From an uncultured Verrucomicrobiae bacterium (GTDB taxonomy: Bacteria > Verrucomicrobiota > Verrucomicrobiia > Chthoniobacterales > Xiphinematobacteraceae), in contig CAVPNI010000002.1 of NCBI GenBank assembly GCA_963706715.1, forward strand, positions 288,001 to 352,000: a stretch of 64,000 nt of DNA, given 5' to 3'. Shown here in pieces: positions 1 to 64,000 of the stretch (the first letter of the stretch is position 1; each line of letters starts with the position of its first letter). The position numbers were made by a program, and so were the translations under genes. The notes under the pieces are model-generated. The model made no database searches. It was given only the letters and a program-made list of their open reading frames with translations, and was not told where the DNA came from.

Positions 1-342
1 CTCTGTTCGCAACTTCAGAAGGGCCTGCAGCCCAACCCTGATGAAGACATAATTAGCGCCTAAATTTAGAATCCCCCAAAGGGCGTGAATGATCACTACG
101 GCTATACAGAGAGCCAATATCCGCCCCCCCTCACTGGCACCAGGCAGCCAATAACGAAGAAATTGAGCTGCTCCAACATGACCCGCAGTATTTGCAGGGG
201 AAAGCACCCCATCCACTATAAACTTAAATGGCCATGGCTTTAACAAATTCATTCCAATGGCCCCCAAGCTCAAGATGATACCGAGAAACGTTGCCGACAC
301 GTAAGGCCGAAAGTACTTTAATGTACGAAGATAAACGGACAT
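1..342 (-). CDS. ABC transporter permease/ATP-binding protein (MsbA-like), N-terminal part; runs off the window edge
   Basis: Hand translation from ATG at 342: MSVYLRTLKYFRPYVSATFLGIILSLGAIGMNLLKPWPFKFIVDGVL...VGLQALLKLRTE. LLKPWPxKxIVD and 'LR' motifs are typical of ABC exporter TM domains. Not in the supplied ORF track. Confidence 0.75.
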   Translation of the reverse strand, partial: MSVYLRTLKYFRPYVSATFLGIILSLGAIGMNLLKPWPFKFIVDGVLSPANTAGHVGAAQFLRYWLPGASEGGRILALCIAVVIIHALWGILNLGANYVFIRVGLQALLKLRTE

Positions 343-446
343 GCTGGTGTGTTATTTATGATGAGAGACACCTCTAACCTCTGCGGCGGATCTTGCTCAT
401 GCACCGATTCACGGGCATAACAAACTTTAATCTATGTCATTAGGAT

Positions 447-1190
447 TTGCCAAGCACCGCGCATCTGAAGAATATTTCCGATTTTATAGAATATCCTGTG
501 CAAGCCCCAATTGCTCCTAATAATCTTCCGCCCCATAGGATCAGACATCTCCGCAATAGGCTGATTGCCGGAATCTTGGTCTCCGTTCCTCTGGTAGTTA
601 CCATCATTGTACTTAAAATTGCCTACAGTACGATCAATAACTTCTCCGCACCTATTTTTCGATATCTGAGCATCGATTTTCCCGGTCTGGGCTTTGTCAC
701 CACCCTTTTGTTTCTTCTTTTATTGGGGTTTATGGCGACGAATGTCTTCGGTCGCCGCATTATCGAAAAATGCGAGTCCCTCATCCTCAAAATACCAGTA
801 ATCGCCCATGTTTATGGTGGAGTCAAACAAGCCATCGAATCAGTACGGAACATCAAAACCAGCTCAAACTTCAAACGCGTAGCCTATGTTCCCTACCCTA
901 GCCCCGGCTGCTATCTCATCGGGTTTGTCACCGGTACACTCCACGATGAGGCTCTGGGCTGTGAAATGACAGCCGTCTTTCTCCCAACAACGCCAAATCC
1001 CTTCACTGGCTATATGATCTTCGTCGAAAGTTCCCGTGTCATTGAGAGTGGTCTCACCTTAGAACAGGCTACCAAAGCCGTGGTCTCCGCCGGCCTGGTC
1101 TCTCCAACCAAGCCAGATCCCGCTCTCTCCCCATTTCCTCCGCCAGTTTTTGACTCATCCCCTAACGCCAAAATAAATAATCAACTTTGA
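447..1190 (+). CDS. DUF502 family membrane protein
   Basis: LIAGILVSVPLVVT TM start, IPVIAHVYGGVKQ, YPSPG..IGFVTG and VFLPTTPNPFTG motifs; true start may be downstream of 447. Confidence 0.85.
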   Translation: MPSTAHLKNISDFIEYPVQAPIAPNNLPPHRIRHLRNRLIAGILVSVPLVVTIIVLKIAYSTINNFSAPIFRYLSIDFPGLGFVTTLLFLLLLGFMATNVFGRRIIEKCESLILKIPVIAHVYGGVKQAIESVRNIKTSSNFKRVAYVPYPSPGCYLIGFVTGTLHDEALGCEMTAVFLPTTPNPFTGYMIFVESSRVIESGLTLEQATKAVVSAGLVSPTKPDPALSPFPPPVFDSSPNAKINNQL

Positions 1191-1326
1191 ACGTCCCCCC
1201 CTTTTTTTTGTCAATATAAGTACGGAGAGGGAGGGTGCGAAGGGAAAGGGAGGGGGATAGGCGCAAGGGGAAAAGGAACTTATGAGGGCGAGGGTTGTGA
1301 GGAAATAAAATGAAAAGTCACAAACT

Positions 1327-1512
1327 ATGAAAACCCGGTACCGTAGAATAAATCGGAAGCACTATTCGCTAGGAGAGTTGATTACCATCGTGAACTCCTG
1401 TACAAGAAACAAAGTCGAATCTCTCGCGACTCTTTCAGATCTTTTTAAAAGCGGCAGAGTGGTGGTCCTGTCAGGAAAAACCGTAAAACGGCTCCGCTTG
1501 GGGACTTGCTAG
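1327..1512 (+). CDS. small basic hypothetical protein (61 aa)
   Basis: ATG-started ORF filling the gap before purB, with a purine-rich leader and plausible composition. Confidence 0.55.
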   Translation: MKTRYRRINRKHYSLGELITIVNSCTRNKVESLATLSDLFKSGRVVVLSGKTVKRLRLGTC

Positions 1513-1617
1513 CTGCTGACAGACGAGCAGGGCAACTGAGCAAATTAGGAGTGCGATCGATTTTCGTGGTGGAGTGTCATGCCTTTTTCCTAAGGTACGG
1601 AGACACCTGTTACACGC

Positions 1618-2913
1618 GTGATTGCAAGATACTCTTTGCCGGAAATGCGCTCTCTTTGGACCGAGCAGCGCAAATTGGAAATTTGGTTGGAAATTGAGAT
1701 TTTGGCCTGTGAGGCGATGGCTGAAATGGGCCAGATTCCAATTCAAGATGCGCAGGCTATTCGGGAGCGAGCGGCATTTGAAATTGATGAGGTGCGCGAA
1801 ATCGAGTCCCGCACGCATCACGATGTCATCGCTTTTCTTGAAAATGTGGCGGCTCATGTCGGCCCTGCAGCTCGGTGGATTCATCAGGGTCTTACGTCTT
1901 CGGATTTATTGGACACCACCCTAGCATATCAAATGACGCAGTCTGCGGATCTTCTCTTGGGTGATATCCAAAATCTGCGAGCGACTGTGGCGGAAACAGC
2001 CAAAAAGCATCGCCTTACGCCTATGATAGGACGCAGCCATGGAATTCACGCCGAACCCATTACCTTTGGACTTAAAATGGCCCTGATGTTTGATGAATTC
2101 GGGCGGGCGGAGGAACGTCTCAAACAAGCAAAAGAAAGAATCCGAGTCGGCAAAATCAGCGGCGCTGTGGGGACGCACGCTCATTTGGATCCCGCGATCG
2201 AGAAGTTTGTCTGTCAGCGTCTAAGCCTACTGCCGGCCAAGCTTTCCACACAGATCATCCAGCGCGATCGCCATGCGGATTTCCTTTGCGCGCTCGCTGT
2301 GACTGCTTCCAGCGTCGACCGGTGGGCGACGGAGTTCCGGCACCTTCAACGGACAGAGGTCCTCGAAGTCGAAGAATTTTTTGATGAAGGTCAGAAAGGC
2401 AGCTCAGCCATGCCCCATAAGCGGAATCCGATTACCGCCGAGCGCCTGAGCGGGCTTGCTCGCGTCATCCGGGGAAATGCGGTGGCCGCCATGGAGAATG
2501 TCACCCTTTGGCACGAACGCGACATCAGCCACAGCAGCGCGGAGCGCATCATTTTACCAGATTCCTGTATCTTGTTAGATTACATGCTGGTTACTCTTCG
2601 AAAACTAGTTTCCGGCCTCTGCATTTATCCGGAAAATATGGAGCGCAATATGGCGCTGACACAGGGGTTGTATGCGAGTCAATCCGTTCTCCTTCTTCTT
2701 ACAAGGAAGGGCCTCGCAAGGAAAGAGGCCTATGAAGCGGTTCAGCGTGCTGCAATGCGTACCTGGAAGGAGGGCTTTCCTTTCCAAAAAAGCTTATTGC
2801 AAGAGCCCCTCATCCACAAAAATCTGAGCGAAGAAGAAATTGCCTCCGCATGTTCCACAGCCAGTCATTTCGCCCATGTCGATGAAAAATTCCAACTCCT
2901 TGGTATCGATTAA
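1618..2913 (+). CDS. purB: adenylosuccinate lyase
   Basis: MIARYS start, THHDVIAF, GRSHGIHAEP and the GSSAMPHKRNP signature. Confidence 0.97.
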   Translation: MIARYSLPEMRSLWTEQRKLEIWLEIEILACEAMAEMGQIPIQDAQAIRERAAFEIDEVREIESRTHHDVIAFLENVAAHVGPAARWIHQGLTSSDLLDTTLAYQMTQSADLLLGDIQNLRATVAETAKKHRLTPMIGRSHGIHAEPITFGLKMALMFDEFGRAEERLKQAKERIRVGKISGAVGTHAHLDPAIEKFVCQRLSLLPAKLSTQIIQRDRHADFLCALAVTASSVDRWATEFRHLQRTEVLEVEEFFDEGQKGSSAMPHKRNPITAERLSGLARVIRGNAVAAMENVTLWHERDISHSSAERIILPDSCILLDYMLVTLRKLVSGLCIYPENMERNMALTQGLYASQSVLLLLTRKGLARKEAYEAVQRAAMRTWKEGFPFQKSLLQEPLIHKNLSEEEIASACSTASHFAHVDEKFQLLGID

Positions 2914-2962
2914 ACCCGAAACAACCTTGCCGGTGGATTTCCCCATAGCATAGTAGTTTACT

Positions 2963-4138
2963 ATGAGTGTTTCCCATATGAGTCGTTTCTCCCTGATCAA
3001 TTGCCTCAGGATTTTCCTGCTATCGCTGTTTCCGGTGACTTCTATTCTTGCTCAACCCGCCACTCCAGCGCCGACAGCTCAACCGACTGCGTCTCAGCAG
3101 AACTCTGCTCCTCAGCAGGCAAACAAGGATGCAATAGTCGTCGTCCTGGGTTATCACCGGTTTGAAGACCGGCCTCGAGATATGCTTGCCATCAATCCGC
3201 AGACATTTCGGGAGCAAATGCAGACCCTAAAAAGCAGCGGCATTCCAGTAATTTCCTTAAAAGATTTCTTAGCTTGGCGAAAGGGTGAAAAGGCCATCCC
3301 ACCTCGAAGTGCTTTGATTACCATCGACGATGGTTACCTCTCAGGATATGCCGTCGCCTGGCCGATTTTGAAGGAATTTGGCTATCCATTTGTCATCTAC
3401 ATCTATACAAATTATGTGAATGTGGGTGGCAAATCCATGACATGGGACCAACTCCGGGAAATGCGCGATGCTGGTGCGGAGTTCGGTAACCATAGTGCTT
3501 CACACGATAACATGGTTCGTCCGAAAAATCTGAAAGGCGGTAACTATCAAGAATGGCTAAAAAACGAACTCTTTGGCTCCAAACAAATCCTCGAATCTCA
3601 GATGAATGTCCCCATTACCACCTTCGCATTTCCTTATGGGATTCATAATGCTCAGATTAGAGAAGATGCGCTGAAGCATGGATACCAAGCCATGTTCACC
3701 GTTAATCCGGTTCCCATTCGATTCTCCTCCCTAGCAGGCGCACTGGGGCGCTTCATCATCTCTTCCACCCAACCGGCAACCTTTAAAAATGCACTCCGCG
3801 CCCTTGAGGGATCGGGTTCGGCGATCCCTGAAATGCAGGGTTCAGGAGGTTCTTCGCCCGCTATCGTAACTGAACCGAAAAAGGACGAAACCATTCATAA
3901 TCCACTCCCTGAAATTAAAGCGGATCTGACTCCCTTCGGGAACGTCCAACCGGATTCGATTCGATTAGCTATCAGCAGCTTTGGTCCTGTATCCGCCAAC
4001 TACGACCCCAAGACTAAGCAACTCTCCTATAAAGTCACTCGCCCCCTTCGGGAAAAAAATGTCACCGTTTTCTTATCCGCAAAAAATGAAACCGGCCCTG
4101 TGGGTACGACGTGGACCTTCCATTATAATCCAAAGTGA
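2963..4138 (+). CDS. secreted polysaccharide deacetylase (CE4/NodB family) with C-terminal Ig-like domain
   Basis: Signal peptide, VLGYHRF, ITIDDG, GNHSASH and FAFPYG motifs. Confidence 0.88.
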   Translation: MSVSHMSRFSLINCLRIFLLSLFPVTSILAQPATPAPTAQPTASQQNSAPQQANKDAIVVVLGYHRFEDRPRDMLAINPQTFREQMQTLKSSGIPVISLKDFLAWRKGEKAIPPRSALITIDDGYLSGYAVAWPILKEFGYPFVIYIYTNYVNVGGKSMTWDQLREMRDAGAEFGNHSASHDNMVRPKNLKGGNYQEWLKNELFGSKQILESQMNVPITTFAFPYGIHNAQIREDALKHGYQAMFTVNPVPIRFSSLAGALGRFIISSTQPATFKNALRALEGSGSAIPEMQGSGGSSPAIVTEPKKDETIHNPLPEIKADLTPFGNVQPDSIRLAISSFGPVSANYDPKTKQLSYKVTRPLREKNVTVFLSAKNETGPVGTTWTFHYNPK

Positions 4139-4161
4139 CGGCTCCTGCCAACTAACAACTG

Positions 4162-4192
4162 TTTTCCCCTCTTCCTGCGTAACATCAGTTAC
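4162..4192. repeat. isolated IS701-type terminal repeat (TTTTCCCCTCTTCCTGCGTAACATCAGTTAC)
   Basis: CTGCGTAACATCAG is the reverse complement of the IS701 end at 48990; a near-identical copy lies at about 7231-7256. Confidence 0.65.
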
Positions 4193-4609
4193 TTAATCTG
4201 GAATAATCAAAGGAATTTTCTTTCCATTTCTTAACCGGTAGATTTTGAAATGAGCATCTGTTGTCCAGATCACGGGATTTTTAATCATTTCCGCCATGGA
4301 CACAAGACAGGCATCAGCAAGAGACGTAGGGGTATCAGTATATTTTTGCATGATGTCATGAACACTTTCTCGATATTCATTCAGCTTCCAATTAAGAACG
4401 ATAAAGTTCGGCTCAGATAAAAGGGCAAGCATCTTTTGCTTTCCTGTTTTGACTTGTGCGAGTCTAAAAAATGTTTCTGTCAACACTGCCTCACAAGTAT
4501 GAAAGCGCTCCTTAACTGTTTTCGAGGTTTCAACCGCCCAAGTATGAAATTGGTCGCGCCGGTCAAGAATTGCAACAAAAGGACCCGTATCGATAATCAG
4601 AGTATTCAT
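4193..4609 (-). CDS. vapC: PIN-domain (VapC-type) toxin ribonuclease
   Basis: IIDTGPFVA...EAVLTE...SLADACLV...WTTDAHF: all four acidic PIN residues present; start overlaps the antitoxin stop (ATGA). Confidence 0.88.
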   Translation of the reverse strand: MNTLIIDTGPFVAILDRRDQFHTWAVETSKTVKERFHTCEAVLTETFFRLAQVKTGKQKMLALLSEPNFIVLNWKLNEYRESVHDIMQKYTDTPTSLADACLVSMAEMIKNPVIWTTDAHFKIYRLRNGKKIPLIIPD

Positions 4610-4859
4610 TTGCTGCGTTTGGCTGGTTGAACATCTTGCCCAAAGCCTTTCATATACTTTGGGTTTGTACTGAGATCACCAGGACCCTCAATCGTCCCAA
4701 TCAGATCCTTTATACGATCGTACGCGGAAAGTTGCTGAGATTTTCCCGTTAATTTTTCTTTGATTACCTTGCTGACAGTCGTTTTTGCAGTCGTGCAAGA
4801 TGGCTCAATTCCGCATATAAAGGGCCATCCAGATAAATACAGACATTCTTTCCTAGCAT
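4606..4859 (-). pseudogene. RHH/CopG-type antitoxin split by a one-base frameshift in an A5 run
   Basis: From ATG at 4859: MLGKNVCIYLDGPLYAELSHLARLQK, then in the -1 frame TTVSKVIKEKL...SAYDRIKDLIGTIEGPGDLSTNPKYMKGFG. Length is 254 nt, one short of a multiple of 3; the junction is T5 at 4782-4786 (+ strand). Confidence 0.8.
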
Positions 4860-5016
4860 GGTTCTTTTGATTGCTATCGCCATCACAAAAAACAATACTA
4901 CGAAATATATTAGAAATCAATATATTGCTTATATATGTTTCTGACAAATATTCCAGATTGCCATCCGGGATGCATTGACTAATATTTCGCGTTTTCCTAT
5001 TTCATATCTCCCTTCC

Positions 5017-7104
5017 ATGAACAATCTGATTGGCTTCTTTTTGCCTTCGCTAAATTCTCAAATTGTTTTTTCACTTGCCTGCGGCGTCATCGGCTTGATT
5101 GTGGCGCTAGGGCTCATTCGAATGATCCTCTCCGCATCTGTAGGATCGCAAGCTTTACAAAAGATCGCTGCGGCAATCCAAGAGGGGGCTCTGGCTTATT
5201 TGCGGCGACAAATTGTCACCATCAGTTGTATCGCGATCCTTATTTTTTGTCTTTTCCTTTGGCTCAGGGGACTTCCCACCGCATTGGGTTTTTTAGTTGG
5301 TGCAATTTGTTCGTTAGCGGCTGGCTATGTCGGCATGCGGATTGCTGTCATTGCGAATGTCCGTACAGCCCAAGCGGCAACAAGCGACCCATTGAAAGCT
5401 TTGCGACTGGCCTTTAATGGGGGCGCAGTCACCGGCCTTTTAGTGGTCGCCTTGGCTCTTTTGGCTGTGGGCGTATATTATTTAATAGCCCGAAATTTCA
5501 TGGACATCCGTGAAACGGTTAATTCCTTAGTGGGCCTTGCACTTGGAGCTAGTTTGATCAGTGTCTTCGCGCGACTTGGAGGAGGAATTTATACGAAAGC
5601 CGCTGATGTCGGGGCCGATTTGGTGGGTAAAATCGAGCAACAGTTGGATGAAGATGATCCTCGAAATCCAGCAACGATTGCGGACAATGTAGGCGACAAT
5701 GTGGGGGATTGCGCGGGAATGGCTGCCGACGTATTTGAAACATACGCCGTAAGCCTTATTGGAGCGGTCCTTGTCGGTTTCCTTTTGACCCCATTTGGGT
5801 CCGGTGCCATAGCGCTTCCCTTTTTATTAGGAGGAATTTCAATTCTCGGGTCTATTCTCGGCATCGTTTTCGTGAATGTTTTTCGGTGTTCTCCGGGCAT
5901 CTCTCTCATGACTGCTGTCGGGATCAATGCCGCATTCTCGGCCATCGCGTTTTATCCCGTCATCACCAGCATCATTCCCCCTACCCTTGAAGTTGCTCTG
6001 CAGAATTACTCCTCGTTCAATATTTATATTGCAGCTTTGACGGGCTTGGCAATGACCGTGGCCGTAGTCCTGATTACCAATTATTACACTTCCACGGCCT
6101 ATCGTCCTGTCCAAGCTATTGCCCGAGCCTCTGAGACGGGTCACGCTACCAACGTGATAGCAGGCCTCGCTACCGGCAACCATGCCACTGCTTTGCCTGT
6201 CATTTTCATTATAGGTGCTATTTTACTGAGTTATAACATGGGTGGACTCTACGGTGTCGCCATAGCCGTAATGAGTATGCTTTCGCTTGCAGGAATTATT
6301 ATTTCCCTCGATGCCTTTGGGCCTATCACCGACAATGCCGGTGGTATTGCCGTCATGGGCGGGCTCTCTAAGGAAACCCGGGAGGTTACTGATAGTTTGG
6401 ACGCAGTTGGCAACACGATGAAGGCTGTCACCAAGGGCTACGCCATTGCCTCTGCCGGGCTTGCTGCTCTTGTCCTTTTTGGTTCTTATGTGCAAGAACT
6501 TCAAATTCACGTTGCATCCAGTAATGGCGAAGCTTCCTTTCTTTCGTTCTCGTTGGGAGATCCACGGGTATTGGTAGGTCTTTTGATCGGTGGTCTCCTT
6601 CCCTTTTCTTTTAGTGCTTTTAGCCTGGATGCCGTTGGAAAGGCGGCGGCTGCCGTTGTGCGCGAGGTCCGGCGTCAGATTGAGCTGAAGCCCGGAATTC
6701 TTAAAGGCGAAGATACTCCGGAATATGCGACTTGCGTGGATATCGTCACAAAGGCTGCGCTCCGAGAAATGATTGTCCCGGCACTTCTGCCAGTGGTGAC
6801 GGTCGTCGCTGTAGCCGCAATTCCTTGGCTGGGTATGATCGCTCTTGGTGGCGTTCTGGTCGGTACTATCGTTACCGGACTTTTTCTGGCGATTGCCATG
6901 ACCTCCGCAGGAGGGGCATGGGATAACGCTAAAAAGTTTATTGAAGGAGGCCATTTCGGAGGCAAGGGTTCCAATGCTCACGCCGCCGCAGTTACCGGCG
7001 ATACGGTAGGTGACCCTTATAAAGATACGGCGGGTCCCGCCATTAACCCCATGATTAAAGTGGTAAATATCGTCGCTATTCTCATTATTCCTATTGTCTT
7101 TTAA
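5017..7104 (+). CDS. hppA: membrane-bound pyrophosphatase, K+-independent H+-pumping type
   Basis: GGGIYTKAADVGADLVGK, DNVGDNVGD and GDTVGDPYKD motifs; GNTMKA carries the Lys diagnostic of K+-independent enzymes. Confidence 0.95.
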   Translation: MNNLIGFFLPSLNSQIVFSLACGVIGLIVALGLIRMILSASVGSQALQKIAAAIQEGALAYLRRQIVTISCIAILIFCLFLWLRGLPTALGFLVGAICSLAAGYVGMRIAVIANVRTAQAATSDPLKALRLAFNGGAVTGLLVVALALLAVGVYYLIARNFMDIRETVNSLVGLALGASLISVFARLGGGIYTKAADVGADLVGKIEQQLDEDDPRNPATIADNVGDNVGDCAGMAADVFETYAVSLIGAVLVGFLLTPFGSGAIALPFLLGGISILGSILGIVFVNVFRCSPGISLMTAVGINAAFSAIAFYPVITSIIPPTLEVALQNYSSFNIYIAALTGLAMTVAVVLITNYYTSTAYRPVQAIARASETGHATNVIAGLATGNHATALPVIFIIGAILLSYNMGGLYGVAIAVMSMLSLAGIIISLDAFGPITDNAGGIAVMGGLSKETREVTDSLDAVGNTMKAVTKGYAIASAGLAALVLFGSYVQELQIHVASSNGEASFLSFSLGDPRVLVGLLIGGLLPFSFSAFSLDAVGKAAAAVVREVRRQIELKPGILKGEDTPEYATCVDIVTKAALREMIVPALLPVVTVVAVAAIPWLGMIALGGVLVGTIVTGLFLAIAMTSAGGAWDNAKKFIEGGHFGGKGSNAHAAAVTGDTVGDPYKDTAGPAINPMIKVVNIVAILIIPIVF

Positions 7105-7230
7105 GGGCGGCGGCGGAGCGCCGCTCTCCTTGAAAAGCAACAATTCCAAGGGTGCTTTTTTTTCGGTCCCTCGTCAATTGGATGTCTTATGTCGAGGAGC
7201 CCTTTTTTCATTCGCCTTTTATTTTAGCAC

Positions 7231-7256
7231 TTTTCTCCTCTTCCTGCGTAACATCA
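7231..7256. repeat. isolated IS701-type terminal repeat
   Basis: TTTTCTCCTCTTCCTGCGTAACATCA, near-identical to 4162-4187. Confidence 0.6.
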
Positions 7257-7288
7257 TATAGGAGTCATGCTATAAAACGAACTTTTCT

Positions 7289-8290
7289 TTATGTTCGCCG
7301 AGTATGTTTACGCTGTCTTGAGACCGGAGGACTGCTTTTCTTAGTTTTCTTCGGAGCAGCAACTTTGGTAAGACGACTGGCTGCGACTTCTTCCGGGGTG
7401 AGCCCCAGCCCGTATACCAACAAGCTCTGGCCATCCTTCCAAATTTTTGAGCGAGCAGGTTCTCCGAGAATGACGGCGATGACATCTCTTCCTCGCCAAC
7501 TTCCGCTTGCAATGAGGCAATGACCCGCTTTGTCGGTATAACCGGTCTTCATCCCATTACAAAATGAATAGTCCCGCAAAAGATGGTTAGTATTTGGAAT
7601 GATCACGGTTTTTCCGCTATTAAATCGAAAGGAAATTGCGCGATAGCCGACAATTTCATGCACTATCGGATTAGCGTATGCTGCCCTCGCAACTATAGCC
7701 ATGTCTCGTGCGGTGGAATATTGAGTATCACAAGGCAGACCATTCGGATTCTCGAAATGGGAGGAGGCTCCTTTGAGATCGGCCATCCGGCGATTCATTT
7801 TTTCCGCAAAGGCGGCCACACTTCCTGCATTATCACGTGCAAGCGCAACTGCGACATCGTTCGCACTTTTCACTAACAGTGCAACGAGAAGTCCTTTCCG
7901 AGTATAGACTTCTCCTGCACGTAGGCCCAATTTGGTAGGCAGTACCACGGTGTCGGATTTGTCTATCATCACTGGTTTATCGAGGTTGCCGCTTTCGGCA
8001 ATAATCAAAGCCGTCAGGAGTTTTTGGGTACTGGCAACCTGGCGAGGTTCGGTTTCGTTGTGCTTTAAAATAATTTTCCCCGTATGAGCATCAAATAATA
8101 CCGTCGCCTTGGCGGTAATGACGGGTGGACTTGCTCCGGAAGCAGGAATGGGAAAGGAAACGGTTGTTTCTTGTGCGGCGGGAGATGCGGCTGGGGAAGG
8201 AGAGGGTTGCTGCGCGATGAGCAGGCCAGGAACGGCAATGAGAATCGCGCTAGTAAAATTTCTCAATCGAAAAAATGTGGTGGGGATCAT
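7289..8290 (-). CDS. dacA: D-alanyl-D-alanine carboxypeptidase (peptidase S11)
   Basis: ASTQK (SxxK), SAN (SxN), KTG motifs and FENPNGL; start at 8290 overlaps the upstream stop (ATGA). Confidence 0.92.
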   Translation of the reverse strand: MIPTTFFRLRNFTSAILIAVPGLLIAQQPSPSPAASPAAQETTVSFPIPASGASPPVITAKATVLFDAHTGKIILKHNETEPRQVASTQKLLTALIIAESGNLDKPVMIDKSDTVVLPTKLGLRAGEVYTRKGLLVALLVKSANDVAVALARDNAGSVAAFAEKMNRRMADLKGASSHFENPNGLPCDTQYSTARDMAIVARAAYANPIVHEIVGYRAISFRFNSGKTVIIPNTNHLLRDYSFCNGMKTGYTDKAGHCLIASGSWRGRDVIAVILGEPARSKIWKDGQSLLVYGLGLTPEEVAASRLTKVAAPKKTKKSSPPVSRQRKHTRRT

Positions 8291-9075
8291 TTGGCAGAGT
8301 GAGAAACCTCCTTGGAAGAATAATGACTTTTGAAACTTTTCTCCATATTGGCATCTCGAGGAGCACCACATTGTAAAGCAATATAATAGTGTCGCTTGGC
8401 AAGCTCAACAGCGGCTGGGGTACGGTCCATATAGACAACAGCGAGATTATAGTGAGCGTCGCGATAAGTGGTGTCAAGTTCCACGGCGGCACGGAGTTCT
8501 GATTCAGCCGCATCCGACCATCCCAGGCGATTCATGACGACCCCGAGGTAATTATGAACCCGCGCATTCTGAGCTTCATATAATCTTGCTTGGGCAAGCG
8601 CAGCCAAGGCCTCATCCAGACGATTTTGATCCATGTACATGATGCCGAGCGTAAGCCAGGCGGTACCGGTTTCCAAACGCAGCGAAAGGGCGTGTTTCAA
8701 ATTTTTTTCAGCAGAGGCGTTTTCCCCCAATCGATACTCAGCAACACCTAAATTAACGAGTCCTACCAGATTATTGGGCGCAAGCTGGAGCACTTCTTGA
8801 TAGGCGCGAACCGCTTGCCGGAAATTTCCTTGGGTAAAAGCAGCGTTACCTTCCGCTGCAGCTCGTCGGGCTTCAGCGGGTATAAATTCAGATGGACCTT
8901 GCGCCGATGAGGGAGAAAGCAAATGGCCGGCGGCGGAATTGTCTGAGAAAGAAGATGAGGTGGAGGTTGCAGCGGCAGTGGACGGAGAAGATCCCGCTTG
9001 TTTGCCAAATCCGAAATTGATCGCTACTAATACCATTGTCACACCAAGTGAGCTAGTGTGTAAGAGGCTGTTCAT
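8287..9075 (-). CDS. TPR-repeat exported protein
   Basis: Several TPR helices (A..NLGV, AWLTLG, VHNYLG, AHYNLA). Confidence 0.85.
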   Translation of the reverse strand: MNSLLHTSSLGVTMVLVAINFGFGKQAGSSPSTAAATSTSSSFSDNSAAGHLLSPSSAQGPSEFIPAEARRAAAEGNAAFTQGNFRQAVRAYQEVLQLAPNNLVGLVNLGVAEYRLGENASAEKNLKHALSLRLETGTAWLTLGIMYMDQNRLDEALAALAQARLYEAQNARVHNYLGVVMNRLGWSDAAESELRAAVELDTTYRDAHYNLAVVYMDRTPAAVELAKRHYYIALQCGAPRDANMEKSFKSHYSSKEVSHSAK

Positions 9076-9104
9076 GTGGCGCCGAGGGAAAGGTACCGCT
9101 TCCT

Positions 9105-9902
9105 TTACGAGCTAGCGCCCAGTTCTTCGGAACGTTCTTTTGCTGTTCGGACTGCTCGAATAAACGCAGCGCGGACACGTTCCTCTTCCAGAACTCCCAA
9201 GGCTGCAGCAGTCGTTCCAGCAGGGCTGGTTACCATTTCTCGGAGCAGGGCTGGATGCAGTCCGGTTTGTTCTGCCATAGCAGCCGCTCCCCGTACGGTC
9301 TGGATCGCCAAATTGAGAGCTACGGGACGAGGCAATCCAACAGCGACCCCCCCATCTGAAAGAGCTTCGATAACCAAATAAATATATGCCGGGCCGCTTC
9401 CACTCACTCCTACAACCGCATTAAAAAGCGATTCTTTGATTTCGATGACGCTTCCTATCGCTTCAAAGATTCGTCGGGCTTGATCGAGATCCGTAGGGGT
9501 TGCGGAGGGCCCCGGAGCCAGGGCCGTGGTACTGACTCCAGCCATCGCACCGGTGTTTGGCATCGCTCGCACGATACGAGCTCCCGAGAGTGCTTGGAGG
9601 CTCTCAGCGGACTTACCCGTCACAATAGAGACCACAGGTTTATCAGACAAAGCATTATCGCAGGATTGCAAGGCCGTCGCAACGTCCCAAGGTTTCACAG
9701 CAAGGATGATCAGTTCCGCTTCTTGGGCAACATCTGCGTTACTCTTGGCAGCACGAATGCCGGTTTCTTTGGCAAGAAGAGCCAATGGCTGCGAACTCCG
9801 GCTTGAAACGATGATGTCGTGAGGAAGACAAAGATTAGCACGCAAGATTCCTTCGATAATGGCTCGAGCCATGCGTCCCCCTCCAATAAATCCGTATCTC
9901 AT
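9105..9902 (-). CDS. proC: pyrroline-5-carboxylate reductase
   Basis: GFIGGGRMA, RAMPN, SGSGPAY and VTSPAGTT motifs. Confidence 0.96.
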   Translation of the reverse strand: MRYGFIGGGRMARAIIEGILRANLCLPHDIIVSSRSSQPLALLAKETGIRAAKSNADVAQEAELIILAVKPWDVATALQSCDNALSDKPVVSIVTGKSAESLQALSGARIVRAMPNTGAMAGVSTTALAPGPSATPTDLDQARRIFEAIGSVIEIKESLFNAVVGVSGSGPAYIYLVIEALSDGGVAVGLPRPVALNLAIQTVRGAAAMAEQTGLHPALLREMVTSPAGTTAAALGVLEEERVRAAFIRAVRTAKERSEELGASS

Positions 9903-10023
9903 ATCAAACTAACGAATCGCATTTCTTGCTAGGACGAGCAAGTCCCTTCCTGCTGACCTCTGTAACTCAAAGTCCCTCAAAAGAGGATTGCATTCAGTCG
10001 GCATCCTTGGCTACCACTCCCTG

Positions 10024-10548
10024 ATGAACCGTTATGGTTTTTTTCCAACTGTCCCGTTGATCGCTGCCACAGCTCTCGCGATAGGCATTTTATCCGGGTG
10101 CACCACAAAGCCGCCGGTTGATCCTCAGATTGTTGCCGCAGTGGCTGCTCACAATGTTGCCGCACGGACTGCTACTAAAATTCAAATGGAGCAGCCGTTA
10201 GACTATAGGGACATCCTGTATTTGGTAAAATCTAAGATGCCTACAGCCATCATAATAGCCTATTTGCAAAGTACCGAAAAATCCTACCAATTTACTCCAG
10301 GTCAATTGGATACCCTAAGAAACCTTGGGGCTTCTTCGCAGTTGATTAACTATCTTCACGAATCCAAAGGATTTTATATGATTAATAGCGCTTCGCGGCC
10401 CTCCACACAATTTAATCTGAAACGCATACGCACGAAAGGTCGGCCATCCTTGCCTCAAACGCAGATTTCCCTCGGAGAAGAAGTGGCGGACCCTGCATAC
10501 GAAGAATCGCTTTTTTCGCCTTTTTATCAGTACCCAAAACATTTCTAA
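10024..10548 (+). CDS. putative lipoprotein, function unknown
   Basis: Hydrophobic leader ending in the lipobox LSGC. Confidence 0.7.
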   Translation: MNRYGFFPTVPLIAATALAIGILSGCTTKPPVDPQIVAAVAAHNVAARTATKIQMEQPLDYRDILYLVKSKMPTAIIIAYLQSTEKSYQFTPGQLDTLRNLGASSQLINYLHESKGFYMINSASRPSTQFNLKRIRTKGRPSLPQTQISLGEEVADPAYEESLFSPFYQYPKHF

Positions 10549-10582
10549 ATCAGCTACATGCTTTAAAAGAAACCGACGAATT

Positions 10583-10726
10583 TATAGCATGCCCCCTATA
10601 AAATGACACATGAGTTGTCTGGGATTTTTTCTTCAGAGTTTGTTTTAACAAGCTGGCCATATCTGTAGATACGGACGGATTGTTGAAACAAAGTCTGGGA
10701 GAAGACCGAGCCGTGGGAACCGCTGG
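10583..10726. repeat. partial copy of TA-ended MITE family A (reverse orientation, empty for the nested insert)
   Basis: Nearly identical to the reverse complement of 15345-15433 joined directly to that of about 15075-15127. Confidence 0.85.
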
Positions 10727-10774
10727 CAATGGTTTCTGGAGGAAAGAGACGAAGTCCAGTCGAATTTACGGGAT

Positions 10775-11113
10775 TTATCCTGGAGGCCATTTCATTGGGC
10801 GGCCCCCCAAAATGTGGATATGAAGATGAGGTACGGTTTCGCCGCCATTGAGTCCGCGGTTCATTATCAGGCGAAAGCCGGTTTGTGACAGACCTTCTTT
10901 TTCAGCGATACGGGTGGCGGTTAGTAACAGTTTTCCCAATAGTAAAGTATGTTTTTCTTGGGCCGCGGAAATGTTAGTAATAGGTTCTTTTGGAACCACC
11001 AGGATATGAACAGGGGCTTGAGGGTGAGCATCACGAAATGCCAGGACCTCGTCATCCTCCCATACGATTTCCGCAGGGATTTGCCGATGAATGATTTTTT
11101 CGAAAATAGTCAT
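10775..11113 (-). CDS. hinT: HIT family nucleotide-binding hydrolase
   Basis: TIFEKII, PQAPVHILVVPK, HLHIHILGG triad and C-terminal WPPG. Confidence 0.93.
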   Translation of the reverse strand: MTIFEKIIHRQIPAEIVWEDDEVLAFRDAHPQAPVHILVVPKEPITNISAAQEKHTLLLGKLLLTATRIAEKEGLSQTGFRLIMNRGLNGGETVPHLHIHILGGRPMKWPPG

Positions 11114-11134
11114 GGATCAGAAAAATTGGGCTAA

Positions 11135-11692
11135 TTAAGAAAGTTCGGTTTGTAGGTCAAAGGCGGTACATGCCTTAATTTCTTCGCGAATGAAACTGAC
11201 AATTTCCGTATTCAGGCCAGCGCAATCTCGCCTCCAAATTTTTGCTGAGCGCAACAATTTGACGCAACGCCGGAGATCAGAAAGCTCAATTCGACTTGCT
11301 CCGGCATGTAAGGCACGCCGCAATTCAGAACGTAAAAGATCAAAGAAAACCAATTCATAGCCGTGGCCGGCTCGTGATGCCAGCTCAGCAAGAGAGATTC
11401 GTGCTGGAGGAGGCAAGAGTTGGAATCGGCCAGCGACATCGGCATAACCAATCACCTGAAGTACAGACGCGACGGCTGTCGAAAGTTGCGGTTCCGTAAC
11501 GGCCGTTGAAGGAGCCTCGTGTTCAAAATAGATAGTGACTGCCTCGGCTACATGTTTGGAAAGCCACCACTTTCGATAGCCGGCTTGAGAAGCCGCCACA
11601 GATACCGATCGGATGAGCCAATTTCGCTCAAATGGGGTCAAACTCCCATCGGCCATCCGTACTAACGGCAGATTGTTTTTCAGTGCAATCAT
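11135..11692 (-). CDS. hypothetical protein with degenerate ATP-cone-like N-terminus, translationally coupled to nrdR
   Basis: VRMADGSLTPFERNWLIRSV resembles the ATP-cone start VxKRDGxxEPFDxxKI; ATGA overlap with the nrdR stop. Confidence 0.65.
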   Translation of the reverse strand: MIALKNNLPLVRMADGSLTPFERNWLIRSVSVAASQAGYRKWWLSKHVAEAVTIYFEHEAPSTAVTEPQLSTAVASVLQVIGYADVAGRFQLLPPPARISLAELASRAGHGYELVFFDLLRSELRRALHAGASRIELSDLRRCVKLLRSAKIWRRDCAGLNTEIVSFIREEIKACTAFDLQTELS

Positions 11693-12180
11693 GTTCCAAA
11701 CAGTTCTGGCTGTGTGGGAGTTTTCATGGTTTTTCTCTCTAGGGATTGAATTTCTTCAATAAAATCTCCGATTTCCTGGAATTGGCGGTACACCGATGCA
11801 TATCGAACGTACGCAACGGGGTCCAACGTATGGAGTTTTTCCATCACCTTCGCTCCAATAGCCTTAGTTGAAATTTCTTGTTTTTGACGGGCCTCCAGAT
11901 CCTGTATGACTTCCTCAACACACTTTTCGATGTGTTTAATGCCAATTGGCCGTTTTTCACATGCTTTTAAAAAGCTGGTTTGAAGCTTGTGTCGATCAAA
12001 GGGTTCGTGCCGTTCATCTCGTTTAACCACTCTCAGTTCCAGACGCTCGATTTCTTCGTAGGTAGTAAAACGAGTTTCACAACAGAGGCATTCGCGACGA
12101 CGCCGAATGCTTCCGCCTTCTTTCGACAGACGGCTGTCTATTACTTTGTCCTCTACAGAGCCGCACTTTGGGCAACGCAT
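11689..12180 (-). CDS. nrdR: transcriptional repressor NrdR
   Basis: MRCPKC..DKVIDSR..IRRRREC..C zinc ribbon, ATP cone and VAYVRYASVY. Confidence 0.97.
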   Translation of the reverse strand: MRCPKCGSVEDKVIDSRLSKEGGSIRRRRECLCCETRFTTYEEIERLELRVVKRDERHEPFDRHKLQTSFLKACEKRPIGIKHIEKCVEEVIQDLEARQKQEISTKAIGAKVMEKLHTLDPVAYVRYASVYRQFQEIGDFIEEIQSLERKTMKTPTQPELFGT

Positions 12181-12211
12181 TGTATCACTGTGCGATTTTA
12201 CATGTTATTTG

Positions 12212-12227
12212 ACACAACATATTGTAT
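12212..12227. promoter_or_regulatory. NrdR box upstream of nrdR
   Basis: ACACAACATATTGTAT fits the NrdR-box consensus acaCwAtATaTwGtgt; TTGACA hexamers on opposite strands lie at 12209-12214 (overlapping the box) and 12228-12233. Confidence 0.7.
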
Positions 12228-12326
12228 TGTCAAAACAAATTCCCTTTCCAGTTCATTCCTGTTATCTTTTCTTTGATTCTTTTTATTGTCGTTGAAGTGC
12301 CGAGCGCGGCAGCATAGGCGGACAAA

Positions 12327-13382
12327 ATGGGTGATCTCCGAATTTTTAAATCGTTAAACGCGGCAGACCTCGCAGTTTGGATGGCAGAGCACAGCGAGAA
12401 GCAATTTCGTGTTAATCAAGTGCTTGATTGGATTTATGTTAAGCGTTGTTCCTCGTTTAAAGAAATGAGCAACATTCCGCCCAGTCTACGTAGCGTTTTG
12501 GCTAAGGAATTTCTGATCCCTGTTCTTGTTAACGTCCAGAGTATTGGATCTGCGGATACAACACAGAAGTTTCTATTTAAGTTAGGAGATGGGCAGCTTA
12601 TCGAAAGTGTGATCATTCCATCCTCGCCGGCATTGTATGGGGATCCTTCGGATCGGATAACCGCTTGTTTATCATCTCAAGTAGGTTGCGCCTATGGTTG
12701 CAAATTTTGCGCCAGTGGGTTGGACGGTTGGAAGCGGAATTTGGAAGCGGGCGAAATCGTCGACCAGTTGATGCTGTTGGAACGGATTAGCGGTCGGCGA
12801 GTCCATAACATTGTTTTTATGGGAATGGGTGAACCATTCGCCAATTTTTCCAATCTCATGAAGGCCATTGAAATTCTGAATGCTTCCTGGGGAATGGGAG
12901 TAGGTGCACGGCACATGACGGTCTCTACCAGCGGATTAGTTCCTCAGATTCGACAATTTGCTGAATCCTCACTTCAGGTGAGGTTGGCAATTAGCCTGCA
13001 TGCGGCTAGTGATTCCGTTCGGGACAAGATCATGCCTATCAATCGGCGCTATCCCTTGGCGGATCTTTTGAGCGCGCTTGATTATTTCCGTCTTCATAAG
13101 AAACAAAGGATTACCTTCGAGTATATCCTTATTAAGGGGATAAATGATGGCCTGGATCAGGCCGCCCTTCTTGTAAACCATGCGCGACGTGTCGGAGCTA
13201 AAGTGAACCTCATTCCATATAACACAGTTTCAGGCTTATCTTGGCAGCGGCCAGAGAGTTCCGCACAAAAATTATTTTTCCAATACCTAGAGAATCGCGG
13301 TATTTCGGTCACTCTTCGCAAGGAAAAGGGGCATGATATCGCGGCGGCATGCGGTCAGCTCCGTTTACAACAAGTTCAATGA
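12327..13382 (+). CDS. rlmN: 23S rRNA/tRNA m2A methyltransferase (radical SAM)
   Basis: SSQVGCAYGCKFCASG, VFMGMGEP and DIAAACGQL motifs. Confidence 0.96.
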   Translation: MGDLRIFKSLNAADLAVWMAEHSEKQFRVNQVLDWIYVKRCSSFKEMSNIPPSLRSVLAKEFLIPVLVNVQSIGSADTTQKFLFKLGDGQLIESVIIPSSPALYGDPSDRITACLSSQVGCAYGCKFCASGLDGWKRNLEAGEIVDQLMLLERISGRRVHNIVFMGMGEPFANFSNLMKAIEILNASWGMGVGARHMTVSTSGLVPQIRQFAESSLQVRLAISLHAASDSVRDKIMPINRRYPLADLLSALDYFRLHKKQRITFEYILIKGINDGLDQAALLVNHARRVGAKVNLIPYNTVSGLSWQRPESSAQKLFFQYLENRGISVTLRKEKGHDIAAACGQLRLQQVQ

Positions 13383-13464
13383 ACTCAGGCGTTTCGAAAA
13401 CGGCCCTTCTTTTCGCAAAGAAACATTTTGCGTCTCGTATCAAGCTAGATTATGGGGTTGTGTG

Positions 13465-14094
13465 ATGGCTGAAAACGATTTCGATTCTCGCGAAGTCTGG
13501 GACGAATATGATTGGGAGCGATTTTTGCAGGAGCAAGATCGTAGTACCGAGAAGTATTTCGACCTATTGGAACAATATATGGACCACCCTGAGCGAGACG
13601 AAATTATCGACAGAGAGATGGGATGGGAACATCACAACAATGATGACGGCGAGATAGAAATCTCGGTGGAATTTCAAACCGAGGAGGATTTCTCAGAATA
13701 TAATGAGGCCGATATAGTTTCTTATCCTCCCATCTATTTGGAGACCATGCGCCTCCATCATATGATCAATTCCTGGATGGAGAACCACCCCGACGTTAAA
13801 GAGCATCCGGAAGCAATTCGTCTGACCGCCTGTTCCGCTATCTGTGGTGCAAAGCTGGCAGATGCTCTTTTTGGAGAGGATCAAACCGAAATTGGGATGA
13901 CAATTGCTTATTTGAAGCGTGGCCTGAAGGCTGCCAATGATTCCCTAAGCGCCACCGCTCGTCTTTTTGAACTTAAGCTCTTAGCGTCCCGACAAAAAAG
14001 CGCACTAAGCCGGCGGCTATTTTGTGTGCGTGATCGCGTGGTTGAACTTATCGGAGATTACCGAGCCGAGTGGAGACGACGTTACGGAACTTGA
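13465..14094 (+). CDS. acidic, helical hypothetical protein
   Basis: ATG at 13465 (MAENDF); protein-like composition; no family recognised. Confidence 0.7.
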   Translation: MAENDFDSREVWDEYDWERFLQEQDRSTEKYFDLLEQYMDHPERDEIIDREMGWEHHNNDDGEIEISVEFQTEEDFSEYNEADIVSYPPIYLETMRLHHMINSWMENHPDVKEHPEAIRLTACSAICGAKLADALFGEDQTEIGMTIAYLKRGLKAANDSLSATARLFELKLLASRQKSALSRRLFCVRDRVVELIGDYRAEWRRRYGT

Positions 14095-14142
14095 TAAAGT
14101 TCCAAGTGGACATAAATTTGTGAAACGTGGTCCGAATTTAAA

Positions 14143-14934
14143 ATGAAACTCGACTCGCAGCAAGCGGCAGCTCAAGCACAATTCGATAAACGGAGTTCCC
14201 AGTATGGAAGTTCTCATATGATCTTATCCCACGTGGAAGATCTGGAATCACTTATACAACACGTTTCCTTGCCTCCCAAATCTCGGGCATTGGATGTTGC
14301 AACCGGCGGAGGCCACACGGCACTTTTTTTGGCAAAAATGGGATGTGAAGTGACAGCATCCGATATTACGGAATCGATGTTGGAAGTCGCGACTCGCCTT
14401 GCGGCAAAGGAAGGCTTTTCTATCCATACTCGACAGCACCCGGCTGAAGAAATGCCTTATCGTGCGGAGTCTTTTGACATTGTGTCCTGCCGAGTTGCAC
14501 CACATCATTTTACTAAGCCAGCGCTTTTCGTCCGAGAAGCGGCACGCGTCCTTGTTCCGGGTGGTTGCTTTCTTTTGATCGATACTACTGTACCCGATAA
14601 TTCTCCGGAAGCAGCACGATGGTTGGATCGGGTGGAAAAATTGCGCGATCCGTCTCATGTTCGTCTGATTCCGCCTTCCGAATGGTTGTCTTATTGTCGA
14701 GAAGCTGGCTTGGAGCCAACCTATTGGCAAGTTACCGATTTGAAACAGCCGGATTTGGAAGAATATTTTTGCATAGCCAACACGCCAACCGCCAATCGAC
14801 AAGAAGTCTTCCGCCTTGTGGAGAACGCGCCACAAATTGCCCGCAATAACTATCAACTTGCCCAGGAAGATGGAAAAATCACCTGGATCTGGCCGCGCCT
14901 GGGTTTGATTGCTCGTAAGGCTAGTCAACAATAA
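14143..14934 (+). CDS. class I SAM-dependent methyltransferase
   Basis: ALDVATGGGHTA, FDIVSCRVAPHHF and RVLVPGG motifs. Confidence 0.92.
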   Translation: MKLDSQQAAAQAQFDKRSSQYGSSHMILSHVEDLESLIQHVSLPPKSRALDVATGGGHTALFLAKMGCEVTASDITESMLEVATRLAAKEGFSIHTRQHPAEEMPYRAESFDIVSCRVAPHHFTKPALFVREAARVLVPGGCFLLIDTTVPDNSPEAARWLDRVEKLRDPSHVRLIPPSEWLSYCREAGLEPTYWQVTDLKQPDLEEYFCIANTPTANRQEVFRLVENAPQIARNNYQLAQEDGKITWIWPRLGLIARKASQQ

Positions 14935-14958
14935 TGATTTGCTGATGCGTCGCATCCT

Positions 14959-15433
14959 TATAGCATGACCCCTATAAAATGACCATGCCTTGTCGTTCTT
15001 TTTGCCTCGCTTGGCTCCCGCCAAGTCTCGCCCCTGTGAGGGGGGCTGTCCGGCAAAGCCGGACAGGCTACCCCAGCCGTTCCCACGGCTCGGTGTTCCA
15101 CCAGACTTTGTTTCAACAATCCGTCCGTATCTAGAGCTTGTCCTGAAAACGGCAAAATTGCCCGGAAAAGTCTTTTTACTCTGTTGAATCCCTCTATTTT
15201 TATCCATTGATTCGGTTGTTTTTCAGTAATGCCAAAATTATAAATGCCTGATTTTGGGGAAAATGGCGTTTTTCTGTCTTTTTCTCAAAATTTTTTGCCT
15301 CTGGATCGGCTTCATTGCTGCTTCTACGGTTTCAGGACAAGCTCTATCTACAGATATGGCCAGCTTGTTAAAACAAACTCTGAAGAAAAAATCCCGGACA
15401 ACTCATGTGTCATTTTATAGGGGTCATGCTATA
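14959..15433. mobile_element. MITE family A: TA-bounded element with perfect 25-bp terminal inverted repeats (IS630-like ends)
   Basis: TATAGCATGACCCCTATAAAATGAC (14959-14983) and its exact reverse complement (15409-15433); no transposase ORF. Confidence 0.88.
15134..15344. mobile_element. 211-bp MITE nested inside family A element
   Basis: Perfect 15-bp IR GAGCTTGTCCTGAAA / TTTCAGGACAAGCTC, flanked by direct repeat TATCTA (15128-15133, 15345-15350); empty site seen at about 10655-10675. Confidence 0.88.
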
Positions 15434-15437
15434 TTAA

Positions 15438-15525
15438 GTAATGTTACGCAAAAAAAAGTCATTTATTGGTGAGAATGGCCTTTTTTTGCTCCCAGAGCTT
15501 CTAAAAGAACGTAACGTCAGTTACT
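15438..15525. repeat. about 90-bp IS701-ended MITE (inverse copy of 40931-41021)
   Basis: ATGTTACGC...TTGGTGAGAATGG..TTTTTTGCTCCCAGAGCTTCTAAAAG...GTAACGTCAGTTAC. Confidence 0.75.
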
Positions 15526-15564
15526 AAGAAATTCATCCCAAAAATAAATCTAGAGCTTTAACTT

Positions 15565-16308
15565 ATGAAGATATTTGAAGGTCAGGTCGCGCTTGTAACA
15601 GGAGCTGGGCGTGGAATTGGAGAAGCTATTGCCAAACAGTTGGCCTCCTTAGGAGCCCAGATTGCGGTGGTGAGCCGAACTGAAGCAAACTCCAGCAAAA
15701 CTGCCGATGCTATTTGTAAAGAAGGCGGCATTGCTCGTGCCTACGCAATCGATGTCGCTAACTTTCAGGCTGTGCAAAAGCTAGGGGAGGACATCCTGTC
15801 GGACTTTCAAAAGGTGGATATTCTGGTGAACAATGCTGGGGTTACGCGCGACACACTTCTTCTGCGGATGACTGTTGAGGAGTGGGACGAGGTTCTCGGA
15901 ACGAATCTTAAAGGCGCTTTTAATTTTATCAAAGCAGTGACTCGTTCCATGGCAAAGCAACGGTCCGGGCGTATTATCAATATCTCATCGGTTATTGGTC
16001 TTATCGGAAATGCGGGCCAAGCTAACTATGCAGCCTCGAAAGCAGGGCTCATCGGACTTACTAAAAGCGTTGCCAGAGAGCTTGCCGGCAGGAACATTAC
16101 GGTGAACGCTGTGGCTCCCGGCTTTATCGATACGGATATGACAGCCGTTTTATCAGGGGATTGGCGTGACAGGATTGTCGAACAGATTCCTTTGGGGCGC
16201 ATTGGGAAAGTGGAGGAAATTGCTGCGGCGGTCGCTTTTCTTGCCAGTCCTCAGGCTTCTTACATCACAGGGCAGGTGCTGACAGTGGATGGCGGTATGG
16301 TGATGTAG
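15565..16308 (+). CDS. fabG: 3-oxoacyl-ACP reductase
   Basis: TGAGRGIG, NNAGVTRD, GNAGQANYAASKAG and GQVLTVDGGM motifs. Confidence 0.95.
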   Translation: MKIFEGQVALVTGAGRGIGEAIAKQLASLGAQIAVVSRTEANSSKTADAICKEGGIARAYAIDVANFQAVQKLGEDILSDFQKVDILVNNAGVTRDTLLLRMTVEEWDEVLGTNLKGAFNFIKAVTRSMAKQRSGRIINISSVIGLIGNAGQANYAASKAGLIGLTKSVARELAGRNITVNAVAPGFIDTDMTAVLSGDWRDRIVEQIPLGRIGKVEEIAAAVAFLASPQASYITGQVLTVDGGMVM

Positions 16309-16513
16309 GCTCGGTGGTGTCGGTTTGAAGCAGAAGTCAGTCTAGCCGTGCTGGTTTCTTTTAGGAGCCCATAATTACGAATGGGCTTCATTTTCGACTT
16401 ATAAGCTTCTATAGCATGACCTCTATAAAAGGAACGGACGCGGTCCGCATCAAATTACTGTCAAACAGTAATGAATGCGTATTATAATAATCGCCGACGC
16501 CCAAATTGCCCAT

Positions 16514-16996
16514 ATGCTGTTGACGTTTATCCGCCATGCAGAAGCTTCTCTCAGCGCAGCCGTCAATTTCAAGCGAGAGTTGACAGAACGAGGAAAACAA
16601 CAGGCGCATCAGCTTGCGGCATTCTTTAGCAGGCTAAAAAATCAGCCACAGCTCGTACTGACTAGCCCGGTTGTCCGTGCACGGCAAACTGCGGAAGCCA
16701 TTAGTCAAAGACTGGAATCCGCGAGGCTTTTGGAGCAATCCTGGTTAGCATCTGGCATGGCTCCGGAAATTTACATTAGTGAACTCCGTGCCTTCTCGCA
16801 ATTTGAAAATGTTCTTTTAGTCGGCCATGAGCCTGATCTGAGTTCTACCATTGCGTTCTTACTTGGAAACCAGAACCCAGAAAATTTGAAGATGCGTAAG
16901 GCCAGTATTTGTGCCTTGAAAATACAATCACTTGGTCCAGGTTGTGGTATATTGCAGTACTTTTTGCCTCCGGATCTACTGCTTCCTTTATCATAA
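16514..16996 (+). CDS. sixA: phosphohistidine phosphatase SixA family
   Basis: FIRHAEA, RELTERG, SPVVRARQTA and LVGHEP motifs; start placed at MLLTFIRH. Confidence 0.88.
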   Translation: MLLTFIRHAEASLSAAVNFKRELTERGKQQAHQLAAFFSRLKNQPQLVLTSPVVRARQTAEAISQRLESARLLEQSWLASGMAPEIYISELRAFSQFENVLLVGHEPDLSSTIAFLLGNQNPENLKMRKASICALKIQSLGPGCGILQYFLPPDLLLPLS

Positions 16997-17001
16997 ATTC
17001 T

Positions 17002-17679
17002 ATGGCTCCTGAAATTTTCCACAGTCACCAATTTGTTCAAGATGCGGTCTCGTTTATTATGCTCGGTGTCCACGAAGCGCTCGAGACCCGGAATGAATGC
17101 CGGATTGCTCTGAGCGGGGGCAGTACTCCAAAGCCAGTATTTGAGGCATTGGCTCAGCAGTCGTTGGATTGGGATCGTATTGTGATCACTTTCAGTGACG
17201 AAAGGTGTGTACCGCCGACAGACGAACAGAGTAACTTTCTGATGGCACAGCAGGCTTTGTTGAATCACGTTCCAATTCCGGCACGGAACATTCTCCGGAT
17301 GAAAGGCGAACTTGATCCGATTCAAGGCGCTCGGGAATATGAGGCCGTACTTCGGGAGCGCTCGCCCCATGAAATCTATCGACACGATCTTCTGCTTCTT
17401 GGCATGGGTGAGGACGGTCATACGGCCTCACTATTTCCGGCCACGCATGCGCTTAAGGTGACTGACCGCTGGGTCATTGAAAACTATGTGCCCAAGCTGA
17501 ATGCTTGGCGAATTACATTTACCTACCCGTTAATCAACGCTGCCAGGCAGGTGCTATTTTTGGTAAATAGCACAGGTAAAGATGAGGTGTTAAGGCAAGT
17601 TTTTCACAACAAATCTGATTATCCCTGTAGTCGTGTCTTGCCGACTGCCGGTCGAGTGAGATGGCTTCTGGGGAGCTGA
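17002..17679 (+). CDS. pgl: 6-phosphogluconolactonase
   Basis: IALSGGSTP, DERCVPP..SN and LLGMGEDGHTASLFP motifs. Confidence 0.95.
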   Translation: MAPEIFHSHQFVQDAVSFIMLGVHEALETRNECRIALSGGSTPKPVFEALAQQSLDWDRIVITFSDERCVPPTDEQSNFLMAQQALLNHVPIPARNILRMKGELDPIQGAREYEAVLRERSPHEIYRHDLLLLGMGEDGHTASLFPATHALKVTDRWVIENYVPKLNAWRITFTYPLINAARQVLFLVNSTGKDEVLRQVFHNKSDYPCSRVLPTAGRVRWLLGS

Positions 17680-17694
17680 CGACCCAATCGACTC

Positions 17695-18903
17695 ATGAAA
17701 AGTCTTTTTTTGACTAATGAATATCCGCCGCACATTTATGGCGGAGCGGGTGTTCATGTGGAATATCTGAGCCGAGCTCTATCCAAATTTATGGAAGTAG
17801 AAGTCCGCTGCTTTGGTGATCAGCATGTCGACCTACAGCACCTGTCAGTACGAGGCTTTGGTCTCAAAAATGCGGAATTTAAGTGTCCCAAACAATTATG
17901 TTCTATATTTGGGGCTTTACAGCGGTGCTTGGACTTTAATACAGCCGGGATCGTTGCCGACGTAGTCCATTGTCATACCTGGTACTCCCACTTCGGTGGC
18001 CTACTGACCAAGTTCAATTATGGTCTTCCTCTGGTCATTACTGTTCATTCCCTGGAGCCGCTTCGTCCATGGAAACGGGAACAATTAGGTTGTGGCTATG
18101 ATTTTACTACCTGGTTGGAAAAGACTGCTTTAGAGGCAGCCGATGCTATTATTGCGGTTTCTGCGGAAACAAAAAAAGATATTCTGCGCTTATTTGACGT
18201 TTCGGATCGTCGAATCCATGTCATTCACAACGGTATTGACTTAAAAGAATACCGGCCAGTGCAAAAATCCAATCTTCTCGTAGCTCACGGGATCGATTCC
18301 AATCAGCCATATGTTTTATTTGTCGGAAGAATTGCCCGCCAGAAAGGAATTTTGCATTTGATACGTGCTATTCATTACTTTGCACCGGGATTTCAGGTAG
18401 TCCTTTGTGCCAGTGCGCCGGATACCCCTGAAATTGAAACAGAAGTCACCGAGGCAATTCAAGATGCGCAAGCACGGCGACCTGGAATTATCTGGATACA
18501 CGAAATGCTCGACGTTTCTACCAAGGTTCAACTCTATAGCCATGCCTCCGTGTTTGTTTGCCCCTCCATTTACGAGCCATTCGGAATTATTAATCTCGAA
18601 GCAATGGCCTGTGGAATACCCGTAGTGGCAAGTGCGGTGGGTGGTGTCAAGGAAGTGGTCGTGGATGGTGAAACAGGCTTTTTGTTGCCTTTCGAAAAAC
18701 AAGAGGAGAACACATTGAAACCTGTTGATTACGAACAATTTGAGCGAGACATTGCCGCCCGCATTAATGATCTTGTGGCGGATAAATGCCTCCGGGAAAG
18801 GATGGGAAAAGCGGGCCGCCGTCGAGCAGAACAACTTTTTGATTGGGACGCGATTGCTCGACAAACCCATGGACTCTACGAAAAGATCGTGCATGTTCGT
18901 TGA
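17695..18903 (+). CDS. glgA: GT4 'Corynebacterium-type glycogen synthase' (GlgA/GlgM, maltose-1-phosphate synthase-like)
   Basis: TNEYPPHIYGGAGVHVEYL, HCHTWY, HSLEPLRPWKREQLG and YEPFGIINLEAMAC motifs. Confidence 0.9.
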   Translation: MKSLFLTNEYPPHIYGGAGVHVEYLSRALSKFMEVEVRCFGDQHVDLQHLSVRGFGLKNAEFKCPKQLCSIFGALQRCLDFNTAGIVADVVHCHTWYSHFGGLLTKFNYGLPLVITVHSLEPLRPWKREQLGCGYDFTTWLEKTALEAADAIIAVSAETKKDILRLFDVSDRRIHVIHNGIDLKEYRPVQKSNLLVAHGIDSNQPYVLFVGRIARQKGILHLIRAIHYFAPGFQVVLCASAPDTPEIETEVTEAIQDAQARRPGIIWIHEMLDVSTKVQLYSHASVFVCPSIYEPFGIINLEAMACGIPVVASAVGGVKEVVVDGETGFLLPFEKQEENTLKPVDYEQFERDIAARINDLVADKCLRERMGKAGRRRAEQLFDWDAIARQTHGLYEKIVHVR

Positions 18904-19984
18904 TCAAATTCGTGTTCATGCCAAAGCAGGGGATGGAGGCTCGGGTTGCTGTAGCTTTCGTCGCGAAAAATTTGTTCCGAGAGGGGGGCCTGATGGTGGG
19001 AACGGAGGTCGCGGGGGAGACATCATCTTACAGGCTGATGAGCATACAGATAACCTGGTCTCTTTATTTTACGAACCCATAATTCGAGCCAAACATGGTA
19101 ATAACGGCCAGGGAAAGGATAAGCACGGTCGTAATGCTCAGCCCAAAATCGTACGAGTACCGGTTGGTACTGTGATTTACCGGCTTCCAAACCCGGTACC
19201 ACCCAGCCCGTTTCATGAGGATGAAGACACAAAATCCGTCCCACCCAAAAGTAAGGTGAATCTTTCGGCCTTGGAAGTCGTGGGCGATCTCATTGAAGCC
19301 AACCAGCGTTTTATTCTTTGTACCGGAGGCGATGGAGGAAAGGGGAATACTCACTTTAAGTCTTCGACCAACCGGGCCCCGCGTCATTTCACACCCGGAT
19401 TTCCAGGAGAAGAGGCCTGGTTTGTCTTTGAATTGAGAACCATAGCGTTCGCAGGCTTAGTCGGATATCCCAATGCTGGTAAATCCACCCTGTTAGGCGC
19501 TATCTCGGCTGCGCACCCCAAAGTGGCCTCATACCCCTTTACGACCCTGCGGCCTTCGGTCGGAGTTGTGAAATTGCCAGGATATCAGCGAGTTACTGTC
19601 GCGGACATTCCAGGATTGATCCAAGGGGCTCATGCTAACAAGGGATTAGGTCATGAATTTCTGCGACACATAGTTCGCTGCAAAATGCTCCTGTTTGTTA
19701 TTGATATGGCGGGTAGTGAAGGGAGAAACCCTTTGGAAGATTTTCGTGCGCTCCGTAAGGAACTTAATCTTTACGACCCAACGCTCTCCGCGAAACCCTG
19801 GGCCGTTGTAGCCAATAAAATGGACCTTCCCGAGGCCGCTAGCCACTTAAAGGTATTTCAATCCGAAATCAAAAAAGCACCTATTATTCCGGCTGCGGTG
19901 AGTATAGGACAGGGTACCGAGCTGATTAAAGAACTCCTTGCCGAATCGGAACGGACTTCGTCCGACTCTGTTAGAAACCTGTAG
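18893..19984 (+). CDS. obgE: GTPase Obg/CgtA
   Basis: MFVDQ, FRREKFVPRGGPDGG, GYPNAGKST, DIPG and NKMD motifs. Confidence 0.96.
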   Translation: MFVDQIRVHAKAGDGGSGCCSFRREKFVPRGGPDGGNGGRGGDIILQADEHTDNLVSLFYEPIIRAKHGNNGQGKDKHGRNAQPKIVRVPVGTVIYRLPNPVPPSPFHEDEDTKSVPPKSKVNLSALEVVGDLIEANQRFILCTGGDGGKGNTHFKSSTNRAPRHFTPGFPGEEAWFVFELRTIAFAGLVGYPNAGKSTLLGAISAAHPKVASYPFTTLRPSVGVVKLPGYQRVTVADIPGLIQGAHANKGLGHEFLRHIVRCKMLLFVIDMAGSEGRNPLEDFRALRKELNLYDPTLSAKPWAVVANKMDLPEAASHLKVFQSEIKKAPIIPAAVSIGQGTELIKELLAESERTSSDSVRNL

Positions 19985-20014
19985 CTGGAAAGTGCGAATT
20001 TCGCTATAAGTTTT

Positions 20015-22921
20015 GTGACTCATCATCGCCCTGTCATTCATATTAAGGGAGCTAGGCAACATAATCTGAAAAACCTCGACATCGAGATTCCACGAAACCG
20101 GTTTGTTGTGGTGACCGGAGTCAGCGGATCGGGAAAATCCTCATTGGCCTTTGATACTTTATATGCGGAGGGACAGCGGAAATATGTCGAAAGCCTTTCC
20201 GCTTATGCCCGGCAGTTTCTCGATCAAATGCAAAAGCCAGATGTGGATTTTATTGAAGGGCTCTCTCCTGCTATTGCCATCGAGCAGCGGACTGCTCTGG
20301 CAAGCCCGCGCTCCACTATTGCGACAACCACTGAAATATACGACTATCTCCGCCTTTTGTATGCCGCGGTAGGCTTGCCACACGATCCGGAAACAGGAGA
20401 GCCCGTCATTCGACAAACGACACAGCAAATTATTGACGAAATACTAGCCTGGAAAGAGGGGACACACATTATTCTCCTTGCTCCTCTGGTTCGACAAGAA
20501 ACCGGAGAATTGAAGGATGTGATAGAAAAAGCTCTGCGTGAAGGTTTTGTCCGCCTGCGCATCGATGGTGAAATTGTTGAACTTGAAAAACCCGATTCCA
20601 TCCGCTTAGCACATACAGGTCGGCACGATATTGATGCTGTAATCGATCGTATCTTGATTAAGAAAGATATCCGGCAACGTTTGGCAGATTCTGTCGAGAC
20701 CGCTTTGCGGCAGGGTAAAAATCAACTGACTGTGCTCTGGCAGTCAACTTCTTCGAAGGAATGGAAGGAGCGCCAATTTTCCACTCACTATTCCAATCCA
20801 CGCACAGGTTTTACGATCGCCAATCTCACATCGAAGCATTTTTCTTTTAATAGCCACCTGGGAGCCTGTCCGGCTTGTCAAGGCATTGGATCGGAGGCAT
20901 TCTTTGATCCCGATTTGATGGTCGATCCTACAAAAACCTTGGACGAAGGCGCAATCAAGGTCTGGCGTACGGGCAATCCGAAGATGAAGCAATACTATAC
21001 CACATTGCTTGAGAGTCTGGTGAGATATTTTTGTGTCGCGCGTGATCAGCCATTTCGGGATCTTCCGTCATCTTTTCGGCAAGCTTTATTTTATGGAATG
21101 GAAGGGAGAAAAGCTCCGAAATCCAAGGGATCGGAAACTCCCGTATTTGTGGGGATTGTGCCTCAGGTGAAGCGTATGTTTGCAGAAAGCGAAAGTGAGC
21201 TCACCAGAAAGCGTCTGCGCATGTTCATGTCTCGAAGGACCTGCCAAGTTTGCAAAGGTGCTCGACTGCGTCCGGAAATTCTGGCCGTAACAGTAGAATC
21301 TACCTCACATCAGCAATTAAATATTTACCAATTCTGTCAGATGACCATTGAGGAGTGCCGCAAATGGATAGATACCATTCAGCTCTCAGAGCCACAACGC
21401 CACATTGTGGCAGATGTTCTTCGCGAGATCTCGCATCGCATTGATTTTCTTCTTCAAGTTGGTCTTGGCTATCTGAACTTAAATCGGGAAAGCAGTACAC
21501 TTTCTGGTGGTGAGGCGCAGCGTATTCGGCTTGCAGCTCAAATAGGCTCCGGTCTCTCCGGTGTGCTTTACGTGCTAGACGAACCCAGCATCGGTCTGCA
21601 TCAACGAGACAATGCACGTCTTATCAAAACATTGCGAAGCCTGCGTGACCTTGGAAATTCGGTGATCGTGGTCGAGCATGATGAGGACACCATTCGGGCC
21701 AGCGATTATATCCTGGACCTTGGGCCAGGTGCGGGTCCTCATGGTGGGCGGCTGGTTGCCCAAGGAACTCTTGAAGACATCTTACAATCTGAAGCATCGC
21801 TGACGGCTCAGTACCTCAATGGCCGACTGAGGATACCAATTCCCAAGCTACGTGTTTCCCCACCCAAATCAAATCCAACTGGCTCAAAAAACGATGCTTG
21901 GATTACCGTCGTTGGAGCTCAGGAAAATAACTTAAAAAATATTACCGCGGCTTTCCCTATGGGATGCCTGACCTGTGTAACTGGTGTTTCCGGAAGCGGT
22001 AAATCCACCCTTGTAAACGACATCCTGTACGCTGCTTTGGCAAGGGATCTTGCCGGTGCAAAATCTAAACCAGGATTATACTCTAAGATTCTAGGCGTAA
22101 ATCAATTAGAAAAAGTTATTATAATTAATCAGGCACCACTGGGCCGAACCTCGCGTTCCAATCCCGCAACTTACAGTGGTATCTTCAGTGCTATTCGCGA
22201 TCTCTTCGCTGGACTGTCGGCAGCCCGCGTTCGCGGTTATGATCCGAGTAGATTTTCCTTCAACATTAAGGGCGGCCGTTGTGAGCATTGTCAAGGAGCT
22301 GGAGTGATCCAAATTGAAATGCACTTTTTAGCGGACATTTATACGGAGTGTGAGATTTGTCATGGCAAACGTTACAATCGAGAAACACTGGAAATTACTT
22401 ATAAAGGAAAAAATATCGCAGATGTGCTGGCTCTGAGTGTCGAAGAAGCTGCTCATTTCTTTCGAAATATTCCTGCTATTTCAAGCAAACTTGAGACCCT
22501 CCGGAACGTTGGCTTAAGTTATATCCGTCTCGGACAATCGGCTGCTACCTTGTCCGGGGGAGAGGCCCAGCGTGTTAAATTAGCTTCTGAACTGGCAAAG
22601 AAAAGTACCGGCAGAACTCTTTATATCTTAGACGAACCCACGACCGGCCTTCATTTTGCAGATATTCATAAGCTTCTTGAGGTCTTGATTAAGCTGCGGG
22701 ATACTGGCAATACCTTAATTGTTATTGAACATAATTTGGAAGTTATTAAATGTGCGGATTGGGTGATTGATCTGGGACCTGAAGGTGGAGAAAAAGGCGG
22801 ATTTATTGTTGTTGAAGGGACGCCTGAAGAAGTGGGGCGCCACCCGCAAGGTCACACCGGGCATTATCTGCAAAAAGTATTGCGCACAGAGATCCATGAT
22901 CATGAACTGCATCCGCAGTGA
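20015..22921 (+). CDS. uvrA: excinuclease ABC subunit A
   Basis: GARQHNLKN, two GVSGSGKS Walker A motifs, two LSGGEAQR signatures and zinc fingers. Confidence 0.98.
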   Translation: MTHHRPVIHIKGARQHNLKNLDIEIPRNRFVVVTGVSGSGKSSLAFDTLYAEGQRKYVESLSAYARQFLDQMQKPDVDFIEGLSPAIAIEQRTALASPRSTIATTTEIYDYLRLLYAAVGLPHDPETGEPVIRQTTQQIIDEILAWKEGTHIILLAPLVRQETGELKDVIEKALREGFVRLRIDGEIVELEKPDSIRLAHTGRHDIDAVIDRILIKKDIRQRLADSVETALRQGKNQLTVLWQSTSSKEWKERQFSTHYSNPRTGFTIANLTSKHFSFNSHLGACPACQGIGSEAFFDPDLMVDPTKTLDEGAIKVWRTGNPKMKQYYTTLLESLVRYFCVARDQPFRDLPSSFRQALFYGMEGRKAPKSKGSETPVFVGIVPQVKRMFAESESELTRKRLRMFMSRRTCQVCKGARLRPEILAVTVESTSHQQLNIYQFCQMTIEECRKWIDTIQLSEPQRHIVADVLREISHRIDFLLQVGLGYLNLNRESSTLSGGEAQRIRLAAQIGSGLSGVLYVLDEPSIGLHQRDNARLIKTLRSLRDLGNSVIVVEHDEDTIRASDYILDLGPGAGPHGGRLVAQGTLEDILQSEASLTAQYLNGRLRIPIPKLRVSPPKSNPTGSKNDAWITVVGAQENNLKNITAAFPMGCLTCVTGVSGSGKSTLVNDILYAALARDLAGAKSKPGLYSKILGVNQLEKVIIINQAPLGRTSRSNPATYSGIFSAIRDLFAGLSAARVRGYDPSRFSFNIKGGRCEHCQGAGVIQIEMHFLADIYTECEICHGKRYNRETLEITYKGKNIADVLALSVEEAAHFFRNIPAISSKLETLRNVGLSYIRLGQSAATLSGGEAQRVKLASELAKKSTGRTLYILDEPTTGLHFADIHKLLEVLIKLRDTGNTLIVIEHNLEVIKCADWVIDLGPEGGEKGGFIVVEGTPEEVGRHPQGHTGHYLQKVLRTEIHDHELHPQ

Positions 22922-25358
22922 TAGCTTGATAATAGCAAAACACTTTTGCAGCAAAGTCGCGGCAAAATGCCGCTGTGCGGCACTTGTAAGTGTATTCATT
23001 TTGACGGAGGGGAGCCTTTGTTACGCCAAAGATCAGATAGAGGAAGCATTGGCGCCTCGCTCCGAAGGCCTTCCTCAAGTGACTATCGCAAGGCTTTCTG
23101 ATATTCTTAACAACTCCCCTATCAATCAGTCTGATAAATTACGCGTTCTGCGAGAACTTGGCCGAACGTATTTCGAAGCGGGTCGATTGGCTGATGCTAT
23201 CGGGATTCTTCGTCCCCTTTCCGCCGACCCGGCGGCTGGCTTTTGGTTGGCACAGGCTTTTGCAGCTCAGGGAGAATATGCACAGGCGCTTTCTCTTTAC
23301 CAAAAGGCACGCGCTGATGAAAATTTGCAACCTTATGCTACTTTGGGAGAGGCACGGATGTTGCATGCATTGAAGAAAAACAGCGCGGCGCTTGCTTTGT
23401 TGGCCGAGATTCCTACGGAGAGTTTAGTAGCTGATGCCGTTGCACTGGAGAGGGCGAATATTCTTTTAGATCTCGACCGTCTGGCAGAAGCATCCGCTAT
23501 TTTAAAAGCAAACGCGGCCTCATCTTCCTGGGAACATTATCTTTTAGCGAGGATAGCGATGCTGGAAAGGCGTTGGGGAGATGCAGCGGCTCTTTTAACT
23601 CGTATCCAATCGGACGATAACGAGCTTATGAGAAATATTCTGCTCGCACGGGCTGAATGTTTTTACCAGACGGGAGATTTTGCGTCGGCAGAAAATTTAT
23701 TGGCGAAATTTATTCAAGAACATCCGGAACATCCTGCCTTGCCTGTTGTGTTTGCCAAACTCGATGAAGTCTATGGCCGGGAAAGCAGCCCTTCTGGTGG
23801 TGATCTTCGTCGATGGGCTGAGGACGCCAATCACCCCGTCCGCGCAGGCTACGCCCGGTTTTATCGTGCTCGGAACGAGTCTCGGACTGGTTTTTCAGAC
23901 AGTGCCGTAGCACTTTTTCGCGAATTCATTCGCGATTTGCCTCAACATCCTCTTGTTAATTCCGCACGTGCTGAACTAGCTGAGCACTCTCTGCATAATT
24001 GCAAACCTCAGAATGCCTTGGATATTCTTTCCGCGTTTCAGTCCAATTCGTCCGAAGCAAAAGAAATTGCTAACAAAGTTAATTTTTTGCGCGGTAGCGC
24101 GCTATTCGCTCTCAGCCGGTACGCGGAAGCAGCCGGTGCATTTTTGGAGGCAGGCAGTCAAGATTCTTCACCAATGGCTGAAAGTGCTCTTTATAACTCG
24201 GCACTGTCTTACTTACTTGCCAACTCGTTTGCCACCACTAATCCGGCACAACTCGAGCTCATGAGGCGTTACCCCAGCGGACATGCTCTCCAGCAGCTCC
24301 GCTTCGTTGAAGCTTTGCAAAAGGCAAAATGGAAACACTCTGATGCTGCTCAAGCATTGGCTGACGTTGCAAGATTTTCAGCGCGTGCACAATTGGCATT
24401 TGTCGAGTTCTGTTTTGCTAGTAAGGATCTGAAACGTGCCTCCAGTGAGTGGATGCGATTTGCTGACCATCCCGGAGCATTTAACGATCGTGCAGCCTAT
24501 TTGGCTATCTTTTTAGCCGGGAATGGTACGGAAGGGGCCGACGATCATGTGATCCGGCTCGCACGAGATTTTCTGGATGCTTATCCTAACTCTTCTTTTA
24601 AGCCTGAGGTACGGATGAAGCTGGGCGAAATTTTCTTTCGACGCGGAAATTTTTTGGCAGCTCGAATTCAGTTCGAAAGCCTCGCACGTGAATTTCCCGA
24701 TTCGCCGTTGAAGGAACCTGCTCTTTTTTTTGCAGGGCAAAGCGCGATTCGGACCATGGAACCATCCGCCATTGAAAACGCAATGCTCATTTTCGAAGAA
24801 GTAGCCAAGATGAAAGGACCGTTTGCTTGGCGAGCGCGCTTGGAACAAGCTCGAGTTCAGGAAACTACGGAGCATCCCGACCAGGCTCTGCTTATTCTAA
24901 AAAATATTCTCGCCTCTCAGATCGATTCCGAGGTTCGCCTTGAAGTCCTCACGATGCAGGGCAATATTCTCTTTGGTCAGGGAATTGCCTCTTCTGAAAA
25001 TTACGCTCGGGCAATCCAATCCTGGCAACAAATCATCTCTGATCCAAAAGTGACCTTGCCTTGGAAAAATCAAGCTCTTACTAAGATTGGCGCAGCGTAC
25101 CAAAAGTTGGGTGATACCGACAGAGCGCTTGCCAGCTATTATGAAGTTTTCAATGTATTTGATCCCGCCAATCCGGAATTTTTCTGGTTTTATAAAGCAG
25201 GCTTTGATGCGGGAAAACTTCTTGAATCCAAAAAGGAGTGGAATGGAGCCATTCATATCTATCAACAGTTAGCTTCTATTCCTGGTCCACGAGCACAGGA
25301 AGCCGAGCAACGCCTGGAACGTCTTAAGCAGGAAAATTTTATCCGGGGGGCCAAATAA
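22896..25358 (+). CDS. large TPR-repeat exported protein (BamD/CpoB-like repeats)
   Basis: Repeated TPR helices with YPxS/FPDS turns; start uncertain. Confidence 0.8.
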   Translation: MIMNCIRSDSLIIAKHFCSKVAAKCRCAALVSVFILTEGSLCYAKDQIEEALAPRSEGLPQVTIARLSDILNNSPINQSDKLRVLRELGRTYFEAGRLADAIGILRPLSADPAAGFWLAQAFAAQGEYAQALSLYQKARADENLQPYATLGEARMLHALKKNSAALALLAEIPTESLVADAVALERANILLDLDRLAEASAILKANAASSSWEHYLLARIAMLERRWGDAAALLTRIQSDDNELMRNILLARAECFYQTGDFASAENLLAKFIQEHPEHPALPVVFAKLDEVYGRESSPSGGDLRRWAEDANHPVRAGYARFYRARNESRTGFSDSAVALFREFIRDLPQHPLVNSARAELAEHSLHNCKPQNALDILSAFQSNSSEAKEIANKVNFLRGSALFALSRYAEAAGAFLEAGSQDSSPMAESALYNSALSYLLANSFATTNPAQLELMRRYPSGHALQQLRFVEALQKAKWKHSDAAQALADVARFSARAQLAFVEFCFASKDLKRASSEWMRFADHPGAFNDRAAYLAIFLAGNGTEGADDHVIRLARDFLDAYPNSSFKPEVRMKLGEIFFRRGNFLAARIQFESLAREFPDSPLKEPALFFAGQSAIRTMEPSAIENAMLIFEEVAKMKGPFAWRARLEQARVQETTEHPDQALLILKNILASQIDSEVRLEVLTMQGNILFGQGIASSENYARAIQSWQQIISDPKVTLPWKNQALTKIGAAYQKLGDTDRALASYYEVFNVFDPANPEFFWFYKAGFDAGKLLESKKEWNGAIHIYQQLASIPGPRAQEAEQRLERLKQENFIRGAK

Positions 25359-25392
25359 CGCCCACATCTTTGCTATAAATACCTTCCCTTTT

Positions 25393-26487
25393 ATGGAATC
25401 TTCAAAAACTAATCCTCACATAAAACTTTACATTCCGGGGCCGGTCGAAGTTTCGGAGAAAACACTGCACGCTTTGTCTCAACCAATGATTGGACACCGG
25501 AGCGATGAATTTAGAGAGCTGTACGCCGAAATGAATACCAAGTTGCAAGCCCTGTTTGAGACTCAGCAGCCTGTTTTCCTTTCCACATCCTCTGCCTGGG
25601 GTGTGATGGAGGCATCCATCCGCAATTTGGTGAATAAAAAAGTGCTCAACTGTATGTGTGGTGCATTTTCCGACAAGTGGCTTGACGTCAGTAAACGTTG
25701 CGGGAAAGAGGCTGAATCATTGCAAGTAGAATGGGGGCAGCCGATTACAGCTGAGAGTGTGGAAGCAAAACTCAGCGAGGGCGGATTTGATGCAATGACG
25801 CTTGTTCATAACGAGACATCGTGCGGCCTCAAAAATCCTTTGCGAGAAATTGCGGCAGTAGTCCGAAAGTTTCCGGAAGTCCTCTTCATTGTAGATACCG
25901 TCTCCTCATTTTCAACCGAGTCCATTCCTATGGATGAGCTCGGTATTGATGTCCTGCTCACTGGGAGCCAAAAAGCCTTGGCTCTGCCGCCCGGCCTAGC
26001 CATTTTTAGCGTCTCTCAACGCGCCTTCGAACGTGCTGCTTCCGTTCCCGCACGCGGATACTACTTCGACTTTTTAGAATTTAAAAATAATCAAGTGCAG
26101 AACATGACCCCGACTACTCCGTCGCTACCTCATATATATGCTTTGCATTCGAAACTTGAAGATATCTTTAATGAAGGGCTCGAGAACCGTTATGCACGCC
26201 ACCGCCGCTTAAATTCCCTGGTTCACGAATGGGTATGCCGCAACGGCTTTGGATTTTTTGCGCCTGAAGGTTATCGTTCGTTGTCCTTAACATGCGTTGC
26301 TAATCATCGAAAGATCAACGTTGCCGCCTGGGTGAAGCGTCTCCGGAAAAAACACCACATGGTCATCGACGATGGCTACGGCAAAATTAAAGAAAAGACA
26401 TTTCGTATTTCCAACATGGGTGACGAGACAGAAGAAAGCATCACACTAATGCTCAGTGCGTTAGACGATACGTTGGAAGCAACGTGA
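25393..26487 (+). CDS. class V PLP aminotransferase (serine-pyruvate/alanine-glyoxylate family)
   Basis: IPGPV, IGHRS, VHNETSCG, VDTVSS and GSQKALALPPG motifs. Confidence 0.92.
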   Translation: MESSKTNPHIKLYIPGPVEVSEKTLHALSQPMIGHRSDEFRELYAEMNTKLQALFETQQPVFLSTSSAWGVMEASIRNLVNKKVLNCMCGAFSDKWLDVSKRCGKEAESLQVEWGQPITAESVEAKLSEGGFDAMTLVHNETSCGLKNPLREIAAVVRKFPEVLFIVDTVSSFSTESIPMDELGIDVLLTGSQKALALPPGLAIFSVSQRAFERAASVPARGYYFDFLEFKNNQVQNMTPTTPSLPHIYALHSKLEDIFNEGLENRYARHRRLNSLVHEWVCRNGFGFFAPEGYRSLSLTCVANHRKINVAAWVKRLRKKHHMVIDDGYGKIKEKTFRISNMGDETEESITLMLSALDDTLEAT

Positions 26488-27420
26488 GCCAAAATCGCTG
26501 GCAGGCTGATCCAAGGAAAGCATCGCAGCACCAAAAACCCCTGCGCTGTCCCCTAAGAGCGGACGTAAAAGAGGCGTCTCGAATGTTTGGTTGAAAATCC
26601 GAGAGCGAATTTTTTCGCGCGTGGATTCGGAATACAGTTCGTCGATGTTTCCTACGCCTCCGCCAATAACAATGGCATGCGGATCTAGCGTATTAATAAT
26701 AATAGTAATCGCATCAGCAAAACGGTCCGTCAGATACGCAATTGTCGTATCCGCTGCGGAATCAGTCCCAGTATGAGCTCGCTCAACAATTTCTTTGAGA
26801 TGGCAATGTCTTCCCGTTTTGGTTTCATAAAATTTTTCCAAAGCGGGACCGCTGATGAAGGCTTCGATAGTACCTTTGGTACCGTATACGGAAGCGGGCC
26901 CAAGTGGGTCGAGGACGATTTGCCCCCATTCGCCTACGATTCCGTGACGCCCCTCCAGGACATTGCCACGTACTACGATGCCACCTCCGACACCTGTCCC
27001 CATAATAATGCCAAAAACAGTTTCGAACCCTTGCGCAGCGCCGCAAGTAGCTTCCGCAAGTGCACAGCAATTGGCATCGTTTGCCAAAGCAATTTTTATT
27101 CCCAGGACCGTCCCCAGGTCCTTGCCGAGAGAACGGCCATTCAAGCAAAGCGTGTTGCATCCCTTCATAACATGACTGATAGGGTCCGGAATCCCAGGTG
27201 TTCCAATGCCAATCTTGGCAGGAAGAGGAAGACCAGTATCATGGCAAAGGAGACCGCATATTTTTTTGATATTTTCCAAAACACGATCATAGCCCAGGTT
27301 GGCTTCGGTGGGAATTCGCAGGCGGCAGAGTGGAGCTTCCGGGGAGGAAGGAAAAATGACAATGCCTTCAATTTTCGTTCCGCCCAGATCAATTCCGAAA
27401 CAGGGTGCTTCTTGAGTCAT
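26461..27420 (-). CDS. ROK family sugar kinase (Mak/fructokinase-like)
   Basis: GIDLGGTKIE, NDANC, GTGVGGG and GDSAGVFGAA motifs. Confidence 0.9.
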   Translation of the reverse strand: MTQEAPCFGIDLGGTKIEGIVIFPSSPEAPLCRLRIPTEANLGYDRVLENIKKICGLLCHDTGLPLPAKIGIGTPGIPDPISHVMKGCNTLCLNGRSLGKDLGTVLGIKIALANDANCCALAEATCGAAQGFETVFGIIMGTGVGGGIVVRGNVLEGRHGIVGEWGQIVLDPLGPASVYGTKGTIEAFISGPALEKFYETKTGRHCHLKEIVERAHTGTDSAADTTIAYLTDRFADAITIIINTLDPHAIVIGGGVGNIDELYSESTREKIRSRIFNQTFETPLLRPLLGDSAGVFGAAMLSLDQPASDFGSRCFQRIV

Positions 27421-27465
27421 AAATAAAATTTATTAATTAAATATAAGAGTCCGGAACAAGATATC

Positions 27466-28980
27466 CTAATAAGATTTGGCAAAAACGACGCGTTGAGCGC
27501 TAGGTTCTCCCGTGAAAATACAGATTCCTGGTTCCGGTGACGGGGCTGCCGGAATACACCGAATCGTTACCTTGAGGTCTTCTTTGAGCTTTTGCTCGAC
27601 GGCCGCTGAACCATTCCAGTGAGCCAATGCGAATCCCCCATGGATTTCAGGTTTGTTTGTACTTTTTGGTGTGAAAAATTGATAAAATTCTTCCTGCGTG
27701 TCGATGGAACGCGTGTGAAGATCGCGAAATTGGGTAGCGCGGTTCAACAGGTTTTTCTGCATGTCCGTTAAAAGCGTAGGGATCTCTGAAACGGCTTGTT
27801 TCGTAGAAAGAACGCGTTTCTCCTTAGGAGCATGATCACGCTGGGAAAGCACAACGGAGTCGCCCTCAAGATCGCGAGGACCGAGTTCAAGGCGTATCGG
27901 GACACCTTTCTTAAGCCATTCCCAGTTTTTCACCCCACCGCCCAAATCGCGAGTATCTAATTCCACATGGAGGGATTGACCGTAAAAAGATTGTTCACGG
28001 AGTCTTGCGGCAAGAGACTCTGCTTTTGCCAGAACTGAGGCCCGCGTTTCCTCCTTGGGCGTAATGGGGATGATGACAACGTGTGCAGGCGCTATGCGAG
28101 GTGGTAGGATCAGCCCGTTATCGTCACTATGCATCATAACCAGCGTTCCGATCAGACGGGTACTGACGCCCCAGCTAGTAGTCCAAGCATATTCAAGTTG
28201 GCCTGTGCGCGATTGAAACTGGATGCCCGAGGCTCGTGAAAAATTTTGGCCTAGAAAGTGGGAAGTACCGGCTTGAATTGCTTTGCAATCTTGCACTATG
28301 GTCTCAATACAATAGGTACGCAAAGCCCCAGGGAAACGCTCAGCCGCAGTTTTTTCGCCGCTGATAATCGGCAAGGCAAGATAGTCGCGCGCAAAAGTCG
28401 TGTAAATTTGCAGCATCTTTTCAGTCTCTTCGACCGCTTCGGCCTCTGTTTCGTGCACAGTGTGGCCCTCCTGCCAAAGAAATTCAGTGGTTCGTAAAAA
28501 CAAACGAGGGCGCATTTCCCAACGGACGACGTTGGCCCATTGATTGAGAAGAATAGGAAGATCACGGTATGAGTTGACCCATTTGGAGACCGTGGCCCCA
28601 ATGACCGTTTCCGACGTTGGACGGACTACCAAAGGTTCAGCAAGTGGCGAAGTCGGCACGAGTTTGCCGTCACGTGTTTCAAGCCGATGGTGAGTGACTA
28701 CTGCACATTCCTTTGCAAAGCCTTCGACATGCTCCGCTTCCTTTTGAAGATGACTCAGGGGGATAAATAAAGGAAAATAGGCGTTGCGGTGACCAGTGTC
28801 TTTAAACATCCGGTCGAGGACAGCTTGCATGTTTTCCCAAAGTGCATACCCCCACGGTTTGATGACCATGCATCCCCTTACTTCGGAATTTTCGGCTAAA
28901 TCACCAGCTCGGACGACTTGCTGATACCATTCCGGAAAATCCTCCTCGCGAGTGGGACTGATGGCATGTTGCGATTTCAT
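27466..28980 (-). CDS. proS: proline-tRNA ligase (eukaryote/archaeal-like type)
   Basis: FPEWYQQVV, HVEGFAKE, RPTSET, FLWQEGH, GTSHFLGQNF and C-terminal AKSY. Confidence 0.97.
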   Translation of the reverse strand: MKSQHAISPTREEDFPEWYQQVVRAGDLAENSEVRGCMVIKPWGYALWENMQAVLDRMFKDTGHRNAYFPLFIPLSHLQKEAEHVEGFAKECAVVTHHRLETRDGKLVPTSPLAEPLVVRPTSETVIGATVSKWVNSYRDLPILLNQWANVVRWEMRPRLFLRTTEFLWQEGHTVHETEAEAVEETEKMLQIYTTFARDYLALPIISGEKTAAERFPGALRTYCIETIVQDCKAIQAGTSHFLGQNFSRASGIQFQSRTGQLEYAWTTSWGVSTRLIGTLVMMHSDDNGLILPPRIAPAHVVIIPITPKEETRASVLAKAESLAARLREQSFYGQSLHVELDTRDLGGGVKNWEWLKKGVPIRLELGPRDLEGDSVVLSQRDHAPKEKRVLSTKQAVSEIPTLLTDMQKNLLNRATQFRDLHTRSIDTQEEFYQFFTPKSTNKPEIHGGFALAHWNGSAAVEQKLKEDLKVTIRCIPAAPSPEPGICIFTGEPSAQRVVFAKSY

Positions 28981-28993
28981 GAAAAGCTCAATC

Positions 28994-30109
28994 TTACCCC
29001 GGAAGATTTTTTAAAAACGACTCAAAAAATTCAGCTCCTTGCTCCAAGTCGGAAATTTTTAGAAATTCATCCGCTATATGGGCTTGTTCAATGGAGCCTG
29101 GACCAATTGCTACGGCTGGTGTACCTACCGCTGCAAAAGAGGTGGCATCACAAAACCAGGACGCCGCTGCCAGCCCTGCGCCCATTGTTAAAAGTTGTTG
29201 AATGATGGGGTGATCAGGCGATGTGTCCAGAGGAGGCGATTCGCGTTCTTCAAATTCCAAATCAGGAAAGTTTCGAAGGAGGTCCTCTTTAAAGTCGTCT
29301 ATATTTTGTCCCGGTACTGTCCGGATATCCAAGACGGCTTCACAGAGATCGGGCACGATATTGTGTCGCATCCCACCGTGAATCATCCCAACATTGACCG
29401 TCGGAGTCCCAAGATCCGAATGGACCAGCTTGCTGAGCTGGGGTGTTGCAACCAATTGGACCCAATGGAGGACATTTGTCATTTTCAGTATGGCATTTTG
29501 TCCTTTTTCAGGTGAGGACCCATGTGCGGCGAGGCCGCGGGTACGAAGTTTTAACCAGAGGTTCCCCTTTGTTTTGTGGACTACTTGCAGATGGGTAGGT
29601 TCTCCGATCACCACAAAATCAAAATGCTTCCCGCCAGCTAACTTTCGAGAGCCCGTTTGACGAGTTTCCTCATCTGCGAGTCCGGCAAACCAAACTTCCC
29701 AAGGGAATTGAGAAATTTGGTCTTTGCATTTGTGCAAAGCCCAGAGCATCGCTGCCATGGAACCTTTTGTATCAGTGGCACCACGTCCCCAAATGCGCCC
29801 ATCCCGTATTTCCGCTGAAAAAGGGGGAATAGTCATTCCCGCTACCGACACCGTATCCAAGTGCGGAGCAAAGAGTAATCGGGGTTTTTTGGTTTGGCTT
29901 GCAGAGGGGAAGCAAGCGAGAACGTTTGGACGTCCGGGCAGTGCTTCCTGAAAAGAGACATTTGCTCCCAGACATTGCAACAACTCCCCCACATAAGTAG
30001 CAATTGCGGATTCTCCTGTGGTGCTGCAACCAGCATCTCCTTCGGGATTCACACTTGGAATACGAATCAGCTCTTGGAGGAGAGCTCCGGCAGAGATGGG
30101 CCAAATCAT
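28994..30109 (-). CDS. M20 family metallopeptidase/deacylase (ArgE/DapE-like)
   Basis: HLDTV, GRGATDTKG, DEE, GEPT and AHIADE motifs. Confidence 0.9.
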   Translation of the reverse strand: MIWPISAGALLQELIRIPSVNPEGDAGCSTTGESAIATYVGELLQCLGANVSFQEALPGRPNVLACFPSASQTKKPRLLFAPHLDTVSVAGMTIPPFSAEIRDGRIWGRGATDTKGSMAAMLWALHKCKDQISQFPWEVWFAGLADEETRQTGSRKLAGGKHFDFVVIGEPTHLQVVHKTKGNLWLKLRTRGLAAHGSSPEKGQNAILKMTNVLHWVQLVATPQLSKLVHSDLGTPTVNVGMIHGGMRHNIVPDLCEAVLDIRTVPGQNIDDFKEDLLRNFPDLEFEERESPPLDTSPDHPIIQQLLTMGAGLAAASWFCDATSFAAVGTPAVAIGPGSIEQAHIADEFLKISDLEQGAEFFESFLKNLPG

Positions 30110-30197
30110 TTTGCTGTGGTTCTATCGAAGAAAGGTAACTTGTAGTGCAACAAAAACATTATTTTGTAACTTCGGCTTCTAAAGGAAACTGACGAAG

Positions 30198-31139
30198 TCA
30201 GTGCTCCCGAAACCATTTCACAAACTTTTGAATACCAGCATCGATTTTAATTTGCGGATGGTAATTGAGAAGCGCGCGTGCCTTCGAGATATTCGCATAG
30301 GTCTGGGGCATCTCGCCCTTTTGTTCAGGTAAGGATTCAAAAATCGCTTTTTTCCCTACAGCATCTTCAATCAGGTTGATTAGTTCATTTAATGTCGTCG
30401 TTTCACTTTCCCCCAAATTAAAAATATCAAAATCCGATCCTTCGTATCGCAAAGCTGCGAGTACACCCTGAATGATATCGTCGATGTAAGTATAATCTCG
30501 TCGCGAGGAACCGTCTCCAAACTTTGAAATAGGACGCCCTTCGGCGATGGATTTTGTAAATTTATAAATCGCCAAATCGGGACGTTGTCCAGGACCATAA
30601 ACAGTAAAAAAACGAAGACAGACAACGCGGAGCCCATAGAGATTAGAAAAATTTCCGCAGAGATGTTCTCCCGCCAATTTAGTCGCTGCATAAGGACTCA
30701 ATGTCTGCGGAAGAGGCAGATCCTCAGAAAACGGAACACGTTTTGCAAGGCCGTAAACAGATGAACTGGAGGCAAACAAAAATCTACGCACCCTTGTGCG
30801 CCGTGCCGCTTCCAAGAGGCGAAACGTGCCATCAATATTTGTCTTTAAATAAAGTTCCGGATGCTGAATGGAGGGCCGAACTCCAGCTCGAGCGGCAAGG
30901 TGAGCCACACAATCAAATTGCGTCTGATTAAAAAGACCATCCACAGTGTTGGCATCGCAAATATCGCCCTCTACGATTCTAGCTCTGTTTCCAAACGCGG
31001 CTACATTTTTCCGTTTGAGTGTTGGAGAATAAAAATCATTAAAATCATCCAGGACAACGACCTCATGCCCCTCACCGAGTAAAGCGCGGACGAGGTGTGA
31101 CCCGATGAATCCTGCGCCCCCCGTCACTAATATTCTCAT
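30198..31139 (-). CDS. NAD-dependent epimerase (UDP-glucuronate 4-epimerase-like)
   Basis: TGGAGFIG, HLAARAGVRPS, YAATK and RFFTVYGP..RPDLA motifs. Confidence 0.92.
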   Translation of the reverse strand: MRILVTGGAGFIGSHLVRALLGEGHEVVVLDDFNDFYSPTLKRKNVAAFGNRARIVEGDICDANTVDGLFNQTQFDCVAHLAARAGVRPSIQHPELYLKTNIDGTFRLLEAARRTRVRRFLFASSSSVYGLAKRVPFSEDLPLPQTLSPYAATKLAGEHLCGNFSNLYGLRVVCLRFFTVYGPGQRPDLAIYKFTKSIAEGRPISKFGDGSSRRDYTYIDDIIQGVLAALRYEGSDFDIFNLGESETTTLNELINLIEDAVGKKAIFESLPEQKGEMPQTYANISKARALLNYHPQIKIDAGIQKFVKWFREH

Positions 31140-31230
31140 TTTAAGAACCTACGGAGAGAGCAAAAGTTCCGGCAAGCATTTTTAAATTCGCCGTCCAGAG
31201 ATGCAATCCGCCAACTTCGTTGGTTTCTTT

Positions 31231-31324
31231 TATACCCATCGCCATTGAAGATACCGCCGACTTGATCTCTCGTATCAACGACTTTCATTCCATTCAGACG
31301 GTTTCTTCATGTTGAATGGGTATA
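31231..31324. mobile_element. 94-bp ERIC-like TA-bounded MITE
   Basis: Ends TATACCCATCGCCATTGAAG / CTTCATGTTGAATGGGTATA; inserted at the TA of a family B repeat. Confidence 0.7.
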
Positions 31325-31421
31325 GAAGCCGGTAACTGCAAATGCGGCCTATTTTGAACTGATACCGTTTCCAAAAGAAACGGGCGTAGTCCGTCAGGAA
31401 AATTCAGAACCTGCATAAGGC

Positions 31422-32462
31422 CTATCCATTTGAATTCTCTGAAGCGGAATATGAAGAACAAGACTGCCTGCGGTCATTCATATCTTCTTCCATAGCTCGA
31501 ACTTCGTTGCTGAGAGGACGCGGAAAAACAAACACATGTCGAATGTTTCCCTGATCCAGTGGAGACAGCGAGAGGCGATCACCTAGAAACCGCGATTCCA
31601 CACGTACAACGAGATTTTCGACCGGTATGAGCAGGCTCAACCAACTCCAGCCCTTCTTGCCAAGGAAGTACAGAGGAGCAGTAGTGGGAGTAAGTGCAAC
31701 TAACCAACCTCGCACGTGTGAGGGGAATGTCGTGGAAGAAGCTGATGCACAGGGGAGTGCCCAAGCAATCTCACAGGGTCCCGTACACAGACGTGCAATT
31801 TGTTGATACACCGCAGGAGGAATCCAAGAAGGAAGGACGCCTTCAAATGGTTTCCATGCGGGAGCGTTGAGTTTGCTTCCTAAAAGCCAAACAATGATTC
31901 GCATCCTCCCCAGAATACGGGGCATTAAAATGAGCAACGTCACAAAAAAGACCAAAACCACCCCAAATGCGATCACAGGCTTGAAATAAACTAAAAACAA
32001 ACTTCCTATCACCCCGGCATCTTCAGCCAAGCTAAGAAAAATATTGGAAAAGGGCTCCGGAGAAGCATTCACAAAAAGGCGAGTCCCGGCTTTGGCGGTA
32101 TGACTAGTCAAAGCCAATCCACCCCCAGCTAAGGCGGCCAATACATTGAAAACGGGATGTGAATGCCCCATTGCCATTACCGCCAAACAGGCACCTCCCA
32201 CGGGTCGAATAAAAGTCTGAAGAGCGTCCCAAAAACTGTCCAGCCAGGGAATTTTGTCCGCAAAAAATTGGATCACGAAGAGGCAACCCACAATGGCCAA
32301 AATTACAGGATGAGTCAAAATTTCAAACTGTGCGTATTGGGGAGCCAGAGTAATCCAGTGAAACCGGATTGCCAATCCTGCTACCAGAACTGTGAGATAA
32401 AGATTAATGCCCGACAGTGCGGCAAGGCCTAAGGCAGTTCCGAGCTGGTGAAGAATATCCAT
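31422..32462 (-). CDS. DUF4126 family membrane protein
   Basis: LGLAALSGINLY, FADKIPWLDSFWD..TFIRP and NASPEPFSN..SLAED motifs. Confidence 0.88.
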   Translation of the reverse strand: MDILHQLGTALGLAALSGINLYLTVLVAGLAIRFHWITLAPQYAQFEILTHPVILAIVGCLFVIQFFADKIPWLDSFWDALQTFIRPVGGACLAVMAMGHSHPVFNVLAALAGGGLALTSHTAKAGTRLFVNASPEPFSNIFLSLAEDAGVIGSLFLVYFKPVIAFGVVLVFFVTLLILMPRILGRMRIIVWLLGSKLNAPAWKPFEGVLPSWIPPAVYQQIARLCTGPCEIAWALPCASASSTTFPSHVRGWLVALTPTTAPLYFLGKKGWSWLSLLIPVENLVVRVESRFLGDRLSLSPLDQGNIRHVFVFPRPLSNEVRAMEEDMNDRRQSCSSYSASENSNG

Positions 32463-32643
32463 TGGAGGGTGCAAAGTTCATCAGGCAGGACTCCGGATTA
32501 ACCAGAGTCCTGCTCATGCAAGCATACCCCGGTCCAAAGGATGATGTCACGCTGATCTGGGACCATTTTACAATATAGACATAAACTGCCGCTTATGCCT
32601 TTCAATTAAAGGAGGTAGTTTTACGAATTCCACTTGGATTTTT

Positions 32644-33435
32644 TCAGACAGACTCCACCCATTCCCGAACGCGCCGGATCGCAATGGCACGTCCCGTCGA
32701 GACCTCGACATCAACCGTTGCTCCACAAATCATCACTGCTCCCTGCGCGACAGGAAAGGGCACAGGCAGACTGTCTACAAACCGCTTCATGATTGGCTCA
32801 ATCTCACGGCCCAAAACAGAATATTCGGGACCACACATCCCCGCGTCGCAAAGAAAAGCTGTGCCACCTGGAAGAATGCGTTCATCGGCTGTTTGGACAT
32901 GAGTATGAGTGCCAATCACGGCGGAGACATTTCCGTCCAAATAATGGGCCATTGCGGTTTTCTCGCTTGTTGTTTCCCCGTGAACATCTACAAAAATCAC
33001 AGACGTCTCGGATCGGAGCCGCTCCACCTCCTCCGCAGCCACTCGAAATGGATTGTCCAGAATTGGTTGCATAAATGTCCGGCATTGGACATTTATGACG
33101 CCAATCTTTCCTTTTGAAGTTTCCAACACAAGACTCCCCTGCCCCGGAACGCCAGCGGGATAGTTTATAGGACGCAAAACGCGCGGTTCTGTAGCAAGAA
33201 AAGGGACCAGCTCCTTCTGATCCCACACATGATCTCCGGTAGTAATCACGGCAACTCCGGCTCGTAATAAATTGATAGCAATTTTGGGTGTAATCCCTCG
33301 GCCTGCTGCTGCATTTTCCCCATTAACGATAACAAAGTCTACTTTCTCCCGTTCCTTAAACACAGGAAGGAATCGTGCCACCGCCGTTCTTCCTGCCTCC
33401 CCGACAATATCCCCTAAAAACAAGATTCTGATCAT
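32644..33435 (-). CDS. ymdB: TIGR00282 family metallophosphoesterase
   Basis: LFLGDIVG, NGENAA, DVHGETTSEK and GTHTHVQTADE motifs. Confidence 0.93.
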   Translation of the reverse strand: MIRILFLGDIVGEAGRTAVARFLPVFKEREKVDFVIVNGENAAAGRGITPKIAINLLRAGVAVITTGDHVWDQKELVPFLATEPRVLRPINYPAGVPGQGSLVLETSKGKIGVINVQCRTFMQPILDNPFRVAAEEVERLRSETSVIFVDVHGETTSEKTAMAHYLDGNVSAVIGTHTHVQTADERILPGGTAFLCDAGMCGPEYSVLGREIEPIMKRFVDSLPVPFPVAQGAVMICGATVDVEVSTGRAIAIRRVREWVESV

Positions 33436-33527
33436 GATTTCAGAATGCTACTCATAACCATAGGTACTGGAAGCAGGGAATCATAATTTCAGTGGATCGC
33501 CCCTGACAACTGTCCTCGGATATTATA

Positions 33528-34754
33528 TTGTATCTTTCACGCGCTTTGAAAACAATTCCTCTGATTTTATTACTTGTTGTCACCTATGCCGTTGCCTTTG
33601 CTCAGCCATCGCTGAGCCCGCTGGCTAGCATTCCGGATTGGTCGAAACTCGAACAATACCAAAACACTATTACTCGTCAGCAATTCCTAAAGCTGCTGGA
33701 TCAGCCTTACATTCCCAAACATCATTGGAAAAAATGGATGACGGTGACTTCACAGGAAGCCCGAATTGCCACCCGCGAAGGTTATCCGGATTTTGTCCTT
33801 CAATTTGCAGCCAGTCCCCGTACGGCGCAGCCTGTACTGCATCCCTGGAAATCTCGGTCACACCTGCCGCCTCTCAACCCCACAAAACCTTTGGCAGGCC
33901 TTCACATCACCCTGGACCCTGGTCACCTTGGCGGAAAATGGGCGATTATGGAAGAACGCTGGTTTCGTGTAGGGAACGGTATTCCAATTAAGGAAGGCGA
34001 TATGACACTTCGAGTTGCGAAAATTTTGGCTCCTCGCCTTCGGGCCTTAGGCGCAACCGTCACCTTTACTCGCTCTCAACTAGGTCCGTCCACTTCTTAT
34101 CGGCCCAAAGATTTCCGTTCGCTCGCTGCCTCTGAGCTCCGGATGAAAGGGCTTCCTGTAACAGCGGATATGCTTCAAACAAAAAGCGAGGAACTTTTCT
34201 ATCGAGTGGCTGAAATCCGCAATCGCGCTCGCAAAATTAACGAAGACTTCCACCCGGATCTGGTACTCTGCCTTCATTTTAATGCCGAAGAATGGGAAGA
34301 TAAGCAGCACCCTCGACTTGTTCCCCAGAATCACCTGCATTTCCTCGTGACAGGCGCGGTTTCCAAAGACGAATTCTCAAAAGAAGATCAACGTTTTGAT
34401 ATCCTTGTTAAGCTCTTGAGCCGTACAGATACTGAAGAGATTCCTATTGCCAATGCCCTCGCAAAATCCATGGCTCGTGAAACGGGACTTCCCCCTTACC
34501 GCTACAAAGGCGACAACGCAATTCGTGTCGACAGATATGTCTGGGGACGCAATTTACTCGCCACACGCCTTTTTCAGTGTCCGGTTGTTTTTGTTGAAGC
34601 TTATGTCATGAATAGCCTCGAAGTCGTTGCACGTGTTCAAGCGGGTGACTTCTCAGGCACAAAATCAATCGGAGGAATTCCAAAAAAGAGCATTTATCGG
34701 GAATATGCAGATGGTATTGTAGCTGGGTTGATCCAATATTACTCCTCCCGATGA
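33528..34754 (+). CDS. N-acetylmuramoyl-L-alanine amidase (Amidase_3-like), exported
   Basis: Signal peptide, LDPGHLGG, E, CLHFNA and VFVE zinc/catalytic motifs. Confidence 0.8.
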   Translation: MYLSRALKTIPLILLLVVTYAVAFAQPSLSPLASIPDWSKLEQYQNTITRQQFLKLLDQPYIPKHHWKKWMTVTSQEARIATREGYPDFVLQFAASPRTAQPVLHPWKSRSHLPPLNPTKPLAGLHITLDPGHLGGKWAIMEERWFRVGNGIPIKEGDMTLRVAKILAPRLRALGATVTFTRSQLGPSTSYRPKDFRSLAASELRMKGLPVTADMLQTKSEELFYRVAEIRNRARKINEDFHPDLVLCLHFNAEEWEDKQHPRLVPQNHLHFLVTGAVSKDEFSKEDQRFDILVKLLSRTDTEEIPIANALAKSMARETGLPPYRYKGDNAIRVDRYVWGRNLLATRLFQCPVVFVEAYVMNSLEVVARVQAGDFSGTKSIGGIPKKSIYREYADGIVAGLIQYYSSR

Positions 34755-35548
34755 AGGTCATAGCAGTTAGCAACCAAAAAGGCGGTGTGGGAAAAACCAC
34801 CACCTGCATAAATCTTAGTGCCTCTCTTGCCGCATTAGGCAAACGCATTCTTCTTATAGATGTCGATCCACAGGCTAACGCGACAAGCATCTTTGGCTTG
34901 AAAGGCCAAAATGGCAGCCTTTATGATGCTTTAATTAAAAAAACTACTGCTCAAGACCTCATCCTCCCCACTCGCATTGCAAACCTTCATATCATCACTT
35001 CCAACCTCGATTTGGCAGGCGCGGAAGTTGAGATAGCTCGAATGGACAATCACCTCTTTCAGCTTCGACAGGCACTCGAAAATATCCGACAAAATAATAC
35101 CTTTGATTTTGTCATTCTCGACTGCCCTCCGTCCTTAGGGATTCTCATGTCCAATGCGTTGGTTGCAGCGGATGAAATTCTTCTTCCCATTCAGTGCGAA
35201 TACTATGCATTGGAGGGATTAGGTCTCTTGGTTCAAGTTTCTGAGCAGCTCCGCCGCTCCGGAGCAAATCCCTCTATGTCCATCTCCGGGATGGTTATGA
35301 CCATGTACGATGCGCGCACAAATTTGAATACCGCCGTCGTCAAAGACGTGCGCCAACACTTCCGAGATGTCGTCTATCAGACGCTCATCCCACGCACCAT
35401 CCGCTTTGGAGAAGCTCCCAGCCATGGTAAGACCATCCTGGAATACGATCCTCAGGGACCAGGCACACTGGCATATCAAGCTCTTGCAAAAGAGTTTCTT
35501 GAGCGTCAAAGCCGTAATCTCTCTTTTATCAATGCCACTGCCCAATGA
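34751..35548 (+). CDS. parA: ParA/Soj family ATPase
   Basis: NQKGGVGKTTT, DVDPQAN, DCPPSLG, PIQCEYYALEGL and EAPSHG motifs. Confidence 0.93.
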   Translation: MKVIAVSNQKGGVGKTTTCINLSASLAALGKRILLIDVDPQANATSIFGLKGQNGSLYDALIKKTTAQDLILPTRIANLHIITSNLDLAGAEVEIARMDNHLFQLRQALENIRQNNTFDFVILDCPPSLGILMSNALVAADEILLPIQCEYYALEGLGLLVQVSEQLRRSGANPSMSISGMVMTMYDARTNLNTAVVKDVRQHFRDVVYQTLIPRTIRFGEAPSHGKTILEYDPQGPGTLAYQALAKEFLERQSRNLSFINATAQ

Positions 35549-36111
35549 AACAACTTTTAGAACTCTTTCAGCAAACCGGCGCACTTCAAAAAGGTCACTT
35601 TATTTTGCGTTCAGGTCTCCACAGCAGGCAATATCTTCAATGCGCTCTGTTGCTTCAGCACACAAAAATCGCGGAACACGTCTGTGGTCTGCTAGCGGAA
35701 AAATTGCGGCCATTTGAATGTGAAACCGTCGTCTCACCAGCATTGGGAGGTATTATTGTTGGCCAGGAAGTAGCGCGCCATTTAGGAAAGCGCCATATCT
35801 TTGTCGAAAAAAATGACGAGGAGGAGCTCGTCCTTCGACGTGGGTTTACACTAAAACTCGGAGAAAAAATTGTCGTCGCTGAGGATGTTATCACCCACGG
35901 AGGACGTGTTCAGCAGACGATTGATGTCATCCAAACGCTGGGGGGCATTGTACTTGCGGCCGGAAGCATTGTAGATCGAAGCAGTGGCCATCCTTTGGAC
36001 TTCGCCTGCCCGTTGGTCAGCCTCATTCAAATGAATGTGGAAAACTTCGAAGCCGACAAGCTCCCCTCCGATCTTGCCGCTCTGCCTGTGATGAAACCAG
36101 GAAGCAAGTAG
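35545..36111 (+). CDS. pyrE: orotate phosphoribosyltransferase
   Basis: GHFILRSGLHS..YLQC and VAEDVITHGG PRPP loop. Confidence 0.93.
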   Translation: MKQLLELFQQTGALQKGHFILRSGLHSRQYLQCALLLQHTKIAEHVCGLLAEKLRPFECETVVSPALGGIIVGQEVARHLGKRHIFVEKNDEEELVLRRGFTLKLGEKIVVAEDVITHGGRVQQTIDVIQTLGGIVLAAGSIVDRSSGHPLDFACPLVSLIQMNVENFEADKLPSDLAALPVMKPGSK

Positions 36112-36269
36112 ATATCCCCGGACACTTATTCCCCAAAAAAAATACACCATAGCCAAATGCTATTATTTTAAGCAATAGGTTGCTTTAGTGGGCAATTGAA
36201 AATGCCTTTGTCCCTTTGTTTTGCAAAGGGACTCAAACAGACCGCAGATCTGCGGATCGAACCGACCGA

Positions 36270-36527
36270 CTATTTTTGACGCATCCGCAAGAATAGCCGA
36301 TAAAGCGCCAAAAGAACGATGGCACCAACTATTGAAGCAAGGAAGCCAGCTGCATGCCCCTCCTGGTACCACCCTATTGCTCGTCCAAACCAGCTCGCAA
36401 GGAAAGAGCCGGCCAAACCGAGAACGAGAGTGGCGATCCACCCACGCCCGGGATCTGGTCCCGGCATAATGAGCTTGGCTATAACGCCTACTAGGAGGCC
36501 GATAATGATTGTTCCGATGATTCCCAT
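36270..36527 (-). CDS. GlsB/YeaQ/YmgE family stress membrane protein
   Basis: IIIGLLVGVIAKLIMPG..GWIATLVLG..GFLASIVGAIVLL. Confidence 0.9.
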   Translation of the reverse strand: MGIIGTIIIGLLVGVIAKLIMPGPDPGRGWIATLVLGLAGSFLASWFGRAIGWYQEGHAAGFLASIVGAIVLLALYRLFLRMRQK

Positions 36528-36685
36528 CATAGCAATAATCAATCGCACCCGAAATCGCTCCCGGATGTCTTTTTTTTATAATCGACATTGCAATTTCTGA
36601 CTTAACTCCAGCTTCTTACATCCACATTCCCTGATCCTGAGCAGTCTTTCCTCGCCCCGCCAAACAAACTTTGTTAGCGTCCTGT

Positions 36686-37726
36686 ATGCGAAAAATCATC
36701 CATTTGGATATGGATTGTTTTTACGCCGCTGTGGAAATGCGAGAGCGTCCGGAACTGGCGAATCGGCCTATCGCTGTGGGTGGCGGGACTTCTCGCAGCA
36801 TTGTGACGACCTGTAATTATGAAGCGCGAAAGTTTGGGATTCGTTCCGCAATGCCCGGATTTATGGCCCGCGAGCGATGCCCGCATCTGATTTTCGTTCC
36901 GCTGAGATTTGACCTTTACCGCGCCGTTTCCCAACAAATTCGAGCAATTTTTCGCGAATATACGGACCTCGTAGAGCCCCTATCGCTGGATGAGGCATTC
37001 CTCGACGTCAGCAATAGCGGCCGTTACGCCTGGGAAACTGCCAAGGAGATACGAGCTCGCGTTTACAAAGAAACGGGCCTGACAGCGTCAGCCGGCGTTG
37101 CTCCCAACAAGATGTTGGCTAAAATCGCAAGCGATTGGCGCAAACCGAACGGCCAATTTGCAATTCTCCCTCACCAGATTGAAGAATTTATGGCCGCGCT
37201 TCCCGTCAGCAGCCTTTGGGGAATTGGTCCCAAGACCGCCAATCGATTCGCCGCACACGGAATTCAAATGTGTCGGGACCTCCAGAAGCTGAGCCTCGCC
37301 GAAATGGCAATTGAATTCGGAAAATGGGGCGCGGAACTCTTCCATCTCTGCCGGGGACACGACACTCGCGAGGTCTGTCCTTTTCGGGTCCGAAAATCGC
37401 TCAGCAACGAAACGACATTCAGCAGGAACCTGGTCACCCTAGAAGAATGTGAATCCGCAGTCACCGACCTCTGCCGTGAAATGCAAGAAGAGATTCAGCT
37501 CAAAGCGAGCGAAAGAAAAATCCGAAAGGCATTTGTCACCGTAAAATTCTCGGATTTTAGCAGAACAACCAAAGAATGCCTCTGTCCTCAACCCTCCAAG
37601 GCAATATACCTCAGCCTGCTTGGAGAAGCTTTCCGCAGAAAAGTGCTGCCTATTCGCCTACTCGGAACAGGAGTCCGGTTTGCAGAGGAAGAGGCGGAAC
37701 ATCATCAGCCTGAGCTTTTCCAGTAG
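36686..37726 (+). CDS. dinB: DNA polymerase IV
   Basis: IIHLDMDCFYAAVE, NYEARKFG, SLDEAFLD and KIASDWRKPNG motifs. Confidence 0.96.
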   Translation: MRKIIHLDMDCFYAAVEMRERPELANRPIAVGGGTSRSIVTTCNYEARKFGIRSAMPGFMARERCPHLIFVPLRFDLYRAVSQQIRAIFREYTDLVEPLSLDEAFLDVSNSGRYAWETAKEIRARVYKETGLTASAGVAPNKMLAKIASDWRKPNGQFAILPHQIEEFMAALPVSSLWGIGPKTANRFAAHGIQMCRDLQKLSLAEMAIEFGKWGAELFHLCRGHDTREVCPFRVRKSLSNETTFSRNLVTLEECESAVTDLCREMQEEIQLKASERKIRKAFVTVKFSDFSRTTKECLCPQPSKAIYLSLLGEAFRRKVLPIRLLGTGVRFAEEEAEHHQPELFQ

Positions 37727-37747
37727 GGCTAAAAAAACACCTGCCGC

Positions 37748-38986
37748 CTACTTTTTGATTGGAGACGGCGGAGAAAGGTACAGATCACAATACTGTTCCA
37801 TGTAGCGAGTCAGGAGAAATTTTCTCCGCACGGTCTTTCGGCCTCGTCTTCCCATTTGCCGACACAGCGTTTCGTCTTGCAACAATTCTACCAAACGGTC
37901 GGCAGTTTCCTCCACCGAAGATGTCAAGAACCCGTTCACTCCATTCTCTATCTGAAGAGGAATCCCTCCCACGCTGCCTCCAATCACGGGGGCCCCTTTC
38001 CACATGGCTTCCGAGACGGTCAGGCCAAATCCTTCTCGAATCGACTTTTGCAGGACCACCTGGGCACTTCGTTGTAATGCATTGACCAGCGAAGTGTCGT
38101 CCCCTTTGGCAAGGACAAGAATGGAATCGCTTCTGCACCCACAGAGTGATTCAAATATTCTGGCTCCCTCGGGGTCATCCGTGGCAAAATTTCCTAGTAG
38201 TATTAAACGCGCTTTGCTGACTCCCCGTTTTTTTTGTGCCAGCCGAAACGCCTCGATAACTCCCTCCGGATCTTTCCAAGGATCAAAACGGGAAATCTGA
38301 GCAACAATCGGCAAATCAGTCGGGATGTCATGCCGACGCAAGCGCTGTGCAGTGATCCGCCTGTTCAGAGTCCGATTTTTAATGTTAAATGGATCAATAG
38401 CGGGCATGAATATGAGCTGCGGCTGAGGGACGTCTTGTATATAATTTGGGCAACTCAGGATAACGGCATCGTAGTGGTCAATCCATTTTCGCAGATAAGC
38501 CCATACTCGAGGATGAGGACAGGTAAGATCCAGATGACATCTCCAAATCCAAGGGCAATTTTTTTTATAATGCTCGATGAGTGGAAGAGGCTGAGGATCG
38601 TGGACGATCACAAAATCATACTCGTCGATCTGGTTACGGATGGCATTTTCGAAGACGACTTGTTCATAAATCTTCCGTTTAAAAAAAGAAAAATCAATGC
38701 TACTCCCCTGCAAAGCATTGTGCATTTTTTTTGTCACCGAAAAATAATCCGGCGTACCTTGAATGATCCGCCACTCCGACCGAACGCCGACGCTGTTCAT
38801 CAGCAGGGTCAAGGAGGTCAGCGTTTCCGCCACGCCACCACCGTAGTAGGTTGAGCTAAAGTTCAGCACACGCAAGCCGCGAAGCGCGGCAGCCTTTGCG
38901 CGAATGCGCTCGAAAGCCTCGTCGCCAATTAAGGGGCGATAATCTTCCAAAGAAATGAGACGGTGACGAATAGCGTTTTTTTTCAT
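37748..38986 (-). CDS. treT: trehalose glycosyltransferring synthase TreT-like GT4
   Basis: NFSSTYYGGGVAE, VTKKMHNALQG, HDPQP, WRCHLD, SRFDPWKDP and QKSIREGFGLTVSEAMWK motifs. Confidence 0.85.
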   Translation of the reverse strand: MKKNAIRHRLISLEDYRPLIGDEAFERIRAKAAALRGLRVLNFSSTYYGGGVAETLTSLTLLMNSVGVRSEWRIIQGTPDYFSVTKKMHNALQGSSIDFSFFKRKIYEQVVFENAIRNQIDEYDFVIVHDPQPLPLIEHYKKNCPWIWRCHLDLTCPHPRVWAYLRKWIDHYDAVILSCPNYIQDVPQPQLIFMPAIDPFNIKNRTLNRRITAQRLRRHDIPTDLPIVAQISRFDPWKDPEGVIEAFRLAQKKRGVSKARLILLGNFATDDPEGARIFESLCGCRSDSILVLAKGDDTSLVNALQRSAQVVLQKSIREGFGLTVSEAMWKGAPVIGGSVGGIPLQIENGVNGFLTSSVEETADRLVELLQDETLCRQMGRRGRKTVRRKFLLTRYMEQYCDLYLSPPSPIKK

Positions 38987-39140
38987 CACTGACTGTGCCA
39001 GCCAGCTATGCTGGTTTTTTTTAGGAGCCGCTGGCTGAAAATTTTGAACAACAAGTTGCTAAAAGGAAGTGAGGAAGTCCGTTCCCTTTTCTTCGCCAGT
39101 TTTCTTTTAGGGGCTGGTAGTCGCAAAATCAGGTCTTTTT

Positions 39141-40871
39141 TCAGCTAAAAGTTAGCTTACTAAGTAATCGATCCGCAAGGGGTCGAGTGGCCTCATCTAA
39201 TTGAGCAACTGACAATTTTAATGGCTGTATAGCTCCTGCTTGTAGCGCCTCTCGGACGGCTTGTGCCAAGTGGTCGAGGTGTGCTCGTTCCTCTCCGGAA
39301 ATTTCTTCGCCTAGCTGAACGACAGCCAATCTCAAAGCCGCAAGAAGCTCTTCGGCTTTTAGTCGAAGCTCGGTAAAAGCTCGTTCCTGCATGTCTTCAA
39401 ATGCATGCTCAACTGAATCGGTAACCATCTTTTCGACCGCCTCATCCGATACATCCACCGCACGCTGAATTTTGATGTGGTGATCTTGGTGAGAGGCGAT
39501 ATCTCGAACCAAAACGTTGAGAATCCCATTGGCATCGATTTCAAATTGCACACCCGCCCGAGCCTGCCCCTTGGGGGCCGGAGTGAATGGCGCCACAAGT
39601 TCACCAAGCTGCCAGTTGTCTGCAGCCATTTCTCGTTCCCCTTGAAGAACGGAAATCCGCAAAGAGGCCTGATTGCTGACCGCATTTGTAAACATTTCGC
39701 CCGCTTTACACGGAATAGTGGTATTTCGCGGAATGAGGACGTTCATCAGTCCACCGAAGGTTTCAATGCCGAGGGAAAGCGGCGTCACGTCCAAGAGAGT
39801 CAAATTTTGAACCGCACCTTCAAGAATTCCCGCCTGGATAGCCGCTCCCAGGGCAACGGCCTCATCAGGATGTTGAGAGGTATTCGGAACTCGGCCAAAC
39901 AGATCGGCCACTAGCGCTCGCACGAGAGGCATCCGGGTCACACCTCCTACCAGAATCACTTCATCGAAATCTGCCGGAGTCAAACCGGCATCTTGAAGGG
40001 CTCGCATGCAGTGGACTCTTGTCCGTTCCAAGATCGGCAGACAAAGAGCCTCCAACTCCGGCCGAGTAAAGACCGTGGAAACGCTTTCTTCTACCTTGCC
40101 AAAAGGAAGGAAAATTTCAGTTATTGTTTCCTCAGAGAGCCGCTTTTTCGCCTCTTCGGCGACTTCAATCAAACTACTCGCTTCCACTCCCAGTTTTTGG
40201 GCCAGAAAATCAGCAATCGCCCGATCCAAGTCATCCCCTCCCAAAGCGGTGTCTCCACAAGTGGAGAGAACTTCAAACGTGCCCTGGTTGAGTTCAATCA
40301 GGGAAATATCAAACGTGCCGCCACCCAGATCGTAAACGGCAACTCGAGCGCGATCGTGAAGGCGGTTCAGCCCATAAGCAAGTGCCGCAGCGGTAGGCTC
40401 ACTCAAAATCCGTTCCACGATAAGTCCCGCCAACTCTCCGGCAGTCTTAGTGGCATTCCGCTGGGCGTCATTGAAATATGCCGGAACGGTAATGACAGCG
40501 CGTTCGATAGGCATCCCAAAAACGCGTTCAGCATCCTTTTTGAGTTTGGATAAAATGTGCGCGGACACCTGCTCCGGCAAAAAGCTCCCCACAGAAGTCC
40601 GAACCTTAACGGGAAATGCTTGCTGAGAGGGAGGACGCTTTTCATACGCTCCCATCAGGCGCTTGACAGAGCAGATGGTATCCGTTGGCGCGAGGGCCTT
40701 GCGACGTAAGGCCGGAAACCCCACCAGTGGCGTAGCGACAGCCTTTGACTCAAAGGCGACCACTGAGGGCGTCAAACGGGAACCCGTCTCATCCGCTATC
40801 AGAACAGGAAAACCAGCGTCAAATACCCCAATCAGGGAATTCGTCGTTCCGAGATCAATGCCCACAATCAT
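39141..40871 (-). CDS. hscA: Hsp70 family chaperone, HscA-like
   Basis: GIDLGTTNS, TVPAYFNDAQR, YDLGGGTFD and LLDVTPLSLG motifs; downstream of iscA-hscB. Confidence 0.8.
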   Translation of the reverse strand: MIVGIDLGTTNSLIGVFDAGFPVLIADETGSRLTPSVVAFESKAVATPLVGFPALRRKALAPTDTICSVKRLMGAYEKRPPSQQAFPVKVRTSVGSFLPEQVSAHILSKLKKDAERVFGMPIERAVITVPAYFNDAQRNATKTAGELAGLIVERILSEPTAAALAYGLNRLHDRARVAVYDLGGGTFDISLIELNQGTFEVLSTCGDTALGGDDLDRAIADFLAQKLGVEASSLIEVAEEAKKRLSEETITEIFLPFGKVEESVSTVFTRPELEALCLPILERTRVHCMRALQDAGLTPADFDEVILVGGVTRMPLVRALVADLFGRVPNTSQHPDEAVALGAAIQAGILEGAVQNLTLLDVTPLSLGIETFGGLMNVLIPRNTTIPCKAGEMFTNAVSNQASLRISVLQGEREMAADNWQLGELVAPFTPAPKGQARAGVQFEIDANGILNVLVRDIASHQDHHIKIQRAVDVSDEAVEKMVTDSVEHAFEDMQERAFTELRLKAEELLAALRLAVVQLGEEISGEERAHLDHLAQAVREALQAGAIQPLKLSVAQLDEATRPLADRLLSKLTFS

Positions 40872-40930
40872 AGTTTTTACTTCTTCTCCGATAATCTTAG
40901 TTTGCAAATCCCGGATCCCCACGGCTCATC

Positions 40931-41021
40931 GTAACTGATGTTACTTACTACTTTTAGGAGCTCTGGGAGCAAAAAAAAAGACCATTCTCACCAACAAGGT
41001 TCTCTTTTTCGCGTAACATCA
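40931..41021. repeat. about 90-bp IS701-ended MITE overlapping the hscB 3' end
   Basis: GTAACTGATGTTAC...GCGTAACATCAC ends; inverse copy at 15438-15525. Confidence 0.75.
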
Positions 41022-41578
41022 CATCGTAATTGAAATCCGATTTCAGAAAGCTGTGTCTGCCGCTTCCGGACGAACCGCAGAGAGGTAGCTAACTGCGCTA
41101 ATTGGGTCAACGAGATGTCCGGCCAAGCCCGGTCAGATGAGCGGACTTTCTCATTCAAGCTATTGATAAGTAATTTTATACGATTTTCCGCTTGCTCCAA
41201 CCGGCTCAGAAGTTTGTGACCTGACTGAATGGACACTGCTCTGGCGAGTGGGGTCAGCGCACTGCCTATCTTGGAAATCCCCTGCTTCGCCTCCAACAGA
41301 AGTGCGGCAAGATCTGTCATTTCAACAGCAACCTCGCTGGCAAAGGAGGGGTGTGAAGCACCGTTCAGCCCTCCCTGAAGCTCAATCAAATGGCTGAGCC
41401 GCTCGGCGGGGTCTTCCAAGACAGCCCGAGCGGTCCCCAGTTCCGCAAATGCTAGAGCATCCCCTTCTGCGCTATCGGGATGCAATATGGCAGCTCGCCG
41501 CAAATAGCGTTCCTGAAGTTTGGCGGCGTCCAAGGCGGGTCGCCGTTCAAATCCAAACACTGCAAATGCATCTTTCAT
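40988..41578 (-). CDS. hscB: J-domain co-chaperone, HscB-like
   Basis: DAFAVFG...LQERY...LHPD..A.AVLEDP..R.HL; located between iscA and an Hsp70. Confidence 0.8.
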   Translation of the reverse strand: MKDAFAVFGFERRPALDAAKLQERYLRRAAILHPDSAEGDALAFAELGTARAVLEDPAERLSHLIELQGGLNGASHPSFASEVAVEMTDLAALLLEAKQGISKIGSALTPLARAVSIQSGHKLLSRLEQAENRIKLLINSLNEKVRSSDRAWPDISLTQLAQLATSLRFVRKRQTQLSEIGFQLRCDVTRKREPCW

Positions 41579-41955
41579 GCGGAAAAACTCTCCCCACAAG
41601 AACAGTGTGACACCGCATTAGGATTTACGATCTTAAATCCACCCTTCTGAAGGTCGTCGCTAAAATCGAGTACCGAACCACCGACAAAAAGTGCACTTTT
41701 GGGGTCGATCACAACCCGAACCCCACCCGATTCCACCAAGATATCCTTGGGCCTCGGACCGTCCACAAGGTCCATCTTATATTGAAGGCCCGAACAGCCC
41801 CCGCCAATAACCGCTATGCGAAGGGCTCCCAGAGGACGCGACTGCCTCTCCAAAAGAGAAAAAAGCTTAGTTTTTGCCAGATCCGAGAGACGGATCAACT
41901 TTTCATTTCCAATTCTGTATGGCAACCCACCTGCCACCGCCACCGTTTCAGTCAT
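41575..41955 (-). CDS. iscA: A-type Fe-S carrier (HesB/IscA family)
   Basis: GGGCSGLQY and C-terminal CSCGESF. Confidence 0.93.
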   Translation of the reverse strand: MTETVAVAGGLPYRIGNEKLIRLSDLAKTKLFSLLERQSRPLGALRIAVIGGGCSGLQYKMDLVDGPRPKDILVESGGVRVVIDPKSALFVGGSVLDFSDDLQKGGFKIVNPNAVSHCSCGESFSA

Positions 41956-41984
41956 TTCCAAGTATTCTAGACGACTCCCAAAAA

Positions 41985-42250
41985 CTTGTAGATCAAAAAA
42001 ACGCCATTTTTCAATCGGCAGCTCCTACAGTTGTCAGTTCGTAGTTGGTAGTTGGTAGGCCACACAGCCAAAAAAAAGCTGCCGATTCATCCCATGAACC
42101 GGACTGTTCATGGGCAGAAGTTGATAGCTTGCTTTCCGGCAACTGAAAACTACGAACCTCTACCAACCACCAACTGACAACTGTAGAGTTAGGAACTGTT
42201 GAATGAAAATGGGCGTTATTGGCGCTACAACTCCCAAAAGCTTGTAAACC
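41985..42250. repeat. long imperfect inverted repeat containing heptamer (AGTTGTC/AGTTGGT-like) tandem units
   Basis: CTACAGTTGTCAGTTCGTAGTTGGTAG (about 42025-42051) pairs with CTACCAACCACCAACTGACAACTGTAG (42160-42186); flanks extend the pairing. Confidence 0.75.
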
Positions 42251-42390
42251 AAGAGGGATTTCGTTTGCAATCGTCTCCCTCTAAAGGAAACTGAGGAAGC
42301 GGACTTCGTCCGGTTCTTTTTAGAAGCCGCTCCAGTGAAAATGGACCTCATTTCCAACTACAAGCTCCTAAAAGAAAGCAGCGAAGCTGT

Positions 42391-42960
42391 ATGAAACTTG
42401 TCATTGCAGCCACCGGTGCCAGTGGAGCCCCTTATCTTCAACGGCTACTGGATTACCTGAAGCCTATGAGCTCTGGTGGCGAGCAGCAGCACGAAATTCA
42501 TCTGGTTTTGAGCCCCTTTGCTCAGCAGGTGATCCATCACGAAATCGGAAAATTGAACCTCCCGGCGAATGTCCTTCAATACAGCAATAAAACCATGAAC
42601 GCACCCTTTGCCAGTGGTTCTTCGCAGTTTGATGCCATGGTGATTGTTCCCTGCTCCATGGGCACACTAGGCCGTATCGCCGTAGGCACAAGCAACTCAC
42701 TGATCGGACGCGCCGCAGATGTCTTTCTGAAGGAACGTCGCAAACTAATCCTCGTGGCACGTGAAACACCCTGGAATTTAGTCCACGCAAAAAATGTCGC
42801 GACCGTCCTGGAAGCCGGAGCGATATTTCTACCCGCAATGCCCTCCTTCTATAGCAAACCACAAAATCTCGAGGAATTCACAGATACTGTGGTCTGGCGA
42901 ATATTAGACCAGCTCGGCCTTCCCGCTCCAAATGCTTGCCGCTGGCAAGGAAACGAATAG
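42391..42960 (+). CDS. ubiX: flavin prenyltransferase
   Basis: TGASGA, FASGS, PCSMGTL, RAADVFLKERR, RETP and PSFY motifs. Confidence 0.95.
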   Translation: MKLVIAATGASGAPYLQRLLDYLKPMSSGGEQQHEIHLVLSPFAQQVIHHEIGKLNLPANVLQYSNKTMNAPFASGSSQFDAMVIVPCSMGTLGRIAVGTSNSLIGRAADVFLKERRKLILVARETPWNLVHAKNVATVLEAGAIFLPAMPSFYSKPQNLEEFTDTVVWRILDQLGLPAPNACRWQGNE

Positions 42961-43389
42961 CAAAGATCTCATCTTTAAAGCATCATACCTTATATAGCAT
43001 AACTAAAGATACGAGCTATTTGCTAATTTAAGGAAATATTATAAGTCCGTTTTGATTAGGTACTACGTACCCCTAATGAAGAGCAAATATCCCCTCCTTT
43101 TTCTCCTCCATTAGCAAAGAAACTCTGGCAATCTTTTGGCATGTCTTTACGAAATCAAAACTTTTTAAAAGATCAGAATCCGCTCAAGGTGTCTGGGACT
43201 CTGAAGAAAGTATGCTCGAAAATTGGCGGTCTTTTGAACATTGGACGTTATTTTTTGTCTAACTTGTCGGCCTCTTTAAGTAGTCCCGAATCATCTGTTA
43301 ACTGAGTATGTTCGAAAATTTACATTCTCGATTACTGACTGTTGTACTGCTTGTAGCGTCGATCACGTAACCTCAATCATTTTTACGAT

Positions 43390-44235
43390 ATGGCAAAGGA
43401 AGATTCCGAAACAGGATTTCAGCAGTACCTTCGAGATATTGCACAATTTCCGCTGTTAACCCCCGAACAAGAAGTCGAATTGGCTGGGAAGATCAAGCAA
43501 GGCGATCAGCAAGCAAGGGCGATGATGGTGCGGGCTAATCTGCGACTCGTCGTTAAGATCGCACGAGACTATGCTAATGTTGGGCTTCCATTACTTGACT
43601 TAATTTCAGAGGGCAACATCGGTTTGATGAAGGCGGTTGAGCGTTTTGACCCTACTAAGGGTGGAAAGCTCAGTACCTATGCGGCATGGTGGATTAAGCA
43701 ATCTATTAAACGGGCCCTTGCAAATCAAAGTAAGACGATCCGGCTCCCAGTTCATCTCGTAGATAAAATCTCGAAGATGCGTCGCGTCTCAATGCAAATG
43801 ACAGAAGAACTCGGGCGCGAACCCACTGATGACGAATTGGCGGAGGAAATTGGGCTGTCACCTGCAAAGGTAACGCAGCTCAAGAGCGCAGCGGTACGTC
43901 CTGCTTCTCTCGACGCTCCCATTAACGAAGATGATTCCACAGAATTTAGTGAAATTGTCGGCGATACTGAGGGACTGGATCCGTTTGAACACCTTCGAGA
44001 CAAAGATTTGCGTGATGAAGTCAACGAGCTGCTGGATGTTTTGGACGAACGCGAACGCCGGATTATCAGTTCACGTTTTGGTCTGGATGGCTCCAAACCA
44101 AAAACATTGGAAGAGGTGGGCGAAAATTTTGGAGTGACGCGTGAACGCATCCGTCAACTCCAAAACATGGCTCTTATGAAACTCAGAAAAGCCATTCACC
44201 AAATCGAGGCTCCTCATAAAGCAGAGGTCTTTTAA
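43390..44235 (+). CDS. sigma-70 family factor, RpoD/SigA-like without region 1.1
   Basis: ANLRLVVKIA, DLISEGNIGLMKAVERFDP, STYAAWWIKQ and GVTRERIRQ motifs. Confidence 0.93.
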   Translation: MAKEDSETGFQQYLRDIAQFPLLTPEQEVELAGKIKQGDQQARAMMVRANLRLVVKIARDYANVGLPLLDLISEGNIGLMKAVERFDPTKGGKLSTYAAWWIKQSIKRALANQSKTIRLPVHLVDKISKMRRVSMQMTEELGREPTDDELAEEIGLSPAKVTQLKSAAVRPASLDAPINEDDSTEFSEIVGDTEGLDPFEHLRDKDLRDEVNELLDVLDERERRIISSRFGLDGSKPKTLEEVGENFGVTRERIRQLQNMALMKLRKAIHQIEAPHKAEVF

Positions 44236-44252
44236 CGAACTTCGTCCGATCA

Positions 44253-44390
44253 TTTTAAAAGTTGGCAGTTTGCAAATAAAGTCCCTTTTCAGCTACAAAT
44301 TCCGACGAAGCCAGCGACGCTGATTTTTTGAACTTGTAGCTCAAAAAATGCCGCTTACAATTATCGGCCCCTAAAAGAAACCCACGCAGT
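44253..44390. repeat. family B palindromic intergenic repeat (long form)
   Basis: Aligns with the reverse complement of 55117-55230 (TTGCAAATAAAGTCC..CTACAAATT..TTGTAG.TCAAAA..CAATTATCGGC). Confidence 0.75.
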
Positions 44391-44405
44391 GGGCAAAGTC
44401 CGCGG

Positions 44406-45812
44406 TTAGAGAGCAATTCTGAGCTCAATAGAACGGAACAACTCGTGCTCTGTGACTAAATCACCAATAATTACCAATTGATCCCCGGTTTGCACCAAGC
44501 CCAGTTCCTTCATAATAGCTTCGGCGTGAGCAAGTGTACTATCTGAGTTTGAGGAGAATTCCATTTGAATCGGAAAAATATTCCAATTTAAAGAAAGGCG
44601 GCGGATGACCTCCTCATTTGGAGAAAAGGCAAATACTGGTATCCTTGAGAGCCGGAGATGGCTCACAAAATCCGCCATGATACCGCGGCGCGTAAAAACC
44701 AGTAATTTGGAACCGGGCAATGAAGCCGATAAGACTACGGCTGCTTTCGCCGTCTTTTGTCTGACATCCACAATAATTGCTTTGTCTGAAAATGGCGGTA
44801 TTTCCGGAATTTGTTCGATCCGACGTGCTACCCGATCGAAAATTCTGACACAATCAACGGGATATTTTCCGACTGTGGTCTCTCCACTGAGCATAATAGC
44901 GTCTGCTTGCTCGAGAACCGCATTGGCGATGTCAGTGATTTCCGCACGAGTTGGCACGGGATTTTCGATCATTGATTCTAACATGTGGGTTGCAACAATT
45001 ACCGGCCGCCCGACTTGCAAACATCTTGTAATCGCATGCCGTTGAATAATAGGCAGCTCTTCCAATGGGCACTCAATCCCCAGATCGCCTCGCGCAATCA
45101 TAATTACATCAGTTTCCCAGATAATTTCGTCCAGCACCTGAATAGCATGTTGGTCTTCGATTTTTGCTATCACACGAGCCGGGCTCTTATGCGTATTGAG
45201 AACATCCCGAAGCACGCGAATATCATTGGCTTCCCGGCAGAAACTGAGAGCAACGAAATCAACCCCCATCTCCACACCTACCGCAATATCTCCAAGATCC
45301 TTTTCAGTTAAGGGCGGGAGATTGACTCTCACTCCCGGGAGGTTAATATGACGACGAGACCCCATTTTCCCTCCGGTCAACACCTTGCAGCGGACTTTGT
45401 TGTCGTACTTCGAAAGCACCTTCATATGCAGCACGCCACTGTCCACTAATACGATATTTCCCACTGAGACATCATCGTAGAACCCATCGTAATTGACATC
45501 CACCGAGTAGATCTCACTACTTGTGGCGCCACGTACCGTAAATTCCACAATATCCCCGACTCTCAGCTCAAACGGAGTCTTAAGATCTCCGGTCCGAACC
45601 GCTGGTCCCTGAGTGTCTAAAAGGATGCCAACAACCCTGTTCAGTTCGGCGGAAATTTGACGGATGTTCCGAACGACTTCTCGGACCCAATCATGGTTGG
45701 CGTGGCTCATGTTGAGCCTGAAAATATCGGTTCCGGCTTCCATGAGTTCCCGCAATACTTCCAGCGAATCGCTGACCGGTCCCAGAGTACAAATGATCTT
45801 TGTTTTACGCAT
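44406..45812 (-). CDS. pyk: pyruvate kinase
   Basis: RKTKIICTLGP, RLNMSH, IAKIE, MIARGDLG, PTRAE and MLSGET motifs. Confidence 0.97.
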   Translation of the reverse strand: MRKTKIICTLGPVSDSLEVLRELMEAGTDIFRLNMSHANHDWVREVVRNIRQISAELNRVVGILLDTQGPAVRTGDLKTPFELRVGDIVEFTVRGATSSEIYSVDVNYDGFYDDVSVGNIVLVDSGVLHMKVLSKYDNKVRCKVLTGGKMGSRRHINLPGVRVNLPPLTEKDLGDIAVGVEMGVDFVALSFCREANDIRVLRDVLNTHKSPARVIAKIEDQHAIQVLDEIIWETDVIMIARGDLGIECPLEELPIIQRHAITRCLQVGRPVIVATHMLESMIENPVPTRAEITDIANAVLEQADAIMLSGETTVGKYPVDCVRIFDRVARRIEQIPEIPPFSDKAIIVDVRQKTAKAAVVLSASLPGSKLLVFTRRGIMADFVSHLRLSRIPVFAFSPNEEVIRRLSLNWNIFPIQMEFSSNSDSTLAHAEAIMKELGLVQTGDQLVIIGDLVTEHELFRSIELRIAL

Positions 45813-46001
45813 AATTTCCGAGGATGAATACCCTACCGGTCTAGCGGACGCCTTACCAGCAATTTGGCAGGTAGTTCCTGCTCGGCTCTCTGTGGCAGAT
45901 CGAGCGGCAGCGTCACATTACGCTAATACCCAACGGATCGTGCAGAAATCGAAGGAAGCTGGCTTCGCCAGTTTATTTTAGAAACCGTTGAGTGAAAAAA
46001 C

Positions 46002-47144
46002 TCATTTGCCATTTGTCTGGGAGCGTATCCCCTCCGCAAAGACATCCAGACTTTGAAAGATGGCCGATTTCAACGGGGGCAACGTCTGAAGGGTAGACTT
46101 AGGCAAAGCCTCTGGTAAGAGGCAAAGGCATCTCTGCTCTTCTTTCGGAAGGAGACTTCTTGCAGCCCGGTTGGGATTAAAATAAGGGTCCTGGCGGGCA
46201 ATCTTTGCGCTGATATCGGGACGCAGAACAAAGTTAATAAACATCTCAGCTTCAGCATGATGTGCGGATTCATTCGAAATTCCAAAGCTTTCAATAAAGA
46301 AGAGATGAGCGCCAATTGAAGGGACCACCCATTTGAATTTTGGATCCTCTTGCATCAAAAGATTGGCTTTTCCACTTCGCGTGATAGCCAGCACCGCGTC
46401 TCCGCGGCGCAAAAGAGCCTGTGTAGGAAGGTGGGGGTTGTAGGTGCCGATCAGTGGCAGCCAGGCCGTCAGCTGTTTGCGAATTTCTTCTACATTTGAA
46501 GGAGTGATACTTTCAAAACTGAGATGCAATTGAGCCAGAGCACAAGCAACAATTTTCCGATTGTCCTTGGGTATGACAATGCGCCCGGCATATTTCTGAA
46601 TAAAGACGTCATCATAGCTTTTAATCTTGCCTTGGACCTGCTCCGAATTATAGAGAATTCCCATAACTCCAGCGAGATAGGGCACCGTATAGTGATTGAA
46701 GGGATCAAAAGATCTCCCCGAAAAACAAGAGTCCAAATTTCGCAAGTTAGGAATTTTTTCAAGAGATAGCGTCGCTAGCTTTCCATTGTGGACCAATTCC
46801 ACGGCAAGGCTTTCTCCCATCAGCAATACATCATAAACTTGCGGGGACTTTGCAAAGAGACACTGCATTTCCGCGTCAGAATTACAAACCTGTATCCTGA
46901 CGGAAATTCCCGTTTCTCTCTCAAAAGTCTTCACAATGTTCGCTGGAATAAATTGAGATTTCACCAGGAGATGCAGCCCCTCTTTATTGACATCCTCGCT
47001 CTTATCAATGGAAACGGGGGCTCGTTTGCAGGAATCCAACAAGAAAACGGCAGCAACAGTTAGCAACAAACATTTACCGAAAATCAGACCAATCTTCGAA
47101 AAAAAGAATTTTGACTCCAAAAAAGCCCTACGTAAACCGATCAT
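46002..47144 (-). CDS. PotD/PotF-like polyamine ABC transporter substrate-binding lipoprotein (divergent, orphan)
   Basis: FERETGI.V, YDV, IPNLRNLD..F....FDP.NHYTVPY..G..GI.YN and AEMFINF.LRPDI motifs; start uncertain. Confidence 0.75.
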   Translation of the reverse strand: MIGLRRAFLESKFFFSKIGLIFGKCLLLTVAAVFLLDSCKRAPVSIDKSEDVNKEGLHLLVKSQFIPANIVKTFERETGISVRIQVCNSDAEMQCLFAKSPQVYDVLLMGESLAVELVHNGKLATLSLEKIPNLRNLDSCFSGRSFDPFNHYTVPYLAGVMGILYNSEQVQGKIKSYDDVFIQKYAGRIVIPKDNRKIVACALAQLHLSFESITPSNVEEIRKQLTAWLPLIGTYNPHLPTQALLRRGDAVLAITRSGKANLLMQEDPKFKWVVPSIGAHLFFIESFGISNESAHHAEAEMFINFVLRPDISAKIARQDPYFNPNRAARSLLPKEEQRCLCLLPEALPKSTLQTLPPLKSAIFQSLDVFAEGIRSQTNGK

Positions 47145-47276
47145 AGCCCGCCACACTTCTAAGAAACGGAAGTTCTCACAAGAGAAACAAATAGGCACTA
47201 ATCGCCCATGGCGACTGTTAACAAAGCCTCCGCGGTTTGAACTCGACTACCATTGGCCATTACGCCTCTCAATCCG

Positions 47277-47620
47277 TCAACGGTTCTCTACTCTACCCAC
47301 GGGATCAATTCCTGCGCTTTGCAATCCTCTGGACACGGCTTGAGCCGTAAAGCTGCTAACGGACTCACCAGACCACATTTGGCGCCATCCTGCGGCCACC
47401 ACATCAGCTCCATGCCCGATTAACACCCATCCTCCCACTTTGGTAGGGGGTGCAGGTACCACGCACAAAACAGATCCAACAAGCATCTCTCCAACTCCTC
47501 CCAACATCTTAAATCCGCCCTGAATTCTGGCATTGCCCAGTGTGGCATTCCATATCCGTGTCCCCAACCCTTCATCAGAATCACAGAAGTTCACCGGATC
47601 AATTTTCTGCAAGATTAACA
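47277..47620 (-). pseudogene. orphan Rhs C-terminal (toxin-side) fragment
   Basis: Begins at a degenerate Rhs core end DPVNFCDSD-G, followed by a Gly/Ala-rich hydrophobic pre-toxin segment; no Rhs core and no complete toxin domain. Confidence 0.55.
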
Positions 47621-47635
47621 TGGTTACCATCGTTC

Positions 47636-47773
47636 AATTTATCAGCTTGGGTTTAAGCCAAAGAGAAACGAGTTGCCCATCAACTAAGGCCACTGCGACG
47701 TTCTTGGCATATTCAATGGCAACAGCATCACGACGGGTAGTGACGTTTCCAACGCAAATCCAACCCGAAGTTT
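47636..47773 (-). pseudogene. 3' fragment of a small gene (immunity-protein-like) cut by IS1
   Basis: Hand translation TSGWICVGNVTTRRDAVAIEYAKNVAVALVDGQLVSLWLKPKLIN*; 5' part replaced by the IS1 end. Confidence 0.4.
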
Positions 47774-48989
47774 GGAGAGTATTCACCTAAAGATAGATAC
47801 AAATTTTTCCTGAAAAGAAGAAAAGATATCGTGAGTAGCAAGAGCAGTCCAAAGCTTGAAGGAATCGGTGTGCCACGGAGGCGCAAAGAGGGAGAATTCC
47901 TCTAAAGCAGCCAAGCTGCATAAGAGATGAGGGAAGGCCCCTCGGAGACGGCGTACAGGCGCAGACTTCAAACTACCCACTGCTGCTGCCTTTAAGAGAG
48001 GTGGTGGTGAACGAGATGGGAAAAGGTTGGGCAAAGACCTGATCAGGTGAGAATCGAAGAGACGAACGCAAGTGAACCACTGATGACGTATCGAAACGTG
48101 CATAGATGATGTCAAAACTACAGGGCGATTCTACTGTGGGATAAGTGTAGGAGTGACCTGTCAACGGCCTACGCGGCATCCGGTATAAAGGTGGCGTGAA
48201 GTCGATTCAGGCTCTTGTGTGGAACGTGGGAACCTGTCATTCCGATGAGAAGGGAGGAGCGCAAATGGAGACCCCATAAGCGCCAGAGTACCGAAACGGA
48301 GTACAGGGACGGAGCAAGCTGTAGTAGTGATGAAAGACTGTAATGGGTCTGGAGCAAAGGGCTTGCCCCATTGTGCCGAAACTGAAGCGACAACCAAGAG
48401 CAGAAACGCTTGCGGGAGGATCGTTGCGGTAATGCTGGAAAGCTCAGAGGCTTCCAAAAAAAAATGGGAAGAGCCGGATGAGTGGAGACGCTCACGTCCG
48501 GTTCTGTGAGCACCTGAGGGGGAAGTTCCCTCGGGTGACTCGACTAAACCATGTTCACTTTTTTTGAGACGACTTTAGTGCGCCGAGTCATGCGTGCTAA
48601 GTGGTGGCGTGTATTGCTATTATCTCGCTCAATAGAAGCCGTTCTGGATTTTCCAATGAAATGGCGATCCGGAGGCAGAATTTTGGAGAAGGCATCCCAG
48701 CCATCAGTATAAAAAATACAATTTTTGAGCTGTTTTACTTTATCGTAAAGTTTTTTAAAGGTTGCAGCATCACGATTACCGATGACCCGGGCAACAGTTC
48801 ACCCTGTGCTACGATCCAAGGCTTTGATGATCCACTTTTTGTTTTTTTTGACCCACCGAAATGCCACATCTCATCAAATTCCATTTCCCTGATATCACCT
48901 GATACTTTTGGGTCCGGCAATGCACTCATTTCTTTTCGAACCCATCGGTAAATTAAAGCCGGAGAATGGCCAAAAATCTTTCCTAACAT
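47774..48989 (-). mobile_element. IS1-family element remnant (InsA 3' part, A8C frameshift site, InsB), interrupted by a group II intron
   Basis: EMEFDEMWHF..SKK; A8C run at 48841-48849; -1 frame KKWIIKALDRSTG*...YTDGWDAF...IERDNSNTRHHLARMTRRTKVVSK; internal TGA at 48799-48801; terminus GGAGAGTATTCACC at 47774. Confidence 0.88.
47868..48544 (+). ncRNA. ORF-less group II intron (IIB, bacterial class D-like), 677 nt
   Basis: 5' GTGTG; domain V GAGCCGGATGAGTGGAGACGCTCACGTCCGGTTC (48471-48504; AGC triad, GAGA loop, AC bulge); domain VI with bulged A at 48538; 3' AC; removal restores the IS1 reading frame. Confidence 0.93.
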
Positions 48990-49099
48990 CTGATGTTACG
49001 CAGAGCGAAGAGAGAGGAGTTCACAATAGGCCAACTGAGTGGCTTTGATAAAGATTTTTGCGCGCAACGCAAAATGGTTCAGTTTGTGTTTAAGTTTTG
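48990..49099 (-). mobile_element. IS701-family element, right-end fragment
   Basis: Hand translation KLKHKLNHFALRAKIFIKATQLAYCELLSLRSA*, with the stop inside the terminal repeat CTGCGTAACATCAG; family assignment is from recall of IS701 C-termini. Confidence 0.7.
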
Positions 49100-50587
49100 G
49101 GCTGCCTAAAAAAAACTGTGGGTAAAAATTGGTTCAGGCAAATTAGCAAGGGTATGGTAAAGAGCAACTTCACGAGCATCAGCGGTACGAAACCCATAAC
49201 TCCGTTTTAGAGTTAATTTCACCTTGGCGTTAAGCCCTTCAACGACACCGCTGGAATATTGGCCTTTAGCCTGAAAGTAATTTAAAAGAAGAGAGCGGTG
49301 AGAGGTGAGAGTACGGGCAACTTTTTTAAGAGGCTCCAGGTGACTTCGAGTAATTTTAGTGCACCAAGCATCCAGGAATTTAGCAGCCCAGGTAGGAGAG
49401 CGATAGGTCCAAAAGTGTTGGAAAGTTTCCACTAAGAGAAAGGCGCGCAGGGTGCGTAAAGCAGAGCCTCGAATTGCCCGCATGCCAGCACGTTGGCTCT
49501 TAGTCCAATTGCATCTTTTTTTTAGGAAAGCCCAGCGCATCTTTTTAAGCAAGGGATCCAGACCTGCCTGGGCACGGGCGCGGGTTTCCTCTCTGCGGAT
49601 TTCATCGATAGCTGCGTTGAGTTTTTTAACGATGTGGAAGCGGTCAAGGATATGTAGGGCTTGTGGCAAATAATGGGCTGCTACCTTCAGATACGGTTTC
49701 CACATGTCGGAGCAAATAAAGCCGATGGCCGAACAAAACTCTTTGCCAAAAACCTCGAAGAATAGCTCAAAAGTTTTTTCAGTACGATCGCGCCCGACCC
49801 ACAAAAGTCGTTTGCAGTGATCATCGATCTGGTAGACCAGTGTCCAAAACTTATCTTTTTTTCCGACATGGATTTCATCAACTCCAAGCGCCTTTACGCC
49901 GCTTAAATCCCGATGTTGAATGCCATAATCCACCACCCATTTTACCGAAGCGTATACATCGGCCCAGCCCACTCGGAAGACTCTGGCTACCTCGGCCCAG
50001 GAGAGCATGCGTGCCCATTGTGCCAGAAAGAGACGGAAGGCTTCGCTGTGCTGTATTTTTCCGCTAGCCCAAGGAAGTTCTTCTACTGTGGGACTCCCAC
50101 AGTGTCGGCAGTCAATTCGCCGCGGTGTGTAGACTAGCCAGACCACGAAACCCCAAAGTGGCACAAAGCGCCAGCGCCGCTCTGCAAGTCTATCATATCC
50201 AGATCCTTTACGTTTGCATCCTGAGCATCTTCCCTGGCTGCCTTCTCTGGCACGTACTTCTGCTAAGATAACTCCCTTTTCTTTATCGTCCCATCCCACC
50301 GCATCATAGACAAATCCCTTGATCGGATGTACCCGCCTCATTACATTTTTAAGCGTTATATTTACCACAGAGGCTGGTTTATAGGTACCCTTTTGGGTGC
50401 CGCCAGCCTCTTTTTTACGCTCCGCCCTAATACCCAAGGAACCGATCCGATCCTCTTGCTACCTTTCAGCACTGCTCCCCCCCTGTTCCCCCTGAACGCC
50501 TGCCGCGGCGAGCGGTGCGGGGGTCTGGGGGCGGCACCAGCCCCCCTGCTAACTCTATTTTTTACCCACGAATTCTTTTATAGAGCC
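49100..50587 (-). mobile_element. ISL3-family insertion sequence, apparently complete
   Basis: Imperfect IRs GGCTGCCTAAAAAAAACTGTGGGTAAAAA (49100) and GGCTCTATAAAAGAATTCGTGGGTAAAAA (reverse complement, ending 50587); no target duplication. Confidence 0.92.
49106..50437 (-). CDS. ISL3 family transposase (true start probably near 50370)
   Basis: Zinc finger CSGC/CRHC, GVDE, CSDMW, LDRFHIV and VEGLN..K...RSYGFR motifs; uninterrupted. Confidence 0.93.
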   Translation of the reverse strand: MGIRAERKKEAGGTQKGTYKPASVVNITLKNVMRRVHPIKGFVYDAVGWDDKEKGVILAEVRAREGSQGRCSGCKRKGSGYDRLAERRWRFVPLWGFVVWLVYTPRRIDCRHCGSPTVEELPWASGKIQHSEAFRLFLAQWARMLSWAEVARVFRVGWADVYASVKWVVDYGIQHRDLSGVKALGVDEIHVGKKDKFWTLVYQIDDHCKRLLWVGRDRTEKTFELFFEVFGKEFCSAIGFICSDMWKPYLKVAAHYLPQALHILDRFHIVKKLNAAIDEIRREETRARAQAGLDPLLKKMRWAFLKKRCNWTKSQRAGMRAIRGSALRTLRAFLLVETFQHFWTYRSPTWAAKFLDAWCTKITRSHLEPLKKVARTLTSHRSLLLNYFQAKGQYSSGVVEGLNAKVKLTLKRSYGFRTADAREVALYHTLANLPEPIFTHSFF

Positions 50588-51284
50588 GAAATTACAGCAA
50601 TCCCCAAATTACTCGAACTTCTGGATCTAAAAGGATCCATTGTCACGATCGACGCAATGGGCTGCCAGAGAGAAATTGCCGAAGCAATTTGTAAGAGAGG
50701 AGCAGATTATGTTCTGTCTTTAAAAGGCAATCAGGGGAATTTACATAAAAATGTTACGCCGGTATTTGCAGAGAAAGACTTACTCAAAGAACTCAGAGTT
50801 GATGTCGCTCAAACAATTGACGACAATAAACATGGGCGTATTGAAGAACGGATATATCGATCTGTTTTGATTCCCGATGAGCTAAAAAAACAACATGACT
50901 GGCCCTATCTCAAGACTCTTATTGAGGTGATCAGTAAACGAAAAATCAAGGGGATTGCATCCGAAGAAACGAGGTATTACATTACGTCTTTAGAAAATAA
51001 TGCAGCAAAAATAGGTGCCGCCATTCGATCTCATTGAGCAATTGAGAACAGCTTGCATTGGATCTTGGATGTTAGTTTTAGAGAGTTAGTTTTAGAGATG
51101 ATGATTCCAGAATTAGGAAAGGAAATGCTCCTCAAAATATAGCTATTATTAAGCACGCTGCTTTGAATATGCTGCAAAAAGCTAAAGGGAAAAGGGACTC
51201 AATCAAACTCCTTAGAAAGTCTGCTGGATGGGATAATAAACAACTCTTCACCATTTTATCCTCTTTTTAAGTGAGGCAACCCTG
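50588..51284 (+). mobile_element. ISAs1-family element, 3' half, pseudogenised
   Basis: EITAIPKLL..IVTIDAMGCQ..YVLSLKGNQ..HGRIEER..RSH*AIENSLHWILDV; TGA at 51035-51037; 14-bp tandem duplication GTTAGTTTTAGAGA at about 51071-51098; terminus GTGAGGCAACCCTG. Confidence 0.9.
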
Positions 51285-51364
51285 ACGGATACGAAGGAAT
51301 ATGTTCAAGCGGATAAGCGAGTCACTTCGAACGGTGAGCCTCTTCCAGCGTTTTTCCCGAATAT

Positions 51365-51697
51365 CTAAGCTAATTTTATTAGTACCATTCCAAGAATAAT
51401 CAGCGCCATTCCTATCCAGCCTGAGAGACGCAAACGTTCGTTAAATCTCAGAATTCCAAGTATCGCCGTTGTAATGACGCCAACTCCGCCCCAAATACAG
51501 TATGCGACAGAAAGTTGAATCCCTTGAACTGCAAAACTGAGCGCAGTGAAGGCAGCAAATACAAAAAATATGGCGATCACAGCTGGTATTTTCCGAATAA
51601 ACCCATGAGAGAGCTTCAACAAATAATTAGCAATCATTTCAAACATCACTGCAATCAACAAATAAAAGATGTGGATAACTGAAAACGTTGGAAGCAT
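51365..51697 (-). CDS. mdtI: SMR family spermidine exporter subunit
   Basis: FEMIAN.LLKLS.GF.RK, AFTALS.AV.GI.LSVAY..WGG and C-terminal GM.LIKLA match MdtI. Confidence 0.85.
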   Translation of the reverse strand: MLPTFSVIHIFYLLIAVMFEMIANYLLKLSHGFIRKIPAVIAIFFVFAAFTALSFAVQGIQLSVAYCIWGGVGVITTAILGILRFNERLRLSGWIGMALIILGMVLIKLA

Positions 51698-51712
51698 ATA
51701 TTCTAAAATTTT

Positions 51713-52045
51713 CTAGTGCCCGGACGCATCCGTCCCGTGCTCTAATAATATAATTCCGATAACAATAATTACTATCCCGGATATTTTAATAAAACCTAAT
51801 GGCTCCGAAAATAAGAGATTGCTAAATATTGCAATCAAAACCAATCCCAAGCTTTCCCACATGCCATAAGCCACAACCAATGGAATTCTCTTCACCGCAA
51901 TAGCCAGTGATGTGTAAGAAATCACCAGCATCAAATACATCACAGTCATTCCCAAGGCACGCAGTCCGTTCGCGCTGTATTTCATGGCAAGTGTCCCGCA
52001 GACTTCCGTTACAATTGCGATTATCATAAACAGCCAGTGATACAT
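51713..52045 (-). CDS. mdtJ: SMR family spermidine exporter subunit
   Basis: AIVTEVCGTLAMK, SY..LA.AVKRI.L.VAY..WE match MdtJ; paired with mdtI. Confidence 0.85.
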   Translation of the reverse strand: MYHWLFMIIAIVTEVCGTLAMKYSANGLRALGMTVMYLMLVISYTSLAIAVKRIPLVVAYGMWESLGLVLIAIFSNLLFSEPLGFIKISGIVIIVIGIILLEHGTDASGH

Positions 52046-52128
52046 ATCATCGTCCTTCTACTTTTGTGGATTTAATCAGGTTATTTGAAGTTTTAAAATC
52101 ATTTCCATACGTTCTTAATAGGCAAAGG

Positions 52129-52719
52129 CTACTCCGGCAAAACACCTCCGCCTCCGGCATTTTTTCCAATGACGCCCACACTATTGGAGAATGCCGAATT
52201 TGTCAGTTGATCTCCTTTTAAAATCACGGAATTTCCGCCTTTGTGAATAAGAACGACTCCTTTTTTTCCAAAAGGAGGAACATTCAACGGAGGAGAATTG
52301 GGCGCGTCAAAATTGGCCGTCGCAAAAAGAATGGAATCATCAGGGTCTGCGTCGCACACCGAATAAACTTTCCATGCGTTCGAAGTGCCCGGCGCCTTAA
52401 AGAGTCGCGCGATATCCTTCTCGGTCAGGTAATTTCCGGAAATGAGCAGTTCTTTGAAGGCCGTTACTCCTCCAGGCAATGACACTGAGTTCGAGGACGT
52501 CCAATTATAAGGCCCGCCGGCGATCAGATTATCGGAAGTCAACGACTGCGTTGCAATTTGCAGTTGTCTGCCGTTACTCAAGGTTTGAGTCATTTGAGCA
52601 TGTGTTTGCAAATTTGAAAGGGCGGGCAAAGCCAACGCTGCCAAAAGTGCAATAATTGAAATGACCACAAGAAGTTCAATCAACGTAAATCCTTCGCTTT
52701 TAATGTCAGAAATTTTCAT
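52129..52719 (-). CDS. prepilin-type N-terminal methylation domain protein
   Basis: GFTLIELLVVISIIALLAALALP, typical of the PVC pilin-like family. Confidence 0.88.
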   Translation of the reverse strand: MKISDIKSEGFTLIELLVVISIIALLAALALPALSNLQTHAQMTQTLSNGRQLQIATQSLTSDNLIAGGPYNWTSSNSVSLPGGVTAFKELLISGNYLTEKDIARLFKAPGTSNAWKVYSVCDADPDDSILFATANFDAPNSPPLNVPPFGKKGVVLIHKGGNSVILKGDQLTNSAFSNSVGVIGKNAGGGGVLPE

Positions 52720-52909
52720 CAGCCAACTTGCATCTTTGCATCAGGTTGAGTCAATAGATGCATCGAATTTTAACCTTAACAGTACTTCACTTTGCCCCAC
52801 AAAGTAAAGTTGCCTAATACGGCCAATCAGCTAACTTTCTGTAGCAAACAGAATCCTTATAGCATAAATCCGTAATCCGTAATGGTCTGTAAATTGCTGT
52901 ACTGTACCA

Positions 52910-55117
52910 CTAACACGCTTTGAATGCGAGCAGGGAAAGAGGAGGAAGCTCTACGAGAATGGAATACTCCTTGTCTTGCCAGGCGATTGCTTCAGCACGA
53001 CATCGATTTGCATTGGTGAGGTTTCCTCCGCCAAAAATTTTCGCATCAGTGTTTAGGATCTCTCGATAACAGCCAGTCTGACAAACTCCCACTCGATAGC
53101 CATGTCGCGCAACAGGCGTTGCATTAACAATAAACAGAAGTGGCGCACCACTCGAAGATTTTCTTAAGAACGACCAAACGCTCCAATCCGAATCCTCATA
53201 GTCGACCCATTCAAAACCCTCGACGGAATCATCGCATTCATAGAGGCTGGCTTCACGAGTATAGAGCCAATTCAGACGCTGAATCAAACAACGCAACCCC
53301 TGATGCATTGGAGAAGAAAGAAGTTGCCAATCAAGAGACTGCGCGTATGACCACTCATTCCATTGGCCAAATTCGCCTCCCTGAAAAAGAAGCTTCTTAC
53401 CCGGATGAGCCCACATCCAGGCTATGAACATGCGAAGATTAGCAAACTTTTGCCAGATATCTCCTGGCATCTTAGTAAGCAAAGAACCTTTTCCATGCAC
53501 TACTTCATCATGACTTAGAACTAGAATAAAATGTTCGCTGAATGCATAGACTAAGGAAAATATGATTTCTTTTTGGTGAAATCTCCGATGGATGGGATCG
53601 CGGACGATGTAGCGGAGTGAATCATTCATCCAACCCATGTTCCATTTGAAGCCGAATCCCAAACCACCCAGAGGGGTAGGACGTGAGACTCCGGGCCATG
53701 CGGTGGATTCTTCGGCGATCATAAGAATGCCCGGATGATGTTGGTAACAAATCTCGTTACAACGTCTGAGAAATTGAATTGCCTCGAGATTTTCGTGTCC
53801 GCCTAAGTAATTGGAGATCCACTCACCCGGCTTGCGCGAGTAATCCAAATAAAGCATTGAGGCAACCGCATCGACGCGCAGGCCGTCTATATGATATTCG
53901 TTTAACCAAAAAAGCGCATTCCCGATGAGGAAGTTTCGCACTTCGTTACGAGCATAGTTAAAAACGAGTGTTCCCCAATCCTTATGTTCACCGATACGGG
54001 GGTCCTCATACTCGTAAAGGCAGGTGCCATCATAGCAAGCTAGGCCATGAACGTCTTTTGGAAAGTGGCCCGGTGGCCAGTCAAGAATCACGCCTATTCC
54101 CTGGAGATGGCATTGGTTTACAAATTGGCGAAACTCATCCGGTGTTCCAAATCGGCTGGTGGGTGCATAGTAATTGACAACTTGATAGCCCCAGGAGCCA
54201 TCGAAAGGGTGTTCCATTATTGGCAAGAGTTCTATGTGTGTGAAGCCCATCTCCTTCACGTAGGGAATGAGTACTTTACTCAACTCCAGATAACTGCAAG
54301 GGCGGTTGTTTTCGTCTCGTTTCCAGGAGCCCAAATGGACTTCATAGATACTGACAGGCGATCGATAAATATCACGTTCCTTGCGACCTTGCATCCACTC
54401 CTGGTCGCTCCAAACAAAGCGATTCAAGTCATAGATAATGCAGGCAGTCTGCGTATCATGTTGAGCAAAGGAGGCAAAGGGATCCGTTTTCAAAAGGACG
54501 TTTCCATCAGCTCCTCGTACTGCAAATTTGTAATGTGTCCCTTCATAGGCGCCGGGAAGAAAAATCTCCCAGAGGCCAGATGGCACTAATTTTCGCATAC
54601 CGTGCCGGCGCCCATCCCATTGATTGAAATCGCCGACGATACTGACTCGTTGGGCATTAGGGGCCCAGACGGCAAAGTGAGTTCCAGAAATCCCATCTCG
54701 CTCCAAAAGATGAGCCCCCAGTTTCTTATAAATCTCTAGATGGGTCCCTTCTTGAAAGAGATACGCATCCATTTCCCCGAGAATAGGACCAAAGGAGTAT
54801 GGGTCGTATTCGCGCCAACGCTTTCCAGAAAGGTTGACAAGTTCCAAGATGTAGAGAAATGGCTCTTGAATATCCGAAAAGAATTTTTCGAAAAATCCGG
54901 CCGGATGTATTTTAGGAATAGGAAAATAACGCAAAAGATTTTGCCGATCCAATAGAATCACTTCGCTGACATCCGGTCGAAAGACCCGGACTACGCTTCC
55001 TTCTTTAAATCGATGAAATCCGAGAAATCGAAAGGGATCCGAATGCCGTGCTTCAATCAAAAAATAGAAATCCGCATCCGGCAGTGTAGAGGAATTCACT
55101 GACTTTGTCAGTTTCAT
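52910..55117 (-). CDS. glgB: 1,4-alpha-glucan branching enzyme
   Basis: FAVWAPNA, IYEVHLGSW, SWGYQ, LRVDAVASM, AEEST and LSHDEVVHGK motifs. Confidence 0.97.
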   Translation of the reverse strand: MKLTKSVNSSTLPDADFYFLIEARHSDPFRFLGFHRFKEGSVVRVFRPDVSEVILLDRQNLLRYFPIPKIHPAGFFEKFFSDIQEPFLYILELVNLSGKRWREYDPYSFGPILGEMDAYLFQEGTHLEIYKKLGAHLLERDGISGTHFAVWAPNAQRVSIVGDFNQWDGRRHGMRKLVPSGLWEIFLPGAYEGTHYKFAVRGADGNVLLKTDPFASFAQHDTQTACIIYDLNRFVWSDQEWMQGRKERDIYRSPVSIYEVHLGSWKRDENNRPCSYLELSKVLIPYVKEMGFTHIELLPIMEHPFDGSWGYQVVNYYAPTSRFGTPDEFRQFVNQCHLQGIGVILDWPPGHFPKDVHGLACYDGTCLYEYEDPRIGEHKDWGTLVFNYARNEVRNFLIGNALFWLNEYHIDGLRVDAVASMLYLDYSRKPGEWISNYLGGHENLEAIQFLRRCNEICYQHHPGILMIAEESTAWPGVSRPTPLGGLGFGFKWNMGWMNDSLRYIVRDPIHRRFHQKEIIFSLVYAFSEHFILVLSHDEVVHGKGSLLTKMPGDIWQKFANLRMFIAWMWAHPGKKLLFQGGEFGQWNEWSYAQSLDWQLLSSPMHQGLRCLIQRLNWLYTREASLYECDDSVEGFEWVDYEDSDWSVWSFLRKSSSGAPLLFIVNATPVARHGYRVGVCQTGCYREILNTDAKIFGGGNLTNANRCRAEAIAWQDKEYSILVELPPLSLLAFKAC

Positions 55118-55230
55118 TTAGAAGCCGATAATTGCAAATAACCGCATCTTTTGAACTACAATTCCCAAAAATTTGTAGTTCAGAAAGGACTTTATTTGCA
55201 ACCGCTGCTTCTAAAAGAGGCTAGCGAAGC
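55117..55230. repeat. family B palindromic intergenic repeat (long form)
   Basis: TTTAGAAGC..TTGCAAATAA..TGAACTACAA / TTGTAGTTCA..TTATTTGCAA..GCTTCTAAA nested inverted repeat. Confidence 0.8.
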
Positions 55231-56351
55231 TAGCGCTGATTGATAGGCACTACCTTTTTTCCGACTACAGGTCCTGTGTATTCGCTCAACGGACGATATA
55301 GAGTATTATCCGCTAACTGTTCCAGGATATGAGCGATCCAGCCGGAGGTACGAGCAATTGCAAAAATAGGGGTGAACATGTCGGTAGGTAGTCCTAACGA
55401 GTAATATACTATGGCCGAATAAAAATCGACATTGGCATTCAAGCCTTTTTGTTCCTTCATGATAGCAGCGATACGCTCAGCCATTTGAATCCATTTTGGC
55501 TCACCAACCTTTTCGCAGAGTTTGATGGCCATCCGCTGCAAATGAGGCGCACGAGGGTCCAACGTTCTGTAAACACGGTGACCGATACCCATAATTTTTT
55601 TGTGTTGGCCGAGTTGCACGTTTATCCAGGCATCCACGCGGTCTAAGCTGCCTATTTCCAGAAGCATATGAATAACGCCTTCATTGGCTCCGCCGTGCAA
55701 GGGGCCTTTCAGCGTACCGATTGCGGAGGTCACTGCGGAATAAATGTCACTGAGCGTGGAAATGGTAACGCGAGCGGAGAACGTGGAGGCATTCATCCCA
55801 TGGTCCGCATGAAGCACATAAGCAAGATCGAGTGTTTTGGCTGCTTCGTGGGTAGGCTCTTCGCCATTCAATAGATAGAGAAAATGTGCGGCTTCACCAA
55901 GGTCTGAACGGATTGGAGGTAAACTTTTTCCCTGCCGAGCGCGATGAAAGTATGCAGCAATGACTCCTATGCCAGCGGTAATGTGAACGGCTCTCTCGCG
56001 ATTTGCCGCAGCATCATCACCCTTTACTTGATCGTATAAACCCAACATGGAGATCGCCGTTCGTAAAATATCCATAGGATTAGCCTCCTTTGGAGTGTTA
56101 GCGACAAAACCGATTATTTTTTGCGGAATGTGGCGAGAGCGTCGTAAACTTGCCTGAAGTTCACTCAGCTCAGCTTGGTTAGGCAGCCTGCCATGCCAGA
56201 GAAGATAAATGACTTCCTCGTAGCTGATATTTCCTGCGAGTTCATTGATATCATAACCCGCATAAATGAGAATTCCCTGTTCCCCAAGCACATCGCTGAT
56301 GGCGGTGCTATTTGCAACGATTCCTTTAAGGCCTTTGGCAGTAGTCGACAT
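55230..56351 (-). CDS. gltA: citrate synthase (short type)
   Basis: HADHGMNASTF, GPLHGGANE, GIGHRVY..DPR and NVDFY motifs. Confidence 0.93.
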   Translation of the reverse strand: MSTTAKGLKGIVANSTAISDVLGEQGILIYAGYDINELAGNISYEEVIYLLWHGRLPNQAELSELQASLRRSRHIPQKIIGFVANTPKEANPMDILRTAISMLGLYDQVKGDDAAANRERAVHITAGIGVIAAYFHRARQGKSLPPIRSDLGEAAHFLYLLNGEEPTHEAAKTLDLAYVLHADHGMNASTFSARVTISTLSDIYSAVTSAIGTLKGPLHGGANEGVIHMLLEIGSLDRVDAWINVQLGQHKKIMGIGHRVYRTLDPRAPHLQRMAIKLCEKVGEPKWIQMAERIAAIMKEQKGLNANVDFYSAIVYYSLGLPTDMFTPIFAIARTSGWIAHILEQLADNTLYRPLSEYTGPVVGKKVVPINQR

Positions 56352-56372
56352 GGTAAATATGAAGTTTGAATC

Positions 56373-56536
56373 TATAGCGAAAGTCCTATAAAATGATCAT
56401 GGATTTGACTGAAATTTTGGCTCCAGGCAAGACGTAAAAAGGAGGCCATATCTGTAGATACGGACTATTTTTTGCAACAAAGCTTGGAGGCAAAAGGGCG
56501 GCAAAGGCGTAATCATTTTATAGGACTTTCGCTATA
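56373..56536. mobile_element. 164-bp TA-bounded MITE related to family A
   Basis: Perfect 25-bp IR TATAGCGAAAGTCCTATAAAATGAT; shares the core GGCCATATCTGTAGATACGGAC with 10655-10676. Confidence 0.88.
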
Positions 56537-56643
56537 ATTGTACAGGCGGTTCGTTTCTTGAAACATCCAAAACAGTGCGCCTCACCACGATGGTGAAAAG
56601 CGAACGGAAACCATTTGTACTAGTATAGGAGCAAACAGTTCAA

Positions 56644-57519
56644 TTACCTTTTCAAGGCACGGATGAGGGCCTCGGCAATGTCTGCGGGCGATTCGGCAAC
56701 TTCCATGCCGGCTTCTTTCAGAGCTTCGATCTTTCCTTGCGCAGTGCCAACACCACCGGAGATGATGGCGCCGGCATGTCCCATGCGTCGTCCTGGCGGT
56801 GCGGTAGACCCTGCAATAAAAGCGGCAAGCGGTTTTTTACAGTTTTGTTTAGCCCATTCCGCAGCTTCTTCTTCGGCAGCGCCGCCAATTTCTCCGATGA
56901 GGATGATACCTTCGGTTTGCGGGTCATCGTTTAGTAACCGGAGGGCCTCGAGATGAGAGGTCCCATTTATGGGGTCTCCTCCAATGCCAATGCAGGTGCT
57001 TTGTCCATATCCTCGTGAGGTAAGTTGCCAGACAGCTTCGTAAGTCAGAGTTCCCGAACGAGAAATGACACCGATGGAGCCTGGGCGATGGATGTAGCCC
57101 GGCATAATCCCGATTTTACATTGCCCCGGAGTAATGATGCCCGGGCAATTCGGACCGATCAGCCGCGAGTTCTTATCGCGCAGACTTTTTTTTACCCGCA
57201 TCATGTCGATGACTGGAATTCCTTCGGTAATGCAGACGATCAGCTCCACACCAGCCGCTGCCGCTTCTAGGATTGCATCTGCCGCAAATGGTGCGGGCAC
57301 AAAGATCATTGTGGCATTGCAGCCGGTGCGCTTGCGGGCTTCTTCCACGGTGTCAAAGACGGGCACTTTGGAGTCAAACATCTCCCCTCCCCGGCCGGGA
57401 GTGACGCCCGCAACAACGTTGGTTCCATATTCCATGCATCCTCGCGCATGAAAGCCCCCGGACTTTCCGGTAATTCCTTGCACTAACAAACGGGTATTTT
57501 TATCGACCAGAATTGCCAT
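56644..57519 (-). CDS. sucD: succinyl-CoA synthetase alpha subunit
   Basis: [21 protein letters not shown] and RMGHAGA motifs. Confidence 0.97.
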
Positions 57520-57552
57520 GATTTTTAAGAAGTTGAGTGTGAATGGTCGTGA

Positions 57553-58740
57553 TTATCCTTGAGCTGCTGCCTTGACCACCTTCTGAGCAGCATCTGTCAA
57601 CCCATCCGCAGCAATAATAGGGAGATTCGACTCTTGAAGCAGTTTTTTGCCCAGTTCCACATTGGTCCCTTCCAAACGGACCACGAGAGGCACTGGCAAA
57701 CTCACGGCACGCACCGCATTAATAATTCCTTGCGCAATAATATCGCAGCGCATGATCCCACCGAAAATGTTGACAAGAATCGCCTTAACATTTTTATCGC
57801 TGATGAGAATTTTGAAGGCTTCCGTAACTTGTTCCTCATTGGCCCCGCCTCCGACATCCAGAAAATTTGCAGGCTCCCCGCCATGATATTTGATAATATC
57901 CATAGTGGACATAGCGAGGCCTGCGCCATTCACCATACAAGCGATATTGCCATCCAAACCGATGTAATTGAGATTAAATTTGGAAGCTTCGACCTCGCGA
58001 GGATCTTCCTCCTCCGTATCCCGTAAAGCAACTATCTCCGGGTGTCGGAAAAGTGCGTTATCGTCGAAATTGAACTTCGCATCGAGTGCAAAGACCTTGC
58101 CGTCTCGCGTCAGAACTAATGGGTTCACTTCAACGAGCGAACAGTCCAATTCTATAAAAAGCTTAAAAATGTTGAGAAAAAGAGTCGAAGCCTCGGCAAT
58201 TTTGGATGATTCAAAGCCGAGCCGATGAGCAAGGTTTCGAGCTTGGTATGCTTGGAGACCAAGTAAGGGATGGACTGGCTCCTTGATGATTTTTTCAGGA
58301 GTCTTTTCAGCCACTTTCTCAATTTCAACCCCGCCTTCGGTGCTCGCAATGATCATTGGCGCTCCAATCGCCCGATCCAAGACAATGGCAAAATAGTATT
58401 CTTTGGCGATTTCCACACTCTCCGCAACAAGCACCTTCCGAACCACTCGTCCAGCCGCTCCCGTCTGGTGAGTGACCAGTGTATTTCCAAGCATCTTGGT
58501 CGCCAACTCTCCGGCTTTTTCCGCCGAATCGCAGAGGTGAACTCCACCCTGGAAGCCATTTGTAAACGTTCCTTTACCTCTACCACCTGCATGAATCTGA
58601 GCCTTTACGACAAGGTGACCGGTCCCGAGTCGACTCGCAACAGCCTGTGCTTCATCAAGGGTGGAAGCAGGCGCACCCTTTGGGGTCGCCACCTGAAACT
58701 TCTCAAACAATTGTTTTGCTTGGTATTCGTGGATATTCAT
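57553..58740 (-). CDS. sucC: succinyl-CoA synthetase beta subunit
   Basis: [28 protein letters not shown] and [10 protein letters not shown] motifs. Confidence 0.97.
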
Positions 58741-59054
58741 TCAATTTTTCTCAAAACTTGTGTTTCCAATGGCTGGTTGAAGCACTGTAATATTTTTTGG
58801 TTTTAATTCATTGTTTAACTGACGCCAGGATGAATTGAAAACACATCCTATTAAGCTTCTCCAGTTGATCTAATTCTCCAAGAAAAAATGAGGAATCGCC
58901 CTTGTTTTTTAAGCTTTCTTGGATAGGCATTCAAATAAATTGTAAGTTTTTGCATCATAAGGAATTAATATTCCAACTCCATTTGCAAACTGTTCAACTT
59001 CGCTTAAATTATGGCTCCTTTTTACAAATTGAGGAGCAATTTTTCCAATTTCCT

Positions 59055-60257
59055 ATGTCTATTCATCCCGAACCGGAAAATACGAACGGCAGCTCATCTT
59101 TTCATCTTCAACGGCCTTCGGCCAAAAAAAGAGTCATCATGGGGGGCAGTGCCCTTGCAGTAACATTGGGGCTTCTCTGTGGACTGGGCATTTTTAAAAC
59201 CATGCAGACGCGCAAAGCCATTCAGGCGGAAAAAAAATTCCGCGTTCCTCCGGCTACCGTCACCTCCATCACAACTCATCGGGAAGAATGGACTCCCACC
59301 CTGAATGCTGTGGGGACCCTGCAAGCGGTCAACGGAGTAACCGTTTGCGCAGATTCGCCGGGGATAGTCGAAAGTATTCACTTTGCTTCCGGAACGGAAG
59401 TTCAACAAGGCGACCTCCTCGTAAAACTGGATACTCGTCAAGAAGAAGCTCAACTCATTGCAAGCAGGGCCAAAAGGGAACTGGCGACCAAAAATTTGAA
59501 ACGTGCTGAAGAACTCTACCTTAAGAATATCACGGCCCATTCAGCGTACGATACCGCAATTGCGGATTTTCAGGAAAAAGAGGGGCACGTCAAGGAAATT
59601 GAAACTCAAATCGCTCGGAAAACGATTCGGGCGCCTTTCTCAGGTTTACTCGGAATCCGGCAGGTCAATATCGGTCAATATTTGCAAAGCGGTGACAAAA
59701 TTGTCCCACTGCAAAGTCTCGATCCAATCTATGTTGATTTTTCACTGCCTCAGACAGATCTTGCCAAACTGCAAGCCAGCAAAAACGTCCTTATCGACCC
59801 GCAGGGACTTGGTGATCGGCCCTACGCAGGAACAATTACCGCGCTCAATTCTGTTGTGGACGTCTCAACGGCTAATTTGAAGGTGCAAGCCACTGTTTCA
59901 AACTCAACCGGCCTTTTGCGTCCTGGAATGTTTGTGCGCGTAGAAGCGCAGCTCAAGGAAAAGCAAAACGTCATTACGGTGCCGAATTCAGCAATCAGTT
60001 ATGCACCTTACGGCGATTCTATTTTTGTCATTAAGTCGGTGAAAAAGGATGACGGCACTCCCTATTTGGAAGTTGAACAGCGCTTTGTCAAATTGGGAGT
60101 GATGCGCGGAGACCGAGTAGTCGTTGAGTCGGGCCTTGATGTTGGGGAAGAAGTGGCCACCTCAAGAATCTTTGGTTTACGTCCTGGAAGCTCAGTGCAG
60201 GTAAATAATACCATCCAACCCAGCAACCAACTGAACCCCCAACCTAAAGATAGCTAG
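59055..60257 (+). CDS. RND efflux periplasmic adaptor (MFP)
   Basis: TM anchor, lipoyl halves (G..V.QGDLLV.LD; IRAPFSG..G) and LRPGMF. Confidence 0.92.
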   Translation: MSIHPEPENTNGSSSFHLQRPSAKKRVIMGGSALAVTLGLLCGLGIFKTMQTRKAIQAEKKFRVPPATVTSITTHREEWTPTLNAVGTLQAVNGVTVCADSPGIVESIHFASGTEVQQGDLLVKLDTRQEEAQLIASRAKRELATKNLKRAEELYLKNITAHSAYDTAIADFQEKEGHVKEIETQIARKTIRAPFSGLLGIRQVNIGQYLQSGDKIVPLQSLDPIYVDFSLPQTDLAKLQASKNVLIDPQGLGDRPYAGTITALNSVVDVSTANLKVQATVSNSTGLLRPGMFVRVEAQLKEKQNVITVPNSAISYAPYGDSIFVIKSVKKDDGTPYLEVEQRFVKLGVMRGDRVVVESGLDVGEEVATSRIFGLRPGSSVQVNNTIQPSNQLNPQPKDS

Positions 60258-60266
60258 GCGCGAAAT

Positions 60267-63200
60267 ATGCAATTTACGGATATTTTTATTCGTCGCCCCG
60301 TCTTAGCTATCGTCATCAGTCTTATAATCTTGCTAGCAGGGTTCCAATCTCTCCGGTCGCTCCTGCTCAATGTCCGACAATATCCCCGCAGTGACGCAGC
60401 TATTATTTCCATCACCACCGCATACACAGGGGCAAATGCGGAACTCGTAAGAAGTCATATTACGACTCCTTTGGAAAAAGTTATTTCCGGCGTCGATGGG
60501 ATTGATTACATGGAATCCTCCAGTGCGCAGGGCATCAGCGTAATTACGACGCATCTTAGGCTAAATTTTGACGTTTATAAGGCGCTGACACAGATTCAGA
60601 CTAAGATCGCTCAAGTTCGTAATAATCTTCCGCCGGAAGCGGAAGCGCCGGTCATTGATATCAGAACCGGCGACAGCCAGACAGCATTGTTATATCTGAG
60701 CTTTTATTCCAAGAACTTGGATAGCGGTCAAATTGCGGATTTTCTAAATCGGATTATTCAGCCAAAGCTTACGGCACTCAACGGAGTCCAAAAAGCGGAG
60801 ATTTTTGGGGTACAGGCCCTTGCGATGCGTATCTGGCTAAAACCAGACCACATGGGAGCTCTCCACATTGCTCCGAGTGATGTCACTAGAGCACTTACAG
60901 CAAATCACTATGCCGCTGCAATTGGGTCGACAAAAGGAACAATGACTACGGCTAATGTCGTTACTAATACAGATCTTCGGAACGTCGAAGAATTCAAGCA
61001 ATTGGCCGTTGTGGAACGCAATGGAGTGATTGTTCGACTGAAGGATATTGCAGATGTCGAGTTGGGTGCTGAGGATTATAATCAGATTGCACGATATGAT
61101 GGGCAAACCGCTATCTTTATTGGCATTTGGGCTTTGCCCACCGCGAAACCGTTGGAGGTTGCGCATGCCGTTCGAAAGTCTGTACCGGAGCTTCAAATGC
61201 TTCTTCCCCCTGGAATGAAATGTGAAATCGATTTCGATTCTACGGATTACATTCGAGAAGCCTTTCATGAGGTCAGCAAAACATTAGTTGAAGCTCTCAT
61301 CATCGTCGTGATGGTGATTTTCTTATTTTTAGGATCTATTCGTTCTGTTCTTGTCCCGGTGATCGCCATCCCCATTTCACTGATCGGAACAGCCTTTCTC
61401 GTATCGCTTGCCGGGTTTAGCATGAATCTCTTAACTCTTTTGGCGATTGTTTTGGCAGTTGGTTTAGTGGTGGACGATGCCATCGTGGTCGTCGAGAATA
61501 TCGAACGACACATTCAGGCAGGCTTGCCACCTTTGGAAGCAGCGCTGGTAGGTACTCGGGAACTTGTTGGCCCGATAATTGCTATGACCATTACTTTGGC
61601 AGCCGTCTATGCTCCAATTGGTATTCAAGGAGGATTGACCGGGGCTCTGTTCCGCGAATTTGCCTTTACTCTAGCGACCGCTGTTATTGTTTCGGGGATC
61701 GTGGCTCTCACTCTTGCTCCCATGATGTCCGCCCGACTTCTAAAATCCGGCAACAACACAAAGGGATTTTCCTCATTTTTGAGTCACTGGTTTGCGACTC
61801 TTAAAGAGAAATATGTTCAGGCTTTGGCATGGGCCTTAGGCTATCGGTCAGCCATTTTTGTGCTTTGGGGACTTGCTTTAATCTTCGCTGTTTTTTTCTA
61901 CAAGTTTTCAACTAAAGAATTAGCCCCCCGCGAAGACGAAGGATTCATCGCGGGGCCCATCCAAGCTGGTGCTAATTCCACGTTAGATCAAACTGATTTG
62001 TATGCTCGACAACTGAACGCACTTTATCAGGCCATTCCTGAGGTGGAACATACATTTGAATTCATCAGCTCAACCTCTGGTTTTATCGGCATAATATTAA
62101 AGCCTTTCAATGAACGAAAACGCTCAATCGATCAAACTTTGACCGAGATCTCTGAAAAAAATTCAAAAATTCCTGGTATTGATATTATTGCGATGACACC
62201 GGCTCCGTTGCCCGGGGCAGATCGATTTCCAATTGAATTTGTCATCGGTGCACCAGCCGAGCCGCAGGAAATATTAACCTTCGCCGACAACCTTGTGCAA
62301 AGCGCTCGGAAAAGCGGTCTTTTCTCATTTGTCAATACGGATCTGAAATACGACCAACCTGAATATCAAATTCACTTTGATCGTGATAAAGTTTCGACAT
62401 TAGGAGTTGACCTGCAGCGAAGTGGCCGGGATCTCAGTGCTATGTTAGCGGGCAACTATGTCACTCGTTTCAGCAACCAAGGTCATGGCTATAAAGTAAT
62501 TCCTCAAATAAAGCGTGTTCACCGTCTCAATCCTGACCAACTAGGGGATATTTATATGAGTTCCCAAAGTGGAAAACTCGTAAAGCTTTCAACGTTTGCT
62601 CACATTTCTCATTCCGCACAGCCCAGGGAATTTAAGCGCTTCCAACAACTTAATTCGGTTACCGTCCAAGGGGCACTCATTCCTGGTGTCTCAATTGAAG
62701 AGGGACTCTCTTTGCTGGAACGCGAAGCTCGAAAAATCTTGCCACCTGGATATGTGATGGATTACGGCGGTGAATCCCGTCAGTTGCGTAAGGAAGGGAA
62801 TCAGTTAATCGCAACGATGGCGCTCTCTCTGATTCTTATTTTTCTGGTTCTTGCGGCCCAATTTGAAAGCTTTCGCGATCCTCTGATTGTGCTTCTTGGT
62901 TCAGCTCCGTTAGCGCTGACCGGGGCTTTGTTGATCCCCTTCAGCGGACTGAGTACTTTAAATATTTATACTCAGATCGGCATGATTACTCTGATTGGAT
63001 TGATCACGAGAAATGGAATTCTTATCGTGGAATTTGCAAATAAACTGCAAGAATCGGGACTCGATAAATTCCAGGCGGTTATTGAGGCCGCAGGGATTCG
63101 ACTCCGTCCCATTCTCATAACGACGATTGCAACTGTTGTTGGGAACCTCCCTCTGATAATATTCCGAGGGCCAGGTGCAGGCGCTCGGAATAGCATTGGG

Positions 63201-63386
63201 ATTGTCATCGTTTCCGGAATGGTTATCGGTACCTTGTTCACTCTTTTTTTCGTGCCAGCTATCTATACTCTCATTACCAAGACACGCACCACCCCCTCCA
63301 GCAACTTCTACCTTCCACTGGCCCGCACTCATAAAATTGGGCAAGTTGAAAAAAGAAGTTCTGCGGAAGAAAAGAGTAGAACATGA
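60267..63386 (+). CDS. RND efflux permease (AcrB/MexW/MexI family)
   Basis: FIRRPVLA, GLVVDDAIVVVEN, LAAQFES and RLRPILITT motifs. Confidence 0.95.
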   Translation: MQFTDIFIRRPVLAIVISLIILLAGFQSLRSLLLNVRQYPRSDAAIISITTAYTGANAELVRSHITTPLEKVISGVDGIDYMESSSAQGISVITTHLRLNFDVYKALTQIQTKIAQVRNNLPPEAEAPVIDIRTGDSQTALLYLSFYSKNLDSGQIADFLNRIIQPKLTALNGVQKAEIFGVQALAMRIWLKPDHMGALHIAPSDVTRALTANHYAAAIGSTKGTMTTANVVTNTDLRNVEEFKQLAVVERNGVIVRLKDIADVELGAEDYNQIARYDGQTAIFIGIWALPTAKPLEVAHAVRKSVPELQMLLPPGMKCEIDFDSTDYIREAFHEVSKTLVEALIIVVMVIFLFLGSIRSVLVPVIAIPISLIGTAFLVSLAGFSMNLLTLLAIVLAVGLVVDDAIVVVENIERHIQAGLPPLEAALVGTRELVGPIIAMTITLAAVYAPIGIQGGLTGALFREFAFTLATAVIVSGIVALTLAPMMSARLLKSGNNTKGFSSFLSHWFATLKEKYVQALAWALGYRSAIFVLWGLALIFAVFFYKFSTKELAPREDEGFIAGPIQAGANSTLDQTDLYARQLNALYQAIPEVEHTFEFISSTSGFIGIILKPFNERKRSIDQTLTEISEKNSKIPGIDIIAMTPAPLPGADRFPIEFVIGAPAEPQEILTFADNLVQSARKSGLFSFVNTDLKYDQPEYQIHFDRDKVSTLGVDLQRSGRDLSAMLAGNYVTRFSNQGHGYKVIPQIKRVHRLNPDQLGDIYMSSQSGKLVKLSTFAHISHSAQPREFKRFQQLNSVTVQGALIPGVSIEEGLSLLEREARKILPPGYVMDYGGESRQLRKEGNQLIATMALSLILIFLVLAAQFESFRDPLIVLLGSAPLALTGALLIPFSGLSTLNIYTQIGMITLIGLITRNGILIVEFANKLQESGLDKFQAVIEAAGIRLRPILITTIATVVGNLPLIIFRGPGAGARNSIGIVIVSGMVIGTLFTLFFVPAIYTLITKTRTTPSSNFYLPLARTHKIGQVEKRSSAEEKSRT

Positions 63387-63584
63387 AAAAGAATCGAATC
63401 AGTGGTGAGGAGGCAATCTGGAGTGCAACTGAATTTTGGACTCAGCCAATTTATTCATGGCTTAAAGCAGGGCCAGGAACGAGGTGCCCATTTGCTCGTG
63501 ATTCAGCTCGGCGTCCTGCCCGAGTTGCCCAGCATCCCCCTGAGTAACTCTTTCATGTTTTTTCTCGATATCGTTAAGCTGTTG

Positions 63585-64000
63585 TCACAAATTGAAGATC
63601 GTCGGGTCTCCTAGCAAGCTGGTGGTCAAAAGTCGGGCTGCATGCAGCAGTGCCGGTGCCATGACGTTGACAGCGTCCACGTCAAAATGCTGGATCGGAC
63701 CCGAAAGACTTAGCGCTCCCTCAAGGTGTCGATTCGGGCCGAAGACAGGGCTTGCCATTGCTGCAGTCTCCGGATCACGCTCACCGTGTGTCACTCGGAT
63801 CAATGGCAGGCGCGCGCTCACTTCCGATGCAGATTTCAGCTTGTCGAACTCAATCAGTACTTTGCCACCCGCGCCCCGATTTAACGGAAGCATTTGTCCT
63901 ACCTTCACATTGTCGCTGATCGAACGCAGCGAATCGACCCGATAAGCGCAAACACGCATATTCCCCGAGCGTACGTAAAACGAGGCGCTGACACGCGTCG
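63585..64000 (-). CDS. IclR family transcriptional regulator, C-terminal effector domain (5' end outside the window)
   Basis: SASFYVRSG..RVC..RVDS..G..LPL.RGAGGKVL..GERDP..A.MASPVFG..L.GALSLSGP; frame open to the window edge. Confidence 0.85.
   Translation of the reverse strand, partial: TRVSASFYVRSGNMRVCAYRVDSLRSISDNVKVGQMLPLNRGAGGKVLIEFDKLKSASEVSARLPLIRVTHGERDPETAAMASPVFGPNRHLEGALSLSGPIQHFDVDAVNVMAPALLHAARLLTTSLLGDPTIFNL

What the first reader, a model, noticed from the sequence alone, without database searches (positions are those of the whole stretch)
47868..48544. Target-matched, ORF-less group II mini-intron parasitising an IS1 transposase in antisense
Seen: 5' GTGTG, a canonical domain V (48471-48504), domain VI with bulged A at 48538 and a 3' AC. 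Domain IV is only about 100 nt (closed by CCCATT/AATGGG) with no RT ORF, but keeps a stem-loop with a GGGAGG Shine-Dalgarno. The loop CGATTCT (48126-48132, in stem CTACAG/CTGTGG) pairs with the last 7 nt of the 5' exon GGAATCG (47861-47867), as EBS1-IBS1 would. Excising 47868-48544 rejoins the minus-strand IS1 InsB in frame (GTT TA|C GAT TCC TTC AAG CTT TGG = VYDSFKLW...IFR*). Established: the layout resembles class D introns such as RmInt1, which home into IS elements and bind their protein at DIVa. Inference: this is a cleanly reduced non-autonomous retroelement that could still splice and be mobilised in trans by an RT/maturase encoded elsewhere. Because it is antisense, it cannot be spliced from transposase mRNA, so it would act as a sequence-programmed IS1 knockout agent.
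Basis: partly seen in the sequence, partly recalled or inferred. Interest (0 to 1): 0.85.

Follow-up and report, generated by a model that had tools for sequence, protein, structure and literature searches.

The report
ORF-less group II intron inside IS1
A 677-base self-splicing-type intron that has lost its own reverse-transcriptase gene sits backwards inside a decayed IS1 element and has copied itself a few times in this genome, apparently with an enzyme borrowed from a related intron, which is a known though uncommon lifestyle in bacteria.

Summary
Window 47868-48544 (+) is a complete group II intron RNA: Rfam RF01999, 100.5 bits, and RF00029, 58.2 bits. It starts GTGTG, has the branch A at 48538, and carries a ~107-nt domain IV with no RT gene. 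Removing it restores the minus-strand IS1 frame.

The genome holds 4 copies with the same domain IV layout.
- Three copies sit at one site in IS1 copies that differ 4-11% from each other, while the introns differ 0.4-0.7%.
- The fourth sits in another IS family. Its EBS1 loop carries a T-to-C change that compensates an A-to-G change in its target.

So the ORF-less form spread by precise, RNA-guided insertion.

Only one cognate RT frame is still open. It lies in a 5'-truncated copy on contig C4, is 55% identical to the RmInt1 protein, and has ATA in place of the start codon.

Most target sites are empty: 10 of 13 in IS1 and 5 of 6 in the second IS. Present activity is therefore uncertain.

[quoted passage not shown] "IS1 knockout agent" over-reads a side effect. 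Interest 0.35.

The parts
47775..47867 (-). IS1-family element, 3' end of the transposase reading frame (this is the intron's 5' exon on the + strand). IBS1 GGAATCG lies at 47861-47867.
   Evidence: BLAST against the other IS1 copies puts the IS end at C2:335775, which is window 47775. The frame ...DSFKLW...IFR* reads on the minus strand.
47868..48544 (+). ORF-less group II intron, 677 nt, RmInt1-like (class D / IIB3) lineage
   Evidence: RF01999 100.5 bits and RF00029 58.2 bits. MFE fold z = -4.07. 123 of 130 consensus D1-D3 pairs are kept. There are 4 copies in the genome.
47868..48222 (+). Domain I (approximate 3' limit), beginning with 5' GTGTG
   Evidence: Consensus fold of the alignment with RmInt1 and other relatives. 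The RF01999 match covers 47929-48048.
48100..48104 (+). EBS2 placed by homology (GCATA). It is complementary to TATGC of a YADD-coding site, not to IS1 positions -13 to -9.
   Evidence: In the alignment, the EBS2 loops of RmInt1, the Methylomonas mini-intron, L069 and L066 each match their own 5' exon. The RmInt1 IBS2 positions come from PMC3123198 (passages).
48126..48132 (+). EBS1 loop CGATTCT in the stem CTACAG/CTGTGG
   Evidence: It pairs with GGAATCG. The C1 copy reads CGACTCT against the target GGAGTTG, which is a compensatory change. EBS1 matches the intron's own 5' exon in 7 of 7 related introns compared.
48188..48188 (+). EBS3 (A), which pairs with T at +1 of the 3' exon
   Evidence: This column is homologous to RmInt1 G329. 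Across 6 introns it is A where +1 is T and G where +1 is C. G329 is named as EBS3 in PMC3123198.
48233..48356 (+). Domains II and III (approximate limits)
   Evidence: Consensus fold and MFE fold.
48361..48468 (+). Reduced domain IV. The closing helix is CCCATT/AATGGG, the SD GGGAGG is at 48414-48419, a remnant ATG is at 48432, and there is no RT gene.
   Evidence: Sequence, ORF list and alignment to the RT-bearing C4 copy, which carries about 1.2 kb more here.
48471..48504 (+). Domain V
   Evidence: RF00029 match. It is 96% identical, counted over the last 82 nt together with domain VI, to the RT-bearing copy on C4.
48507..48544 (+). Domain VI with the bulged branch A at 48538, and the 3' end ...GAC
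   Evidence: RF00029 match and MFE fold.
48545..48989 (-). IS1-family element, the DDE transposase part (this is the intron's 3' exon on the + strand). It is pseudogenised and cut off at 48989/48990.
   Evidence: PF03400 54.9 bits and NF033558 74.6 bits on 48547-48798. Frameshift and in-frame stop. The match to other IS1 copies ends at query position 445.

Best explanation
This is a non-autonomous group II intron of the RmInt1-like (class D / IIB3) lineage.

**What it is (shown).** One ancestor lost almost the whole RT/maturase gene from domain IV. It kept the ribozyme (domains I-III, V, VI) and the base of domain IV with the Shine-Dalgarno region.

**How it spread (inferred from the copies).**
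- The RNA would be spliced out as a lariat with the help of an RT/maturase supplied in trans by a related intron copy.
- The RNP finds DNA by base pairing. EBS1 pairs with the last 7 nt of the 5' exon, and EBS3 (A at 48188) pairs with T at +1.
- The RNA reverse-splices into that strand and is copied into DNA.
- Because the cognate protein has no endonuclease domain, priming would come from the replication fork, as described for RmInt1.

**Retargeting.**
- The ancestral target of the lineage was the YADD-coding site of other introns' RT genes.
- Changes in EBS1 moved the ORF-less form to GGAGTCG/GGAGTTG sites.
- One further change (C to T) moved it to GGAATCG in IS1.

**Consequence.** The target sequence lies on the antisense strand of the transposase gene. 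Insertion therefore splits the gene and cannot be undone by splicing of the transposase mRNA. That is a side effect.

**Present state.** Whether the element still moves is open. The only cognate RT frame lacks a normal start codon, and most target sites are empty.
For: **Intron identity and integrity**
- RF01999 and RF00029 both give full-length matches.
- The fold has z = -4.07.
- In a consensus fold built with RmInt1 and four other relatives there are 130 pairs, 57 of them with compensatory changes.
- The window copy keeps 123 of those 130 pairs, the same number as RmInt1.

**One deletion followed by spread**
- The genome holds 4 copies of 674-678 nt with the same domain IV layout.

**Independent, precise insertions**
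- Introns in three IS1 copies differ by 3/678, 5/678 and 4/678 positions.
- Their IS1 flanks differ by 23/538, 56/539 and 57/540 positions (Fisher p from 3e-6 to 8e-17).
- Flank differences begin within 4-8 nt of the junctions.

**RNA-guided targeting**
- The C1 copy carries EBS1 T-to-C together with IBS1 A-to-G.
- A 147-nt derivative at C2:569497-569643 sits after GGAGTCG, which matches that same EBS1 variant.
- EBS1 matches the intron's own exon in 7 of 7 related introns.
- EBS3 covaries with the +1 base in 6 of 6 introns.

**Cognate RT**
- C4:2343-3587 (-) encodes 415 aa with RVT_1 and GIIM domains and scores 449.9 bits against TIGR04416.
- It has YADD, no endonuclease domain, and no stops or frameshifts.
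- Its domains V-VI are 96% identical to those of the mini-intron.
- All other RTs in the genome are at most 35% identical to it.

**Lineage**
- The RT is 55% identical to the IEP of the intron I identify as RmInt1.
- That identification rests on IBS1, T-15/G-16, EBS1 and G329, as given in PMC4075523 and PMC3123198 (passages).

**Precedent**
- Passages of PMC4615759 state that the RmInt1 IEP acts in trans.
- Passages of PMC2882425 describe the ORF-less TeI3 introns, which share one deletion and spread after EBS divergence.
Against: - **No full-length parent.** All 4 RF01999 matches in the genome are the mini-introns themselves.
- **Doubtful RT expression.** The RT-bearing C4 copy is cut off inside domain IV. 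It has ATA where the 147-nt derivative has ATG and where a relative in genome G231 has TTG. Its 499-codon open frame starts in unrelated upstream DNA.
- **The other RT is dead.** The second cognate RT piece (C3:52622-53252) is truncated and frameshifted.
- **Low occupancy.** 10 of 13 IS1 sites are empty, and 8 of those carry a perfect GGAATCG|T. In the second IS family 5 of 6 sites are empty.
- **EBS2 mismatch.** EBS2 placed by homology (GCATA) does not pair with IS1 positions -13 to -9. In RmInt1 selections, 86% of active introns had all five EBS2 pairs.
- **No sign of transcription.** No sigma-70-like promoter was found upstream on the + strand: 0 found against 2.1 expected. No RNA data were available.
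- **Strand bias not shown.** The intron sense strand lies on the G-rich strand for only 5 of 7 elements.
- **Caveat on the structure count.** The two mini-introns were part of the alignment from which the consensus fold was derived.
Confidence: 0.8

Rival explanations
1. It is an extinct fossil family. The ORF-less intron did spread in trans in the recent past, but the helper RT is now dead or unexpressed, so the copies are immobile relics. At most they can still self-splice.
For: - The native start codon of the only open cognate RT frame reads ATA, and that copy lacks domains I-III.
- The other RT piece is frameshifted.
- 15 of 19 target sites across the two IS families are empty.
- The older C1 copy has lost 4 more consensus pairs: 119 of 130 against 123 of 130.
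Against: - The three IS1-borne copies are 99.3-100% identical, so the last insertions are recent.
- The C4 RT has no stop or frameshift over 415 codons and keeps YADD and the X domain.
- The SD GGGAGG lies 6 nt before the ATA, and an in-frame GTG lies 14 codons upstream.
- The contig breaks fall in repeats, so an intact copy could be hidden in a gap.
Confidence: 0.4
2. The copies were spread at the DNA level, by duplication of IS1 plus intron as a unit or by gene conversion between IS1 copies, and not by retrohoming.
For: IS1 copies are 86-98% identical over about 790 bp and could recombine.
Against: - The flanks differ 6-18 times more than the introns, and the differences start 4-8 nt from both junctions. 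Conversion tracts would therefore have to end exactly at the intron ends.
- The fourth copy lies in an unrelated IS and carries a matching EBS1 change.
Confidence: 0.04
3. It is a one-off deletion relic of a full-length intron that lost its ORF after insertion. This is the null hypothesis the first reader named.
For: ORF loss and fragmentation are the usual decay route of bacterial group II introns (passages of PMC4424553).
Against: - Four copies share the same domain IV layout, at two kinds of target.
- The ribozyme pairs are kept as well as in RmInt1.
Confidence: 0.02
4. It is kept by the host as a tool that silences IS1 (a "sequence-programmed IS1 knockout agent").
For: - Insertion splits the DDE region and is antisense, so it cannot be spliced from the transposase mRNA.
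- RmInt1 insertion is said to block the spread of ISRm2011-2 (passage of PMC5894124).
Against: - Only 3 of 13 IS1 sites are occupied.
- The window's IS1 copy is already truncated and carries a stop and a frameshift. The other IS1 copies examined are frameshifted or have a scrambled segment.
- Nothing indicates selection for the insertions.
Confidence: 0.05

Closest known systems
TeI3 ORF-less group II introns of Thermosynechococcus elongatus (Mohr, Ghanem and Lambowitz 2010, PMC2882425; passages read)
   Same: - One ancestral deletion in domain IV is shared by all copies, with remnants of the ORF ends kept.
- Spread was by retrohoming to new sites after EBS divergence.
- The family depends on the IEP of a related intron in the same genome.
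   Different: - This element belongs to a different lineage: RmInt1-like, whose IEP has no endonuclease domain, rather than chloroplast-like IIB with an En domain.
- The scale is much smaller: 4 copies against 17.
- No intact RT-encoding intron is left here, only a 5'-truncated copy with an open frame.
- Mobility here is inferred, not shown experimentally.
RmInt1 of Sinorhizobium meliloti (IIB3 / class D) and its laboratory deltaORF derivatives (PMC4075523, PMC3123198, PMC4615759, PMC5894124; passages read)
   Same: - Both share the RF01999 domain I motif, a 7-bp EBS1/IBS1, and EBS3 at the homologous coordination-loop position.
- The cognate IEP has RT and X domains only and is 55% identical to the RmInt1 IEP.
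- Both home into an insertion sequence.
- The RmInt1 IEP works in trans on an ORF-deleted ribozyme.
   Different: - This is a natural ORF-less form rather than an engineered one.
- The target is IS1 (and a second IS), not ISRm2011-2 of the IS630 family.
- EBS2 is not matched to the current target.
- The host belongs to another phylum: relatives were found in only 3 of 400 other genomes sampled from its phylum.
ORF-less relative on a Methylomonas sp. AM2-LC plasmid (CP157007.1, 31043-31700; found here)
   Same: - It is 658 nt and 72% identical over positions 48-677.
- It matches RF01999 (123.5 bits) and RF00029 (54.4 bits).
- Its domain IV is reduced to about 100 nt with the SD kept.
- Its EBS1 and EBS2 loops both match its own 5' exon.
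   Different: - The domain IV sequences are not alignable with each other, so the ORF loss was probably independent.
- It sits at a single site.
- That record carries no annotation.
ORF-less and RT-encoding introns of Methanosarcina that home into related intron ORFs (Dai and Zimmerly 2003; seen only as a reference title)
   Same: The RT-bearing relatives sit at the YADD|F codon of another intron's RT gene. This applies to the C4 copy, the S. meliloti L069 copy and the G231 copy.
   Different: - Those hosts are archaeal.
- I did not read that paper, so the comparison rests on its title and on recall.

Membership tests
Group II intron ribozyme | 5' GUGYG and 3' AY termini | tested here: met
   GTGTG at 47868 and ...GAC at 48544. 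All 4 copies are identical at both ends.
Group II intron ribozyme | Domain V (34-nt helix with a 2-nt bulge) and domain VI with a bulged branch A | tested here: met
   RF00029 match over positions 1-77 of 77, 58.2 bits against a gathering score of 40. A is unpaired at 48538 in the MFE fold.
Group II intron ribozyme | Domain I with EBS1 complementary to the 5' exon | tested here: met
   CGATTCT against GGAATCG. A compensatory change is seen in the C1 copy. The match holds in 7 of 7 related introns.
Group II intron ribozyme | Conserved domain I-III secondary structure | tested here: met
   130 consensus pairs, 57 with compensatory changes. The window copy keeps 123 of 130, as does RmInt1. Caveat: the mini-introns were part of the alignment.
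Group II intron ribozyme | Self-splicing with lariat formation | not testable with these tools
   No RNA run was listed. This needs in vitro splicing or RT-PCR.
Class D / IIB3 (RmInt1-like) introns | IEP with RT and X domains and no D/En region | tested here: met
   The cognate C4 RT shows only RVT_1 and GIIM among intron-related Pfam families, has 415 aa in its native part, and ends a few codons after the X domain inside domain V.
Class D / IIB3 (RmInt1-like) introns | IEP groups with class D IEPs | tested here: inconclusive
   It is 55% identical over 404 aa to the RmInt1 IEP. Against that, it is 33% identical to the pO157 RT and at most 35% to the other RTs of this genome. No tree with labelled class references was built. 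That the pO157 RT is E.c.I4 (class A in PMC3552965) is recalled, not checked.
Class D / IIB3 (RmInt1-like) introns | IIB-type 3' exon recognition by a single EBS3 base in the coordination loop | tested here: met
   The column of RmInt1 G329 holds A in the mini-introns, whose +1 base is T. It covaries with +1 in 6 of 6 introns.
Class D / IIB3 (RmInt1-like) introns | Class-specific C-terminal tail of the IEP | not tested
   The tail aligns with that of RmInt1 (for example ...FAHW against ...FVHW). The published signature was not available to me as sequence.
ORF-less, trans-mobilised group II introns | ORF removed from domain IV with the same layout in all copies | tested here: met
   Alignment of the 4 copies. 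The C4 copy has about 1.2 kb more at this place.
ORF-less, trans-mobilised group II introns | Several insertions at sites with matched EBS/IBS that are younger than their targets | tested here: met
ORF-less, trans-mobilised group II introns | A functional related IEP gene in the same genome | tested here: inconclusive
   One open 415-codon cognate frame remains, but with ATA at the start position and inside a 5'-truncated copy. The second cognate piece is broken.
ORF-less, trans-mobilised group II introns | Mobilisation by the IEP shown by experiment | not testable with these tools
   This needs a donor/recipient mobility assay.
IS1 family (the target element) | DDE_Tnp_IS1 transposase | tested here: met
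   PF03400 54.9 bits (cut-off 24.1). NF033558 74.6 bits on an 84-aa piece. An N-terminal zinc-finger part is present in full copies.

The most novel reading that the evidence does not exclude
This may be a natural two-part retroelement in the RmInt1-like lineage.

- **The RNA part:** a compact 677-nt ribozyme that still moves.
- **The protein part:** an RT expressed from an immobile, 5'-truncated intron stump, started at a near-cognate codon behind its strong SD or read in from upstream. That would make it a fixed helper gene, much as LINEs serve SINEs.

The ribozyme was retargeted from RT genes to two IS families by single EBS1 changes, and it inserts without the usual EBS2 pairing.

The independent ORF-less relative on a Methylomonas plasmid would make ORF loss a recurrent strategy of this lineage rather than an accident.
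Probability: 0.25. Interest if true: 0.55.

Novelty: new member of a known kind. Interest (0 to 1): 0.35.

Why it matters
[quoted passage not shown] The best-studied case of their spread in trans is a single cyanobacterium.

This case adds an example from the endonuclease-less RmInt1-like lineage, and the sequence itself carries unusually clear evidence:
- the introns are younger than the IS copies they sit in;
- a single-base EBS1 change tracks a change of target;
- a series of decay products survives (a 5'-truncated RT copy, an RT remnant and a 147-nt derivative).

If the element is still active, three things follow:
- an immobile intron stump can serve as the helper gene;
- EBS2 pairing is dispensable for homing in nature;
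- the 677-nt RNA would be a compact natural scaffold comparable to the engineered RmInt1-deltaORF targeting vectors.

If it is extinct, it is simply a well-documented stage in the selection-driven extinction of introns.

Tried and rejected
**Searches that found nothing**
- **RNA evidence:** The look-up of sequencing runs listed 6 soil-metagenome DNA runs with small shares (0.05-0.09) and no RNA holder. I did not lay them.
- **Metagenome scans:** exact scans for the domain IV/domain V junction and for the first 20 nt of the intron each gave 0 matches.
- **Relatives' genomes:** 0 of 60 related genomes carry the element; there was only an 84% match to 43 nt of domain V in G021.
- **Phylum sample:** 3 of 400 other genomes have relatives (G231, G354, G195). 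Each holds an RT-coding match next to the hit, and in G231 domains I-III and V-VI lie about 1.3 kb apart.
- **Protein-based search:** The search for related loci with the C4 RT returned only 2 loci at about 61% identity.
- **Earlier findings of this scan:** nothing was on record.

**Full-length comparators**
- In Shigella and E. coli plasmids the RT is 75% identical and domains I-III are 81% identical to ours. In Shigella sonnei Ss046 pSS_046, the one record checked, the two parts lie about 12 kb apart and the RT is frameshifted, so these records were not usable as a parent model.

**Class A assignment: rejected.** The pO157 RT is only 33% identical to the C4 RT.

**Inconclusive tests**
- **Strand bias:** the test for insertion into the lagging-strand template by GC skew put 5 of 7 elements on the G-rich strand, with weak skew. 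This is not decisive.
- **Promoter scan:** 0 sites were found against 2.1 expected, which says nothing either way.
- **Alternative EBS2:** TCGAA at 48091-48095 could form 4-5 pairs with IS1 positions -13 to -9. However, TCGAAA is conserved in relatives with other targets, so I do not count it.
- **RT relic in domain IV:** the match (TGCTGGAAA...TCA[A/G]AGGCTTC) is short and may be chance.

**Not obtained**
- Simon et al. 2008 (PMC2525955) is not held.
- The supplementary tables of PMC3552965, which list class D introns, were not opened. They might name the Shigella relative.

Two family scans failed on a wrong frame and were repeated with corrected coordinates.
Full report
**1. The observation**

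Window 47868-48544 (+) is a complete group II intron RNA without a protein gene.
- Rfam gives two full-length matches above the gathering scores. They are group-II-D1D4-2 (RF01999) at 47929-48048 with 100.5 bits, and Intron_gpII (RF00029, domains V-VI) at 48469-48544 with 58.2 bits.
- The sequence starts GTGTG and ends GAC.
- The minimum-free-energy fold has six domains, with a single unpaired A at 48538 in the 3' strand of domain VI. Its z-score is -4.07, and 0 of 20 shuffles folded as well.
- Domain IV is about 107 nt. It is closed by CCCATT (48367-48372) and AATGGG (48463-48468) and keeps GGGAGG at 48414-48419.
- The longest + strand ORF inside the intron is 60 aa and is not an RT.

The flanks are an IS1-family element on the minus strand.
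- The piece 48547-48798 scores 54.9 bits against Pfam DDE_Tnp_IS1 and 74.6 bits against NCBIfam transpos_IS1.

**2. Copies in the genome**

The genome (3.04 Mb in 4 contigs) holds four copies of 674-678 nt:
- C2:335868-336544 (the window copy)
- C3:566607-567284
- C3:889733-890409
- C1:594019-594692, which is 94% identical to the window copy

All four have the same domain IV layout.

The first three lie at the same position in three different IS1 copies.
- The introns differ by 3, 5 and 4 positions out of 678.
- Their IS1 flanks differ by 23/538, 56/539 and 57/540 positions (Fisher p 3e-6, 1e-15 and 8e-17).
- Flank differences begin 4-8 nt from the junctions.
- The introns are therefore younger than the divergence of their host IS copies, and they were inserted precisely. 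This speaks for retrohoming and against duplication or gene conversion.

The fourth copy lies antisense in a different multi-copy IS, which gives a weak DDE_Tnp_1 match of 19.5 bits, below the cut-off.
- Its 5' exon ends GGAGTTG and its EBS1 loop reads CGACTCT instead of CGATTCT. This is a change on both sides of one base pair.

Occupancy of the targets is low.
- In IS1, 3 of 13 sites are occupied. Of the 10 empty sites, 8 read GGAATCG|T and 2 read GGAATTG|T.
- In the second IS, 1 of 6 sites is occupied.

**3. Lineage and target recognition**

I aligned the two mini-intron variants with five relatives:
- an ORF-less relative on a Methylomonas plasmid;
- three full-length introns from an S. meliloti pSymA record;
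- one intron from an acidobacterial MAG.

One of the S. meliloti introns (L083) is RmInt1 by four published marks (PMC4075523 and PMC3123198, passages; alignment):
- the 5' exon ends GATGAGA, with T at -15 and G at -16;
- the EBS1 loop contains TTTCGTC;
- G stands at position 329;
- C stands at +1.

Its length of 1884 nt also agrees with what I recall for RmInt1.

What the alignment shows:
- EBS1 matches the intron's own 5' exon in 7 of 7 introns.
- The column of RmInt1 G329 (EBS3) holds A in the mini-introns, at window 48188, and their +1 base is T. Across 6 introns this column covaries with +1.
- The EBS2 loop, placed by homology, reads GCATA (48100-48104). It does not pair with IS1 positions -13 to -9 (CTTGA, TTTGA or CTTAA).
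- GCATA does pair with TATGC of the codons for Tyr-Ala in a YADD motif.

The RT-bearing members of the lineage sit at or next to that place.
- The S. meliloti intron L069 lies after ...TATGCCGACGACT.
- The C4 copy of this genome and the G231 relative both have 3' exons that begin TC and read on as the residues after YADD-F.

I infer that the ancestral homing site was the YADD region of other introns' RT genes. The ORF-less form then moved to new targets through EBS1 changes alone.

A consensus fold of domains I-III from six sequences has 130 pairs, 57 of them with compensatory changes.
- The window copy forms 123 of the 130 pairs, the same as RmInt1.
- The older C1 copy forms 119.
- Caveat: the mini-introns contributed to that consensus.

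**4. The helper**

RF01999 matches in the genome are the four mini-introns only, so no full-length parent is assembled. Three related pieces exist.

(a) C4:2277 to about 3660 (-)
- It begins inside domain IV and runs through an RT gene to domains V-VI. Those domains are 96% identical to the mini-intron's.
- The RT is 415 aa with RVT_1 and GIIM domains, scores 449.9 bits against TIGR04416, has YADD and has no endonuclease domain.
- It aligns end to end with the RmInt1 IEP without stops or frameshifts.
- At the start position it has ATA, 6 nt behind GGGAGG. A derivative in this genome has ATG there and the G231 relative has TTG.
- The 499-codon open frame listed by the ORF tool starts in unrelated upstream DNA.

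(b) C3:52622-53252
- This is a truncated and frameshifted RT C-terminus with domains V-VI.

(c) C2:569497-569643
- This is a 147-nt derivative. It holds the first 28 nt of the intron, the SD with ATG and five codons, the last codons of the RT, and domains V-VI.
- It lies after GGAGTCG, which fits the CGACTCT form of EBS1.
- It shows that an RT-encoding intron with the mini-intron's 5' end once existed in this genome.

All other RT genes of the genome (15 RVT_1 matches, among them an 11-copy family) are at most 35% identical to the C4 RT. Cross-mobilisation by them is unlikely, although I did not test it.

The C4 RT is 55% identical to the RmInt1 IEP, 67% to a second S. meliloti intron, 75% to a frameshifted ltrA on Shigella and E. 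coli plasmids, and 33% to the RT on pO157.

**5. Mechanism**

Shown:
- the ribozyme anatomy;
- the shared deletion;
- independent, precise insertions;
- EBS1 and EBS3 matched to their targets.

Inferred:
- splicing and reverse splicing with an RT/maturase supplied in trans;
- priming at the replication fork, because the protein has no endonuclease.

The precedents are these:
- the RmInt1 IEP acts in trans, and RmInt1-deltaORF constructs are used for gene targeting (PMC4615759 and PMC4075523, passages);
- the ORF-less TeI3 family of T. elongatus shares one deletion, diverged in its EBS sequences and is mobilised by related IEPs (PMC2882425, passages).

Evidence against present activity:
- the missing start codon;
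- the many empty sites;
- the unmatched EBS2, given that in RmInt1 selections 86% of active introns paired all five EBS2 bases;
- no detectable promoter;
- no RNA data.

**6. The "IS1 knockout" reading**

The target sequence lies on the antisense strand of the transposase gene. Insertion therefore splits the gene irreversibly. However, this is a consequence of where the sequence match lies.
- The window's IS1 copy is cut off at 48989/48990 by other repeats, with an ISL3-family element starting near 49100, and it has a frameshift and an in-frame stop.
- The other IS1 copies examined are frameshifted or carry a scrambled segment.
- Most sites are unoccupied.
- The idea that intron insertion limits an IS has already been voiced for RmInt1 and ISRm2011-2 (PMC5894124, passage).

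**7. Novelty**

ORF-less bacterial group II introns that live beside related IEP-encoding introns are described, and are called rare (PMC4424553, passages).
- My searches for "ORF-less" with "group II intron" and "bacterial" (77 papers) and with "class D" and "in trans" (2 papers) turned up no natural ORF-less RmInt1-like family in the listings I read. Simon et al. 2008 and the intron database itself could not be consulted.
- I also found an independent ORF-less relative of 658 nt on a Methylomonas plasmid, with matched EBS1 and EBS2.

Verdict: a real and well-preserved feature, and a new member of a known kind. Interest 0.35.

Noticed in passing
G000 whole genome; nearest copy just outside the window at C2:353162-354407: The genome is crowded with group II introns. 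There are 25 RF00029 matches above the gathering score and 15 RVT_1 matches above the cut-off. Among them is a family with a 507-aa RT in about 11 near-identical copies that is unrelated to the mini-intron (at most 35% identity).
   Followed up: partly
L041 (G000:C4:1236-4898), C4:1492-3660: Nested introns. The cognate RT-bearing fragment sits inside the RT gene of a different intron, right after its YADD motif. The host intron's own domains V-VI are at C4:1492-1568. The same kind of site is used by relatives in S. meliloti (L069) and in G231 (L084).
   Followed up: partly
L008 (G000:C2:569497-569643, minus strand): A 147-nt derivative. It holds the intron's first 28 nt, the SD, ATG plus 5 codons, the last RT codons, and domains V-VI. 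It lies just downstream of a 208-aa gene. It cannot be a ribozyme because it has no domain I.
   Followed up: partly
L063 1451-2108 (Methylomonas sp. AM2-LC plasmid CP157007.1, 31043-31700): An independent 658-nt ORF-less intron of the same lineage sits on an unannotated plasmid record. Its EBS1 (TAGTGGC) and EBS2 (AGCAA) loops match its own 5' exon.
   Followed up: partly
G000 IS1 copies, e.g. C3:250075-250876 and C4:520976-521767: Some IS1 copies have one uninterrupted transposase-length ORF. In it, about 22 residues after the DEMWHF motif are read in the wrong frame (two compensating frameshifts around an A-run). Other copies have a plain frameshift plus a stop. Three copies (C1:659268-660152, C3:937829-938714, C2:603361-603848) also carry an insertion of about 83 nt some 26 nt from the intron site.
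   Followed up: no
window 49106-50437 (-) and 48985-49099: An ISL3-family transposase (PF01610, 217.5 bits). The end of its element matches more than 40 places in the genome at 93-100% identity, most at 99-100%. A 115-nt repeat between it and the IS1 recurs at 4 to 5 other places. Genomes placed in the same genus include two of about 0.9 Mb, so this 3.0-Mb genome looks like a repeat-expanded relative of reduced genomes.
   Followed up: no
G000:C2:42787-43083 (-) and C2:39669-39715 (+): Two further fragments of a diverged copy of the same intron lineage lie about 3 kb apart on opposite strands. One is 83% identical to positions 180-470 and the other 94% identical to positions 481-527. A tRNA gene lies next to the first.
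   Followed up: no
L004 (G000:C1:592519-596192): The second target element is a multi-copy IS with only a weak DDE_Tnp_1 match. It has 6 copies carrying the site. The mini-intron is again antisense to the transposase frame.
   Followed up: partly
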